Assembly: GCA_963813335.1 (NCBI GenBank)
Contig: CAWEYL010000001.1
Location: 416,001 to 480,000, forward strand
Origin: an uncultured Chloroflexia bacterium
GTDB taxonomy: Bacteria > Chloroflexota > Limnocylindria > Limnocylindrales > CSP1-4
DNA: 64,000 nt
Direction: 5' to 3'
In this document: one piece after another, positions 1 to 64,000 of the stretch
Layout of the letters: every line of letters begins with the position of its first letter
Position numbering within the stretch: position 1 is the stretch's first letter
The notes under the pieces: model-generated
What the model was told of the DNA's origin: nothing
The model's input: the letters and a program-made list of their open reading frames with translations, nothing else
The model's database searches: none
Position numbers and translations under genes: made by a program

Positions 1-1257
1 AGGGGCCGAAGTACCTCAACTCCGCGGCCACGCCGCTCTTCGACAAGAGCCGCACGCTCTACCTCATCGACAAGGCGAAGGGCCCGATCCGCCGCAGCGG
101 CGGCCAGGCCGTGATCGTCGAGGGCTACACCGACGCGCTGATGGCCCACCAGGCCGGCTTCGACAACGTCGTGGCCAGCCTCGGGACCGCGCTGACGCCC
201 GGCCAGGTCGCGCTGCTCACCCGCTACGCGGACCGGATCGTCCTCGCCTACGACGTCGACGCGGCCGGCGAGAAGGCGGGCACGCTCGGGGTCCAGGCGC
301 TCGCCGGGCTGGTCGGCCAGCTCCAGTCGGACTCGTCCGGCGTCAAGCTCGAGGACGTCCGGGTCGCGCGGCTCCCCGACGGCAAGGATCCCGACGAGGT
401 CGTGCGCGAGTCGCCCGAGGCGTGGACCGCGGCGATCGCGGCCGCCAAGCCGCTCGTCGAATACCTGATCGGCCACCACGCGGCGCGCTTCGACCTCAAG
501 CAGTCGTCCGGGCGCGATCGGCTTCGTCGAGGCGGTCATGCCGTCCATCCGCGACATCGCCGACCCGCTCCGCCGCGACGAGGCGCTCCAGGAGGTCCGC
601 CGCGTGTCGGGCGTGGAGGAGAAGGTCCTGCACCAGGTCCTCGAGCGCCGGCTGGCGGCCGCGGGCCCGGGCCGCGCCGGCGACCAGCAGGGCCGCATCA
701 CCGCGGACTCGGTCCTGGCCTCGCCGGACGCCCTGCCGATCAACGACATCCTCCGCGCGGTGACGCCAGTCGAGGCCGAGCTCCTGCGCCTGCTGCTCCT
801 CATCCCGGACCTCCAGCTCAAGGTCGTCGACGAGCTCGGTCCGGACCAGCTGCCTTCGACGGTCGCGCGCGAGCTCTTCCGGGCGATCGTGCTCCAGCGC
901 GAGTCCAACGACCAGGGCGTCCACCCGCCGTTCGACGCCGCCGTGCTCCTGGCCGGCCTCGACGATGAAACGGCCGCCCTCGCCCGGGCGTTGTATGCGA
1001 AGCCGGGGCCGGACCCGCGGACGCTCGGCGGGAGCCAGCTCGACTACGAGGTCGGCCGCCTCCTCCTCGATCTCGAGGACGAGCGGCTGCGCGAGCGCAG
1101 CGACTACAACGAGGCCGCCCAGGGGGAGGCCGACCGGGCCGGCGACGCCGAGGCGATCGCCCGCCTGATGCTCGAACGAAAGCAGATCAACGAAGCGCGC
1201 CGGTCGCTCGACCGACGTCGAGACCAGACCCGGCTGCTCGTCAGCCACCGGAGGTAA
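1..1257 (+). CDS. dnaG: DNA primase (5' truncated by window; +1 frameshift near 517)
   Basis: PKYLNS..TPLFDKS, VEGYTD, YDVDAAG and KDPDE Toprim motifs in the frame of ORF 111; C-terminal domain continues in ORF 538..1257; directly upstream of rpoD. Confidence 0.93.
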
Positions 1258-1259
1258 CC

Positions 1260-2993
<1,734 letters not shown>

Positions 2994-3088
2994 GCCTGGC
3001 CGCCGCGGAGGCGCCGCAGCGGGTCGCCGGGGCCGCCGGGGCCGCCTCGAGGGCGGTTCCCGGAGGCACCGGAATCGGGCTCGCGCCG

Positions 3089-3117
3089 TTGTCTGCGGCA
3101 TAGCCCACGAGTACTAT
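3089..3117 (+). promoter_or_regulatory. Sigma70-type promoter of the 3144 gene
   Basis: TTGTCT (3089-3094), 17 bp spacer, TACTAT (3112-3117); short leader hairpin ACCCCT/AGGGGT then AGGA. Confidence 0.65.
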
Positions 3118-3143
3118 CCGACCCCTTCCCAGGGGTAGGACGA

Positions 3144-4127
3144 ATGTACTCATCCGAACTCGAACCAGCCGGCGCGACCGGCACTCCCGACACGATAGCG
3201 GAGGGCGTCACGCTCGCCGCCGTGGCCGATCCGCCGATCGCGCTCGAGGCGCCGCGGCGCAACCGCGGGTTCCTCGACGAGCTCGCCCAGGCCATGCAGT
3301 CCGCGGCCGAACGCGAACGCGAGCGGCTGGCGACCGAGGTCGATGGCGTCGCGGGGACGCACGTCGAGAAGGTCCGCGCCCGCGGCGCGGCCGAGGCCGA
3401 GGAGCTGCGCAAGCTCGCCGAGGACGACATCACCGGGATCCACGCCTGGACCAAGGCCGAGACGGTGCGCATCCGCGAGGAAGCGGAGCGGCGCATCGGC
3501 ACCCGGCGCGTCGAGCTCGACAGCTATCTCGTGCGCCACACCGAGCTGATCGACGGCGAGGTGGGGCACATCGGCGGCGCGGTCGAGCAGTACCACCACG
3601 AGCTGGACGCGTTCTTCGGCCGGCTCGCGGCCGAGACGGACCCGGCGGAGTTCGCCCGACTCGCCGACGACCTCCCCGAGCCGCCCGACCTCGCGAAGGT
3701 GGGCGCCGATGCGCGCGCCGCCGCGGTCGCCGAGCTGGCTCGCGAAGAGGATCCGCCGCAGTCGATCGACCGCGGCGACGGCCCCGGCCCCGCCGCCGGC
3801 GGTTCGCAGCAGCTGGGCGCCTTCGACCCCGGCGCACGCGGACCCGAGCTCGTCCCGGTGATGGACGAGGCCAATGGCACGGCAGAGCGGCCGAGCGAGG
3901 CCGAGACTCCGGCCGCGGCCGGCGAGCCCACGCTCCCGGAAGGCGCCGTGGCGTCCGTCCGGATGCCGATCGAGACGGTCATCCCCGCGGTCGCCGGTCC
4001 GACCCCGCCACCCGCCGCACCCGCCAGGACGTCGACCACCCCGGTGGCCGCCGCGGCCGAGGCGACCATGCGGTTCCTCCGCTCGCTGGCCCACCAGCCT
4101 CGACCGGCGTCGCAGCACAAGGACTGA
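3144..4127 (+). CDS. Hypothetical coiled-coil protein with Pro/Ala-rich disordered C-terminal half
   Basis: Own promoter and SD; GC3-rich frame; helical E/R/A-rich segment. Confidence 0.75.
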   Translation: MYSSELEPAGATGTPDTIAEGVTLAAVADPPIALEAPRRNRGFLDELAQAMQSAAERERERLATEVDGVAGTHVEKVRARGAAEAEELRKLAEDDITGIHAWTKAETVRIREEAERRIGTRRVELDSYLVRHTELIDGEVGHIGGAVEQYHHELDAFFGRLAAETDPAEFARLADDLPEPPDLAKVGADARAAAVAELAREEDPPQSIDRGDGPGPAAGGSQQLGAFDPGARGPELVPVMDEANGTAERPSEAETPAAAGEPTLPEGAVASVRMPIETVIPAVAGPTPPPAAPARTSTTPVAAAAEATMRFLRSLAHQPRPASQHKD

Positions 4128-4160
4128 CGCCGGCGCGCGTCGGGCGGCCCCGGACGGGGA

Positions 4161-4943
4161 TCAGCGCCGCAGCGCCCAGCGTTCCGGCGTCAACCCGATG
4201 GGCTCCGTCGGGGCCGCCGCGCCGAGGCGGCGCAGCCGTCCCGTCATCCAGTCCCGGTACCACGGCGACCACGTCCGGGCACCGGCCCGCCCGCCGTTGC
4301 CATCGTGGTACTCGGCGTACGACCGCCCGAACGGCGCCTCCAGCGGATCGCGGGTCGAGGTGAAGTCGCCGGCGTCATGGAGGCCGGGGAGCAGGTCCGG
4401 CCCGATCCCCAGGCCGCGGTAGACCGACTCGACCTGGTGGAGCCACTCGTGGACGTAGCCTTGCTCGGGATCGGGGTCAGTGGCGAGCGTCGGCCAGTGG
4501 TCGGTCGAGATCGAGCTGAAGCCGGCGCCGAAGGTCGCGTCCGACGGCCCGATCGTGCAGCCCCAGCCGCACTGCGGGACCTCGGGATCGCACGGCCAGA
4601 GCGCGTAGACGGAGTCGTAGCGGCCGGGACCGGCGTGCTCCTCGAGCGCGGCACGGACCTCGCGCGGCCCCACCCACCAGTGGCCGCCACCACTCGATGA
4701 CAGGGACGGGATCGGCCGGCGCACCTCGATGATGTCGAGCGGGGCGAGCTCGGCCAGCCCGTCGCTCCAGCTCCGGACGGTGTCGGGCAGCCGCTCGACG
4801 ACGCCTTCGACGACCGCGCGCTCCTCGCGGGTCATCACCCGGCGCGCTCGCTTGCGCAGCAGCCCGGAACCCCACCGGGCGTCGATCACCGGGTAGAGCA
4901 GTACCAGCGTCCGGAAGCGCTGCGCGGTCGGGGCGTCCGTCAT
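4161..4943 (-). CDS. Putative zinc metallopeptidase-like protein (HEXXH)
   Basis: C-terminal part of ORF 4161..5972 from MTDAPT; YVHEWLHQVE...LHD motif; TACCCT 6 nt before ATG. Confidence 0.7.
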   Translation of the reverse strand: MTDAPTAQRFRTLVLLYPVIDARWGSGLLRKRARRVMTREERAVVEGVVERLPDTVRSWSDGLAELAPLDIIEVRRPIPSLSSSGGGHWWVGPREVRAALEEHAGPGRYDSVYALWPCDPEVPQCGWGCTIGPSDATFGAGFSSISTDHWPTLATDPDPEQGYVHEWLHQVESVYRGLGIGPDLLPGLHDAGDFTSTRDPLEAPFGRSYAEYHDGNGGRAGARTWSPWYRDWMTGRLRRLGAAAPTEPIGLTPERWALRR

Positions 4944-5012
4944 GGACGGAGGGTATCGCGCCCGGCCGCCCGGCTGCCCGAGCCGCCGGGTGGCCCTGCT
5001 AGCATCCGGTCG

Positions 5013-5948
5013 ATGGCAGCGAAGCGAACGGCCAAGGCGTCGCCAGCCTCGGGGACAGGACCCGGTCCGCTCGTCGACGTCGCGTGGCTGGCGGCCCACC
5101 TCGACGACCCGGACGTGCGCGTCGTGCACGTCTCGCCGGACAAGCGCGTCTACAACAAGCGCCACATCGCCGGCGCGACCTACTCCGACCTGCACAAGGA
5201 GCTGGCCCTCAAGGGCCGGGCGCCCGAGACCGGCGACGCCGAGCGCGAGTGGCTGGTGCCCTCGCGCGAGCAGGCGGAGGCCGTGCTCCGCCGCTGGCGG
5301 GTCGGCGAGGGCGACCGGATCGTCTTCTACGACGACATCGGGATGAACCGCCAGGCGATCCGCGGCTACTGGCTGATGCGCCTTTACCGCTTCCCGCAGG
5401 ACCGCCTGCACATCCTCGACGGCGGCATCGAGGCGTGGCGGCGCGCGGGCCAGGCGACGACCACGGAGCTCCCCGAGGCGGACCTCGCCGACGGGCTCCG
5501 CCGGCCGGTCGCCCTCGGCGAGCGCGACGATGACCTGATCGCGACCTACGACCAGGTCCTCGCCTGGAGCCGCGAATCGACCGCCGGCTCCGGTCCCGCC
5601 GCGGACCGACCGACGCGGATCCTCGACGTCCGGACGGCGGGCGAGTACGTCGGCACGGACCTGCGGGCCGCACGCGGCGGTCATATCCCGGGCGCCCGGC
5701 AGCGCTGCTTCGTGGACCTGCTGACCGACGAGGGCACGTTCCGCCCGGTCGACGACATGGTCGCGCTCGTGCGCGCGTCGGGCGCCGACCCGTCCGAGAT
5801 CCGCGCCACGTACTGCCAGGGCGGCGTCCGGGCCGCGCTGGTCTGGTTCGTCCTCCGCGAGCTGGCCGGCTTCGACGGCGTCCGCAGCTATGCCGGATCG
5901 TGGGAGGAGTGGGGGAACCGCCCCGACAGCCCGATCGAGGCACCCTAG
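5013..5948 (+). CDS. Tandem-domain rhodanese/sulfurtransferase
   Basis: HIAGA, LDGG, LDVRTAGEY, GHIPGA, active-site YCQGGVR, YAGSWEEW. Confidence 0.93.
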   Translation: MAAKRTAKASPASGTGPGPLVDVAWLAAHLDDPDVRVVHVSPDKRVYNKRHIAGATYSDLHKELALKGRAPETGDAEREWLVPSREQAEAVLRRWRVGEGDRIVFYDDIGMNRQAIRGYWLMRLYRFPQDRLHILDGGIEAWRRAGQATTTELPEADLADGLRRPVALGERDDDLIATYDQVLAWSRESTAGSGPAADRPTRILDVRTAGEYVGTDLRAARGGHIPGARQRCFVDLLTDEGTFRPVDDMVALVRASGADPSEIRATYCQGGVRAALVWFVLRELAGFDGVRSYAGSWEEWGNRPDSPIEAP

Positions 5949-6058
5949 CCGCGGCCCGTCCGACCCGCCCACGCCCTCGTGCTATCCTGTCGCGCGGCGT
6001 CGATTCGGCGCCCACTCGCGAGCGGTCCCGGCGTCTGCCCGGGGCCCCGCGTCTCCGC

Positions 6059-6133
6059 TCCGGCGTAGCTCAGTGGTAGAGCGGGCGACTGTTAATCGCT
6101 TGGTCGTAAGTTCGAATCTTACCGCCGGAGCCA
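6059..6133 (+). tRNA. tRNA-Asn(GTT)
   Basis: Acceptor TCCGGCG/CGCCGGA, D-arm AGCTCAGTGGTAGAGC, anticodon loop CT-GTT-AA, GTTCGAAT, encoded CCA. Confidence 0.97.
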
Positions 6134-6490
6134 CTCCTTCCCGACCCGATGCCCCGGTCCGGTGCGTCCGGACACCCCTCGACGGCGCCTTCGCCATCGC
6201 CGGCCGGCGCAGCGCAGCCGATGGCTGCCAGGCTCCCGGTCGACCGCGCACCGCGGCCCCCTGGGCGGTCCGGTGCGGAGCCGTGGTCCAGGGTGGGTTC
6301 GGGCGTCCCGATGGTCACCCGAGCTCGTAGGACTCGGCGGGCCGCCTCGTCGTCGGCAGATGCGGTGACTCCCTGCACATAGGCCGCGGCTGACGAATGG
6401 GCCGGTACGTTTCGACGCCCGCGGCGGGTATGAATCACGGGCATTCATCCGCCTCGGGTCCCCCGGGGCAGCCGCTAGTGAGAACGACGC

Positions 6491-7718
6491 ATGCCCGTCC
6501 TGCGCCGCCGCCGGGTCGCCGACCGATCGGTCCTCGCCGCCTGGTCCGTGGCCGCCCTCGTCTGGGCAGCGGCGATCCCCCTGGCGACGCCGGCGCTTGC
6601 GGCAGGCCACGGCGCCCTGTTCGCGGTCGATGTCGAGCCGGATACCGCCAGCGACGTCACCGGGACGACGTTCGTGCTGCAGGCGACCCTGTACGACGCC
6701 GCCAACAACGTCTACGACGGCCCCGGGACCGACACGCACATCCGGTTCATCTGGGACGTCGGCACCCCGAACGAGCAGCCGGAGATGAGCTGCGATACCG
6801 GCACGAACGGCACGTGCTCGGTCAGCTACCAGGCCGACAATCCGGGCGAGGACACGATCTGCGTCCAGGCTGATGATGCCAAGTCCAAGTGCGGTCCGGT
6901 CGCCAGCCAAGAGCGCAACGACCTCGAAGACTGGATCTGGCGGACCGCGACCGAACCCACGCCCACGCCCACGCCCACCCCGACGCCCACGCCCACCCCC
7001 GACGCCCACGCCCACGACCCCCACGCCCACCCCGACCCCCACGCCCACCCCGACCCCCACGCCCACCCCGACCCCCACGCCCACCCCGACCCCCACGCCC
7101 ACCCCGACCCCCACGCCCACCCCGACCCCCACGCCCACCCCGACCCCCACGCCCACCCCGACCCCCACGCCCACCCCGAAGCCCACCCCGGCCCCGACGC
7201 CGAAGCCGACACCAGCCCCCACACCGACCCCGACTCCAACGCCCGAAGCCGTCGTCGCGCCGACCCCGACCCCCACGCCCACGCCGACCGCGACGCCGAA
7301 TCCCACCCCGACCCCGAGCGCGACGCCTGATCCGTCGCCGTCGCCGGTGATCGCACCCCTCCCATCACCGACCCAGACCCCGACCCCGACGGCGCCGCCG
7401 CACAGATCGACCGCGGTCGTCGGCACGACCGGCGCTGGGCCGGTCCCGGGTCCGAGCCCGGATCACGGCGGTCGCAAGCCGGTCGGTATCGTCGACGAGA
7501 TCAGCGACAACGTCGCCGCCGGTGTCTCGACCGTCGTCAAGCCCGCCGCGGCCGCCGCGGTCGCCACGACCTTCAGCTTCCCGCTGGCCCTGATGCTGAT
7601 CGTGCTCCTCTTCCTGCTCGTCCAGTCGCGCGTCGACCGTCGCGACCCGCGACTGAAGCAGGCCGTCGGCGCCGGACCGGAGGCGCTCATCGGCTTCGAG
7701 GACGAGGAACTCCTGTGA
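6491..7718 (+). CDS. Secreted, C-terminally membrane-anchored protein: signal peptide, Cys-containing beta-rich (Ig-like) domain, Pro/Thr stalk, TM helix (+1 frameshift in C5 run ~6996-7000)
   Basis: ORF 6491 gives signal peptide (…TPALA) and domain; ORF 6873 frame gives (PT)n and [26 protein letters not shown]; removing one C joins them. Confidence 0.75.
7017..7178 (+). repeat. 9 perfect tandem copies of 18-bp ACCCCCACGCCCACCCCG encoding (TP)n
   Basis: Read directly; degenerate copies flank it from ~6955 to ~7320. Confidence 0.95.
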
Positions 7719-10297
7719 CCGCTCGGGCGGCCACCGGTGCGGTGAACCCGCCGCTCCCAGTTCCGGCCGCATCCGCGATCGGTGGCCACGACCAGGCCCA
7801 CGCGGGCCGCGGGGACTTCACGTCGCTCAGCGACCGGATGTCGCACCTGCTCATCCTGCGGGTGGCGATCGGCGTGATCGTCTCCCTCTGGGCCGTGCTG
7901 GCACCCGAGGCGCTGGTCGAGCCGCTCGGGACGATCGGGGCCTGGACCGCCGCCTATCTCGCGTTCGCGGTCATCGGGGAGTGGGCCCGGCAGCGGACCA
8001 CCCGGTTCAATTACTGGATCCTCACCGGCCTGCTCCTGATGGACGGCGTCTACCTTGCCGCCGCGATGTACGCGACGGGCGGGACGCAGAGTCCGATCCG
8101 GTTCGTCGTCTACCTCCACCTCGTGGCGGTCTCGCTGCTGGCCTCGTACCGGACCGGCCTCAAGATCGCCCTATGGCACTCGCTGCTGCTGTTCGTCCTC
8201 CTCTATGCGCAGGCCGCCCGTCTCGTTACCGCGATCGAGGTCACTCCCGGGGTCGGCATCGAATTCGACCAGATGCCGGTCCTCAACGTCACGTCCTTCT
8301 GGCTGTTCGCGATCGCGACCTCGATCTTCTCCGCGCTCAACGAGCGCGAACTGCGACAGCGCCGCGCCGACCTGCAGGCGCTCGTCGACGTCGGCGCCAA
8401 GCTCGACACCGTCGCGGACGCGATCCGGCAGGCCGAGCTCGTGCTCGAGGCCCTCGTCGGACGCTTCGGCTTCGAGCGCGGCGTGCTGCTCGGCGAGTCG
8501 GATCGGCGGGTCGTCGTCCTCGCGACGCACGGCACGGCCGAGGCGCCGACGACCTCGAACGACCCCGACTGGATCGTGAGCCGCGCCTGGGAGCGCCGCG
8601 AGACCCTGCCCGTCAAACACCTCGACCCGACGCGCGACCCGCTGCTCGCGAAGCTCATGCCCGACGCGCGGAACGTCCTGGTCGCTCCGATGATCGCGGA
8701 CGGCCGGACGATCGGGGCCATCGTCGTCGAGCATCGCGCCCGGCGCCGGCCCGGCGTCGAGCGGCGCGTCGCGGCGATGCTCGGCCAGTTCGCGGCGATC
8801 GCCGCGCTGAACCTGCGCAACGCCGTGCTCCTCCAGCACGTGCAGGACCTCGCCGAGCGCGACTCCCTGACCGGCGCCGCCAACCGCCGCATGTTCCAGC
8901 TGGCGCTCGAGCGCGTCCTCGGTGCCAAGAAGGACGCCCATCCAGAGGACAAGGTCACCGCGGTCCTCTTCCTCGACCTCGACGACTTCAAGGTCGTGAA
9001 CGATACGCTCGGCCACGGGGCCGGCGACGCGCTCCTCGTGGCGGTCACCGAGCGCATCGAGGGGCTCGTCCGCGAGGGTGACCTGGTCGCCCGCCTCGGC
9101 GGCGACGAATTCGCGGTCCTCATCGAGGACGAGCCGTCGCTCAGCCGGGCCCGCTCGATGGCGGCACGCCTGGTCTACGAGCTCCGCGCGCCGTACATCC
9201 TCGGCGACAAGCACGTGGTGGTGTCCGCGTCGGTGGGCATCGCCAGTGCCCGCGATGCGATCGCGGGCGCGGCGGACCTCGTCCGCAATGCCGACGTCGC
9301 GATGTACATGGCCAAGGCCAACGGCAAGTCCGGCTTCTCGGTCTTCGACCCCGGCATGCACGAGGCCATGCGCGAGCGCCACGAGCTCAGCGTCGACCTC
9401 CAGCGCGCGGCGGACCTCGACCAGCTGGCCCTGATGTTCCAGCCGATCGTGAACCTCAAGACGGGCGGCTTGGCCGGTGTCGAGGCGCTCGTGCGCTGGC
9501 ACCACCCGGTGCATGGCCTGATCATGCCGGACCGCTTCATCGAGATCGCCGAGGAGACCGGGACGATCCTCCCGATCGGCCATTGGGTGCTCCGCCACGC
9601 GTGTCTCGAGGCCGCGGACTGGCTGGCCGAGGGGCAGGTCCCGCCCGAGACGTTCGTCAGCGTCAACGTGTCGGCCCGCGAGATCCAGCAGCTCGGCTTC
9701 GTCGACGGCGTCAAGGCCGTGCTCGGCGAGTCCGGCCTCGATCCGAAGCGCCTGGTCCTCGAGATCACCGAGACCGCGCTGCTGCGCGCCACGCCGACGA
9801 CGGTCGCCACACTCGAGGCGGTCCGGGCGATGGGCGTGCGCACCGTCATCGACGACTTCGGGACCGGCTACTTCTCGCTCAGCCACCTGCGCCAGTTCCC
9901 GGTCGATGCGCTCAAGATCGCCAAGGAGTTCGTGCAGGACGTCGACGAGGCGTCCAAGTCGTCTGCGCTGGCCGGCGCGATCATCGCGATGAGCCGCTCG
10001 CTCGGCATCGAGACTGTCGCGGAGGGGATCGAGACGTCCGAGCAGGCGGACCGGATGCAGCGCCTCGGCTGCGCCTTCGGCCAGGGCTACGCGTTCGCGC
10101 GCCCGATGGATGTCGCCGACCTGCTGGCGAGCTTCGGGGTCATGCCCGCCGAGATCGCCGCATCCGCCCCGGCGGCCAGGGCCGCCACGAAGCGGACGAA
10201 GGCGACTGTCGAGGCGGCGGTCGACGCCACCACGCGACGCGTCGCGGCCAAGGTCGTGCCGCCGACCCGGCCGACGCGCCGACCGGCCGGCGCCTGA
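7715..10297 (+). CDS. Membrane diguanylate cyclase/phosphodiesterase (multi-TM, GAF, GGDEF, EAL)
   Basis: [26 protein letters not shown]-site, RLGGDEF, VEALVRW, DDFGTG, VAEGIE; GTGA overlap with upstream gene. Confidence 0.95.
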
Positions 10298-10378
10298 GCC
10301 GGCGAGGGTCAGGATGGCACGATCCGACTGGGCGCGGCCCGACGTGGCCTTGCCCGACGCGGGACGACCGTGGGACGC

Positions 10379-11008
10379 CTATCCGTCGTTGACGACGGGC
10401 GCCTGGCCGACGAGAGCGCCGTCGGCGAGTTCGCGGACGAGGAGATCGGCGAGGTTCGCGCGCGAGATCGGCGCGACGGTCGAGCCGGTGAGCGGGCCCG
10501 CGACGACGCGTCCCGTCCGCGGCCCGTCCGTCAGGCGCACGGCACGCACGAGCGTCCAGTCCGCCGTCGAAGCCCGGATCCGCTCGGCGGTCAGGACGAT
10601 ATCGCGGTAGGCGGTGGGCCTGACGGCGTAGGCCAGCCGGAGCCGGGCACGGTCGCCTCGCCCGAGCCGGTCCGCGGGGTCGCCCACGGCCGCGTGACTG
10701 ACCGCGACCAGGCGATGCACGCCGTGCTCGGCCATCGCGCCGAGGATCGCGGCCGTGCCGTCCGAGATCGCGTGCGCGTCGCCGCCCGGCTTCGGCCCGA
10801 GCAGGCTCACGACGGCGTCCGCCTCGGCGATCGCCCGGTCGATCGCGGCGACGTCGCCGAGCGAGCCGGCCGTGATCGTCAGGCGCGCCAGTCGCTCCAG
10901 GCGCGCGGGGTCCCTGGCGTAGGCCGTCACCGTGTGGCCCGCCAGCAGCGCCGCGTCGATCGTGAGCCGGCCGGTCGGCCCGGTGCCCCCGAAGATCGCG
11001 ATCCTCAT
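10379..11008 (-). CDS. NAD(P)H-binding oxidoreductase (flavin/biliverdin reductase-like)
   Basis: MRIAIFGGTGPTG Rossmann motif, DWTLVR, ISRANLA. Confidence 0.88.
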   Translation of the reverse strand: MRIAIFGGTGPTGRLTIDAALLAGHTVTAYARDPARLERLARLTITAGSLGDVAAIDRAIAEADAVVSLLGPKPGGDAHAISDGTAAILGAMAEHGVHRLVAVSHAAVGDPADRLGRGDRARLRLAYAVRPTAYRDIVLTAERIRASTADWTLVRAVRLTDGPRTGRVVAGPLTGSTVAPISRANLADLLVRELADGALVGQAPVVNDG

Positions 11009-11679
11009 CGCTGCGCCACCGTGCCCGACGCGTCCGCTGCGCTCGTCGGCACGCCCCTCGCGTCCGCCGGCGCGTCGAGGTGGCAGTCCTCGTTCCAGGT
11101 CTCGATGACCGGACGGTCGCGGTCCCAGCCGAGGATCGACACGGTCGCGGTCGAGAGGGCGAAGAGCCCGCCCGAGGCGCCGGGCATCCCGAGCCACCGC
11201 GCGCCGAGGACGCGCAGCAGGTGGCCGTGGCTGAAGAGCAGGGTGTCGCCCCCGATGCCGGACGCCAGGCAGCGGGCGATGACCCGGTCCGCGCGGGCGG
11301 TGACGTCGTCGATGGTCTCGCCACCGGGCCAAGGGCCGGACCAGATGGACCAGTCCGGGAACTCGGCACGGATGTCGGCGGTCAGGCGGCCCTCGAGCGC
11401 GCCATAGTCCCACTCCATGAGGTCCGGGTCGGGCTCGGCGAGCTCGCCGAACCCGGCGAGCCGCGCGGTGTCGGCCGCGCGGGAGAGGGGACTCGTCAGG
11501 ACGAGGGCGAACGCGTGGCCCTCGAGCCGCCGGCCGAGGGCCCCGGCCTGCGTTCGCCCGACCCCGGTCAACGGGATGTCGGTCCGACCGGTATGGCGGC
11601 CGAGGCGCGCCCACTCGGTCTCGCCATGGCGGACCAGCCAGACCTGGCGCTCGGGTGCGCCCTGCGGCACGTCCGTCAT
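11005..11679 (-). CDS. Histidine phosphatase family protein
   Basis: LVRHGETEW, SPLSRA, EWDYG, SHG motifs. Confidence 0.92.
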   Translation of the reverse strand: MTDVPQGAPERQVWLVRHGETEWARLGRHTGRTDIPLTGVGRTQAGALGRRLEGHAFALVLTSPLSRAADTARLAGFGELAEPDPDLMEWDYGALEGRLTADIRAEFPDWSIWSGPWPGGETIDDVTARADRVIARCLASGIGGDTLLFSHGHLLRVLGARWLGMPGASGGLFALSTATVSILGWDRDRPVIETWNEDCHLDAPADARGVPTSAADASGTVAQR

Positions 11680-12278
11680 CCGGCGGACCCGGCGTCCGAT
11701 CCATCGCCCGTGTCCAGCGCCACGTCCGGGCGGGTCGCGGCGGCCGGATCCGGCGTGAAGAAGTCCCGGGGCCGCCAGCCGAGCAGCCCGGCCAGCATGT
11801 TCGTCGGGACCTGCGAGATCCTCGTGTTGTAGCGATAGACCTGGTCGTTGTAGAGCTCGCGGCGGTCCGCGATGATCCCCTCGAGGCGCTCGATCTCGGA
11901 CTGCAGGTCGGCCACGTTGGCCGCCGACTTGATGTCGGGGTAGCGCTCGACCGTCGCGAACAGGGTTCGGATCGCCGCGCTCGTCTGGGCGGAGACCCCG
12001 GCCTGCGCGGGGATCGGGGCGCTCGGCGCGTAGGCGGCACGGGCACGGGTGACCTCGGTGAGGACGTCGCGCTCGTAGGTCATCAGGCCCCGGACGGCCT
12101 CCACCAGACTGGGCAGCTGATCGTGGCGCTGCTGCAGCGCCACGCCGATGTTCGCCCACGCCTTGTCGATCCGCTGTCGGAGTGCCATGACAGCGTTGTA
12201 GCTTGCTACCACGATGTACGCCACGACGAGCACCACGACCCCGATCGCGAAGACGGCCGCGTAGGACGCTGCGTTCAC
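11676..12278 (-). CDS. lemA: LemA family protein
   Basis: N-terminal TM, AWANI..LQQRHD.LP.L, ERYPDIKS, RRELYN..V..YN. Confidence 0.92.
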   Translation of the reverse strand: MNAASYAAVFAIGVVVLVVAYIVVASYNAVMALRQRIDKAWANIGVALQQRHDQLPSLVEAVRGLMTYERDVLTEVTRARAAYAPSAPIPAQAGVSAQTSAAIRTLFATVERYPDIKSAANVADLQSEIERLEGIIADRRELYNDQVYRYNTRISQVPTNMLAGLLGWRPRDFFTPDPAAATRPDVALDTGDGSDAGSAG

Positions 12279-13342
12279 GATCCGAACCCGCCGTCGAGCA
12301 TGATCGCGAAGACCATCGCCGACCCGATGGCCAGCACCGCCCCGAGCAGCCCGACGAGGAAGCGGTCCTGTTGGCGCTCGGCGGCGGCGCCCGGGCTGCC
12401 GTAGGCGATCAGGAGCGGGCCATCGGGCACGGCCGCCACCACGAGCGTGTCGGGCGCGATCGCGAACGTGCGCTCCACCCGCGCCGCCTCCGCGGCGTCC
12501 CCGAGCGGCAGCGGGTCGGCCGCGGGGTCGATCGTCGCCGGCCGGACCGGGCGACCGATCCCGAACCCGGGGATCGCGGCATTCCCCCAGGCCTCGGCCG
12601 GGTCGTCGGCCAGGGCACCAGCCTCACGCGCCTCGGCGAGGTCCATCGCGACGTCGGGATCGTCCGCCAGGCCGTCCGACCCCAGGCCGACGTCGGCGCC
12701 GGCCGGGTCGCCCACGTCGCCGAAGGGGAGCGCCTGGCCGACGATCGTGATGAGGTCGCCCGGCTCGAGCCGCGACTCCCGATAGCCGCGGGCGCGCCCG
12801 CCCGTCGTCAGGAACGCGGGATCCGCCGAGCCCTCCGGTACGCGGACCCGCAGCAGGTCCTCGATCTGCGCGGCCGTGTCGGGCTCGGCGGCGCGGAACG
12901 CGCCACCGCTGCGCAGCGCCAGCCCGGCCGGCGGCTCGCCGAACGTGCCGGACCTATCGCCCCAGCGCTCGGGCGCATCGATGTGCGCGCCACGTGGGAA
13001 GACGCGCAGGTCGCCCGAGCCGTCGCGGATGCGGAAGCCCACGGCGCGCTCCTCGACGAGGCCGCCGCCGGTCGCGGTCCCGTCGTCGCCGTCGTCGATG
13101 ACCGCGCGGTAGTAGACGCACGGCACGCTCTGGAGCAGCGAGACCAGCGTCACCTCGGCCGGTTCGATCGTCCCGCTGACGCGGACCTCGCCGGCCGCGA
13201 TCGAGGCGATCGCCGAGGTCGACGTGTCGGCGATCCGGGTGGCCATCCCGCGCCCGCGCATCCCGCGGCCGAGAAGCGCCAGGCCGCCGGCGACCCCCAC
13301 CGCGGACACCGCCGCGACCGACGGGATGAAGGTGACGTCCAC
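12275..13342 (-). CDS. GIDE/BAM-like domain membrane protein
   Basis: TM helices at both ends, IADTSTSAIASIAAGEVRVSG, PCVYY, FRIRDGSG, ESRLEPGD; adjacent to lemA. Confidence 0.75.
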   Translation of the reverse strand: MDVTFIPSVAAVSAVGVAGGLALLGRGMRGRGMATRIADTSTSAIASIAAGEVRVSGTIEPAEVTLVSLLQSVPCVYYRAVIDDGDDGTATGGGLVEERAVGFRIRDGSGDLRVFPRGAHIDAPERWGDRSGTFGEPPAGLALRSGGAFRAAEPDTAAQIEDLLRVRVPEGSADPAFLTTGGRARGYRESRLEPGDLITIVGQALPFGDVGDPAGADVGLGSDGLADDPDVAMDLAEAREAGALADDPAEAWGNAAIPGFGIGRPVRPATIDPAADPLPLGDAAEAARVERTFAIAPDTLVVAAVPDGPLLIAYGSPGAAAERQQDRFLVGLLGAVLAIGSAMVFAIMLDGGFGS

Positions 13343-13495
13343 CCGGCCATCGTACGGGAGCGGACGGCCCGGATGGGGCGGTGCGGCGCGGCCCCGGCGA
13401 GTCGGCCATCCATGACGCCGCCGCGATCCTCGTGTGCTAGCCTCGGCCCCGGATACGACGAGGGCCAGTCCTCACCAGCCGATGGAGGGTCGCCG

Positions 13496-13990
13496 ATGCG
13501 GTTGAGCGAATGGAGCGACGCGGCGCCGCGGCAGAACGCCATGACCCCCAAGGTCACGGCCACCATCCAGAGCGCCCTCGAGCTGCTGGGCGCCGAGCCC
13601 GACCCGGAATGCTGGGTCGCCTGGGGCGAGGACCCGACCGTCCGCTACCTCATCTTCGTCGTGACCGCCGCCGGCATCCTGCAGGTCAACGTCCGGGTCA
13701 ACGTGCCGGGGGAGGGGCCGCGGGCCTCGGGCAAGCTCGTCCGCTGGAACCGCATCCAGATCGGCGAGCTCGCGGTCGAGATCCAGGGCGGTCACCGGCT
13801 GCTCAACTTCCAGCTCGAAGGCGTCCTCCTCCGCGGCCAGGACGACAGCGCCGACGACGTCGGCGAATTCGCGCAGGCCGTCTTCTTCGCCATGGACAAG
13901 ACGGGCCGTTCCGCCGACGGCGCCGACGAGGCCCCCACTCGTCGTGGCCCGCCGCCGATCCCGCAGTTGCCCCCGCCCAACCCGACGTGA
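13496..13990 (+). CDS. Hypothetical protein
   Basis: GGAGG SD, ATG 13496, GC3-rich frame, stop overlaps next start (GTGA). Confidence 0.75.
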   Translation: MRLSEWSDAAPRQNAMTPKVTATIQSALELLGAEPDPECWVAWGEDPTVRYLIFVVTAAGILQVNVRVNVPGEGPRASGKLVRWNRIQIGELAVEIQGGHRLLNFQLEGVLLRGQDDSADDVGEFAQAVFFAMDKTGRSADGADEAPTRRGPPPIPQLPPPNPT

Positions 13991-14661
13991 CCCGCGTCGC
14001 CGCGGTCATCTTCGACCTCGATGGTGTGCTCGTGGACTCCGAGATCTGGTGGGACGAGATCCGCACCGGCTTCGCCCGGCGACATGGCCGGGCGTGGACC
14101 GGCGAGGACCAGGCGGCGGTGATGGGCGCGAACTCGGCGGGGTGGGCGCGGATCATGCGCGAGCGCCTGGACCTGGACCTGCCCGAGCCGGAGATCGAGC
14201 AGGAGATCGTGGACGCCGTCGTCGCCCGCTACCGGACGGAGGGCGCCCCGCGCATCGATGGCGCGGTCGATGCGGTCCGCCGGATCGCGGCGGACCGGCC
14301 GGTCGCCGTGGCGTCATCGGCGCATGGCGCGGTCATCGAGGCGGCCCTCGCCGCGACAGGCCTGGCCGAGGTCTTCGAGGTCGTGGTCTCCTCGGACGAG
14401 GTCGCCCATGGCAAGCCGGCCCCGGACGTCTATCTCGAGGCGGCACGGCGGTTGGGGGTCGACCCGACGAGCTGCCTGGTGGTCGAGGACTCGAGGAACG
14501 GTGTCGCCGCGGCGCGAGCGGCGGGCATGACCGTCGTGCTCGTCCCGAACGACAGCGTCCCGCCGGCGGCCGGCACCGCGGACCTCGCCGACGTCGTCAT
14601 CCAGCGGCTCGCCGACCTCGACCCCGATGCCGTCGAGCGCCGCGTCGTGGCGGGGCGATGA
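13987..14661 (+). CDS. HAD-superfamily phosphatase
   Basis: FDLDGVLVDSE, ASS, GKPAPDVY, VEDS. Confidence 0.93.
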   Translation: MTRVAAVIFDLDGVLVDSEIWWDEIRTGFARRHGRAWTGEDQAAVMGANSAGWARIMRERLDLDLPEPEIEQEIVDAVVARYRTEGAPRIDGAVDAVRRIAADRPVAVASSAHGAVIEAALAATGLAEVFEVVVSSDEVAHGKPAPDVYLEAARRLGVDPTSCLVVEDSRNGVAAARAAGMTVVLVPNDSVPPAAGTADLADVVIQRLADLDPDAVERRVVAGR

Positions 14662-15434
14662 GCGCCGATCGGCCCCCGGCCGGTGCGGCGGTCCACCCGA
14701 TCCGCCGCTCGATCCGCTACTACATCGCCCGGATCGCGGCGTCGGCGATGACCCGGGCCTGGATGCGGCCGCGCCTCGAGGGGCGCGAGCGGCTCCCGGC
14801 AGGCCCAGCCATCTACTGCTTCAACCACATGAGCTGGTCGGACCCGTTCATGCTGATGGCGACGCTGCCCTGGCGGCCGCGCCTCTTCTTCTTCGGTCCG
14901 CGCGAGGAGGACATGCGCGTCGGCGGCCGGAACCGGGTGATGTTCTGGACCGGCACCGCGATCCCGTACAAGCCGGGCAAGAACGACCTCCTCGAGGCGA
15001 CGCGGCGCGTCGGCGCCGCGATCGAGGGCGGCGGGGTCGTGGCGATCGCGGGCGAGGGTCGGATCCATCCCGGCGAGACCGACCTCCTCCCGCTGAGCGA
15101 GGGCGCCGCCTACTTCGCCATCCGCTCGGGCGTCCCGCTGGTCCCGCTCGCCATCAGCGGCACGAGCTGGCTGCGCTTCGGCGGGCGCGTCCGCGTCGTG
15201 GTGGGGGAGCCCTTCGCCGTCAGCGGGCGGCCGACCCGCGAGGCCATCGACACCCTGACCGCCGAGCTGTGGACCCGGCTGCACGACCTCGTCCGCGACG
15301 CCCCGCCGGTGGCGCCACCGGGCCGCATCGGCCGCTGGCTGACCGAGCAGTTCAACGAGTGGCCCGAGGGCTCCCGCGAGGCGGCCCAGGCGGCCTCCAC
15401 GCCCGATCGGGCGGACGCTCCCACCGCCGCCTGA
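14658..15434 (+). CDS. Lysophospholipid acyltransferase (PlsC-like)
   Basis: NHMSWSD (HxxxxD), AGEGR, VPLVP. Confidence 0.88.
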   Translation: MSADRPPAGAAVHPIRRSIRYYIARIAASAMTRAWMRPRLEGRERLPAGPAIYCFNHMSWSDPFMLMATLPWRPRLFFFGPREEDMRVGGRNRVMFWTGTAIPYKPGKNDLLEATRRVGAAIEGGGVVAIAGEGRIHPGETDLLPLSEGAAYFAIRSGVPLVPLAISGTSWLRFGGRVRVVVGEPFAVSGRPTREAIDTLTAELWTRLHDLVRDAPPVAPPGRIGRWLTEQFNEWPEGSREAAQAASTPDRADAPTAA

Positions 15435-15485
15435 CGGGCGCGCTCTGGCATACTTCGGGCCGTTGACGCAGGCACAGGAGGGACC

Positions 15486-15851
15486 GTGGGCGCTACCGGG
15501 CTGTCGGGTGATCCGGCCGAATACCGCACCCGCCTCCTCGACCAGAGCGATGGCCAGATCGACGCCTGGGCCGCCGAGACGATGCGCGACGTGGCGATCC
15601 GCCGCGGCGTGATCCGCGTCGTCGAGGACTTCCGCCGGGCGGCCCGTCTCGACGAGCCAGGTTTCGAACGGGTGTTCGCTTCCGGTGGCGGCCCGCCAGC
15701 GAGCATCGGCCGCGACCGCGACGGCAACCTGATGGTGCCGGCGATCGCCCTCCACGCCCTCGTCCCGGGCATCCATGCCCAGGTCAAGGACGGCCGTGAC
15801 CGCCTCGTCGAGTACCTCGTCGAGAACTTCGAGGAGATCGTCTACGTCTGA
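15486..15851 (+). CDS. Hypothetical protein
   Basis: AGGAGG SD, GTG start, GC3-rich frame. Confidence 0.75.
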   Translation: MGATGLSGDPAEYRTRLLDQSDGQIDAWAAETMRDVAIRRGVIRVVEDFRRAARLDEPGFERVFASGGGPPASIGRDRDGNLMVPAIALHALVPGIHAQVKDGRDRLVEYLVENFEEIVYV

Positions 15852-16737
15852 GGCGCCTCGAGCGCCTCGGCCGGGGGAGCCGTCCCTCGCCGGCCGCCTT
15901 GCCGGCTGGGTCCGCCTCGCCCACCCGTTCCCGTCGCTGCTCGACGGTCTCGCCACGGCGGCGATCGCGCTGGTGGCCGCCGGGGAGGCCCCGACGGCCG
16001 TCCGCCTCGGCGTCTCGATGACGGCGCTGCAGGCGTCGATCGGGATCCTCAACGACGTGGTCGATGCGCCGCGTGACGCCGGGCACAAGCCGTCGAAGCC
16101 GATCCCGGCCGGGCTCGTCGACCCGGGTCGGGCCAGGGGCGGGCTCCTGGTCGCGGCCGGCGCAGGACTGACGCTGGCCGTCCCCTCCGGGCCGGCGGTC
16201 GCCGCCCTCGCGGCCCTCATCCTCGCGATCGGATACGCCTACGACCTCCGGCTCAAGGGGACGCCCTGGTCGTGGGCGCCGTTCGCGGTCGGCATCCCGC
16301 TCCTCCCGGTCTTCGCCTGGCTCGGGGCGACCGGCACGCTGCCGCCGTTCATGGGCCGGCTGGTGGTCGCGGCCGTGCTCGCCGGGGCCGCTTTGGCGAT
16401 CGGAAACGCACGGGCGGACGCGGAGCGCGACCTCGCGGCGGGTGCCCGCTCCGTGGCGACCGAGCTCGGGCTCGGGCGCTCGTGGTGGCTCGGGCTTGGC
16501 CTGGTGGTCGCGATCCTCGCCGTGGCGGTGGGTCCGGTGGCCGACAGCGTGTCGGCCTGGTCCGCCCCGGCGCTTCCCCTGGCCGGGGTCGTCGCCGGAG
16601 CAGGGCTCCTCCTCGCCGGGGTCGCCGTCGGCCGTCGCGGGAGCCCCGCCCGGCGAGAACGGGCGTGGGAGCTCCAGGCCGTGGGGATCGCGTTGCTCGC
16701 GGTGGGCTGGCTGGGCGTGGTCACCGCCCAGTCCTGA
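15775..16737 (+). CDS. UbiA family prenyltransferase (start uncertain)
   Basis: LNDVVDAPRD..HKPSKPIPAG, YDLRLK, NARADAERD, many TM helices. Confidence 0.85.
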   Translation: MPRSRTAVTASSSTSSRTSRRSSTSEAPRAPRPGEPSLAGRLAGWVRLAHPFPSLLDGLATAAIALVAAGEAPTAVRLGVSMTALQASIGILNDVVDAPRDAGHKPSKPIPAGLVDPGRARGGLLVAAGAGLTLAVPSGPAVAALAALILAIGYAYDLRLKGTPWSWAPFAVGIPLLPVFAWLGATGTLPPFMGRLVVAAVLAGAALAIGNARADAERDLAAGARSVATELGLGRSWWLGLGLVVAILAVAVGPVADSVSAWSAPALPLAGVVAGAGLLLAGVAVGRRGSPARRERAWELQAVGIALLAVGWLGVVTAQS

Positions 16738-16741
16738 GCGA

Positions 16742-17779
16742 TCAGCCCGGCTCGTCGCTCCGGACCATGGCGATCACGTTCTCCAGCTTGAGCTTGGAGA
16801 TCGTCAGGTACTTCGCGAGGTTCGCCCGGTCGGTGGACGGGATCGAATGCCGGACCGTCGGATCGCGCAGCACGTCGACCAGCTCTTCCACGGCCTCGCC
16901 GAGGCGCTGCTTGGCGTCGACCAGTGAGTTCTCGCCGATCGGCTGGCGGGCCGCGGGCGACCAGTCCTCGGCGGCGGCCGGCGCGGGCGCGGGCGCGGCG
17001 GCCGCGACGGGAGCCTCGACCGCCACCTCGTCCCTGACGGTCGCCGGCTCGTCGGCCGGCTCGTCGTGGACCGGCCGGGTGCGCCGGCCCTCGATCTTGT
17101 CGCGGAGCTTGATGAGCGTCAGCTCGCCGCGGGCGACCTGGGCGGCCAGCCGTCGTCGCTTGCGCGGGTCGTCGACCTTCATCAGCTCGTAGGCGTGCGA
17201 CAGCGTGTCTTTGCGCAAGGACACCAGCTCGCGAACCTCGGGCGGGGCGTCCGCGAGGCGCAGGCGGTTCTCGAGATAGCCCTTGTCCTTGCCGAGCTTG
17301 TCCGCCAGCTTGCGGATGCTGTAGCCGTGCTCGCGGACCATGCGGTCGTACATCGCCGCTTCGTCGAGCGGCGAGAGGTCCTCGCGCTGGAGGTTCTCGA
17401 TGATGGCGATCTCCAGCGCCGTGTCGTCGTCGATCTCCTCGATGAGCGCCGGGATGGTATCGAGGCCCGCGATGCGGGAGGCGCGCCAGCGGCGCTCGCC
17501 GGCGATCAGCTGGAACCGCGTGGCGTCGAGGGGACGGACGAGGATCGGCTGGAGCACGCCGTGCTCGCGGATGGACGCCGCCAGCTCGTCGAGCGTCGCC
17601 TGGTCGAACGCGAGGCGCGGCTGCTCGGGGTTCGGCTCGATGCGATCGATGGCGACGATCCGCACACCGACCGACCGGACGGGTCCGTCGGACCCGAGCA
17701 GGCTGATGATGGCGGGGGAGAGCTCCCGATCTTCGGACAGTCGCCGCGCGGCCGCGGCTCGGAAATCAGGCCGGGACAA
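16742..17779 (-). CDS. parB: ParB/Spo0J partition protein
   Basis: [27 protein letters not shown] motif, [13 protein letters not shown]. Confidence 0.95.
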
Positions 17780-18536
17780 GGTCGATCACCTCCCGTGCCA
17801 GCTCGCGGTAGGTGCGAGCCGCATCGCTCGACGTCGCGTACGACGTGATGGGCCGTCCGACGAGGGGTGCCTCGCCCAGCTTCACCGTGTTGCGGACGAT
17901 GCTGTTGAAGACGTGGTGATCGCCGACGACGCGCAGCTCGTCGAGCATGTCGCGCGCGAGATTGGTCCGGCCGTCGAAGAACGTCGGCAGGAGACCGAGG
18001 ATGCGCAGGTCGCGATTCAGCTTGACCCGGATCAGGTTGATCACCTTGACCAGGTTGTTGAGCCCCTTCATCGCGTAGTACTGCGTCTGGACCGGGATGA
18101 TCACCCCGTTCGCCGCGACGAGGCCGTTCACGGTCAGCAGCCCAAGGTTCGGCGGGCAGTCGATCAGCACGTACTCGTAGTCGCTGACGTGACCGTCGAG
18201 CGCTTCGCGCAGGATCTGCTCGCGACCGAGCGCCGTGAAGAGCTCGCCTTCCGTCGAGGCCAGGTCGATGTGCGCCGGTGCGACATCGATCCCGGCGATC
18301 TCGGTCGGCAGGATCACCTCTTCCAGGCTGGACCGGCCATCCGCGAGGACGTCGGCCATGGACCGCTCGACGGTGTTGAGGTTGATGCCGAGGCCAGCGG
18401 TGAGGTTTGCCTGCGGATCCATGTCGATGCACAGGACCCGATGGCCCTCTTCGGCTAGCGCACCGGCCAGGTTGATCGCGGTGGTCGTCTTGCCGACGCC
18501 GCCCTTCTGGTTCGCGATCGCGATCACGTTCGTCAC
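17766..18536 (-). CDS. parA: ParA/Soj ATPase
   Basis: [10 protein letters not shown] deviant Walker A, DMDPQAN, IDCPP. Confidence 0.96.
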
Positions 18537-18620
18537 CGGGGCATCACCTCGAATCGATCGTCCGTCGGCATCCCGCGTCAGCGGGGAAGGGGAAGCGTGC
18601 GCGCCATCCTACGCCCTTCA

Positions 18621-18698
18621 TGTGGCTAACGCGACCCGGGTTATCCACAGCATCGCAGAGTTGTTCACCGAATCTGTGGATATCCGCCATGTGGAGAA
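18621..18698. promoter_or_regulatory. DnaA-box cluster between divergent parA and carboxyltransferase promoters
   Basis: TGTGGCTAA 18621, TTATCCACA 18641 (perfect), TGTGGATAT 18675, TGTGGAGAA 18690, weak TTGTTCACC 18661. Confidence 0.75.
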
Positions 18699-18778
18699 CC
18701 GGACCCGGATGGCGCCGCCGCGCCGGTATGATGGCGACTGTCCTTGCGCAAAGACGCCAGATGGGAGCGGACCGAGCC

Positions 18779-20320
18779 GTGTCTGACAACGACGAACGAC
18801 TCCACCGACTCGACGCGACGCGCCGGCAGTCCATGCTCGGTGGCGGGACCGAACGCATCGAGCGCCAGCACGCCGCCGGCAAGCTGACGGCACGCGAGCG
18901 ACTCGAGCTGCTCCTCGACGCTGGCTCGTTCGTCGAATTCGACGCGTTCGTCACCAGCCACGACCGCGATCCCGACGCGATCCTCGGCGATGGCGTCGTC
19001 ACAGGGCATGGGACGATCGATGGTCGACTCGTCTTCGTCTTCAGCCAGGACTTCACGGTCTTCGGTGGGTCGCTGGCGGAAGCGCACGCCGGCAAGATCT
19101 GCAAGATCATGGACATGGCGATGAAGGTCGGTGCGCCGATCGTCGGCCTCGACGATTCCGGCGGCGCTCGCATCCAGGAGGGCGTCGCGTCGCTCGGTGG
19201 TTACGCGGAGATCTTCCTGCGCAACGTGATGGCGTCGGGCGTCGTCCCGCAGATCTCGGTGATCCTCGGCCCGTGCGCCGGTGGCGCCGTCTACTCGCCC
19301 GCGATGACGGACTTCACGATCATGGTGGAAGGCACCTCGTACATGTTCGTCACCGGTCCCAGCGTCGTGAAGGCCGTGACCAACGAGGACGTCGACGCCG
19401 AGTTCCTGGGCGGTGCGGTGACGCATACGACGCGCAGCGGTGTGGCCCACCTCGCGGCCCGTGATGAGGCGACCGCGTTCGACCAGGTCCGTGCCCTCCT
19501 GGCCCACTTGCCCCAGAACAACCTTGCCGACCCTGTCGTCGTGGCATCAGACGACCCGGCGGATCGCGCGGATGGCGGACTCGACGCGATCATCCCGGCC
19601 GACGCACGCCATGCCTACGACATGCACGAGGTGCTGTCGCGCATCGTCGACGACGGGGACCTGCTCGAGATCCAGCCGGGTTGGGCGGCCAACATCATCG
19701 TGGGTTTCGCACGGCTCGGCGGTCGCAGCGTCGGCATCGTGGCGCAGCAGCCATCGGTGCTCGCCGGCGCGCTCGACATCGACGCATCGGTGAAGGCGGC
19801 GCGGTTCGTGCGCACCTGCGATGCGTTCAACGTGCCGATCGTCACGTTCGTGGACGTCCCCGGCTTCCTGCCCGGCGTCAGCCAGGAGCACGGCGGGATC
19901 ATCCGCCACGGCGCGAAGCTGCTGTATGCGTATTGCGAAGCCACCGTCCCGAAACTGACCGTCATCACGCGGAAGGCGTACGGCGGTGCCTACGACGTCA
20001 TGAGCAGCAAGCACATCCGCGGTGACGTCAACCTGGCCTGGCCCACGGCGGAGATCGCCGTCATGGGCGCCGAGGGCGCGGTGAACATCCTCTACCGCGA
20101 CGAGATCGCGGCCGCGGCGGATCCAGCGGCCGAGCACGCCCGGCTCGCGGCCGCCTACGAGGCGGACGCCCTGGATCCCTACATCGCGGCCGGGCGCGGC
20201 TACGTCGACGACATCATCAGGCCGTCCGAGACGCGCTCCCGCCTGGTCCGCGCGCTGGCCATGCTCGCCGACAAGCGCGACACGAATCCCCGGAAGAAGC
20301 ATGGCAACATCCCGCTCTGA
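18779..20320 (+). CDS. pccB: Acyl-CoA (propionyl-CoA) carboxylase carboxyltransferase subunit
   Basis: [46 protein letters not shown]; GTG start after GGGAG. Confidence 0.93.
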
Positions 20321-21878
20321 CGCGGGGGCGCTCCACGACCCGTCTTTGCACAAAGACGGCCGGCCGTTCCAACGGGTCCTCATCGCCAACCGCGGCGAGA
20401 TCGCCATCCGGATCATCCGGGCCTGTCGCGAGCTGGGGATCGAGACGGTGGCGGTGTTCAGCGACGCGGATGCCGGTGCGATGCACGTCCGTCTCGCCGA
20501 CACCGCGGTCAGGCTCGGGCCTGCTCCCGCCGCCGAGAGCTACCTGCGGATCGACGCCCTCCTCGAGGCGGCGGCCTCGACCGGTGCCCAGGCCGTCCAT
20601 CCGGGATACGGGTTCCTCGCCGAGCGGGCGGCATTCGCCCGGGCCGTCACCGGGGCCGGGCTGGTCTTCGTCGGACCGACCGCCGAGGTCATCGCGACCC
20701 TGGGCGACAAGCTGGGTGCGCGGCGGCTCGCGCGCAGCGTCGGGGTCGAGACGGTCCCAGGGACGCTGGACGCCGCGCCGGTCGACCGGCCCGACGCGGT
20801 GGCGGCCGTCGTCGCCGAAGCCGAGGCGATCGGCTTCCCGCTGCTCGTGAAGGCGGCCGCCGGCGGCGGGGGACGAGGCATGCGCCGCGTCGAGCGGGCC
20901 GTGGACCTGCCAGCCGCGCTGGCGACCGCGTCGGCCGAGGCCGCGAGCGGCTTCGGCGACGGGACGGTCTACCTCGAACGGGAGGTCCGCCCGGCACGAC
21001 ACGTCGAGGTCCAGCTGCTCGGCGACGCGAGCGGAGCCGTCGTGGCCATCGGCGAGCGCGACTGCTCGATCCAGCGCCGCCACCAGAAGCTCGTCGAGGA
21101 GGCGCCGGCGCCGGGGCTCACCCGCGAGGCACGCCTGGCCCTGCACGACCGCGCGGTCCGCATCGCCTCGGCCGCAGGCCTGACCAACGCGGCGACCGCG
21201 GAATTCCTGCTCGAGCCCGGCGGCGCGGTCTGGTTCCTCGAGGTCAACACGCGCCTCCAGGTCGAGCACGGGGTCACCGAGCTCGTGAGCGGGCTGGACA
21301 TCGTCCGCGAGCAGCTCTGGCTGGCGGGGGGCCGGCCCCTGTCCGAGGCGGCCCGTGGCGCCGCGGCCGGGGCAGGGGACCCGACGAGGCATGCCATCGA
21401 GGTCCGCCTGACCGCCGAGGACCCGGGCCGAGGCTTCGCGCCGACGCCCGGCACGATCCGGCACTGGGCGATGCCGTCCGGCCCGGACGTCCGGGTCGAC
21501 ACGGCGGGCGAGGTGGGCGCTCGCGTGCCGCCCGACTATGACAACCTCGTGGCCAAGCTCATGGTCGTCGCGAGCGACCGGCCAGCCGCCATCGAGCGCC
21601 TCCGGACGGCGCTCGATGCGACCGAGGTCGCGGGGATCCAGACGACGCTCCCGTTCCATCGGTTCGTGGCTGGCGCCCCGGCGTTCCGGGAGGCGGACCT
21701 CTCGATCGACTGGGTCGAGGCGAACTGGGACGGCGAGGCGGCCCGTCTGGCCGCGCTGCGGGCCGCGGTCGACGCGGCCGCTGCCGCCTGGCGCCCCCCG
21801 CTGCCCGCGGCGACGCCTCGGGCGGCCGGCTGGCGGGCGGCGGCGCGAACGGATGCCGTCGACCGGTGGCCACGGTGA
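20301..21878 (+). CDS. Biotin carboxylase
   Basis: [46 protein letters not shown]. Confidence 0.95.
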
Positions 21879-22330
21879 GGCGGCTCCGGGTGACGGACCG
21901 GGCGACCGGCACCGTCCTCGCCGAGGTGGACCCGGTCCGGGCCCCCGCCGGGACCCCGGGCGACCCGCCCCGACGTGCCCTGATCCTCCCGCTCGACGGC
22001 GGCGCCCTCGAGGTCGTGCTCGATGGCTGGCGGTTCGAGCTCGTGGTCGAGGACGCCGAGCAGGCGGACCTGCGCGACCGCGCCACGTCCTCTGCGAGCG
22101 CCGCGGCTCACGACGGGCCGCTCGACATCCGTGCCATCATCCCGGGACGGGTCGTCTCGGTGGCTGTCGTGGCCGGTGACTCGGTAGTCGCCGGCAGCCG
22201 GCTCCTCGCGGTCGAGGCGATGAAGATGGAGAACGATGTGCGTGCTCCGCGCGACGGGCTGGTCGAGCGAGTGGCCGTGGCCGCAGGCGAGACGGTCGAC
22301 CTTGGCGACCTGCTGGTGATCCTGCGATGA
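21875..22330 (+). CDS. Biotin carboxyl carrier protein
   Basis: EAMKM biotinylation motif; GTGA overlap. Confidence 0.92.
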
Positions 22331-24012
22331 GCGGCCGCGACCGCCCGACCGGCGAGGGGCAGGACGCCGCCCGGGAGCGCTGGCGGGCGACGCTCCGGGC
22401 CAAGGCGCTCGGCGCGGCCCCGGAGCGACGCGCGGTCTTCGAGACCTCGTCCGGGATCGAGGTCCGCGACGTCTACACCGCCGCGGACACGGCGGGTCTC
22501 GACGAGACCCGCGACCTCGGCCTGCCCGGCGAGTACCCGTTCACCCGGGGCGTCCAGCCGACGATGTACCGGAGCCGGTTCTGGACGATGCGCCAGTACG
22601 CCGGCTTCGCCACCGCGGAGGAGACCAACCGACGCTTCCGCTTCCTGCTCGACCAGGGCCAGACCGGGCTGTCCGTCGCCTTCGACCTGCCGACCCAGAT
22701 GGGCTACGACTCGGACGCCCGCGAGGCAGAAGGGGAGGTGGGCCGGGTCGGCGTGCCGATCTCGAGCCTCGTCGACATGGGCGTGCTGCTCGACGGGCTC
22801 CCGCTCGGCGAGGTCAGCACCTCGATGACCATCAACGCCACGGCGCCGATCCTGCTGGCCCTCTACGTGGCCGCCGCCGAGGCGCAGGGCGTCCCGCGCG
22901 AGCGGATCAGCGGGACCACCCAGAACGACATCCTCAAGGAGTACATCGCCCGGGGCACGTACATCTTCCCGCCGCGCCCCTCGATGCGCCTCGTGACCGA
23001 CGTCTTCGAGTTCTGCGCGACCGAGCTCCCCAGGTGGAACACCATCTCGATCTCGGGCTATCACATGCGCGAGGCCGGGGCGACGGCCGCGCAGGAGCTG
23101 GCCTTCACGCTGGCGGACGGGATCGCCTACGTCGAGGCGGCCGTGGCGCGCGGGCTCGACGTCGACGACTTCGCCGGGCGGCTCAGCTTCTTCTTCGCGG
23201 CCTGGTCGGAGCTGTTCGAGGAGGTCGCCAAGTTCCGCGTGGCCCGAAGGATGTGGGCGACGATCATGCGCGAGCGCTTCGGCGCATCGAACGCCCGTTC
23301 GCTTTTGTGCCGGTTCCACGTCCAGACGGCCGGGTCCAGCCTGACCGCGCAGTCGGTCGACAACAACGTCGTGCGGACCACGATCCAGGCGCTCTCCGCC
23401 GTGCTCGGCGGCGCCCAGAGCCTCCACACGAACGCCCGGGACGAGGCGCTCGCGCTGCCCACCGAGGAGGCCGCCCGCCTCGCCCTGCGGACCCAGCAGA
23501 TCATCGCCCACGAAGCGGGGGTGACCGAGACCCCCGACCCACTCGCCGGCTCGTACTACGTGGAATCGCTGACCAACGAGCTCGAAGCCGCCGCCTGGGC
23601 CTACCTCGACGAGATCGAGGCGATGGGCGGGACGCTCGTCGCCATCGAGCGCGGGTTCCAGCAGCGCGAGATCCAGGAGGCGGCCTACCGGGTGCAGCGA
23701 GCGATCGAATCGGGGGACCAGGTCGTGGTCGGCGTCAACCGGTTCCGCGACGACGAGGTCACCACCCCGCCGATCCACCACATCGACCCCGCCGGCGAGC
23801 GCCGCCAGATCGAGCGCGTCCGGCGCGTCCGGGCCGAGCGCTCGGCGCCCGATTGGGAGGCCGCGATGGCAGAGCTCGGCCGGGTCGCCGCGGGCGAGGG
23901 CAACCTGATGCCGTCGATCCTCGCCGCGGTCCGTGCCCATTCGACCGTCGGCGAGATCAGCGACCGGCTGCGGGTCGGCTGGGGCGAGCACCGCGAGCTC
24001 ATCACGGTCTGA
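22327..24012 (+). CDS. Methylmalonyl-CoA mutase, substrate-binding subunit (no B12 domain)
   Basis: [47 protein letters not shown]; no DxHxxG domain. Confidence 0.94.
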
Positions 24013-24033
24013 CGAGGAGCGTACGCTGCCGCC

Positions 24034-24519
24034 ATGCCGTTGACCCATCCCCACGTCCCGCCCCATCTCGGCGGGCTCGGCAAGGTCCACCACGTCGCGC
24101 TCGTCGTCCGCTCCATCGAGGACTCGCTGGGCCTGTGGCGCGAGATGCTCGGTCTCGAACTCGAGACCGTGATGGACATCCCGGGCGACCATGTGCGCAT
24201 CGCCTTCCTCGGGGTGGGCGAGTCCAAGGTCGAGCTCGTCGAGCCGACCGATGACACGACCGGCGTGGCGCGCTTCCTGGCATCGAAGGGGGAGGGCTTC
24301 CACCACATCTGCTTCGAGGTCCCCAACCTGGCCGAGACCCTGCTCCGCCTCGAGATCGACGGCATGGAGCTGATCGACAGCGCGCCGCGCCGCGGCGCCG
24401 AGGGTCCCGTCGCCTTCCTCCACCCCCGCGCGTGCCACGGGGTCCTCGTGGAGCTGATCGAGGCACCCGGCGGCCCGTCCTGGGCCAGCCTTGGCTTCAC
24501 CCATGGGAGTGCCCAGTGA
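24034..24519 (+). CDS. mce: Methylmalonyl-CoA epimerase
   Basis: HHVALVV, VELVEP, GEGFHHICFEV, AFLHP..GVLVELIE; follows mutase. Confidence 0.9.
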   Translation: MPLTHPHVPPHLGGLGKVHHVALVVRSIEDSLGLWREMLGLELETVMDIPGDHVRIAFLGVGESKVELVEPTDDTTGVARFLASKGEGFHHICFEVPNLAETLLRLEIDGMELIDSAPRRGAEGPVAFLHPRACHGVLVELIEAPGGPSWASLGFTHGSAQ

Positions 24520-24869
24520 CCGACGACTTCGCGACCGCCATCGACGCCAGCGTGCCGCCCTCCGGTCCAGGCTGCGTCGAGTGCGAGGCCACGGGCGGCT
24601 GGTGGTTCCACCTGCGCCGTTGCGCCAAGTGCGGGCACGTCGGCTGCTGCGACACGTCGCCCTCGCAGCATGCGCGGGGGCACGCCGCCGCGACCGGGCA
24701 CCCGATGGTGCGCACGTACGAGCCCGACGAGGACTGGTTCTACAGCTTCGTGACCGACAACGCGTACGAGGGTCCGGAGCTGCCGCCGCCGCTGCATCAC
24801 CCGCTCGACCAGACGGTGCCCGGGCCCGAGGACCGCGTCCCCGACGACTGGCAGGACCACCTGAACTGA
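24516..24869 (+). CDS. UBP-type zinc finger protein
   Basis: CVEC..WWFHLRRCAKCGHVGCCDTSPSQHA..H. Confidence 0.88.
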   Translation: MTDDFATAIDASVPPSGPGCVECEATGGWWFHLRRCAKCGHVGCCDTSPSQHARGHAAATGHPMVRTYEPDEDWFYSFVTDNAYEGPELPPPLHHPLDQTVPGPEDRVPDDWQDHLN

Positions 24870-24899
24870 GCCAGGCGGGGCGCGACCGGCGCCCCCGGG

Positions 24900-25742
24900 T
24901 CAGCCGCCGGGCTTGCTCGCCCTGAGCGAGAACATCAGCGGCAGCCCGCCGGGGACCTCCGCCGGCAGATACCAGTTCCCGTCCGGGCCTTCGACGAGGA
25001 AGTCGGCCGCCCAGGCGAGGAACGGGTGCTCGACGAGGGTCTCGACGCGCAGGCCGGCATCGATCAACGCGCTGACGACCTCGCCGAGGCCATGACCCCA
25101 ACCGTGCTCGGTCTGCTCGCCGACGTCGGCGTCGGGATCCGCGTAGGACCCCTGCACCGGGAAGACCAGCGGGTCCGGGTGCTCGAAGTACGGGTACGCC
25201 AGGCGCAGCTCGCCGGGCGCCACGCCCTCGTTCTCGAAGGCGTTGAAGACCGGATGGGATTCGGTGATGAAGAAGGTGCCGCCGGGCGCCAGGAAGTGCG
25301 CCACGACCGCGGCCCAGCCGCGGATGTCGGGCAGCCAGCCGAGCACGCCGCGCGACGTGTAGACGACGTCGAAGGTGCCTTCGAGGTTGGCGGGCAGGTC
25401 GTACAGGTTCGAGCAGACGAAACGGGCGTCGGGGAAGCCGAGATCGGCCGCCAGCGCCGTCGCCAGCTCGGTCGCCGCCGGCGAGAAGTCGGCGCCGGTG
25501 ACGCGGGCACCCAGCCGTGCCCATGAGAGCGTGTCGATGCCGAAGTGGCACTGCAGGTGGAGCAGGGTCTTGCCCGCGACATCGCCGACCATCTCGATCT
25601 CGTACGGGCGCAGCCGGACCCCGCCGGCGCGGAAGCCGGCCAGGTCGTAGAAGTCGCCCTCGGCATGGACCCTCGTCCATGCCTCCCAGAGCGAGCGGTT
25701 GGCCGCGAAGGAGGCCTCGTGTGAGGTCGGCTCGCCGCTCAC
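24900..25742 (-). CDS. Class I SAM-dependent methyltransferase
   Basis: LHLQCHFGIDT, GADFS, FDVVYTSRG, LAPGG; GTGA overlap. Confidence 0.9.
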   Translation of the reverse strand: MSGEPTSHEASFAANRSLWEAWTRVHAEGDFYDLAGFRAGGVRLRPYEIEMVGDVAGKTLLHLQCHFGIDTLSWARLGARVTGADFSPAATELATALAADLGFPDARFVCSNLYDLPANLEGTFDVVYTSRGVLGWLPDIRGWAAVVAHFLAPGGTFFITESHPVFNAFENEGVAPGELRLAYPYFEHPDPLVFPVQGSYADPDADVGEQTEHGWGHGLGEVVSALIDAGLRVETLVEHPFLAWAADFLVEGPDGNWYLPAEVPGGLPLMFSLRASKPGG

Positions 25743-26203
25743 CGGAGCGACCACACGAAGAGCACGTCGGTCGACCGGTCGGCGCGCCGGCAGAACGCCA
25801 CGATGCGGCCCGTCAGCTCGCGGATCCAGGGCTTCTCCTCGCGCGGCAGCGGGCCGAGCTCCTCGCCGACGAGCTCGATCCAGCGGCCGGCGATCGCGTC
25901 CAGCGCCGAATCCGGGATGCGCGCCACCGCGTCGATCCAGGACGGGTCGATGCGCTCGATCGTCCGCTCGCCGGCGGCGGCACCGGGGCCGTCGAGCTCG
26001 ATCCGGGCGTCCAGCAGGTCGACCGGCTCGTTGCTGCCGGTCGCGACCCGGGCCGACTCGGCGAACAGGTCCAGCCAGGTCGGGTCGAGCCCGCCGCCGA
26101 GCGAGAGGTGGGCATCGAAGCGCGACTCTGCGCGCTCGAGGTCCGGCTCGTCGAGCCCGAAGACGAGGAGGATCTCGCGGGCATCGCCGGCGACGAGGTC
26201 CAT
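25739..26203 (-). CDS. Hypothetical protein
   Basis: GC3-rich frame from MDLVAGDARE; coupled to methyltransferase. Confidence 0.7.
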   Translation of the reverse strand: MDLVAGDAREILLVFGLDEPDLERAESRFDAHLSLGGGLDPTWLDLFAESARVATGSNEPVDLLDARIELDGPGAAAGERTIERIDPSWIDAVARIPDSALDAIAGRWIELVGEELGPLPREEKPWIRELTGRIVAFCRRADRSTDVLFVWSLR

Positions 26204-26249
26204 GCTCGCGCCCATCAGTGGCGGGTCCCTGGCCGCATCCGTCCGACCC

Positions 26250-27130
26250 CTAGCCGCGGTAGCCGGCGTCGCGCAGCAGGCCGGGGAGCTCGGTCGGGGA
26301 GCCGGCCACGCGGAACCCGGCCGCCTCCAGGGCGGCCACCTTGGACGCCGCCGTGCCGGCGCCGCCCGAGATGATCGCGCCGGCATGGCCCATGCGCTTG
26401 CCCTCGGGCGCGGTCCGCCCGGCGATGAAGGCGACCTTGGGGACGTCCTTGAGATGCTCGGCCGCCCACGTCGCCGCCGTCTCCTCGGCCGCGCCGCCGA
26501 TCTCGCCGATGAGCACGATCGCGTCGGTCTCCTCATCGGCCGCGAAGAGCTGCAGGATGTCGAGGAAGGTCGTGCCGATGATCGGGTCGCCGCCGATCCC
26601 GACGCAGGTCGACTGGCCGAGCCCCGCGTCGGTCATCGCCTGGACGGCCTCGTAGGTGAGCGTCCCCGAGCGCGACACCACGCCGACGCGCCCCTCGCGG
26701 TGGATGGACGCCGGGATGATCCCGACCTTGGCCCGTCCCGGGGACGTGGCGCCCGGGCAGTTCGGGCCGATGAGCCGGGCGCCGGCCGCCCGGACCATCT
26801 CGACCGCCGGGATCATGTCCAGCGCGGGGATGCCTTCGGTGATGCAGAAGATCGTCCCGATGCCGGCTGCGGCCGCCTCCATGATCGCGTCCGGCGCACC
26901 GGCGGCCGGCACGAAGATCAGCGAGGTGTTCGCGCCGGTCTGGGCGACGGCTTCGGCGACGGTGTCGAAGACCGGGACGGTGCCGTCGAGGGCGAGCTGG
27001 CCGCCCTTGCCCGGGGTCATGCCGGCGACGACGTTGGTGCCGTAGGCCACCAACGCGCGGGTGTGGAACTCGCCCTCACGCCCGGTGATGCCCTGGACCA
27101 GGAGCCGGGTCTCCCGCCCGATCAGGATGC

Positions 27131-27134
<4 letters not shown>
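26250..27134 (-). CDS. sucD: Succinyl-CoA synthetase alpha subunit
   Basis: [32 protein letters not shown]. Confidence 0.97.
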
Positions 27135-28307
<1,173 letters not shown>

Positions 28308-28430
28308 GGGCGGCGACGGCCTCCGGCGGTGGGCGGGCGGGAGGTCGATGGTACCGCGTTCGACCCTCTCCGGCGACCCGCCGGCCTGGGCCGCCGGCGG
28401 CGACGTCCGTCGCGTCGCTACAATCGGGCC

Positions 28431-29462
28431 ATGGCCCATCGAGTCACGCTGATCCCCGGCGACGGCATCGGGCCGGAGCTGGCGGAGGCGACCACCCGCG
28501 TCCTCGAGGCGACCGGGATCGGGTTCGACTGGGAGCGGGTCGAGGCCGGCGAGGCCGCCATCGCGACCTACGGGACGCCGCTCCCGGACGAGGTCCTCGA
28601 CGTCGATCCGGCCGCACCAAGGTCGCCCTCAAGGGGCCGATCACGACGCCGGTCGGCGGCGGGTTCCGGAGCGTCAACGTCGGCCTGCGCCAGGCGCTCG
28701 GGCTGTACGCGAACCTGCGCCCGGCGCGCTCGATGATGGGCGTCGAGTACGCGCTACTCGGACATCGACCTCGATCATCGTCCGCGAGAACACCGAGGAC
28801 CTCTACGCCGGCATCGAGCACATGGTCGGCCGCGACGCTGCGGAGAGCATCAAGATCATCACCCGCGAGGCGTCCGAGCGGATCGCGCGGTTCGCGTTCG
28901 AGTACGCGGTGGCGAACGGCCGGCACAAGGTCACGGCCGTCCACAAGGCCAACATCATGAAGCTGTCCGACGGCCTCTTCCTCGAGAGCTGTCGGACCGT
29001 GGCGGCCGCCTACGAGGGCCGCATCGAGTTCGAGGACCGCATCGTCGACAACATGTGCATGCAGCTCGTCCAGAAGCCGGAGCTGTACGACGTGCTGGTC
29101 CTGCCGAACCTCTACGGCGACATCGTGAGCGACCTGGCCGCCGGACTGGTCGGCGGCCTCGGCGTCGCGCCCGGTGCCAACATCGGCACCGAGGCGGCGG
29201 TCTTCGAGCCGGTCCACGGCTCGGCGCCCAAGTACGCCGGCCAGAACAAGGCCAACCCGACCGCGCTCATCCGTCAGCGGCGCGCTGATGCTCCGCCACC
29301 TCGGCTACCCCGAGGCCGCCGCCGACGTCGAGCGGGCGGTCCGCGAGGTCATCGCCGAGGGCCGAACGGCCACGACGTACGACCTCGGTGGGCCGGCCGG
29401 CACGAGCCAGTTCGCCGACGCGGTGATCGCCCGCCTGGCCGACCATCGGGATCGCCGGGTGA
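28431..29462 (+). CDS. icd: Isocitrate/isopropylmalate dehydrogenase family, probably NAD-IDH (several frameshifts)
   Basis: [54 protein letters not shown] spread over three frames. Confidence 0.85.
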
Positions 29463-30279
29463 CGAGCTGGCCGGCGAGCCTGCGGACCGGCCGCCCACCG
29501 CGGAAGCCGGTCGGGACCGCGCCACAGGGCTTCGGCCGGACCGCCCGCCGGGACGCCTGGTGGACCTCGCCCCTCGGCGTGGGGTTCTGGCTCGCGGTCC
29601 TCGTCCTGTACTCCGTGTTCAGCGCGCTGGTCTGGACGCCCGGTCTTCGGCGCGCCGAACGAGGCCGACGGCTACCTGTCGCCGTTCTTCTTCCCGCTGT
29701 TCCGGGACCTCGGCCTGCCGCTCGGCATCTCGCCGGCGATCCTGATCCTGTGGATCCCGATCGGCTTCCGGGTCACCTGCTACTACTTCCGGCGCGCCTA
29801 CTACCGGACCTACCTGGCCGATCCGCCCGCCTGCGCGGTGGGGGAGCCGCGCATCCATCGGCGCTACCGGATGGAGGCGGCGCTGCCCGTTCATCCTCCA
29901 GAACCTCCACCGCTTCTTCCTGTACCTCGCGGTCCTCCTCCTGGCGATCCACTGGGTCGAGGTCGTGGTCGAGCTTCGCGGGACCGGGCGGACCGCGGCT
30001 CGGGCTCGGCAGCGTGATCCTGCTCGTCGACATCATCGCTCCTGAGCGCGCTACGTGTTCGGTGCCACTCGATGCGCCACCTCGTGGGCGGGCGGCTCGA
30101 CTGCTTCTCGTGCACGCGCTCGAACCGGACGCGCCACTCCATCTGGCTGCGCCTGAGCGGCCTGAATGCGCACCACATGGTGTTCGCGTGGGCCAGCCTG
30201 CATCTCCATCGTGGTCGCGGACATGTACATCCACGCCCTCGGTCTCGGGCTGATCGCCGACCCGGCCATCCGGTTCTAG
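29459..30279 (+). CDS. Succinate dehydrogenase membrane anchor, mycobacterial Sdh1 (Rv0249c)-like (several frameshifts)
   Basis: [68 protein letters not shown] across frames. Confidence 0.78.
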
Positions 30280-30293
30280 GCCGGCCCTGACCG

Positions 30294-32122
30294 ATGGCGG
30301 ACCCGAACCTCCCCCAGACGCGGCCGCACGACGTCCTGGTCATCGGGGCCGGCGGCGCCGGGCTGCGCGCCGCCATCGAGGCGAAGGCGGCCGGGGCCGA
30401 CGTCGGCCTCGTCTGCAAGTCGCTGCTCGGCAAGGCCCACACGGTGATGGCCGAGGGCGGGATCGCCGCGGCCCTCGGCCACGTCGATGCCGCCGATTCG
30501 TGGCAGGTCCACTTCCGCGACACGATGGTCGGCGGCAAGCTACCTGAACAACCCGCGCATGGCCGAGCTCCACGCCACGGAGGCGCCGGACCGGGTCCGC
30601 GAGCTGGAGGCTTGGGGCGCGGTCTTCGACCGGACCCGCGACGGGCGCATCCTGCAGCGCCCGTTCGGCGGGCACACGCATCCGCGCCTCGCGCACGTCG
30701 GCGACCGGACCGGGCTCGAGATGATCCGCACGCTCCAGGACCGGGCCGTGGCGATGGGCATCACGGTCTACATGGAGTGCACGATCACCACGGCTCGACC
30801 ACGAGCGTGACGGGCGTGACCGGCGCCGTCGGCTACTGGCGGACGACCGGTCGGCCGATCGTCTTCCCGGCCAAGGCCGTCGTCCTCGCCACGGGCGGTA
30901 TCGGGCAGTCGTACGAGGTGACCTCGAACTCGTGGGAGTACAGCGGTGACGGCCAGGCGCTCGCCTACGCGGCCGGCGCCGAGCTGATCGACATGGAGTT
31001 CGTCCAGTTCCACCCGACCGGCATGGTCTGGCCGCCCGGCGTGCGCGGCCTGCTGGTGACCGAGGCGGTGCGCGGCGAGGGCGGGATCCTGCGCAACAGC
31101 CAGGGCGAGCGGTTCATGTGGAGGTACCTGCCAGAGGATCGCCGCGCGGAGTACGCGGCGACCGACGAGGAGGCCGCGCGCTGGGTGACGGCGGTGTCGC
31201 AGGGACGCCCGACCGAGGACCGCCGTCCGCCCGAGCTGTCCACGCGCGACAACGTGGCCCGGGCCATCTACACCGAGGTCAAGGAGGGCCGCGGCTCGCC
31301 GCACGGTGGCGTCTTCCTCGACATCAGCTACCTGCCCGCCGACCATGTCCGGCGCAAGCTGCCCTCCATGTACGAGCAGTTCAAGGAGCTCGCCGACGTG
31401 GACATCACGGCGGGACCGATGGAGGTCGGGCCCGACGACGCACTACGTCATGGGCGGCATCCGCGTCGATGCCGACACGGGGGCGACGACCGTCCCGGGC
31501 CTCTTCGCCGCCGGCGAGGTCACCGGCGGCATGCACGGCGCCAACCGCCTCGGCGGCAACTCGCTCTCGGACCTGCTGGTCTTCGGCGCGCGGACCGGGC
31601 GGGCGGCCGGGGACCATGCGCTCGCCGCCGGCGCCGACCCCCACGTGGATCCGCTCGAGGTCAGGGAGGCGATGCGCGCGCTCGATGCGCCGATCGAGCG
31701 GCGTGAGGGCGAGGACCCGTACGCGATCCAGCGCGATCTGCAGGGCATGATGCAGCGCCTGGTCGGGATCTTCCGCGAGGACGGCGGACCTCGCCGAGGC
31801 CATCCACCAGCTCGATGGACTGCGGACACGACTCGCCGGCGTCCGCGTCGTCGGCGACCGCGACGTACAACCCGGGCTGGAATCTCGTCTTCGAGCTGCG
31901 ACCACCTGCTGACGGTCTCGGAGGCGATCGCGCGGAGCGCCCGGCAGCGCACCGAGAGCCGCGGCGCCCACGCCCGCCTCGACTTCCCGAATCCCGACGA
32001 TGCCACGTGGGGCCACGTCAACAGCGTCGTCTCACGCGCGCCGGATGGCTCGATGGCGGTCGGGACGCGGCCGTTGCTCGCGATGTCCGACGAGCTGCGA
32101 TGCCCTGCTGGGCGCGCACTGA
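30294..32122 (+). CDS. sdhA: Succinate dehydrogenase/fumarate reductase flavoprotein (several frameshifts)
   Basis: IGAGGAG, KAHTVMAEGG, QFHPTG, TEAVRGEG, HYVMGG, HGANRLGGNSL, ESRGAH. Confidence 0.9.
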
Positions 32123-32135
32123 TGGGAGGTCGGCG

Positions 32136-32987
32136 ATGGCTGAGGCCCACCTGCGGGTCTTCCGCGGGACGAAGGCGTCGGAGGGTCGCTTCGAGGAGTT
32201 CGACGTCCCGGTCGAGGAGGGGATGGTCGTCCTCGATGCCATCCACTGGATCCAGGGACACGAGGCGCCCGACCTGGCGGTCCGCTGGAACTGCAAGGCC
32301 GCGAAGTGCGGCTCGTGCAGCGCCGAGGTCGACGGCCGGCCCAGCCTGATGTGCAAGACGCGCCTGTCCGACTTCGACCTCGAGCAGCCGATCACCGTCG
32401 AGCCGATGCGCGCGTTCCCGCTCATCCGCGACCTCGTGACCGACGTCTCCTGGAACTACGAGGTCAACAAGACCATCGAGCCGTTCACGCCGCCCGCCGA
32501 CAAGCCGCAGGAGGACTGGCGCTGGCAGCAGGAGGACATCGAGCGGGTCCAGGAATACCGCAAGTGCATCGAGTGCTTCCTGTGCCAGGACGTGTGCCAC
32601 GTGCTGCGCAACCACGAGACCGAGAAGCCGTTCATGGGGCCGCGCTTCCTCGTCCGGACGGCCGGCCTCGAGATGCACCCGATCGACGTGGCCGACCGGC
32701 GGCCGTACCTCAAGGAGGCCGGCGGGATCGGCTACTGCAACATCACCAAGTGCTGCACCGACGTCTGCCCGGAGCACATCCGGATCACCGACAACGCGAT
32801 CATCCCGCTCAAGGAACGGGTCGCCGACGAGTACTACGACCCGCTGCGGATGGCGTGGCGATTCCTGCGCCGGGGATCGTCGTCGGCCGCCGGGACGGAG
32901 CTCCCGGTGCTGCCATCCGGACCGGGCGGGAGCGATGCGCCAGATCCGGGCCCGCCCGACGATGGCGCGGGCGGAGGACCCGCCTGA
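32136..32987 (+). CDS. sdhB: Succinate dehydrogenase iron-sulfur subunit
   Basis: CKAAKCGSC..C, CIECFLCQDVC, CNITKCCTDVCP; GGAGG SD. Confidence 0.94.
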   Translation: MAEAHLRVFRGTKASEGRFEEFDVPVEEGMVVLDAIHWIQGHEAPDLAVRWNCKAAKCGSCSAEVDGRPSLMCKTRLSDFDLEQPITVEPMRAFPLIRDLVTDVSWNYEVNKTIEPFTPPADKPQEDWRWQQEDIERVQEYRKCIECFLCQDVCHVLRNHETEKPFMGPRFLVRTAGLEMHPIDVADRRPYLKEAGGIGYCNITKCCTDVCPEHIRITDNAIIPLKERVADEYYDPLRMAWRFLRRGSSSAAGTELPVLPSGPGGSDAPDPGPPDDGAGGGPA

Positions 32988-33049
32988 CGGCCCGCGACCG
33001 CGGCGACGTCCCGGACGGGCCGCCGACCCTCTGGACGGACGGCGAGACC

Positions 33050-33589
33050 GTGGAGCGGCCAGCGACCGCGGCGGCCGCGGCCGAGGCGCCGACCGCAGCG
33101 GAGGCCCCGGCCGACGCTGGCGGCCCAGCGCTCCGCCTCCTGATCCGGACCGACGGCGCCGCCCGCGGCAACCCCGGACCCGCCTCGTCCGGGGCGGCGC
33201 TCTACGACCTCGCCCGCCCGGATGCACGGAACGACAAGGCCGACCCGGATGCGTCGATCTCGGCGTATCTCGGGATCCAGACCAACAACGTGGCCGAGTA
33301 CACGGGGGTCGTCCGCGCGCTCGAGCTCGCCCGCGACCTCGGCGCCCGCGAGGTCCATCTCCTCCTCGATTCGAAGCTCATCGTCGAGCAGCTCACTGGT
33401 CGCTGGCGGGTCAAGGACGCGAAGCTGCTCCCGCTCTGGTCGGCGGCCCGCAAGACCCTCGCCGGCTTCGACCGCTGGACCGCGGCGCACGTGCCGCGCG
33501 CGCAGAACTCCGTGGCCGACCGGCTCGCCAACGAGGCGATCGACCGGGCGCAGGCCGGGGGGCCGGCCACGGTCGTGCGACGGCCGTGA
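33050..33589 (+). CDS. rnhA: Ribonuclease HI family protein (start uncertain)
   Basis: TDGAARGNPG, TNNVAEY, DSKL, HVPRAQN..AD.LAN. Confidence 0.9.
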   Translation: MERPATAAAAAEAPTAAEAPADAGGPALRLLIRTDGAARGNPGPASSGAALYDLARPDARNDKADPDASISAYLGIQTNNVAEYTGVVRALELARDLGAREVHLLLDSKLIVEQLTGRWRVKDAKLLPLWSAARKTLAGFDRWTAAHVPRAQNSVADRLANEAIDRAQAGGPATVVRRP

Positions 33590-33654
33590 ACGCGCGCCGA
33601 GGCGCTGGCGTCCCTCCACGGAACCGCACGTCCGTCGACGCCGTCAGGCCAGCC

Positions 33655-34113
33655 GTGAGGACCCTCGTCGCACCGGTCGTGCTCGTCGCTCTCGTCGCCG
33701 CCCTCGTCGCCGCGTGCGGCGGGTCCGGTGCATCGTCGAGCCCGTCGGTCGCCGGCTGGCCCGCCACGCTGGTCGGGACGAACTGGGGCGTGGTCTCGGT
33801 CGCGGGCCAGGCGTCGGTGCCGGCCCACACGCCGTTCATCGGGTTCACCGCCGACCGGGCGCAGGGCACCGGGGGCTGCAACTCGTTCGGCGGTCCGTAC
33901 ACCTACGACCCGGCGTCCGGCAAGCTCACCTTCGGTCAGCTGATGATGACGCTGATGGCCTGCCAGGGCCCCCAAGGCGATTTCGAGACCGTCTTCTTCG
34001 CGGCGCTCCAGGATCCGCAGCAGGTCACCCAGACCGCCGACAACCTCTTCTTCGACGGCCCCAAAGGCCGGATCGTCCTCGCGCCGGCAGCCCGGGATAC
34101 CGGCGGCGGGTAG
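33655..34113 (+). CDS. META-domain lipoprotein (alternative start 33586)
   Basis: Lipobox LVAAC, GTGGCNSFGG.Y, TLMAC. Confidence 0.85.
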   Translation: MRTLVAPVVLVALVAALVAACGGSGASSSPSVAGWPATLVGTNWGVVSVAGQASVPAHTPFIGFTADRAQGTGGCNSFGGPYTYDPASGKLTFGQLMMTLMACQGPQGDFETVFFAALQDPQQVTQTADNLFFDGPKGRIVLAPAARDTGGG

Positions 34114-34121
34114 GATGGCCT

Positions 34122-34500
34122 CGTCAGCGAGGCGGTCGGATGGTCGCGCGGCGGCGGGGCGACCCGCTCGTCGTGAGGAAAGTCCGAGCTCCTCAGCGCA
34201 GGGTGGCGGGTAACGCCCGTCCGTCGCGAGACGAGGACCAGTGCCACAGTGACGATGCCGACGGCGGCCCTCGGGTCGCCGACGGAGTGAAACGCGGCAA
34301 ACTCCACCCGGAGCAAGGCCAAATAGGAGGGCGCAACCCGACGGCGGGCGACCGTCGCCGGGGGAGAGGTGCGCTGCCCAGCCCTCGGGTCGGCCGCATG
34401 AGCCGGTAGGTAACCGCCGGCCCCAGATGGATGGCCATCCCCGGCCGGCGCTTCGGCGCCGATCGGGACAGAACTCGGCTTACAGACCGCCTCGCTGACG
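34122..34500 (+). ncRNA. rnpB: RNase P RNA
   Basis: GAGGAAAGTCCGAGCT, AGTGCCACAG, GGAGCAAGGCCAAATAGG, ACAGAACTCGGCTTAC; 16-bp P1 34122-34137/34485-34500; TAGGAT -10 at 34111. Confidence 0.96.
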
Positions 34501-34540
34501 CTCCACCACCTCTGTTCCGAGGCTTCCAATGGACGGCATC

Positions 34541-34665
34541 ACTGAAGGCCGGGTGGCGAGCGCGGCGCAAGGCGAAGGCGAGCACGAGAGCGAGCGCACC
34601 TAGAGGTGCGTGAGCGAACGCGCACAGCCGACAACGCGGCGACGAGCCGCTAGACGGCCTTCAGT
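34541..34665. repeat. 125-bp element with 11-bp terminal inverted repeats (MITE/REP-like)
   Basis: ACTGAAGGCCG ... CGGCCTTCAGT with central GCACC-TAGA-GGTGC palindrome. Confidence 0.5.
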
Positions 34666-34904
34666 CCTCGTCGGGGCGGAAGGTGTGGGGGGCGGTGCAA
34701 CTGTTGCAGATGGGCGTCGCCGCATCGAGGTCGCCGAGGGGGATCGGCACCTTGCGATCGGGATAGAGGCACTCCACGTCGTAGCACCCGCTCGCCGCCT
34801 GCCTCGACCTGGATCAGGCGCCTGAAAGTGCAGCGCCTGATGCGGTGCGGCGCCAGGTGGAAGGCGTCGGGTTGCGGCGGGATGACCGGGAGTGGCAGGG
34901 CCAT
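34661..34904 (-). CDS. Small 4-Cys protein, ~80 aa (+1 frameshift ~34785)
   Basis: Removing one base gives MALPLPVI...RRCTFRR...YDVECLYPD...ICNSCTAPHTFRPDED*. Confidence 0.6.
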
Positions 34905-35053
34905 GACGCGGTGATTCGCCTCGATCCGTGCCGGCCGAACGGGCGTTCGGTCGGTTCTGGCGGCGGAGCCTAGCACCGTCGTCGTTCCTACGGCAAGGCA
35001 CGAAAGGTACTAGACTCCCGGCCGTCCAAGCCACCGACGGTCGAGGAGGGTGC

Positions 35054-35971
35054 GTGCCAGGCAAGACACCAGCCGCTCCGCCGCCCGACGACTGGACGGC
35101 CGAGGAGCTCCTCGCCGACCAGCCGATCGGTGCCGCCGTCGAGCCCGGCATGGCGATCCCGGAGCCATCGAGCTGGCTGCCGCTGGTGGAGGGGCGCTCG
35201 TCGAACCCGGTCGTCTGCCCGTTCTTCCGCGCGGTGGATGCCACTGGGGTCGTCGGCCCGCCGATCGAGGCCCCCGACGCCGCGAACCGCTGTGCCGCCC
35301 TGGCCGAGGTGGTCCCGCAGTCGCTTCGCCAGCAGCAGCTCGTCTGCCTCGCGAGCGGCCATGTCAACTGCCCGCGCTACCAGCACGGCGCCGTGGCGAT
35401 GACGCCAGTCCCACCCGCCCGTCCGCGCGCCCTGACGGCCGTGACCCCGGCCATCGCCCTCTCGCTCGCCATCCTCCTGCTCTCGTTCGGCATCTCCGCC
35501 GCCTTCGTCGTGGCGAACGGCGGCATGAGCCTCCCGTCGATCGCGATCGCCACCAGGTCGCCAGCCTCGTCCGCGTCGGCGCTGGCCGGGGCGACGGGGG
35601 GTGTGGCCGCGACGGTCGCGCCCTCGGCGGTGGCTCCGGCCGCGACGGCGAGCGCGATCGCCGTCACGGCGTCGCCGGCCGTCACGCCCGCCCCGACCCC
35701 GGTCGTCACGCCGTCACCCACCCCGGCACCGACGCCGAAGCCCACCGCGAAGCCGACCAAGAAGCCCACCTCGGATCGGTACGCCTTGCTGACGGCATGC
35801 CCCGGCAAGCCGGACTGCTGGATCTACGTGATCCGCTCGGGTGACAACCTCGCGAGCATCGCCAACTACTTCGGGGTCTCGCTCCAGACGGTCAAGGCGC
35901 TCAATCCCTGGACGAAGACGACCGGTCTCAAGGCCGGCCAGAAGCTGACGATCCCGACCCCGACCCGCTGA
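35054..35971 (+). CDS. Membrane-anchored LysM protein with N-terminal Cys/His cluster
   Basis: GGAGG SD; CPFF..RC..CLASGHVNCPRY; TM; PT linker; YVIRSGDNLASIANYFGVS..LN..GQKLTIP. Confidence 0.87.
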   Translation: MPGKTPAAPPPDDWTAEELLADQPIGAAVEPGMAIPEPSSWLPLVEGRSSNPVVCPFFRAVDATGVVGPPIEAPDAANRCAALAEVVPQSLRQQQLVCLASGHVNCPRYQHGAVAMTPVPPARPRALTAVTPAIALSLAILLLSFGISAAFVVANGGMSLPSIAIATRSPASSASALAGATGGVAATVAPSAVAPAATASAIAVTASPAVTPAPTPVVTPSPTPAPTPKPTAKPTKKPTSDRYALLTACPGKPDCWIYVIRSGDNLASIANYFGVSLQTVKALNPWTKTTGLKAGQKLTIPTPTR

Positions 35972-36043
35972 ACCTGCGGGCGACACCCGCGCGCCGCGCG
36001 GCCACCGCGCCCCGACCCAGCCACCTCGAGCCGACCCGGCCAC

Positions 36044-36268
36044 CTCGAGCCGACGCGGCCCCTGACCCGGCACGACGCTCACCCCGAGAACGTTATGGCT
36101 GCCCGGGTTGCCCTGACCGGCGCGCCCGCCCGGTTCTGATGCAGATCCGTGCGGGCAAAGGCATACCCGCCCGTTCATCGGTGGGCACATAGCCGTCGAG
36201 TGGCTGAGGACCGGCCGTAACGCTCTGGTGGTGGTCGTTGTGCCGGGTCAGGGGCCCGTCGGCTCGAG
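36044..36268 (+). ncRNA. Candidate structured RNA (rod-shaped, 6S-like)
   Basis: Nested pairing 36044-36077/36236-36268 and 36087-36101/36212-36226 with G-U pairs favouring the + strand. Confidence 0.5.
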
Positions 36269-36398
36269 CGGCGCCCCGACCTGAACGCCCCGGCGTCCGA
36301 CCCGGCGCCGTCCTGGGCACCAACCTCGGCCACCGCCGCGCCCCGGGGTCCGCGATCGTCCCAACCACCCGGCCATGTCCCCATGTGCAGAAACGGCA

Positions 36399-36460
36399 TT
36401 GACGGGAGCCGTTCGACCGCTAGAATGGCCCGAAGTGGCGCGAAGTGGTGAAAAGTGGGG
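36399..36460 (+). promoter_or_regulatory. dcw promoter with MraZ-binding repeats
   Basis: TTGACG-16bp-TAGAAT followed by three AAGTGG repeats at 10-bp period (36431-36460). Confidence 0.85.
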
Positions 36461-36592
36461 AACGAACGATGGACCCGGCCGACCCGCCGGTGACAGCCCC
36501 GCCTCACCACCACTGCCAGCGGCCCGAGCCGCATGTCCGTACCGCACGCGACGTCCGCGACCGCAACCGCAACGACAGGGGAAGCCCGACTG

Positions 36593-37021
36593 GTGTTCAC
36601 CGGCGAGTACCGGCACACGGTGGACGACAAGGGACGGATCGCCGTCCCCGCGAAGTTCCGCGCCCAACTGGACGCTGGAGCCGTCGTCTCGCGCTGGCTG
36701 GATCCGTGCCTCGCGATCCACACCGCCGCCGGCTGGGAGTCCCTCTCGACCAAGGTCGCCGCGCTTCCGTTCACCGATCAGACCGCCCGGCGCTTCACGA
36801 GGTTCGTCTTCGCCGGGTCCGCACCAGCAGAACTCGACCGCCAGGGACGGGTCCTCGTCCCGGCGTATCTGCGCGAGTCCATCGGCCTCACGGCTGACGC
36901 CGTGGTGGTCGGGACGCACGACCACGTGGAGATCTGGGCACCCGACCGGTGGGAGGACTACCGCCGGGCGCTCGACGACCCACAAGCGCTGGCCGAAGCC
37001 TTCGAAGGGCTGGGGATCTAG
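36593..37021 (+). CDS. mraZ: Transcriptional regulator MraZ
   Basis: FTGEYRHTVDDKGR, LDRQGRV, HVEIW. Confidence 0.96.
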   Translation: MFTGEYRHTVDDKGRIAVPAKFRAQLDAGAVVSRWLDPCLAIHTAAGWESLSTKVAALPFTDQTARRFTRFVFAGSAPAELDRQGRVLVPAYLRESIGLTADAVVVGTHDHVEIWAPDRWEDYRRALDDPQALAEAFEGLGI

Positions 37022-37080
37022 CGCCACCACATGCGCTTCCAGGATCCGCTCGGGATCCGATCGTTCGGGACGGAGGAGAG

Positions 37081-38028
37081 ATGAAGGATGGGCACATGCC
37101 GGTGCTGGTGGAGGAGGTCCTCGTGATGCTCGCTCCAGCGCCGGGCAGCCTTCAGATCGACGCCACCCTGGGCGGCGGTGGGCACACCGAGCGGATCCTG
37201 GAGGCGACCGACCCTGATGGCCGCCTCCTCGGCCTCGATGCCGATGGGGCGGCCGTCGCCAGAGTGGACGATCGCCTCCGAGCCCGCTTCGGCGACCGCC
37301 TCGTGCTTCGCCAGGCGAACTTCAGCGAGCTGGCCAGCGTCGCGCCGGCGGCCGGCTTCGGGGCGGTCGACGGCTGCCTCTTCGACCTCGGGCTCTCGAG
37401 CTTCCAGCTGGCCGACACGGACCGCGGGTTCGGGTTCCGCGCCGGCGGACCGCTCGACATGCGCTTCGACACCAGCCGCGGCGTCCCCGCGGCGACCCTG
37501 ATCGCGACCCTCGACACCGCCGAGCTGACCGCGCTCTTCCGGCGCTACGGCGAGGAGCCGAAGGCGCCGCGCATCGCCCGGGCCATCGTCGAGGCGCGCA
37601 AGACCGCGCCGGTCGAGACCGCCGAGGCGCTGGCCGCCCTCATCGAAAAGGTCGCGCCGCCGAACCCGCGTCAGCCGCGCCGGACGCACCCGGCGACCCG
37701 CGTCTTCCAGGCCCTGCGCATCGCGGTCAACGAGGAGCTCGAGGCGCTCCAGGCCGGCCTCTCCGCGGCGCTCGACCTGCTGCGCCCCGGCGGCCGCCTC
37801 GTGGTCCTCAGCTACCACTCGCTGGAGGACCGCATCGTCAAGCGCTTCATCGCCACGGAACGGCGTGGCTGCGTCTGCCCTCCCGAGCTGCCGGTCTGCG
37901 TGTGCGGCAAGAACCCGCGCCTGCGGATGGTGACCCGGCCCTCCCTGACCCCATCGGCGAGCGAGATCGCCGCCAACCCGCGAGCCCGCAGCGCCCGGTT
38001 GCGAGCCGCCGAGCGCCTCGCCGCATAG
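37081..38028 (+). CDS. rsmH: 16S rRNA C1402 methyltransferase
   Basis: HMPVL, DATLGGGGH, DLGLSSFQL, PLDMR, SYHSLEDRIVK, NPRARSARLR. Confidence 0.97.
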   Translation: MKDGHMPVLVEEVLVMLAPAPGSLQIDATLGGGGHTERILEATDPDGRLLGLDADGAAVARVDDRLRARFGDRLVLRQANFSELASVAPAAGFGAVDGCLFDLGLSSFQLADTDRGFGFRAGGPLDMRFDTSRGVPAATLIATLDTAELTALFRRYGEEPKAPRIARAIVEARKTAPVETAEALAALIEKVAPPNPRQPRRTHPATRVFQALRIAVNEELEALQAGLSAALDLLRPGGRLVVLSYHSLEDRIVKRFIATERRGCVCPPELPVCVCGKNPRLRMVTRPSLTPSASEIAANPRARSARLRAAERLAA

Positions 38029-38106
38029 GGGGGACGGATCGACCGACGACCCGTGAGCCGGCCAGACGCGTCGGCCACGCCAGCAGGAACGGAAGGAGGA
38101 GCCCCC

Positions 38107-38304
38107 ATGAGCAAGCACCATCAGTCGAGCCGTCGCAAGTCCTACGGCCGCCGGCAGCACGAAGTCCGCGAGCGCCACGACCGCAACCATCAGCCGGAGG
38201 GCTTCGAGGTCGAGTACGGCGAGACGAACAACGCCGTCCCGGTCGATCCGTTCGCCTTCCTCGATCCGCGCGCGCCGCGGCTGCGCCTCATGTCGGCCGA
38301 CTGA
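38107..38304 (+). CDS. Small hypothetical protein (65 aa) within dcw cluster
   Basis: Strong AAGGAGGA SD, ATG, GC3-rich codons, ends 3 bp before next gene. Confidence 0.7.
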   Translation: MSKHHQSSRRKSYGRRQHEVRERHDRNHQPEGFEVEYGETNNAVPVDPFAFLDPRAPRLRLMSAD

Positions 38305-38307
38305 GCG

Positions 38308-38688
38308 GTGGCTGTCTACGAGGGCGCCCGCCCACGGACCATCACGCTCCCGGGACGTCCGCGCATCGCGGAAGGCCCGACCCTCGGCCGGCGGAAGGTG
38401 CGCACGGCGGTCCGGGCGGGACGACGCCCGGGCCACTGGAGCCTCGTCCTCGGCACGATCGTGATCGCCTTCCTGCTCGCCTTCTTCTGGCTCGCCCAGG
38501 TCGTCCGCGAATCGGCCACGGGCTACGACATCGGACGGCTCCAGGTCACCCGCGACCGCCTCGATTCGAAGGCGCAGGACCTGCATTCCGACCTGAGCCG
38601 CCTCGGGCACGAGCCCGCCATCCGCAAGCTCGCCATCGATGCGGGGCTCGGCCAGCTCGGCGACCCCCTCATCCTGCCGGCCCGCTAG
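38308..38688 (+). CDS. ftsL: Cell division protein FtsL-like
   Basis: Basic N-terminus, single TM, coiled coil, A...GL; between rsmH and PBP. Confidence 0.7.
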   Translation: MAVYEGARPRTITLPGRPRIAEGPTLGRRKVRTAVRAGRRPGHWSLVLGTIVIAFLLAFFWLAQVVRESATGYDIGRLQVTRDRLDSKAQDLHSDLSRLGHEPAIRKLAIDAGLGQLGDPLILPAR

Positions 38689-38703
38689 GCGATCGGGCGA
38701 ACC

Positions 38704-40536
38704 ATGCTGGGTCGGACCGATTCGAGATCGCGGCTGCTGGTGCTGCTGCTGGTCTTCGTGGTGGCCGCGGTCGCGGTCGTCGGCCGGCTCGCCTACTGGC
38801 AGGTCCTCCAGCGTGACGACCTGTCCGCCAAGGCCGTCGCCCAGACCACCATCCAGGTCTCGGAGCCCAGCCGGCGCGGCGACATCTACGACCGGAGCGG
38901 CACCGTCGTCCTGGCCACCACCGTCGAGCGCGACCGCCTGGTCGCCAACGCGAAGATCCTCACGCCCGAGCAGCGCCAGGCGACCGGCGACGAGCTGGTC
39001 CGCATCCTGGCGCTCGACGACACCGCCGGCACGGCACTCCGCGACAAGCTGCTGACCCAGAAGACCTACATCATCCTCGCCCGTGAGATCGAGCCGGCGG
39101 TCGCCGACCAGATCCGTGCGGCGGTCGCCGGCCGGGTCCTGACCGGGATCACCCTCGAGCCGGAGCCGCTGCGCGTCTATCCGCAGGCCGGCGGCGGGCG
39201 CGACTCCACGCTGGCCGCGCAGCTCCTCGGGTTCGTCAATCGCGAGGGCACGGGGCAGTACGGCGTGGAGCAGGCCTACCAGGACATCCTCGGCGGGGCG
39301 CCGCGCATCGCCGACTTCCAGCGCGACGCCCGCGGCCAGCCGATCCCGGAGACATCGAACGTCGTCTCGCCCGGCACGCCGGGCCAGGACGTGCGCCTCA
39401 CCATCGATGCCGGTCTGCAGCTCGCGGTGGAGCAGGAGCTGCTGGCCGCCCACGTCGCCGACGACGCCAAGAGCGTATCGGCCATCGTCATGGACCCGTA
39501 CACCGGCGAGGTATACGCGGAGGCCACCTACCCCTCGTACGACGCCAACGACTACCGGGCCATCGCGGCGAAGCACCCGGAGCGGTTCATCGACCCGATC
39601 GTCTCCTCGATGTACGAGCCCGGGTCCGTCTTCAAGATGATGACCGCTACCGCGGCTCTCGAGCACAAGACCGCCACGCTCGCGACCAGGATCAAGGACA
39701 CCGGCACGCTGCGCCTCGACAACGGCAAGACCAAGATCGACGACGCCGACCGGGTCGGGATGGGCTGGATGACGTTCGAGGACGGCGTCGCCTACTCGCG
39801 CAACGTGGTCGCCGCGAAGGTGGCGCTCGACCTCGCACCCACGACCCGGGCGTCGTCGGCGATCCTCTACGACACGTGGCTGAAGCTCGGCTTCGGGGCC
39901 AGGACCGGCATCGATCTCGCCAACGAGGCTTCGGGCATCGTGCGCGACCCGGGCCTCAAGCCCTGGGCGCAGATCGACCTCGCCAACGGCGCCTTCGGCC
40001 AGGGCGTGGCGGTCACGCCGATCCAGCTCGCGACCGCCTACGCGGCCCTGATGAACGGCGGATCCATCGTCCAGCCGCACGTCGTGAAGGCGGTGGGCGA
40101 GCGCGAGATCGTCGACCCGCCCAAGGCGCATGTGGTCAGCGCCGGTATCTCGAAGCAGCTCACCGGCCTGATGAACCACGTCGTGACGACGGTCCCGTTC
40201 TACAAGGGCCGCACGCTGGTCAAGGGCTATGACGTCGGCGGCAAGACCGGGACCGCGCAGATCTGGGACCCGAAGGCCAACCACGGTCGCGGCGCCTGGA
40301 AGGTGGACCTCTTCAACTACTCGTTCGTCGGGTACATCGGGCGGGAGAAGGGCGTGCCGGACCTCGTGGTCGCGGTGCGGATCGAGGAGGGGACCCCCAA
40401 CGTCGTCCGGGTCGGCCACCTCGAGATGCCGGTGATGTCGTTCGAGCTCTTCCGGCGGATCGCCACGGATGCCATCACGACACCCGACCTGCTCACCGAC
40501 CGGATGACCGCCGTCGGTCCGGTCGCGGCCCGGTGA
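38704..40536 (+). CDS. ftsI: Class B penicillin-binding protein (FtsI-like)
   Basis: RGDIYDRSG, RVYP, YEPGSVFK (SxxK), SRN, KTGTAQ. Confidence 0.92.
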   Translation: MLGRTDSRSRLLVLLLVFVVAAVAVVGRLAYWQVLQRDDLSAKAVAQTTIQVSEPSRRGDIYDRSGTVVLATTVERDRLVANAKILTPEQRQATGDELVRILALDDTAGTALRDKLLTQKTYIILAREIEPAVADQIRAAVAGRVLTGITLEPEPLRVYPQAGGGRDSTLAAQLLGFVNREGTGQYGVEQAYQDILGGAPRIADFQRDARGQPIPETSNVVSPGTPGQDVRLTIDAGLQLAVEQELLAAHVADDAKSVSAIVMDPYTGEVYAEATYPSYDANDYRAIAAKHPERFIDPIVSSMYEPGSVFKMMTATAALEHKTATLATRIKDTGTLRLDNGKTKIDDADRVGMGWMTFEDGVAYSRNVVAAKVALDLAPTTRASSAILYDTWLKLGFGARTGIDLANEASGIVRDPGLKPWAQIDLANGAFGQGVAVTPIQLATAYAALMNGGSIVQPHVVKAVGEREIVDPPKAHVVSAGISKQLTGLMNHVVTTVPFYKGRTLVKGYDVGGKTGTAQIWDPKANHGRGAWKVDLFNYSFVGYIGREKGVPDLVVAVRIEEGTPNVVRVGHLEMPVMSFELFRRIATDAITTPDLLTDRMTAVGPVAAR

Positions 40537-41963
40537 CCGCGGTCCATGCGAGACTCCCCGCCGTGACCGACGTGGGACCGGGCCTCACCGCGGACGAGAT
40601 CGTGCGCCTCACCGGCGGCCGCCTGCTCAGCCGCTCCGAGCGGCCCGTCCGCGGCGGCGCCGTGGACTCCCGGGCGGTCCGGCCCGGGAACCTGTTCGTG
40701 GCCCTCCCCGGCGAGCGCACCGACGGGCATGCGTTCCTGCCCGCCGCGGTGGCCGCCGGCGCCGCGGCCCTGCTCGTCACCCGCCAGCCGTCGGAGCCGG
40801 CCGCGCTGGGCGACGTCACGGTCATCCGCGTCGCCGACGGCATCGCCGCGCTCGGCGCCGTGGCCGCCGGCTGGCGCCGCCGCTTCGACCCGCTCGTCGT
40901 CGGGATCACGGGGAGCATCGCCAAGACCTCGACCAAGGAGGCCGTCGCGGCCGTCCTCGGGCGGCGTTTCCGCACGCTCCGGAGCGCGGGGAACCAGAAC
41001 AACGAGATCGGCCTGCCGCTGACGCTCCTCGAGCTCGGCCCGGAGCACGAGGCGGTGGTGCTCGAGATGGGCATGTACATCGGCGGCGAGATCGCCGACC
41101 TGGCGGCGCTCGCCCGGCCGACGATCGGGGTGGTGACGGCCGTCCAGGCCGTCCACCTGTCCCGGATCGGCAGCCTCGAGGCGATCGAGGCCGCCAAGGG
41201 CGAGCTGGTCGAGTCCCTGCCGCCGACCGGCACGGCGATCCTCAACGCCGACGACCCGATCGTGCGCGCGATGGCGGCCCGGACCGCGGCGCGGCCGCTG
41301 ACCTACGGGTTCGCGGAGGACGCCGATGTCGGGGCCGAGGCCGTCGTCTCCGACGGCGCCGCCGGGATGCGCTTCACGCTCCGCCTCGGCGGGGAGCGCC
41401 GGCCCGCCATGACGCCGTCGCTGGGCCGCCTGTCGGTCCACAACGGGCTGGCCGCCGCCGCCGTCGGCCTGACCGCCGGCGTCCCGCCGGAGGCGATCGT
41501 CGAAGGGCTCGCCCTGGGCTGGTCGGCGCCGCACCGGATGGCCCTCGTCCGTCTTGCGGACATGACCGTGATCGACGACAGCTACAACGCCTCCCCAGGC
41601 TCCGTCACGGCCGCGCTAGAGGTCCTCGAGGACCTGCCGGGACGGTCGGTCGCGGTGCTCGGCGAGATGCTCGAGCTCGGCGAGTCGCACGAGGAAGGGC
41701 ACCGCGCGGTCGGGGACGCGGTCGGTCGGATCGCGGCGCTGCTCGTGGTGGTCGGCTCCGCCGTCGGGGGCATCGCCAGCGCGGCCGCCGATGCGGGGCT
41801 TGCCCCCGACCGGATCCATGTCGTACCGGATGCCGCGAACGCGCTGGAGGTCCTGCGTCCGAGACTCCGCGACGGCGACGTGGTGCTGGTCAAGGGCTCG
41901 CGCGGGATCGGCCTGGACGTCCTCGTCGACGCGCTGCGGACCGAGCGGGGCCTCGCCCGATGA
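40533..41963 (+). CDS. murF: UDP-MurNAc-tripeptide:D-Ala-D-Ala ligase
   Basis: DSR, ITGSIAKTSTK, NNEIGLP, EMGM, DDSYNASP, LGEMLELG, KGSRG. Confidence 0.95.
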   Translation: MTAVHARLPAVTDVGPGLTADEIVRLTGGRLLSRSERPVRGGAVDSRAVRPGNLFVALPGERTDGHAFLPAAVAAGAAALLVTRQPSEPAALGDVTVIRVADGIAALGAVAAGWRRRFDPLVVGITGSIAKTSTKEAVAAVLGRRFRTLRSAGNQNNEIGLPLTLLELGPEHEAVVLEMGMYIGGEIADLAALARPTIGVVTAVQAVHLSRIGSLEAIEAAKGELVESLPPTGTAILNADDPIVRAMAARTAARPLTYGFAEDADVGAEAVVSDGAAGMRFTLRLGGERRPAMTPSLGRLSVHNGLAAAAVGLTAGVPPEAIVEGLALGWSAPHRMALVRLADMTVIDDSYNASPGSVTAALEVLEDLPGRSVAVLGEMLELGESHEEGHRAVGDAVGRIAALLVVVGSAVGGIASAAADAGLAPDRIHVVPDAANALEVLRPRLRDGDVVLVKGSRGIGLDVLVDALRTERGLAR

Positions 41964-42940
41964 CCGTCGAGCTGATCCAGGGCCTGCTGCTCGCCTTCGC
42001 CCTCGTGGTCATCCTGATGTCGCCCTACATCCGGCTGCTGCGCTGGATCGGCTTCGGCAAGCACATCCGCGAGGAGGGCCCCCAGAGCCACTACGCCAAG
42101 GAGGGCACGCCCACCATGGGCGGCCTGCTGGTCGTGCTGGTGGTCCTCGCCATCTACTTCTTCCTGAAGCAGCAGCCGGACGCCTCCACCTTCGCGCCGA
42201 TCGCCGCGCTGGCGATGGTCGGCCTGCTGGGCGCCTTCGACGACTACCTGAACGCCCGGACGGGGGAGGGCATCCGCGCCCGCCAGAAGCTGATCTGGCT
42301 GACGGTGGTCGCGTTCGTCGCCGCGTACCAGATCCAGCAGACCTACGACATCACCGCGATCGCGGTCCCGTTCATCGGCAAGGTCCCGATCGACGCCCGG
42401 GTCTACGTCCTGTTCGCCGCGTTCGCCATCGTGGCGGCCGCCAACGGCGTGAACATCACCGACGGCCTCGACGGCCTGTCCGGCGGGACGGTCGCCATCG
42501 CCTTCGTCGCGTACATGCTGATCGCGCTGCTGAACGTCCCGAACCAGGCCAACCTGGCGCTGCTGTGCGCGCTGATCATCGGCGCGCTGCTCGGGTTCCT
42601 CTGGTTCAACGTCCATCCAGCCCAGATCTTCATCGGCGACAGCGGAGCCCTGTCATTGGGCGCCACCCTGGCCGTCACCGCGCTCATCACCGGCCAGGTG
42701 CTGGTCCTGCCGCTGATCGGGATCATCTTCGTGATCGAGACCGGCTCGGTGATCCTGCAGGTCGGGTACTTCAAGCTCAGCGGCGGCAAGCGGATCTTCC
42801 GGATGAGTCCGCTCCATCACCATTTCGAGCTGGGCGGCTGGGACGAGGAGAAGATCACGATCCGGTTCTGGATCGTGGGGATCCTCGCGGCGCTCCTCGG
42901 CGTGACCCTCTTCCTCGCATCGCTGAACCGGCTGGCCTGA
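41960..42940 (+). CDS. mraY: Phospho-MurNAc-pentapeptide translocase
   Basis: KEGTPTMGG, DDY, NITDGLDGL, FIGDSG, PLHHHFE. Confidence 0.97.
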   Translation: MTVELIQGLLLAFALVVILMSPYIRLLRWIGFGKHIREEGPQSHYAKEGTPTMGGLLVVLVVLAIYFFLKQQPDASTFAPIAALAMVGLLGAFDDYLNARTGEGIRARQKLIWLTVVAFVAAYQIQQTYDITAIAVPFIGKVPIDARVYVLFAAFAIVAAANGVNITDGLDGLSGGTVAIAFVAYMLIALLNVPNQANLALLCALIIGALLGFLWFNVHPAQIFIGDSGALSLGATLAVTALITGQVLVLPLIGIIFVIETGSVILQVGYFKLSGGKRIFRMSPLHHHFELGGWDEEKITIRFWIVGILAALLGVTLFLASLNRLA

Positions 42941-44502
42941 TGACGATGACCGCCACCCGAACGATCGATCCGGACGCGCTCACGCTGGACGGCGTCCGGG
43001 CCGGGTCGCTCCGGGACCAGCCCGTGACGGTGCTGGGCTTCGCTCGCAGCGGCATCGCGCTGGCCCGATTCCTGGCCGATGCCGGCGCGGATGTCACGGT
43101 GTACGACGGGCGACCCGCGGCGGAGCTCGGCGCGGCGATCGAGGCGCTCGACGGACGACCGGTGCGCCTGCTGGCCGGACCGGACGTCGACCCCGCGTCC
43201 GCCTGGGGCGGGGCGGCGCTGGTGACCTCGTCCCCGGCGATCAACCCCGACTATCCGACGACCGAGCCGCGCCTCCGCGCGGCGCTCCGCGCGCTGGTCG
43301 ACGCGCGCGCCGCCGGCGACGAGACGGTGCCGGCCCTCGTGTCCGAGCCGGACCTGTTCCTGCGCCTGTGCCCGGCACCGACGATCGGGGTGACGGGGAC
43401 CAAGGGCAAGACCACGACGTCCTCGCTCGCCGCCGCCATCCTCGCGGCCGACCCCACCCATCCGGCGGTCCTCGGCGGCAACATCGGGATCCCGATCGTC
43501 GAGCGACTGCCCGAGCTCACGGCGGGCCATCGCGTCGTCTACGAGCTCTCGGAGCTCCAGCTCCCGACCCTGTCGCGCGGCACGACGGTCGCGGTCTACA
43601 CCAACGTGACCTCCGATCACCTCGACCGGCACGGCTCGCTCGAGGCATACCGGGCCACCAAGCGGCGCCTGGCCGACCTCGTGGATCCCGCCGGAGCACT
43701 GGTCCTGAACCTCGACGACCCGGTCGTCGCGGCCTACGCCGATGCGGGCCGCGCCCGGGTCGTGGCCTACGGCCAGGGCCTGCCGGTCCCGGGCGGGCTC
43801 GGCCTGCGCGACGGCTGGATCGTGGCAGACGCGGTGGAACGGCTCGCGATCGCGGGCGGCGGCACGGCCATCACCGGCCCCGAGGGTCGGATCATGCCGG
43901 TCGCGGAGCTCGCCATCCCCGGCGCCCACAACGTCTCCAACGCCCTGGCCGCGGTCGCTGTCGGGCTGCTGTTCGGCATCGAGCCGGATGCGATCCGCAC
44001 GGCCGCCGGGGCGTTCACCGGCGTCGAGCACCGGCTCGAGCCTGTCGCGACCATCGACGGGGTCCGCTTCGTCAACGACTCCCAGGGCACCCAGCCCGAC
44101 GCGGTGGTCGCGGCGCTCCGCTCGTTCGCGCCGCCGCTCGTGCTGATCGCCGGCGGCCGCGACAAGGGCGTCGACCTTTCCGGCCTCCCGCCGGTCGTGG
44201 CGGAACGCGCGGCGGCGGCGGTCCTGATCGGCGAGAGCGGCCCGCGCCTCGAGGGTGAGTTCCGCGCCGCCGGGCTGACGCGCACGGCGCGTGCCGCGAC
44301 GCTCGAGGAAGCCGTCCGCATCGCCGACGGGCTGGCCCGCGAGGCGCTCGCCGACGGCGACCGCCCCGCACCGGCGACCGTGCTCCTCAGCCCGGCCGCG
44401 GCGAGCTTCGACATGTTCGAGGACTACGCCGCCCGCGGGCGGGCCTTCAAGGCAGCCGTGGCCGCGCTCGCGGCCGAGCGAACCGAGGAGACGCCGCGAT
44501 GA
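42940..44502 (+). CDS. murD: UDP-MurNAc-L-Ala:D-Glu ligase
   Basis: GFARSG, VTGTKGKTTT, GGNIG, ELSELQL, DHLDRH, NDS, SPAAASFDMF. Confidence 0.95.
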   Translation: MTMTATRTIDPDALTLDGVRAGSLRDQPVTVLGFARSGIALARFLADAGADVTVYDGRPAAELGAAIEALDGRPVRLLAGPDVDPASAWGGAALVTSSPAINPDYPTTEPRLRAALRALVDARAAGDETVPALVSEPDLFLRLCPAPTIGVTGTKGKTTTSSLAAAILAADPTHPAVLGGNIGIPIVERLPELTAGHRVVYELSELQLPTLSRGTTVAVYTNVTSDHLDRHGSLEAYRATKRRLADLVDPAGALVLNLDDPVVAAYADAGRARVVAYGQGLPVPGGLGLRDGWIVADAVERLAIAGGGTAITGPEGRIMPVAELAIPGAHNVSNALAAVAVGLLFGIEPDAIRTAAGAFTGVEHRLEPVATIDGVRFVNDSQGTQPDAVVAALRSFAPPLVLIAGGRDKGVDLSGLPPVVAERAAAAVLIGESGPRLEGEFRAAGLTRTARAATLEEAVRIADGLAREALADGDRPAPATVLLSPAAASFDMFEDYAARGRAFKAAVAALAAERTEETPR

Positions 44503-45821
44503 ACCTCGCCCCGCCGATCCCTCGGCTCGGCCTCCCGGGCCGCCAGCGCGAGCTCACGCCGGAGGAGCAGCGCAAGACCGCCAACCGCCAGCCTGCCCGG
44601 ACGCGGACCGGGTCGGTCGTCCAGCGCGAACGGCACCAGGCCGACTACATCATCCTCGTCGTCGTGGTCGCGCTGACCGCGGTGGGCATCCTGATGGTCT
44701 ACTCGTCGTCGGCCATCCGCGGCTACCTCTCGAACGAGGACACGTTCGCCACCGTCGGCCCGCAGATCCAGTGGGCGGTCCTGGGCATCGTCGCGATGGT
44801 CGTGATGATGAAGGTCGACTACCGCTACCTGCGCCTGGTGTCGGTGCCGTTCTACATCGTCGCGGTGGGGCTCCTCATCCTCGTCTTCGTGCCCCAGTTC
44901 AACCGCGTGGTCGGGGGCTCGGCCCGCTGGCTCGAGTTGCCGGTCCTGCCGGCCATCCACCCGGCCGAGATCGCCAAGCTCGCGATGGTCATCTACCTCG
45001 CCCACTGGTTCGCCAAGCGGGGGACCCGCGTCCGCTCGTTCTGGGGCGGCACGCTGGCGTTCATGATCATCGTCGCCCCGATCGTGGCGCTGGTCTTCAA
45101 GGAGCCGGACCTCGGGACGACCATGGTCATCGGCCTGACCGCGCTGACGATGTTCTTCGTCGCGGGCGCCAACCTCGTGCATCTCGGCACCATGGTCCTC
45201 GCGGCGCTCCCGGTGGTGGTGCTCGTCGGCCTGCGCGGCTACCAGCTGACGCGGATCCGCTCCTGGCTGGACCCCTGGTCCGACCAGCTGGGCACGGGCT
45301 TCCACACGATCCAGGGCCTGCTCGCGCTCGGCGTCGGCGGGCTGTTCGGGACGGGCCTCGGGGCGAGCGTGGTCTCGGTGCCGAACGCGTTCAACGACTT
45401 CGTCTTCGCGGAGGTCGGCCAGGAGTTCGGCCTGCTGGGCGCCGGCATCGTCGTGGTCCTCTTCCTCGCGCTCGCCTACTCGGGGATGCGGGTGGCGCTG
45501 GCCGCACCTGATACCTTCGGTGCGCTCCTCGCCGCCGGGATCACCGCCTGGCTGTGCATCCAGGCGTTCATCAACATCGGGGTCGTGGTCGCCCTCTTCC
45601 CGATCACCGGCATCACCCTGCCATTCGTGAGCGCCGGCGGCTCATCGCTCATCATCAGCTTCGCCGCGGTCGGGATCCTCCTCTCGATCTCGCGCGAGAC
45701 CGTCGAAAAGGGGACATGGAACGACGATGCGATCGCTGATCGTGGGCGGCGGGACGGGCGGACACATCTACCCGGCTCTGGCCGTCGCCAGATCGCTCCG
45801 CGGCCGTCCGGACGCTCCTGA
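44499..45821 (+). CDS. ftsW: SEDS glycosyltransferase FtsW
   Basis: GSARW, HPAEIAKL, EPDLGT, NDFVFA..EFG, GITLPFVSAGGSS. Confidence 0.94.
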   Translation: MNLAPPIPRLGLPGRQRELTPEEQRKTANRQPARTRTGSVVQRERHQADYIILVVVVALTAVGILMVYSSSAIRGYLSNEDTFATVGPQIQWAVLGIVAMVVMMKVDYRYLRLVSVPFYIVAVGLLILVFVPQFNRVVGGSARWLELPVLPAIHPAEIAKLAMVIYLAHWFAKRGTRVRSFWGGTLAFMIIVAPIVALVFKEPDLGTTMVIGLTALTMFFVAGANLVHLGTMVLAALPVVVLVGLRGYQLTRIRSWLDPWSDQLGTGFHTIQGLLALGVGGLFGTGLGASVVSVPNAFNDFVFAEVGQEFGLLGAGIVVVLFLALAYSGMRVALAAPDTFGALLAAGITAWLCIQAFINIGVVVALFPITGITLPFVSAGGSSLIISFAAVGILLSISRETVEKGTWNDDAIADRGRRDGRTHLPGSGRRQIAPRPSGRS

Positions 45822-46887
45822 GCTGCGCTGGCTGGGTGGCCACCGCGGTCTCGAAGCGACCCTCGTCCCGCCGTCGGGCATCCCCATGCGCCGGCTCGCG
45901 GCGCGCTCGCTGCGCACGACCGGACGCGACGTCCACGCGCTGCTCGACCCCATCCGCCTCGGCGTCTCGGTGCCGCAGGCGACCGCGCTGCTCACGGCCG
46001 AGCGCCCCGCGGTCATCTTCACGACCGGCGGCTACGTGGCGATCCCGGTGATCATCGCGGCGGCCGGCCTGCGCATCCCGGTGGTCATGTGGGACGGCAA
46101 CGTCATCCCCGGCCGCTCGGTCCGCTCGACGGCCCGTCTCGCGACGGCGCTGGCGGTGTCGTTCGAGGCGACCTGCGCCGCCCTCCACGGCCCCGCGCCC
46201 AGGGTGCCCTGCTACCTCACCGGGACGCCGATCCGCGATACCCGCGACGTGGACCGCCAGGCGGCCCGCGAGCAGCTCGACGTGCCCGCCGGCGAGCGGG
46301 TCCTGCTGGTCTTCGGCGGGTCGCAGGCGGTCCGTCGCTTCAACGCCGCGGTCTCGGGCGCGATCGCGCGGCTCGTGCAGCGCGTCACGGTGATCCACGT
46401 GACCGGCGACGAGGCGTACGCGGCCGCCCTGGCCGACCGCGAGGCGCTGCCCGCCGACCGTCGCGCCCGCTACCGTCCCTATCCGTTCCTGCGCGAGGAG
46501 ATGCTGGCGGCGCTGGCCGCGGCCGACCTCGTGGTCGGCCGGGCCGGCTCGTCCACCCTCGCCGAGGTCGCCGCGCTGGGCGTCCCGATGATCGTGGTCC
46601 CGTACCCGCACGCCGCGGGCCACCAGCGCGCGAACGCGCGGGTCCTCGTGGACGCGGGGGCGGCCCGGGTGATCGACGATGAGGCCTTCGATGCGGACGC
46701 GCTCGTGGACGCGGCCGGGATCCTCGACGACCCGGCCCGCCACCTCGCGATGTCGGCCGCGGCCCGCGGCCTGGGGCGGCCGGCGGCCGCCGACGCGGTC
46801 GCCGACCTGGTGATGGCCGCGGCGGAGCGCCGGCCCCTGCCGGATCGCGACGCCATCGACCGGCGCTCGCGCGGGGTGGCCCCGTGA
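45727..46887 (+). CDS. murG: Lipid II GlcNAc transferase
   Basis: GGGTGGHIYP, GGY, GGSQ, RAGSSTLAE, HQRANA. Confidence 0.96.
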   Translation: MRSLIVGGGTGGHIYPALAVARSLRGRPDAPELRWLGGHRGLEATLVPPSGIPMRRLAARSLRTTGRDVHALLDPIRLGVSVPQATALLTAERPAVIFTTGGYVAIPVIIAAAGLRIPVVMWDGNVIPGRSVRSTARLATALAVSFEATCAALHGPAPRVPCYLTGTPIRDTRDVDRQAAREQLDVPAGERVLLVFGGSQAVRRFNAAVSGAIARLVQRVTVIHVTGDEAYAAALADREALPADRRARYRPYPFLREEMLAALAAADLVVGRAGSSTLAEVAALGVPMIVVPYPHAAGHQRANARVLVDAGAARVIDDEAFDADALVDAAGILDDPARHLAMSAAARGLGRPAAADAVADLVMAAAERRPLPDRDAIDRRSRGVAP

Positions 46888-47837
46888 TCGCGGCCTTCGA
46901 CGCCGTCGCGATCGGCACCGAGATCCAGCGCCGGATCGGCGTCAAGACCTCGCGCGACGAGCCGCTCGGGCGGTTCACCACGATGCGCGTCGGCGGACCG
47001 GCGGACCTGTTCGTGACGCCGCACAACCGGTTCGAGCTGCGCAAGCTCGTCCAGTTCGCGCGGAGCCGCGACCTGCCGCACTTCCTGCTGGGGCGGGGGA
47101 GCGACCTGGTCATCGCCGACGCGGGCATCCGCGGCCTCGTCATCCAGGTCCGCGCCGAGGGCATCCGCGTCGACGGGGAGCGGCTCATCGCCGAGGCCGG
47201 CGTCCAGATGGCCCGCGTCGCGACCGAGGCGCAGAAGGCCGGGCTCACCGGGCTGGAGTTCGGGCTGGCGATCCCGGGCACCGTCGGCGGTGCGGTCTGG
47301 GCGAACGCGGGCGCGCACGACGGGGACGTCGCCGGCGTCCTCGAGTCGGCCGGGGTGCTGGCCGCGGACGGCACCGAGGGCTCGCTCGGCGGGGCGGAGC
47401 TCGGGTTCGGCTACCGCGACAGCCGGTTCAAGCACGTCGCGCCGGGCGCCCCGCCCGAGCTCGTCATGGACGCGACGTTCCACCTCGCGCCGGCCGACCC
47501 GGCCGCCATCGCCGCGAGTCTCGACGAGATCCGGACCTGGCGGCGGACCCACCAGCCGCTCGGGATCCCGTCGGCCGGGAGCGTGTTCCGCAACCCGGCG
47601 GGCGATTCCGCCGGCCGCCTGATCGAGGCCGCCGGACTCAAGGGCCTGCGGGTCGGCGGGGCCGCCGTGTCCGAGAAGCATGCCAACTTCATCGTCAACG
47701 ACCAGCGCGGGAGCGCGGCCGACGTCCGCCGTCTGATGGAGCGCGTCCGCGCCGTCGTGGCGGAGCGCGCCGGGGTCATGCTCGAGCCGGAGATCGAGTT
47801 CGTGGGCGACTGGCGCGACTGGGAGCCGGCACCGTGA
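46884..47837 (+). CDS. murB: UDP-GlcNAc-enolpyruvate reductase
   Basis: TTMRVGGPA, IPGTVGGAV..NAGA, SAGSVFRNP, KHANF. Confidence 0.96.
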   Translation: MIAAFDAVAIGTEIQRRIGVKTSRDEPLGRFTTMRVGGPADLFVTPHNRFELRKLVQFARSRDLPHFLLGRGSDLVIADAGIRGLVIQVRAEGIRVDGERLIAEAGVQMARVATEAQKAGLTGLEFGLAIPGTVGGAVWANAGAHDGDVAGVLESAGVLAADGTEGSLGGAELGFGYRDSRFKHVAPGAPPELVMDATFHLAPADPAAIAASLDEIRTWRRTHQPLGIPSAGSVFRNPAGDSAGRLIEAAGLKGLRVGGAAVSEKHANFIVNDQRGSAADVRRLMERVRAVVAERAGVMLEPEIEFVGDWRDWEPAP

Positions 47838-48949
47838 GCGACCCTCGGGTCCCGGTCGTCGTACTGCTCGGCGGCCCGTCGGCCGAGCACGACGTCTCGA
47901 TCGTGTCCGGCACGGCGGTCGCCGGCGCGCTGGCGGGGCTGGGCCACCCCGTGCGCCAGGTGCTGATCGATCTCGACGGCGGCTGGTGGTGGCTGCCTCG
48001 GGACCACGCCCGGGGCGACCGGCCGGCCGCGGCCTACGACGACCCGGCCGCGCTCGGTGGCGACGGCCCACTGACCGCGGGTGCGGCGATCGACCGGCTC
48101 GCCGGCGAGGCGCCGTCACCCGTCGTCTTCATCGCCCTCCACGGCCCGTTCGGCGAGGACGGCACCGTCCAGGCGATGCTCGGCGCGGCGGGACTCACCT
48201 ACACGGGCGCCGGCGTGGCAGCCTCGGCGCTCGGCATGGACAAGCGGCTGTTCAAGCGGATGTGCCGCGGCCTGGGCCTGCCGATCGTCGACTGGCGGGA
48301 GGTCAGTGCCGCGCGCTGGCGGACCGACCCCGCGGCCGTCACGGCCGAGCTCGCCGCGTTCGCGACCGGGGCGTCGGACCCGCGCCTGATGGTCAAGCCG
48401 TCGGGGCTCGGGTCGTCGGTCGGGATGACCCTGGTCCACGACCCGGCCGAACTCCCCGCCGCGCTCGAGCTCGCGTTCCGCTACGACACCCACGCCCTGG
48501 CCGAGACCTACCTCGCGGGCGCGCGCGACCTCGAGGTCGCGGTCCTCGGCAACGATGTGCTGGAGCTGTACGGCCCCGGCGAGATCGTCTCTGGCCACGA
48601 GTTCTACGACTACGCCGCGAAGTACACGCCGGGCCTGTCCGAGACCTCGACCGCGGCCGAGGTCGGCGCGGCCCAGCAGGCGACGATCCTCAAGCTCGCG
48701 CGCGACACCTACCGGGCGATCGGCTGCGAGGGGTTCGCCCGGGTCGACTTCCTCGTGGCGGGCGAGCGGATCTACGTCTCGGAGATCAACACGATCCCCG
48801 GCTTCACGCCGATCAGCCTCTTCCCGACGATGCCGTCGAGCGGCGGCTATGCGTTCGCGGACGTCTGCGAGCGCGTGGTCGTGCTCGCCCAGGAGCGTGC
48901 CGCCGCCGGCGTCGCGGCCCATCTCACCGGAGCGGACCTGCCGCGATGA
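47834..48949 (+). CDS. ddl: D-Ala-D-Ala ligase
   Basis: GGPSAEHDVS, LHGPFGEDG, GSSVG, FYDYAAKY, EINTIPG. Confidence 0.96.
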   Translation: MSDPRVPVVVLLGGPSAEHDVSIVSGTAVAGALAGLGHPVRQVLIDLDGGWWWLPRDHARGDRPAAAYDDPAALGGDGPLTAGAAIDRLAGEAPSPVVFIALHGPFGEDGTVQAMLGAAGLTYTGAGVAASALGMDKRLFKRMCRGLGLPIVDWREVSAARWRTDPAAVTAELAAFATGASDPRLMVKPSGLGSSVGMTLVHDPAELPAALELAFRYDTHALAETYLAGARDLEVAVLGNDVLELYGPGEIVSGHEFYDYAAKYTPGLSETSTAAEVGAAQQATILKLARDTYRAIGCEGFARVDFLVAGERIYVSEINTIPGFTPISLFPTMPSSGGYAFADVCERVVVLAQERAAAGVAAHLTGADLPR

Positions 48950-49830
48950 GCCTCCGTCCGCCGACCCGCCGCCAGACACCGCTGGGGCCGGGCCGCCGGA
49001 CACCCCGCGTCCGGCGCGCGTCGTCGGCGCGGCTCACGCCCATCCGCGCCGGGGCGGCCCTGGTCATGCTCGCCAGCATCGGGGCCATCTACGGCGTCTC
49101 GTCGTCGAGCGCCTTCGACTACGCCCGCGTGCGGCTCACCGAGGCACCCGCCTGGACCGATCCGGCCGCGGTGGAAGCCGCGCTCGCCGGCGCCCGCGGC
49201 CAGAACCTGTTCCGCATCGCCACCGGCCCGCTCGAGACGGCGCTGGAGCAGCTGCCGACCGTGGAGCGCGCCCGGATCGGCGTGGAGTTCCCGGACACCC
49301 TGGCCGTCACCCTCACCGAGCGCAAGCCGATCCTCATCTGGAAGGTCGGCGACCTGCAGTTCCTCGTCGACGGCGACGGCAAGCTCTTCGCCAAGGTCCC
49401 GGACGTGCCCGGGGCGGCCACCGCCGGGCTGCCCGTCATCGACGACCGCCGGTCCGCCTCCGCCGGCCTGATCAGCGGCAGCACCCTCGACCCGATCGAT
49501 CTCGACGCCGCGACCCGGCTCGCGTCGCTGGTCCCCGCCGACGTGGGCAGCGAGGCGTCGGCGATGTCGATCGTCCTGACCGACGAGAACGGCTTCCTGC
49601 TCCGCTCGAGCCCGACCGGCTGGACCGCCGTGTTCGGCATCTACACCCCCACGATCCGCACGCCGGAGCTCATCCCGGAGCAGGTCCGCCTCCTGCGCAG
49701 CCTGCTCGCGGGGCGCGAGAGCACCATCGACCGGGTGATCCTCGCCTCGGGTACCGAGGGCACCTACGTCCCCAAGCCGACCCCGACGCCGAGCCCGTCG
49801 GCCAGGCCGTCGCCGTCGGCCGCCGGGTGA
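48946..49830 (+). CDS. ftsQ: Cell division protein FtsQ/DivIB
   Basis: Basic N-terminus, TM, POTRA-like GQNLF..LP.V..FPDTL...ER.P; position. Confidence 0.85.
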   Translation: MSLRPPTRRQTPLGPGRRTPRVRRASSARLTPIRAGAALVMLASIGAIYGVSSSSAFDYARVRLTEAPAWTDPAAVEAALAGARGQNLFRIATGPLETALEQLPTVERARIGVEFPDTLAVTLTERKPILIWKVGDLQFLVDGDGKLFAKVPDVPGAATAGLPVIDDRRSASAGLISGSTLDPIDLDAATRLASLVPADVGSEASAMSIVLTDENGFLLRSSPTGWTAVFGIYTPTIRTPELIPEQVRLLRSLLAGRESTIDRVILASGTEGTYVPKPTPTPSPSARPSPSAAG

Positions 49831-49921
49831 GCGGCCGACCCGCGGTTGCGCGGACGGTTGCCGCGCCCGCTGGCGGTCGGGTAGCCTTGCCGAAACCCAC
49901 CGGATCGAGGACGACGACGGC

Positions 49922-50245
49922 GTGCTGCTTCCCCTGCTCGGGCTCCTCGTGGGCGTCCTGGCGGGCCTCGTCCTCAACGTCAACGTCAGCTTCGAGCTCA
50001 GCCGGTACTCTGCGGTCGCGATCCTCGCCGCCCTGGACTCCGTGCTCGGGGCGGTCCGTGCAGAGCTCGACGGGGTCTACGACAATCAAATCTTCGTCAG
50101 CGGGTTCCTGGTCAATGCGATCATCGCCGTGCTCCTCACCTTCGTCGGCGACCGGCTCGGCCTGGATCTCTACCTCGTAGCGCTCATCACCTTCGGCCTG
50201 CGCATCTTCAACAACGTGGCGCTCATCCGGCGACACTTCCTCTAG
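49922..50245 (+). CDS. sbp: Small basic protein Sbp (DUF1290)
   Basis: YSAVAILAALDSVLGAVRA, F..N, GDRLGLDLY, RIFNN.A.IRR. Confidence 0.88.
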   Translation: MLLPLLGLLVGVLAGLVLNVNVSFELSRYSAVAILAALDSVLGAVRAELDGVYDNQIFVSGFLVNAIIAVLLTFVGDRLGLDLYLVALITFGLRIFNNVALIRRHFL

Positions 50246-50276
50246 ATCGACAGCACGGACGGGAGAGACGGACAAG

Positions 50277-51518
50277 ATGGTGGAACGGGAAGCGGTCCTC
50301 GTCGGCATCGACGTCGGCACCAGCAAGGTGTGCGCGCTCATCGGCGAGGTGAGCCGCGACGGCCGGCTGACGATCATGGGCCACGGCACCGTTCCCGCGT
50401 CCGGCCTCAAGAAGGGCGTCGTCATCAACATCGACCAGACCATCCGCTCCATCGCGGACGCCGTCGAGCGGGCGGAGCGCCTGTCGGGCTGGAAGATCGA
50501 CCGCGCCTTCGTCGGCGTCGGCGGCCAGCACGTCGAGAGCATCAACTCGCCCGGCCAGGTCGCGGTCACCGCGCACCATCGCGAGGTCACCCGCGAGGAC
50601 GTCAACCGCGCCATCGAGGTCGCCCGCGCGGTCTCGATCCCGTCGAACCGCGAGGTGCTCCACGTCGAGCGCCGCGGCTTCACGGTCGACGGCCAGGAGG
50701 GCGTGAAGGACCCGCTCGGGATGAGCGCGCTGCGGCTCGAGGTCGAGACCCACATCGTCACCGCGTCCGCCACCGCGGTCCAGAACCTGACCAAGTGCGT
50801 GTCGGCGGCCGGGGTCAAGATCGACGAGCTCGTCGCCGATTCGCTGGCGTCGGCGGAGGCCGTGCTGTCCGAGACCGAGAAGGAGCTGGGCGTCGCGGTC
50901 GCCGACATCGGCGCCGGCACGATCGATCTCGCGCTCTTCCAGGAAGGCTCGCCCTTCCACACGCGCGTCCTCCCGGTGGGCGGCAACAACGTGACCAACG
51001 ACGTCGCCATCGGGCTCAAGACCAGCCTCCAGGTCGCCGAAGAGCTGAAGATCCGCCACGGCACCGCCGACCTGCGCGCGGTCGAGGACGCCGACGACGA
51101 GGAGATCAGCGTCTCGGTCCTCGGCGAGGACGCCGGGCGCACGGTCAGCCGGCTCGAGGTCTGCCAGATCATCGAGGCGCGGATGCGCGAGACCTTCGAG
51201 CTGCTCGGCAACGAGATCCGCGCCGCGGGCGTCGGGATGCTCCCGGCCGGGGTGATCCTGACCGGCGGCGCAGCGCAGCTCGCCGGAGCCGCGGAGCTCG
51301 GCCGCAGCGTCCTCCAGATGCCGGTCCGGGTCGCCGCCCCGGCGGGCATCGCCGGGCTCGTGGACACCCTCCTCAACCCGTCCTACAGCACAGCCGTCGG
51401 ACTGCTCCAGTGGGGCGCCATCAGCCTGACCTCGGGCGAGCCGCTGCGCTACGAATCGGCGCCCGGCGGCGGCGGGCTCGGCCGCGTCCGCGACGCCCTT
51501 CGGAGCATCTTCCCGTAA
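50277..51518 (+). CDS. ftsA: Cell division protein FtsA
   Basis: GIDVGTSKV, GLKKG, DIGAGT, AEELK, LTGG, C-terminal amphipathic helix. Confidence 0.97.
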   Translation: MVEREAVLVGIDVGTSKVCALIGEVSRDGRLTIMGHGTVPASGLKKGVVINIDQTIRSIADAVERAERLSGWKIDRAFVGVGGQHVESINSPGQVAVTAHHREVTREDVNRAIEVARAVSIPSNREVLHVERRGFTVDGQEGVKDPLGMSALRLEVETHIVTASATAVQNLTKCVSAAGVKIDELVADSLASAEAVLSETEKELGVAVADIGAGTIDLALFQEGSPFHTRVLPVGGNNVTNDVAIGLKTSLQVAEELKIRHGTADLRAVEDADDEEISVSVLGEDAGRTVSRLEVCQIIEARMRETFELLGNEIRAAGVGMLPAGVILTGGAAQLAGAAELGRSVLQMPVRVAAPAGIAGLVDTLLNPSYSTAVGLLQWGAISLTSGEPLRYESAPGGGGLGRVRDALRSIFP

Positions 51519-51922
51519 GGACCCGCGAGCTCACGGTCCGGACCGGGTCGCGGCCCGGGCTGACGGACCTGACCCGCGAGTGCGCCGCGTTCGTCGCCGA
51601 CGCCGGCGACGGCCTGCTCTCGGTCTTCGTGCCCCACGCCACGGCGGCGGTGGTGATCATCGAGGTCGGGGCGGGCTCCGACGACGACCTGCTCGCGGCC
51701 CTGGAGCGCCTCCTCCCGCACGACGAGTCGCTGTACCGGCACCGCCACGGGTCGGCGGGCCACGGCGCCGACCACGTCCTGCCCCTGCTGGCCTCGCCGT
51801 CGGTCACGGTGCCGGTGGCCGGCGGTCGGCTGGGTCTGGGCACCTGGCAGTCGATCTGCCTGCTCGACCCCAACGCCGACAACACGACACGGACCGTCCG
51901 GCTCAGCTTCCTGACCGGCTGA
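51515..51922 (+). CDS. yjbQ: YjbQ/UPF0047 family protein (apparent start codon GTA)
   Basis: FVPHATA, E, YRHRHG..GADH, LGTWQSI. Confidence 0.8.
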   Translation, partial: VRTRELTVRTGSRPGLTDLTRECAAFVADAGDGLLSVFVPHATAAVVIIEVGAGSDDDLLAALERLLPHDESLYRHRHGSAGHGADHVLPLLASPSVTVPVAGGRLGLGTWQSICLLDPNADNTTRTVRLSFLTG

Positions 51923-52021
51923 GCGGCACGCCGGCACGTCCGGTGCGCCACCGCACCGCAAGCGCGCCGCCACGCGTCGCGCCGCCATCTCGAGGCTTGT
52001 CGGCTTCGACGGGGTCGGCGC

Positions 52022-52042
52022 TATACTCCGGGCTTATCCACA
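52022..52042 (+). promoter_or_regulatory. ftsZ promoter -10 with perfect DnaA box at predicted TSS
   Basis: TATACT 52022-52027; TTATCCACA 52034-52042. Confidence 0.65.
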
Positions 52043-52126
52043 GGACCGCGGCTCTGCCCCAGGAGCTCCAAGGTCCGGCCGAGACGACGCATCGACGCCT
52101 GCCGAGGGGCGTCTGGAGGATGACCG

Positions 52127-53356
52127 ATGACGTTGCGTTCCGACTCCGAGAACTTCGCGCTGATCCGCGTCATCGGGGTCGGGGGCGGTGGCAGCAACGC
52201 GGTCAACCGGATGATCCGGGCCGAGATGATGGGCGTCGAGTTCATCGCCTGCAACACCGATTCGCAGGCGCTCCTCCAGTCCGATGCGCCGCACAAGATC
52301 CGCATCGGCGACAAGGTCACCCGCGGGCTCGGCGCCGGCGGCGACTCGTCGATCGGGCAGCGCTCGGCGGAGGAGGACTCGGAGAAGATCGCCCAGGCGC
52401 TCGCCGACTCGGACATGGTCTTCATCACCGCGGGGCTCGGCGGTGGGACGGGGTCCGGCGCCGCACCGGTCGTCGCGCAGATCGCCAAGGAGGGCGGTGC
52501 CCTCACCATCGGCGTCGTCACCAAGCCGTTCGCGTTCGAGGGCAACAAGCGCAAGCTGGTCGCCGAGAAGGCGGCCGAGGAGCTCAAGAGCCAGGTCGAC
52601 GCGCTGATCACCATCCCCAACGACCGGCTCAAGGACGTCGTCCAGAAGAACACCAGCATCCTCGATGCCTTCCGCGTCGTCGACGACGTGCTCCGCCAGG
52701 GCGTCCAGGGCATCAGCGACATCATCACCGTGCCCGGGCTCATCAACCAGGACTTCGCCGACGTCCGCGCGATCATGAAGGACGCGGGCTCCGCGCTCAT
52801 GGGCATCGGCCGAGCGAGCGGCGAGAACCGCGCCGTCGAGGCCGCCCGGATGGCCATCGCCAGTCCGCTGCTCGAACTCGACATCAATGGCGCGCAGGGC
52901 ATCCTCTGGAACATCACCGGCTCCTCGAACCTGTCGCTCTTCGAGGTCCAGGAGGCGGCCGAGGCGATCAAGGAGGCCGCCGACCCGGAGGCCAATATCA
53001 TCTTCGGCACCAGCTTCAACGAGCGGCTGGGCGAGGAGGTCATGGTCACCGTCATCGCGACCGGCTTCGACGGCGGCCGCAAGCGCCACTCGACCGCCCG
53101 CGAGGCGACCGGGGTCATGGACACGTCGGGGTCGATGCGCGCGCCGCGCGAGCGGGACTTCCTCGAGGAGCTCCAGCGCCAGCGCGACGAGATCCTCGAC
53201 GGCGCAGTCGAAAGCCTGTCGGTCCGCGAGCCCGAGGCGGCGGTGGTCTCGGCCACGCGCTCCGAGCGGTCGGTCGGCGAGCCGGCCCCCGCCAAGCGCG
53301 TCCCGACCTACGACGCGGACGACCTGGAGATCCCCAGCTTCCTCCGCCGGAAGTAG
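52127..53356 (+). CDS. ftsZ: Cell division protein FtsZ
   Basis: [24 protein letters not shown]-terminal LEIPSFLR. Confidence 0.99.
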
Positions 53357-53363
53357 CCGGCCG

Positions 53364-54113
53364 GTGGTGACGCCACCGGATCACGACCAGTTCGACGACC
53401 TGGCGGCCGCGCGGGCGCATGTCCTCGGGCGGATCCGCGCTGCCTGCGAGCGCGCGGGCCGCGACCCGTCCGCGGTGACCCTGGTCGCGGTCTCCAAGAC
53501 GGTGGACGCCGCGCGGCTGCGCGCCGCGGTCGCGGCCGGGTTCACGCTCCTCGGCGAGAACCGCGTGCAGGAAGGGGAGGCCAAGGCGCCCGCGGTCCCC
53601 GGCGCGTCGTGGCAGCTGGTCGGGCCGCTGCAGTCCAACAAGGCGCGGCGCGCGCTGGAGGTATTCGACTCGATCCAGACCGTGGACTCCGTCGCGCTCG
53701 CCGAGCGCCTGGACCGGCTGGCCGCCGAGGTCCGGCCCGGCGTGCGCTACCCGGTGCTCGTCCAGGTCAACGTCGATGCCGACCCGGCGAAGGCCGGCTT
53801 CGCGCCGGACGTGGTCGAGGCGGCGCTGCCAGCCCTGCTGGACCTGCCGAACCTCGAGGTCCGCGGCCTGATGACCGTCGGGCGGCTGGCGACCGATCCC
53901 GCCGACGCCCGGGCGACTTTCACGGGCCTTCGAGTGCTGGGGGAGGGGCTGCGGTCGCGCTGGCCGGCGCTCGGGCCGGAGCTGTCGATGGGCATGTCGG
54001 ACGACTTCGAGCTCGCGATCGAGGAGGGCGCCACGATCGTCCGGGTCGGCCGGGCCATCTTCGGCGAGCGGCCGCACCACCACGGGCCGGGCGAACCGGA
54101 GCATGCGCACTGA
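53364..54113 (+). CDS. yggS: PLP homeostasis protein YggS
   Basis: VAVSK, GENRVQE, GPLQSNK, GLMT, LSMGMS.D, VRVGRAIFG. Confidence 0.94.
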   Translation: MVTPPDHDQFDDLAAARAHVLGRIRAACERAGRDPSAVTLVAVSKTVDAARLRAAVAAGFTLLGENRVQEGEAKAPAVPGASWQLVGPLQSNKARRALEVFDSIQTVDSVALAERLDRLAAEVRPGVRYPVLVQVNVDADPAKAGFAPDVVEAALPALLDLPNLEVRGLMTVGRLATDPADARATFTGLRVLGEGLRSRWPALGPELSMGMSDDFELAIEEGATIVRVGRAIFGERPHHHGPGEPEHAH

Positions 54114-54177
54114 TACACTCGGGGCACCCCCAGCCGCCGCCCGGGCAGATGCCGGGCCCTCATCGCGTGTCGACCCC

Positions 54178-54459
54178 GTGAGCCATCCCGATGTCCGTTT
54201 CGCCGTCCGCCTGACCCCGCGCGCCGTGACCGACCGGGTCGACGGTGTCCTCGACGGCGTGCTGAAGGCAAGGGTGACCGCCCCGGCCGTGGAAGGCGCC
54301 GCGAATCACGCCCTGGTGCGGCTGCTGGCCGATGAGCTGGACGTCGCCCGCGAGGACATCCGCATCGTGGCTGGCGCCACCAGTCGCCAGAAGCTGATCG
54401 TCGTCTCCGGGGTCGACCCGGAGGCGATCGTTGCCCGTTGGCCCGGCCTGCGGGTATGA
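54178..54459 (+). CDS. DUF167/YggU family protein
   Basis: VRLTPRA, VTAPAVEGAAN..L, GATSRQK. Confidence 0.88.
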   Translation: MSHPDVRFAVRLTPRAVTDRVDGVLDGVLKARVTAPAVEGAANHALVRLLADELDVAREDIRIVAGATSRQKLIVVSGVDPEAIVARWPGLRV

Positions 54460-54504
54460 TCGGCCGGTTCCCGTCGGGCGCCCGGTGCGGCGCCGCGACC
54501 CCTC

Positions 54505-54581
54505 GGGCGATTGGCTCAGTCGGTTAGAGCGCGCGGTTCACATCCGCGAGGTCACTGGTTCGAATCCAGTATCGCCCACCA
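54505..54581 (+). tRNA. tRNA-Val(CAC)
   Basis: Acceptor GGGCGAT/ATCGCCC, anticodon arm CGCGG-TTCACAT-CCGCG, GGTTCGAATCC, CCA. Confidence 0.96.
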
Positions 54582-54644
54582 CAACCTCGTGCCCGCCGAA
54601 GGCCGGTGCCAGCCCCGATGGTCGGGCTGGGTAGACTTGCGGAC

Positions 54645-56051
54645 ATGGACCCATCGGTCTCGGCGGAGCTCCTGGCCGCCCGCTCCCAGATGGCGTTCAC
54701 CCTCGGCTTCCACATCGTCCTCGCCTGCCTGGGTGTCGGGCTGCCGACGATCGTCCTGATCGCGAACGCCATCGGCCTTCGGCGCAGGGATCCGGCGGCG
54801 CTCCTGCTGGCGCGGCGATGGTCGACGGTGATGGCCGTGACCTTCGCCGTCGGTGCGGTGACTGGGACGGTGCTGTCGTTCGAGATGGGCTTGCTCTGGC
54901 CCGGCCTCATGGGCCGCTACGGCGGTGCCTTCGGCATCCCGTTCGCGGTCGAGGGGCTGTTCTTCTTCCTCGAGGCGATCTTCATCGCGATCTACATCTA
55001 CGGCTGGCGACGGCTCTCGCCGGGGCTCCACCTCCTGTCGGGCGTGCCGGTCGCGCTGGCGGGCATCGGCGGCACCTTCGCCGTCGTCGCGGCGAACAGC
55101 TGGATGAACACGCCGTCGGGCTTCGAGGTCGACGCCGCCGGCAAGGTCGTCGCGGTCGACCCGATCGGGGTCATCTTCAACCCGGCGACCTGGTACGAGG
55201 TCCCGCACATGTTCCTGGCCGCCTACATGGTCACGGGCTTCCTGCTCGCGTCCGTCTACGCTGTCGGGCTTCTCCGTGGGCGCACGGACCGGTACGTGCG
55301 CCTCGGGTTCGCGATCCCGTTCGTGATCGCGGCGATCGCGGCACCGGTCCAGGTCATGGTCGGCGACGTCGCCGCGCGCGGTGTGCTGGAGGATCAGCCC
55401 GCCAAGTTCGCCTCGATGGAGCTGATCGTCACGACCGGGCCCCATCAGCCCGAGATCATCGGCGGCGTCCTCGTCGACGGCCAGGTCGTCGGCGGCCTCG
55501 CCGTCCCGTCGCTCGCGTCACTCATCGCGGGCTTCTCACCCGACACCGTGATCACCGGGCTCGACGCGATCCCGGTCGACGAGCGTCCGCCGGCGACCAT
55601 CGTCCACCTCGCCTGGGATGCCATGGTCGGGACCGGGACCGCGCTGGTCGTCCTTGCCCTGTGGGGCCTGGTCAACCGGCTGCGCCGGCGCGACTACGCG
55701 ACAGCGCGCTGGTTCCTGCGGGCGTCGGCGCTCGCGGGGTTCGGGGCGATCCTCGCCCTCGAGGCTGGCTGGATCGTCACCGAGGTCGGGCGCCAGCCGT
55801 GGGTCGTGTACGGCTATCTCCGGACGGCCGACGCGGTCACGCACGCCTCGGGCGTCCGGATCACGTTCATCGGTGTCGTCGTCCTCTACTCGGCGCTCGG
55901 CGTCGCGACCCTGGTCGCCTTGTTCGCCCTCAAGCGGCGCTGGGCCGCCCAGGACGCGAGCGCCGACGGTGGCCGCGCGCTCGGCGGCCTGGGGCCTGAC
56001 GATCACATCCCGTATGGCCCGACCGAGCGCAGCGACGAGGGCCTCTCGTGA
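54645..56051 (+). CDS. cydA: Cytochrome bd ubiquinol oxidase subunit I
   Basis: GFHI, FAVGAVTG, ANSWMNTP, QPAKFASME, GWIVTEVGRQPW. Confidence 0.95.
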   Translation: MDPSVSAELLAARSQMAFTLGFHIVLACLGVGLPTIVLIANAIGLRRRDPAALLLARRWSTVMAVTFAVGAVTGTVLSFEMGLLWPGLMGRYGGAFGIPFAVEGLFFFLEAIFIAIYIYGWRRLSPGLHLLSGVPVALAGIGGTFAVVAANSWMNTPSGFEVDAAGKVVAVDPIGVIFNPATWYEVPHMFLAAYMVTGFLLASVYAVGLLRGRTDRYVRLGFAIPFVIAAIAAPVQVMVGDVAARGVLEDQPAKFASMELIVTTGPHQPEIIGGVLVDGQVVGGLAVPSLASLIAGFSPDTVITGLDAIPVDERPPATIVHLAWDAMVGTGTALVVLALWGLVNRLRRRDYATARWFLRASALAGFGAILALEAGWIVTEVGRQPWVVYGYLRTADAVTHASGVRITFIGVVVLYSALGVATLVALFALKRRWAAQDASADGGRALGGLGPDDHIPYGPTERSDEGLS

Positions 56052-57112
56052 CGGCCGTCCAGGCGACGGCGGTCGTCCTGTTGGCGGGCATCACGGCCTA
56101 CGCGGTGTTCGGCGGCGCCGACTTCGGGGCGGGCTTCTGGGACCTCGCCGCCGGCCGGGCGACCCCGGGGCTCAGGCCGCGCGCGCTGATCGCCGACGCG
56201 ATCGGCCCGGTCTGGGAAGCGAACCACACCTGGCTCATCTTCGACCTGGTGATCCTCTGGACGGCCTTCCCGCCGGCGTTCGCGGCGATCATGACGACCC
56301 TGTTCGTCCCGCTCTGCCTCGTGGCTTTCGGCATGGTCCTGCGCGGCGCGGCGTTCGCGTTCCGCCCGGTCGCGACGACGCTGCACGGCCGACAGGCGGC
56401 CGGGGCGGTATTTGCGATCTCGTCGGTGTTGACGCCATTCCTGCTCGGGACCGTGGCCGGCGCCATCGCCAGTGGTCGCGTCGTCGCCGCCGACGGGGCT
56501 GCCGTCGCGAGCGACCCGTGGACCACCTGGCTGAACCCGACCTCGGTGTTGCTGGGTGTGATGGCCGTCTCGGTCTGCGCCTACCTCGCGGCCGTCTTCC
56601 TCGTGGCCGATGCCCGGCGACGCTCGGACGACCACCTGGTGGGCTACTTCAGGCGTCGGGCGATCGCGGCAGCAGTGGTTGCCGGGGCCCTTGCCATCGG
56701 CGCCATCCCGGTGCTGGCCATCGATGCGCCGGTCCTCGCCGACGAGCTGACGACTCGGGGCTGGCCACTGGTCGTGGCGTCCGGACTGCTCGGGGCCGCG
56801 GCCCTCGCCCTGCTTTGGCGCGACCTGCCGCGCGGGACGCGCGCGTGTGCGGTCGGGGCGGTCGTCGCGGTGATCGCCGGCTGGGGCGTCGCCCAGTATC
56901 CGTACATCCTGCCGCCGACGATGACCTTCGCCGATGCAGCGGCACCGGCCGGTTCGCTCGACGCGCTGCTGGTCGTCTTCGTAGTCGCGGCGCTGGTCAT
57001 CGCACCGTCGCTTGGCCTGCTCTACGTCCTCGACCAGCGAGACCGGCTCAAGGCCCACGGAGTCGGAACCGACATCGACCGCGGACCGGTCAAGACGACG
57101 AAGTCAGCCTGA
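56048..57112 (+). CDS. cydB: Cytochrome bd oxidase subunit II
   Basis: GGADFGAG, IGPVWEANHTWLI, LRGAAFAFR, AQYPY. Confidence 0.94.
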   Translation: MTAVQATAVVLLAGITAYAVFGGADFGAGFWDLAAGRATPGLRPRALIADAIGPVWEANHTWLIFDLVILWTAFPPAFAAIMTTLFVPLCLVAFGMVLRGAAFAFRPVATTLHGRQAAGAVFAISSVLTPFLLGTVAGAIASGRVVAADGAAVASDPWTTWLNPTSVLLGVMAVSVCAYLAAVFLVADARRRSDDHLVGYFRRRAIAAAVVAGALAIGAIPVLAIDAPVLADELTTRGWPLVVASGLLGAAALALLWRDLPRGTRACAVGAVVAVIAGWGVAQYPYILPPTMTFADAAAPAGSLDALLVVFVVAALVIAPSLGLLYVLDQRDRLKAHGVGTDIDRGPVKTTKSA

Positions 57113-57214
57113 TCCATTCGGCAGGTCGGCGAGGAACGCCTGATCGACGTTCCGACGGTCAGCCCCGATCGCCTCCGCTGACGCGGCGGTCGCGGCTGGG
57201 TCCAGAATGGGGGC

Positions 57215-58081
57215 GTGCCACGCTTGCAGACGCGACGCTTCGCGACGCCCGACGAGGTGCGAACGTTCATCCACGGTCATGCCGACGTCATCAGGCTCGA
57301 TGAGACCGCCGTGGGGCGCGCCAGCTACGAGCCAGGATGGCGCTGGACGACGGACATGCCCGGGATCGCCGGCACGCCGACCTGCCAGCTGCACCACCTC
57401 GGCTATTCGATCTCCGGGGCCATGCATGTCGTGATGGCCGATGGGCAGGAGATGGACATCGAAGCCGAGTCGGTCTACGAGATCCCGGCGGGTCACGACG
57501 CATGGGTCGTGGGCGAAACGCCGTGGGTCACCGTGGAGTGGACGAGCGCTCGGACATTCGGGGTCGCCCCCGAGGGCCCCGGAGAACGCGTCCTGGCGAC
57601 GGTCCTCTTCACCGACATCGTGGACTCGACGGCGACCATGGAACGGATCGGCGACGCCGCGTGGCGGGACCTCCTGTCGACCCACAACCGGGTCCTGCGC
57701 GAGGAGCTGAATGCCTTCCGGGGGCGTGAGGTCTCCACGACCGGTGACGGGTTCCTGGCCGTCTTCGACGGCGCCACGCGTGCCGTTCGCTGCGGCGCCG
57801 CGATGGCTCGATCTGCTGACGCCATCGGCCTCGCGATCCGCGTCGGACTCCATACGGGCGAGGTCGAGTTCATGGGTCCCGACGCGCGAGGCGTCGCCAT
57901 CCACACCGCCGCACGGGTCATGTCGCTCGCCGGGCCTGGGCAAGTGCTGATCTCGTCGACGACGAAGGACCTGCTCGAAGGCTCTGGCCTGGTCCTCGAC
58001 GATGTCGGAGCCCACGCGTTGAAGGGCCTGGCTGGGGAGCGCCACCTCTTCAGGTTGGCCGGCCCCGATGGCGCCCGCTAG
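57215..58081 (+). CDS. Cupin plus class III nucleotide cyclase fusion
   Basis: CQLHHLGY..IPAGHDAWV cupin; LFTDIVDST, TGDGFLAVF, RVGLHTGE, HTAARV. Confidence 0.87.
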   Translation: MPRLQTRRFATPDEVRTFIHGHADVIRLDETAVGRASYEPGWRWTTDMPGIAGTPTCQLHHLGYSISGAMHVVMADGQEMDIEAESVYEIPAGHDAWVVGETPWVTVEWTSARTFGVAPEGPGERVLATVLFTDIVDSTATMERIGDAAWRDLLSTHNRVLREELNAFRGREVSTTGDGFLAVFDGATRAVRCGAAMARSADAIGLAIRVGLHTGEVEFMGPDARGVAIHTAARVMSLAGPGQVLISSTTKDLLEGSGLVLDDVGAHALKGLAGERHLFRLAGPDGAR

Positions 58082-58589
58082 CTTGAGCCACCTGACGATC
58101 CGACCCGCCTACAGCCGCTGGCCGCATTACAACGAGCGCCTGCGCGACCGGGTGGCCTCGATGACCGAGGAACAGCTGGCGACCCAGCCATCGCCGGAGC
58201 GCTGGCCGCTCTGGGCGACGATCGGCCATCTCGCCTGCCAGCGCGTGTTCGGGTTGTGCGACATCGCCGGTGAGCCCGGCGCCGAGACCACCCCGTTCAC
58301 GAACGCGTCGTACGACTGCCCGGGCGACGACGACCTCGAGCACGTACTGAGTGCCGAGGCCCTCGTCGAGGCGCTCGACTCGACGTTCCGCATCATCGAG
58401 GGAGCGCTCGACCGCTGGACCCCGGACATGCTCGCCGAGACGGTCCGCCACCGGGAATGGGGAGACGACGAGGCGCAGACCCGCGGCGAGGTCATCCAGC
58501 GCTCCTTCGCCCATGACGTCTGGCACATCGCCGAGCTCAACGAGACGCTGTCGCGCGCCGGGTTGCCGCTCATCGACATCTGGGACTGA
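58068..58589 (+). CDS. DinB superfamily protein
   Basis: TIGHLA...HDVWHIAEL His triad pattern. Confidence 0.82.
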   Translation: MAPASLSHLTIRPAYSRWPHYNERLRDRVASMTEEQLATQPSPERWPLWATIGHLACQRVFGLCDIAGEPGAETTPFTNASYDCPGDDDLEHVLSAEALVEALDSTFRIIEGALDRWTPDMLAETVRHREWGDDEAQTRGEVIQRSFAHDVWHIAELNETLSRAGLPLIDIWD

Positions 58590-58665
58590 GGATCTGTTCC
58601 GGGCGCGTCACGCCCCGGCCACCTGCCGCGTCTGAGGTTCGAACGCGGTCCTCCTCCCCGCGCAA

Positions 58666-58697
58666 GCGAAGCCCCCGGCCTCCCCCGGGGGCTTCGC
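58666..58697 (+). terminator. 13-bp GC-rich hairpin, possible terminator
   Basis: GCGAAGCCCCCGG-CCTCCC-CCGGGGGCTTCGC; no clear U tract. Confidence 0.55.
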
Positions 58698-58825
58698 GCT
58701 GGTCCGTGGGTTGCCGGGAGCGCGCAATCCGCGGTGGCCCGGTCTGCCGGGGTTCGGCCTAGGCCGCCAGCGCGCGGAACGCGACGATCGAGAGGCCTCG
58801 AATCTGCATCCGGAGTCTCCCGACG

Positions 58826-59167
58826 ATGGCCATCGCCGCACCCGCCCCCACCGATATCGGTCTGCTCGTCGCCCAGCAGGGCGCCGACGACGTCATCGAA
58901 AGCTACCGGGCGGGCACGCTCGGATCCGGCATGACGCGCGTCGTCGAGAACATGGTCAAGGTCTGTGACGCCACCGGCGCCGGGGCGCAGCAGGTCGCCG
59001 ACGACACCGTCCGCACCTGTCTCGAGCGCTGGAGCGACGCCACCGGGCACGGCGACGCCCACGCGGCCGCGCGCAACCTGATGCTGGCCTCCTGCACCCT
59101 GGCTGGATTCCGACTCCACTCCGAGGCGGCGTCGACCTCGAGCCGTCGCCGGCGCCTCAGCGCCTAG
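58826..59167 (+). CDS. Hypothetical protein (113 aa)
   Basis: GGAG SD, GC3-rich frame, converges on acnA. Confidence 0.6.
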   Translation: MAIAAPAPTDIGLLVAQQGADDVIESYRAGTLGSGMTRVVENMVKVCDATGAGAQQVADDTVRTCLERWSDATGHGDAHAAARNLMLASCTLAGFRLHSEAASTSSRRRRLSA

Positions 59168-59178
59168 CGCACCCGCCG

Positions 59179-62025
<2,847 letters not shown>

Positions 62026-62095
62026 CCTCACTGGCTCGTTACACTCGATGGGTGCAAGCGTACCGCGACCGTCCGACCATCGCGGCCGCCGGCCG

Positions 62096-63139
62096 ATGAG
62101 GGCGTGGCGCGAGCCGCCCGAGGACCCCGCGGCGACGGCGCACGCCGAGACCGAAGCCGCCCTCGAGGCGTCCGGCATCGACCTCGACCCCACTCCGCCG
62201 GGCGTTCACCGGCATGGTGACGACGTCCACGAGAGCGACCACCAGCACCCCCATCGGCACGCCGAGCCGGGCGAGCCGCCGGTCATCGGGATCATCGGCG
62301 CGGGCGCCGTCGGGACGGCCCTCGGCGTCGCGCTGAGCCGCGCCGGCTGGCCGGTCCAGGCCGTCGCCAGCCGCAGCGCCGCCAACCGCGAGCGGTTCCG
62401 CGCGACGGTCGACGGCGTCCGGGCCTTCGCCGAGCCGCAGGCGCTCCTCGACGACGTCGAGCTGATCATCGTGGCCGTCCCCGACGACGCGATCGCGCCG
62501 CTCGCGGGGACGATCCGGATGTACAGCGGCCAGGCCATGGTCCACACCAGCGGCGCGCTCGACGCGGACGTCCTCGCGCCGGCGCAGGCGGCCGGCACGC
62601 AGGTCGGCGCCTTCCATCCGCTGGTCGCCTTCGCCGACACGGAGCGGGCGGTCGCCGCGCTCCACGGCGCCACCGTGGCCATCGAGGCCGACGACCAGCT
62701 CGCCGCGCTCCTCGCCGACATGGCCGAGGCCATCGGCGCCCGGCCCGTCCGGCTGGCGCCGGGCTCGAAGGCGGCGTACCACGCCGCCGCGGTCCTGGCG
62801 GCGGGCGGCTTCGTCGCGCTGCTCGACGCGATCGCGACGCTCGGCCGGGTGGCCGGGCTGGACGAAGCCGGCTCGCTCGCCATCTACGGGCCGCTCATCG
62901 AGGGGACGCTGGGGAACGCGCGCGCCCTCGGGATCGCCGCGGCCCTGACCGGGCCGATCGCCCGGGGCGACCTCGGGACACTCGACGCCCACCTCGCGGC
63001 GCTCCGCGCCGACGCGCCCGGCGCCCTGCCGCTCTACCGGGCGCTCGCGGAGCGCGAGGTGGACCTGGCCCTCTCCCGTGGCACGCTGGCAACGGAGCAA
63101 GCCGCCGCCGTGCGGGCCGCTCTTGCAAGGCAGGACTGA
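62096..63139 (+). CDS. Rossmann-like plus DUF2520 oxidoreductase with His-rich N-terminus
   Basis: IGAGAVG, VPDDAI, HTSG, FHPL..F, YHAAA, LTGPIARGD. Confidence 0.88.
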   Translation: MRAWREPPEDPAATAHAETEAALEASGIDLDPTPPGVHRHGDDVHESDHQHPHRHAEPGEPPVIGIIGAGAVGTALGVALSRAGWPVQAVASRSAANRERFRATVDGVRAFAEPQALLDDVELIIVAVPDDAIAPLAGTIRMYSGQAMVHTSGALDADVLAPAQAAGTQVGAFHPLVAFADTERAVAALHGATVAIEADDQLAALLADMAEAIGARPVRLAPGSKAAYHAAAVLAAGGFVALLDAIATLGRVAGLDEAGSLAIYGPLIEGTLGNARALGIAAALTGPIARGDLGTLDAHLAALRADAPGALPLYRALAEREVDLALSRGTLATEQAAAVRAALARQD

Positions 63140-63150
63140 ACCGGTACTAT
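63123..63150 (+). promoter_or_regulatory. Sigma70 promoter for leaderless 63158 ORF
   Basis: TTGCAA-16bp-TACTAT, ATG 7 nt downstream. Confidence 0.6.
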
Positions 63151-63157
63151 GGGCTCG

Positions 63158-63478
63158 ATGGATCACAGCATCGCCGCCAAGTACGCGGCCCGGCCCGCGG
63201 CCCAGTTCGTCCGTGCCTCGGCCCGGGCGCGGGAGCGGCGGATGGGCCTCGTATCCGCGACCGCCTTCCGACCGGCCGTCACCACCGCGACCGTCCTGCG
63301 CCGCCCCGACGTGGCGCCGCTGACGAGCCTGCGCGGCCGCTGGCGCTCGATCCGCCCGGCCGGTCCGCGGCCGTCGAGCGGCCGCCCCCATCACGCGGTC
63401 GTCATGCACTGGACCCGCTCCGAGCGGTCCGCGGCGACCCGGCGTCCCAGCGCCGCCTCGGCGCCGTGGCGCGGCTGA
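63158..63478 (+). CDS. Small Arg-rich hypothetical protein
   Basis: Leaderless-type promoter; fills the gap and overlaps the NUDIX start. Confidence 0.55.
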   Translation: MDHSIAAKYAARPAAQFVRASARARERRMGLVSATAFRPAVTTATVLRRPDVAPLTSLRGRWRSIRPAGPRPSSGRPHHAVVMHWTRSERSAATRRPSAASAPWRG

Positions 63479-63936
63479 GGACCTCGACCGCCACTTCCGC
63501 CGGCGGGGTCGTCGTTCGTCACGAGGCTGGCCAGCCGTTCCTCGTCGTGGGCTGCCGCCGGCGCGAGCGCGACGGGCGCACGTGGACGCTCCCCAAGGGC
63601 ACGCCCAAGAGCGGTGAGACCACCGAGGAGACCGCGATCCGCGAGGTGACCGAGGAGACCGGCCTCAAGGTGCGGATCACCGGCCCGCTCGATTCGATCG
63701 AGTACTTCTTCGTCCAGTCGGGGACCCGGATCCACAAGACGGTCCACTATTTCATGATGGAGCCCACTGGTGGCGACCTCGCCGACCACGACCACGAGTT
63801 CGAGCAGGTCCGCTGGATCCCGTTCACGGACGCGCCCTCGGTGCTGACCTTCGAGACGGAGCGCGCGCTCGTCAGCCGGGCGGCGGAGGTCGTGGCCGGG
63901 TCCGCCCCCGACGGCGTCCCGGCGGACGCCTCGTGA
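63466..63936 (+). CDS. NUDIX hydrolase
   Basis: SAGGVV, LPKG...GET.EETAIREVTEETG Nudix box, KTVHYF. Confidence 0.93.
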   Translation: MARLRTSTATSAGGVVVRHEAGQPFLVVGCRRRERDGRTWTLPKGTPKSGETTEETAIREVTEETGLKVRITGPLDSIEYFFVQSGTRIHKTVHYFMMEPTGGDLADHDHEFEQVRWIPFTDAPSVLTFETERALVSRAAEVVAGSAPDGVPADAS

Positions 63937-64000
63937 CCGAGCCGGAGGCGCCCCGCCAGACCCCGCTCCAGGACCGCCACGTCGCGCTCGGGGCCCGGTT

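Follow-up and report, generated by a model that had tools for sequence, protein, structure and literature searches.

To our knowledge, what most membrane-bound c-di-GMP enzymes respond to is not known, especially in the case of purely polytopic enzymes that lack an outer sensor. In the LapD-LapG-LapA system, the function of a membrane GGDEF-EAL protein is linked to that of a large surface adhesin; with its HAMP and periplasmic domains, LapD serves as a degenerate c-di-GMP receptor that acts through a protease. LapD is named in a review (PMC8846402). As described in PMC10904736, ImcA is a diguanylate cyclase with six transmembrane helices (6TM) that is controlled by a separate membrane sensor, IsmP, and the two proteins interact only if the transmembrane (TM) regions of both are present. 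PilS, the founding member of the family PF25323, is described in two sources (PMC6058289, PMC7196804) as sensing the pilin PilA within the membrane. A literature search covering titles and abstracts did not identify a description of the pair reported here, which consists of a 6TM enzyme and a single-pass protein with a conserved C-terminal tail.

In the present study, we analyzed a stretch of 64,000 nucleotides (the window) and propose that a two-gene, translationally coupled module within it acts as a split transmembrane receptor for c-di-GMP signalling. The first gene would encode a type-I single-pass surface protein with a signal peptide, a disulfide-bonded Ig-like ectodomain, a long Pro/Thr stalk, and the tail. 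The second would encode a PilS-like 6TM-GAF-GGDEF-EAL enzyme without a sizeable outer domain. The helix and cytoplasmic motif of the tail may bind to the 6TM domain, with the invariant cytoplasmic loop SYRTGLK as the probable vicinity of contact. Signalling would run outside-in: a stimulus, which may be a ligand, contact with a surface or the cell wall, or simply the amount of the partner in the membrane, would act on the ectodomain or stalk, and this event would pass through the 6TM bundle to the GAF domain and shift the balance between c-di-GMP synthesis and breakdown. The features of the locus are summarized in Table 1.

Table 1. Features of the candidate receptor and enzyme genes (positions in the window)
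Feature	Position	Strand	Description or evidence
Receptor, N-terminal part	6491..6997	+	Signal-peptide-like start (~6491-6601); Ig-like beta-sandwich (~6596-6946) with four invariant Cys; then the first Pro/Thr repeats
Pro/Thr-rich stalk repeat	6956..7297	+	18-nt period, 19.1 copies (Tandem Repeats Finder)
C5 run, one C too many	6996..7000	+	Breaks the frame between the N-terminal part and the stalk/tail
Receptor, C-terminal part, shifted frame	6999..7718	+	Stalk, low-complexity spacer, conserved tail, stop; ORF 6873..7718
Conserved tail, 85 residues	7461..7715	+	Amphipathic pre-membrane segment, FSFP and one TM helix (~7566-7622), cytoplasmic part
Tail, cytoplasmic stretch of 11 residues	7623-7655	+	Within the cytoplasmic part, which also has an acidic end, F-EDEELL
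GTGA overlap	7715..7718	+	TGA, stop of the tail gene; GTG, start of the enzyme gene
Enzyme, 860 residues, 6TM-GAF-GGDEF-EAL	7715..10297	+	ORF listing, Pfam, motif scan
PilS-like six-helix membrane domain	7823..8335	+	PF25323-like
TGGTQSP	8075-8095	+	Within the membrane domain; putative outer loop
SYRTGLK	8144-8164	+	Within the membrane domain; putative cytoplasmic loop
GAF	8432..8806	+	PF01590, 27.4 bits (cut-off 22.4), residues 240-364
GGDEF	8855..9328	+	PF00990, E 1.9e-38, 132.2 bits (cut-off 23.8)
EAL	9395..10105	+	PF00563, E 1e-70, 238.2 bits (cut-off 31.3)

An earlier, sequence-only reading of this DNA had described the upstream protein as a secreted Ig-like domain on a long (PT)n stalk that ends in one TM helix and a distinctive juxtamembrane motif, with a GTGA at the junction to the enzyme gene. 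Each of these elements was found at the locus. The receptor begins with a signal-peptide-like segment, of which residues 15-29 are hydrophobic; its boundaries in Table 1 are those that we infer. The Cys-containing domain behind it was modelled by AlphaFold2 as a beta-sandwich (pLDDT 90.2, pTM 0.82), and Foldseek matched this model to macroglobulin, Calx-beta, and CARDB-like sandwiches with TM-scores of 0.5-0.6. The Pfam model of bacterial Ig-like group 1 (Big_1, PF02369) gave only a weak match, 15.6 bits against a cut-off of 34.9, which places the domain outside that family. As modelled, the N-terminal fold is a generic Ig-like beta-sandwich.

The same reading treated the upstream protein as a single open reading frame, and this did not hold, as the N-terminal part and the stalk with its tail sit in different frames. 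The ORF that starts at 6491 continues in the wrong register until it meets a stop at 7330 (ORF listing, translation). The shift arises from one extra C in the C5 run inside the Pro/Thr repeat, and joining 6491-6997 to 6999-7718 restores 169 plus 239 residues. We consider the break to be probably an assembly indel. Breaks in the repeat region were found in 16 of 24 related loci, at varying places and in either direction (+1 or -1). A programmed ribosomal frameshift was rejected because the place and direction of the break vary between genomes. Two other GGDEF genes of the window's genome are likewise broken across frames, suggesting that the assembly contains indel errors. For comparison with reads, we used contigs assembled from four soil runs of a single study, none of which spans the Pro/Thr repeat. 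In run X2, one base is missing precisely at 6996 in two short contigs; this is a weak hint only, because these contigs also differ elsewhere and the region is a pile-up of many unrelated Pro/Thr repeats.

Alternatively, the receptor may be truly frame-shifted in this organism, as a pseudogene or as an on/off switch based on repeat slippage, a possibility that is compatible with any of the other readings and that we regard as unlikely. The enzyme would then work alone, or, no longer coupled to the upstream frame, it would be translated poorly. The break is present in the assembly, and three of eight assemblies of >=30 contigs, presumed to derive from short reads, also have broken frames. However, breaks are commoner in assemblies of <=10 contigs (13/16), their place and direction differ from genome to genome, and the split GGDEF genes and the X2 contigs, the latter weakly, also point to assembly errors. 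Furthermore, 13 broken-frame loci are among the 34 rows of the tail alignment, and the invariant tail residues are kept in all 34; the tail is therefore under selection in the broken-frame loci. If the breaks in the window and in the 16 related loci were real, the module would be defective or switchable there.

The tail carries the pattern FxFP-TM-Q-RxDxxDPKL...F, with approximately 60 conserved residues. In the window, it includes a stretch of 28 residues and ends at 7718. Alignments of related tails identified F40, P41, L44, Q55, D59, and P63 as invariant; conservation of the motif, which the sequence-only reading had proposed to test, thus came out in favour of that reading. Pfam and NCBIfam models did not match the tail at E<=0.1. 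A profile search of 1.84 billion representatives yielded 1340 tail matches at E<=1e-3, and in nearly all of the best 150 of these the aligned region reaches to within a few residues of the C-terminus, with P0100, P0083, and some short fragments excepted. A search of the best 150 of the 1340 representatives for proteins in which tail and enzyme are naturally fused gave two apparent cases, P0100 and P0083, and these were rejected as frame-shifted read-throughs. The 21 close homologues listed are all unnamed or annotated as "hypothetical protein". The domains carried outside the membrane on the same tail were Ig-like, VWA, VWA with DUF7507, or NHL, and were absent in some proteins; the variability of the N-terminal domains, also proposed as a test by the sequence-only reading, is thus in its favour.

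The downstream gene had been described as a multi-TM protein without a large outer domain and with intact GGDEF, I-site, and EAL motifs, and the motif scan found these motifs. The RxxD I-site and the GGDEF motif lie at residues 453-466, and the EAL motifs are EAL at 590, DDFGTG at 713, EGIE at 770, and QGY at 790. Judged from its sequence, the enzyme is a member of both the GGDEF diguanylate cyclase and the EAL phosphodiesterase families, with intact catalytic motifs. The GAF domain was assigned through PF01590; GAF_2 reached 28.1 bits, just below its cut-off of 28.6. TGGTQSP and a second stretch of 18 residues, both singled out earlier as motif-like, fall where the membrane domain is most conserved. 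The label "MASE-type" given to this domain needs to be replaced. No MASE family matched the enzyme (Pfam, E<=0.1) or any of 34 orthologous membrane domains (E<=1), and the PilS-like family PF25323 was matched instead. The window's own domain scored 17.5, 22.3, and 24.7 bits, all under the cut-off of 27; 32 of the 34 orthologous domains matched at E<=1, the best of them reaching 3.5e-10. Similarly, 22 of the 30 nearest Atlas clusters of the 6TM domain are in the set carrying PF25323. The 6TM domain thus appears to belong to, or to lie near, PF25323. Its AlphaFold2 model has six helices (pLDDT 70.8), and a Foldseek search with this model returned no match at E<=1e-3; whole-domain matches came only from VIA-align, as described below.

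The co-occurrence of tail and enzyme was borne out across genomes. In one draw of 301 genomes from the window's class, the tail was found in 44 and the 6TM domain in 46; all 44 tails lie directly upstream of a 6TM gene, and 44 of the 46 genomes with the 6TM domain have the tail. Within the genus, the two genes are either both present or both absent (6/15 genomes). The two genomes with the 6TM domain only contain divergent homologues (45% and 39% identical), both without K150 of the SYRTGLK loop, and loss or decay of the tail was accompanied by loss of K150 in four of four cases. Elsewhere in the phylum, two genomes from a second family have the tail on an NHL propeller or a beta-helix/Ig protein, and the next gene encodes a TM-GAF-GGDEF protein that is 38-40% identical. 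Beyond the phylum, three named Acidimicrobiia MAGs have the same pairing. A draw of 301 Acidimicrobiia genomes contained the tail in 15, and 14 of these 15 loci have a 6TM gene directly downstream. Four further genomes of this draw have the 6TM gene, with a divergent tail upstream in two, a degenerate tail in one, and a contig end in one. The statement, in the sequence-only reading, that similar tails stand beside GGDEF genes in Actinobacteria is correct for Acidimicrobiia, and does not extend to the window's own genome, which has no WhiB gene and is probably not actinobacterial.

Pairing is not strict. Two of the three Acidimicrobiia genomes examined have an additional tail gene, an orphan that lies at a distance from every 6TM gene, and the tail can thus occur with no enzyme beside it; upstream of one second 6TM copy (G977, L090), no tail is visible. 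The co-occurrence counts make the evidence look stronger than it is, because adjacent genes are lost or gained together by single events and related genomes are not independent. Covariation between the columns of tail and 6TM domain, measured as mutual information in 49 pairs, revealed clade effects only. The overlap of the two genes is also conserved. The tail gene stops with TGA in 58 of 58 loci, and an NTGA overlap with an in-frame enzyme start was found in 47 of the 58 (44/55 after removal of one duplicate and two unpublished genomes), with a TGATG overlap in five more. The near-constant adjacency and overlap of the tail and 6TM genes in two phyla point to a two-piece receptor. On the basis of this sequence evidence and of analogy with IsmP-ImcA, PilA-PilS, and YycHI-WalK, we lean, by a little, towards the candidate docking of the tail on the 6TM domain within the membrane, by which the state of the ectodomain or stalk would be relayed.

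The same linkage would also be expected if signals ran inside-out, with the enzyme, or c-di-GMP bound at its I-site, acting through the 6TM domain on the tail. The output would then be the display, stability, clustering, or cleavage of an adhesin-like surface protein, as in LapD-LapG-LapA. Ig-like, VWA, and NHL ectodomains on a long stalk are typical of adhesins, and the enzyme retains an RxxD I-site. However, its GGDEF and EAL catalytic motifs are intact rather than those of degenerate receptor domains, no protease gene was found in the loci read through, and some tail partners have almost no ectodomain (approximately 200 residues, mostly of low complexity). A LapD-type receptor was considered for the enzyme and rejected on account of these motifs and of the score of the LapD model (NF045673), which at 116.5 bits is far under the cut-off of 1020. 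We regard the inside-out direction as quite improbable.

It is also conceivable, with a still smaller probability, that the two proteins make no direct contact. The tail would then be a mere membrane anchor or a localisation or sorting signal, and the genes would be co-expressed because the surface protein belongs to a surface programme controlled by c-di-GMP. The orphan tail genes in Acidimicrobiia and the position of the tail at the very C-terminus, as in known sorting signals, are consistent with this. C-terminal sorting signals consist of a short motif, a helix, and a few terminal basic residues, and serve many clients per genome together with a dedicated sorting enzyme. In contrast, approximately 30 conserved cytoplasmic residues follow the helix of the tail, each genome has just one or two tail genes, and no sortase-like gene adjoins the tail genes in the loci read through. 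LPXTG, PEP-CTERM, GlyGly-CTERM, and similar signals accordingly do not describe the tail, and the general sorting signal that the earlier reading had offered as an option fits poorly. Moreover, the tail is confined, in the class draw, to genomes with this 6TM domain, its loss or decay tracks that of K150, and the stop/start overlap is kept across phyla, all of which argue for contact.

More tentatively, and with less confidence than in docking itself, we speculate that the tail serves, in at least two phyla, as a portable plug through which interchangeable outer domains signal via one conserved PilS-like 6TM c-di-GMP enzyme. These domains would be Ig-like, VWA, NHL propeller, beta-helix, or a bare stalk, and the wiring would become many-to-one through orphan and tandem tail genes. 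As part of the same proposal, in these bacteria with a single membrane, the long Pro/Thr stalk may be a wall-spanning spring that reports surface or cell-wall contact mechanically, comparable to mechanical reporting by the yeast sensor Wsc1. If true, this would represent a new family of split c-di-GMP receptors.

For one family of polytopic enzymes, the module offers a testable answer to the question of input: a separate single-pass sensor that would be recognised via its conserved tail. The pair is small, with overlapping genes, and has been conserved in uncultured lineages from soil and freshwater that belong to two phyla. It can be transferred to a laboratory host for assays with a c-di-GMP reporter. 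Moreover, the tail would provide an annotation handle for the 1340 cluster representatives matched at E<=1e-3.

Several described systems resemble the split receptor proposed here in part. In Firmicutes, YycH and YycI are single-pass auxiliaries with outer domains that control the membrane sensor WalK by contacts between TM helices in a monoderm envelope (PMC7355866). However, WalK has just two TM helices and is a histidine kinase, YycH and YycI are anchored N-terminally, and there is no sequence similarity. LapD is alike as a membrane GGDEF-EAL protein tied to a surface protein. The membrane class III adenylyl cyclases share a six-helix bundle and, behind it, a long signalling helix that leads to a nucleotide cyclase fold. 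By VIA-align, the 6TM model superimposed on AC5 (8sl3) with Z 15.4, on AC9 with Z 13.5, and on Rv1625c (7yzk) with Z 9.2, over 163-193 residues (193 for AC5); for helical bundles, a Z near 13 can reflect a common arrangement. This likeness is structural only, at 10-13% identity, and the output enzymes differ.

The pair IsmP-ImcA of Pseudomonas aeruginosa is similar in design: a six-helix cyclase without an outer sensor works with a separate, sensor-bearing membrane partner. The 6TM model aligned with ImcA (8wcn) at Z 13.7 and an rmsd of 5.5 over 195 residues, with an identity of only 11%. IsmP is a large CHASE4-PAS-GGDEF-EAL protein whose PAS domain contacts the cyclase, whereas the partner in the window is single-pass with a short tail. 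Compared with ImcA, the window's enzyme additionally has a GAF domain and an EAL domain that looks active. The 6TM domain is likened to PilS through PF25323 (32/34 orthologues). A PilS-PilR two-component system was considered for the locus and rejected, as the enzyme has no kinase domain and its partner is a C-terminally anchored Ig-like protein. Unlike PilS, the output here is a GAF-GGDEF-EAL module on the same chain rather than a histidine kinase with a response regulator. Unlike PilA, the partner does not belong to the pilins and carries its helix at the C-terminal end, followed by a cytoplasmic motif, and no pilus genes were seen nearby. In PilA-PilS of P. aeruginosa and PilA-PleC-PleD of Caulobacter, the single hydrophobic helix of a bitopic protein is sensed inside the membrane by the TM domain of the sensor, and in Caulobacter the output is c-di-GMP, as we propose for the present pair.

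The surface-protein gene and the c-di-GMP enzyme gene that follows it form a two-gene module, with a conserved C-terminal tail on the surface protein. The first reading frame of the surface-protein gene encodes an N-terminus that is basic at first and hydrophobic thereafter, a four-Cys domain, and the start of a Pro/Thr repeat. The next frame encodes most of the repeat, a Pro-rich spacer, and a C-terminal stretch of 61 residues with the tail, namely, an FxFP motif, one TM helix, and a cytoplasmic RxDxxDPKL motif. The ectodomain was confidently modeled as a seven-strand beta-sandwich (pLDDT 90.2, pTM 0.82) with structural likeness to macroglobulin, Calx-beta, and CARDB domains (TM 0.5-0.6, best E 1e-3), and its four Cys were invariant among 20 orthologues. 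Since its sequence matches to Big_1 and Filamin in Pfam were far under the cut-offs, the label "Ig-like" in the sequence-only reading is correct for the fold class, but not as an indication of any ligand. The tail itself had zero matches in Pfam and NCBIfam at E<=0.1. The GTGA junction with the enzyme gene was present as described at 7715-7718, where TGA is the stop of the tail frame and GTG the start of the 860-residue ORF. The module is flanked by a tRNA-Asn (GTT) gene immediately upstream and by convergent genes downstream. No link to the module was seen for the LemA-like, membrane-protein, and rhodanese genes of the window.

Features of the module and its surroundings (window positions unless a contig or residues are named)
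Feature	Position	Strand	Basis
Rhodanese gene	5013-5948		Pfam
tRNA-Asn (GTT) gene	6059-6133
ORF, receptor N-terminal part (279 aa)	6491..7330	+	ORF listing and translation
ORF, stalk and tail part, next frame	6873..7718	+	ORF listing and translation
Pro/Thr repeat array (18-nt period, 19.1 copies)	6956-7297	+	repeat search
Conserved tail	7461..7715
Enzyme gene	7715..10297	+
PF25323 (PilS-like six-helix membrane domain)	in enzyme		Pfam, weak match
GAF domain	in enzyme		Pfam, 27.4 bits (cut-off 22.4)
GGDEF domain	enzyme residues 381-538		Pfam, E 1.9e-38
EAL domain	enzyme residues 561-797		Pfam, E 1e-70
LemA-like ORF	11676-12278	-	by eye
Membrane-protein ORF, next to LemA-like ORF	12275-13342	-	by eye
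GGDEF gene in two adjoining pieces, different frames	G000:C1:507981-508458 (window's genome, outside window)		profile match
GGDEF gene in two adjoining pieces, different frames	G000:C6:59805-60273 (window's genome, outside window)		profile match

The surface protein had been read as a single continuous product, and a frame break was passed over unremarked. The two frames join at a run of five C (6996-7000), and if one C is skipped (6491-6997, then 6999-7718), the product reads through without interruption as 169+239 residues. Both the Ig-like part and the tail could be located at 24 related loci, of which only 8 had a continuous frame; the other 16 (from L002-L047) each had a single break within the Pro/Thr repeat. 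Since the place and direction of the breaks varied among loci, a conserved programmed shift was ruled out. Breaks were found at 13 of 16 loci in assemblies of <=10 contigs versus 3 of 8 in assemblies of >=30. The tail's invariant residues were kept in every alignment row, including 13 from broken loci. In a single soil run, two short contigs had one base fewer, exactly at 6996, which lends slight support to an error. Furthermore, the 18 GGDEF matches in the window's genome included two pairs that each represent one gene divided between frames, pointing to assembly indels or to additional broken genes. We consider the receptor break to be probably an indel error within low-complexity, GC-rich repeat sequence; the alternative is real slippage.

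A motif scan of the enzyme found the GGDEF, I-site, and EAL motifs that had been reported as intact (RxxD and GGDEF at 453-466, EAL at 590, DDFGTG at 713, EGIE at 770, and QGY at 790). No NCBIfam equivalog was matched at the cut-off (LapD, 116.5 versus 1020). The membrane domain had been called MASE-type, and this assignment did not hold. When the 6TM domains of 34 orthologues were excised and scanned singly against Pfam, MASE families had no match, and 32 of the 34 matched PF25323 (best E 3.5e-10); the window's own domain scored 22.3 bits, under the cut-off of 27. In the ESM Atlas, 22 of the 30 nearest clusters belonged to the PF25323-carrying set, and the enzyme was the only GGDEF gene in the genome with a PilS-like domain. 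The AlphaFold2 model (pLDDT 70.8) has six helices, the sixth of which extends as a long helix. Foldseek returned nothing for this model at E<=1e-3. VIA superposed nearly the whole model on several membrane cyclases: human adenylyl cyclase 5 (Z 15.4), the Pseudomonas aeruginosa diguanylate cyclase ImcA (Z 13.7, 195 residues), AC9 (Z 13.5), and Rv1625c (Z 9.2); unrelated rows had Z <=8.6 with at most ~100 residues aligned. Since such Z scores are near the level of the common helical-bundle arrangement, we regard these matches as a resemblance only.

Genomic co-occurrence bore out the expectation that the tail is conserved and linked to this enzyme family. The window's genome has one tail. In its genus, 7 of 24 genomes had a clear match (E<=1.7e-10), all with an enzyme homologue directly downstream. 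In a draw of 301 genomes from the class, the tail profile matched 44 (18/91 in family f1, 25/103 in f4, and 0/106 in the three other families), and the enzyme gene (57-77% identity) adjoined the tail at all 29 loci fetched. The 6TM domain was present in 46 of the same 301 genomes, namely, the 44 tail genomes and two with divergent homologues and no tail. One of these (G169, L051) was full length and 45% identical, with a MurJ-like gene upstream on the opposite strand; the other (G245, L052) was 39% identical, with 492 aa comprising the TM domain plus EAL only. The tail stop was TGA in 58/58 loci (57 distinct). It overlapped the enzyme's in-frame start as NTGA in 47 and as TGATG in 5; the remaining six had a 3-nt gap (one) or frame problems (five). 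Without one duplicate and two unpublished genomes, the NTGA count was 44/55. The unpublished genomes (G189, locus L029; G893, locus L074) were excluded from the alignments and tree and counted in the class-draw tail, 29-locus and 6TM tallies, the Acidimicrobiia tallies, and the 58-locus tally; the conclusions are independent of them.

Against 1.84 billion cluster representatives, the tail profile had 1340 matches at E<=1e-3 and 144 at E<=1e-10, with the consensus FxFPxxLxxxVxxFLxxQxRxDxxDPKLxxAPxxxxxxxxF-x. Of the 1340, 150 rows were listed, and in these the match nearly always extended to within a few residues of the C-terminal end, except in two frame-shifted read-throughs (P0100 and P0083) and a small number of short fragments. 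In a draw of 401 genomes from the window's phylum, only one other family had the tail (2/17 genomes), borne by an NHL propeller and by a beta-helix/Ig protein, so that the predicted variability of N-terminal domains on one tail was observed. In both, the gene directly downstream encodes a TM-GAF-GGDEF protein with 38-40% identity to that of the window. Similar tails next to GGDEF genes, which the sequence-only reading placed in Actinobacteria, were recovered in three named Acidimicrobiia MAGs, in which a tail protein of ~215-235 residues precedes a TM-GAF-GGDEF protein of 537-556 residues that lacks EAL. In a draw of 301 Acidimicrobiia genomes, 15 had the tail, with a 6TM gene directly downstream at 14 loci; the remaining locus was a fragment with stop codons. 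The 6TM domain was found in 18 genomes, four of them without a tail above the threshold: two had divergent upstream tails, one a degenerate tail, and one a contig end. The Actinomycetota characteristically encode WhiB-like proteins. Each of the three Acidimicrobiia genomes had 3-5 WhiB-family genes, and none was found in the window's genome (81% complete) or two phylum-mates (90-93% complete); the window's organism is therefore probably not actinobacterial, and the module covers two phyla. A tree of 53 6TM domains had well-supported branches that set off each of the three taxon groups from the rest. Inside the window's class, members of the two families were intermixed and the window's genus formed three separate clades, a pattern that may reflect exchange or differential loss.

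Several copies complicate a strict one-to-one pairing. Two of the three Acidimicrobiia genomes had a second, orphan tail gene far from 6TM genes (L069, G680:C30; L070, G681:C55); an MFS transporter adjoins one of them, and an RsgA-like GTPase comes after the other. At L078 (G716:C15), two tandem tail genes (about 810-935 and 1504-1644) preceded one enzyme gene, and one second 6TM-gene copy had no visible upstream tail. The SYRTGLK motif (residues 144-150), in a putative cytoplasmic loop, was kept in 34/34 paired domains and three further domains. K150 was lost in both tail-less homologues (G169 and G245) and in both enzymes paired with degenerate tails. This small correlation, from four phylogenetically non-independent cases, points to the loop as a possible contact site.

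All 21 close homologues listed were unnamed or "hypothetical protein", and none had Pfam domains. Among the titles and abstracts listed in the literature searches, no description of the tail-enzyme pair was found, and the passages searched of a review on the sensory inputs of c-di-GMP enzymes (PMC8846402) had no mention of "PilS" or "PilO". The principle is already known; within the scope of these searches, neither the tail nor its range nor its pairing with a PilS-like 6TM-GAF-GGDEF(-EAL) enzyme has been described.

The architecture of both partners, their tight linkage, and the overlapping stop and start fit a split receptor. One partner is a single-pass protein whose outer part varies while its helix and cytoplasmic motif are conserved; the other is an enzyme with the PilS-like bundle as its only membrane part, on which the tail may dock. 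We infer the contact, stimulus, and direction of signaling. PilS senses a pilin helix in the membrane (PMC6058289); in Caulobacter, binding of PilA to TM1 of PleC increases c-di-GMP through PleD (PMC7196804); and the TM domains of YycH and YycI mediate their action on WalK (PMC7355866). In these three systems, the partner acts via a TM helix, as we propose for the tail and bundle. In the closest known system, IsmP, a membrane sensor distinct from the cyclase, inhibits the 6TM cyclase ImcA, and the TM regions of both are required (PMC10904736); the arrangement proposed here would likewise combine a 6TM cyclase with a separate membrane sensor.
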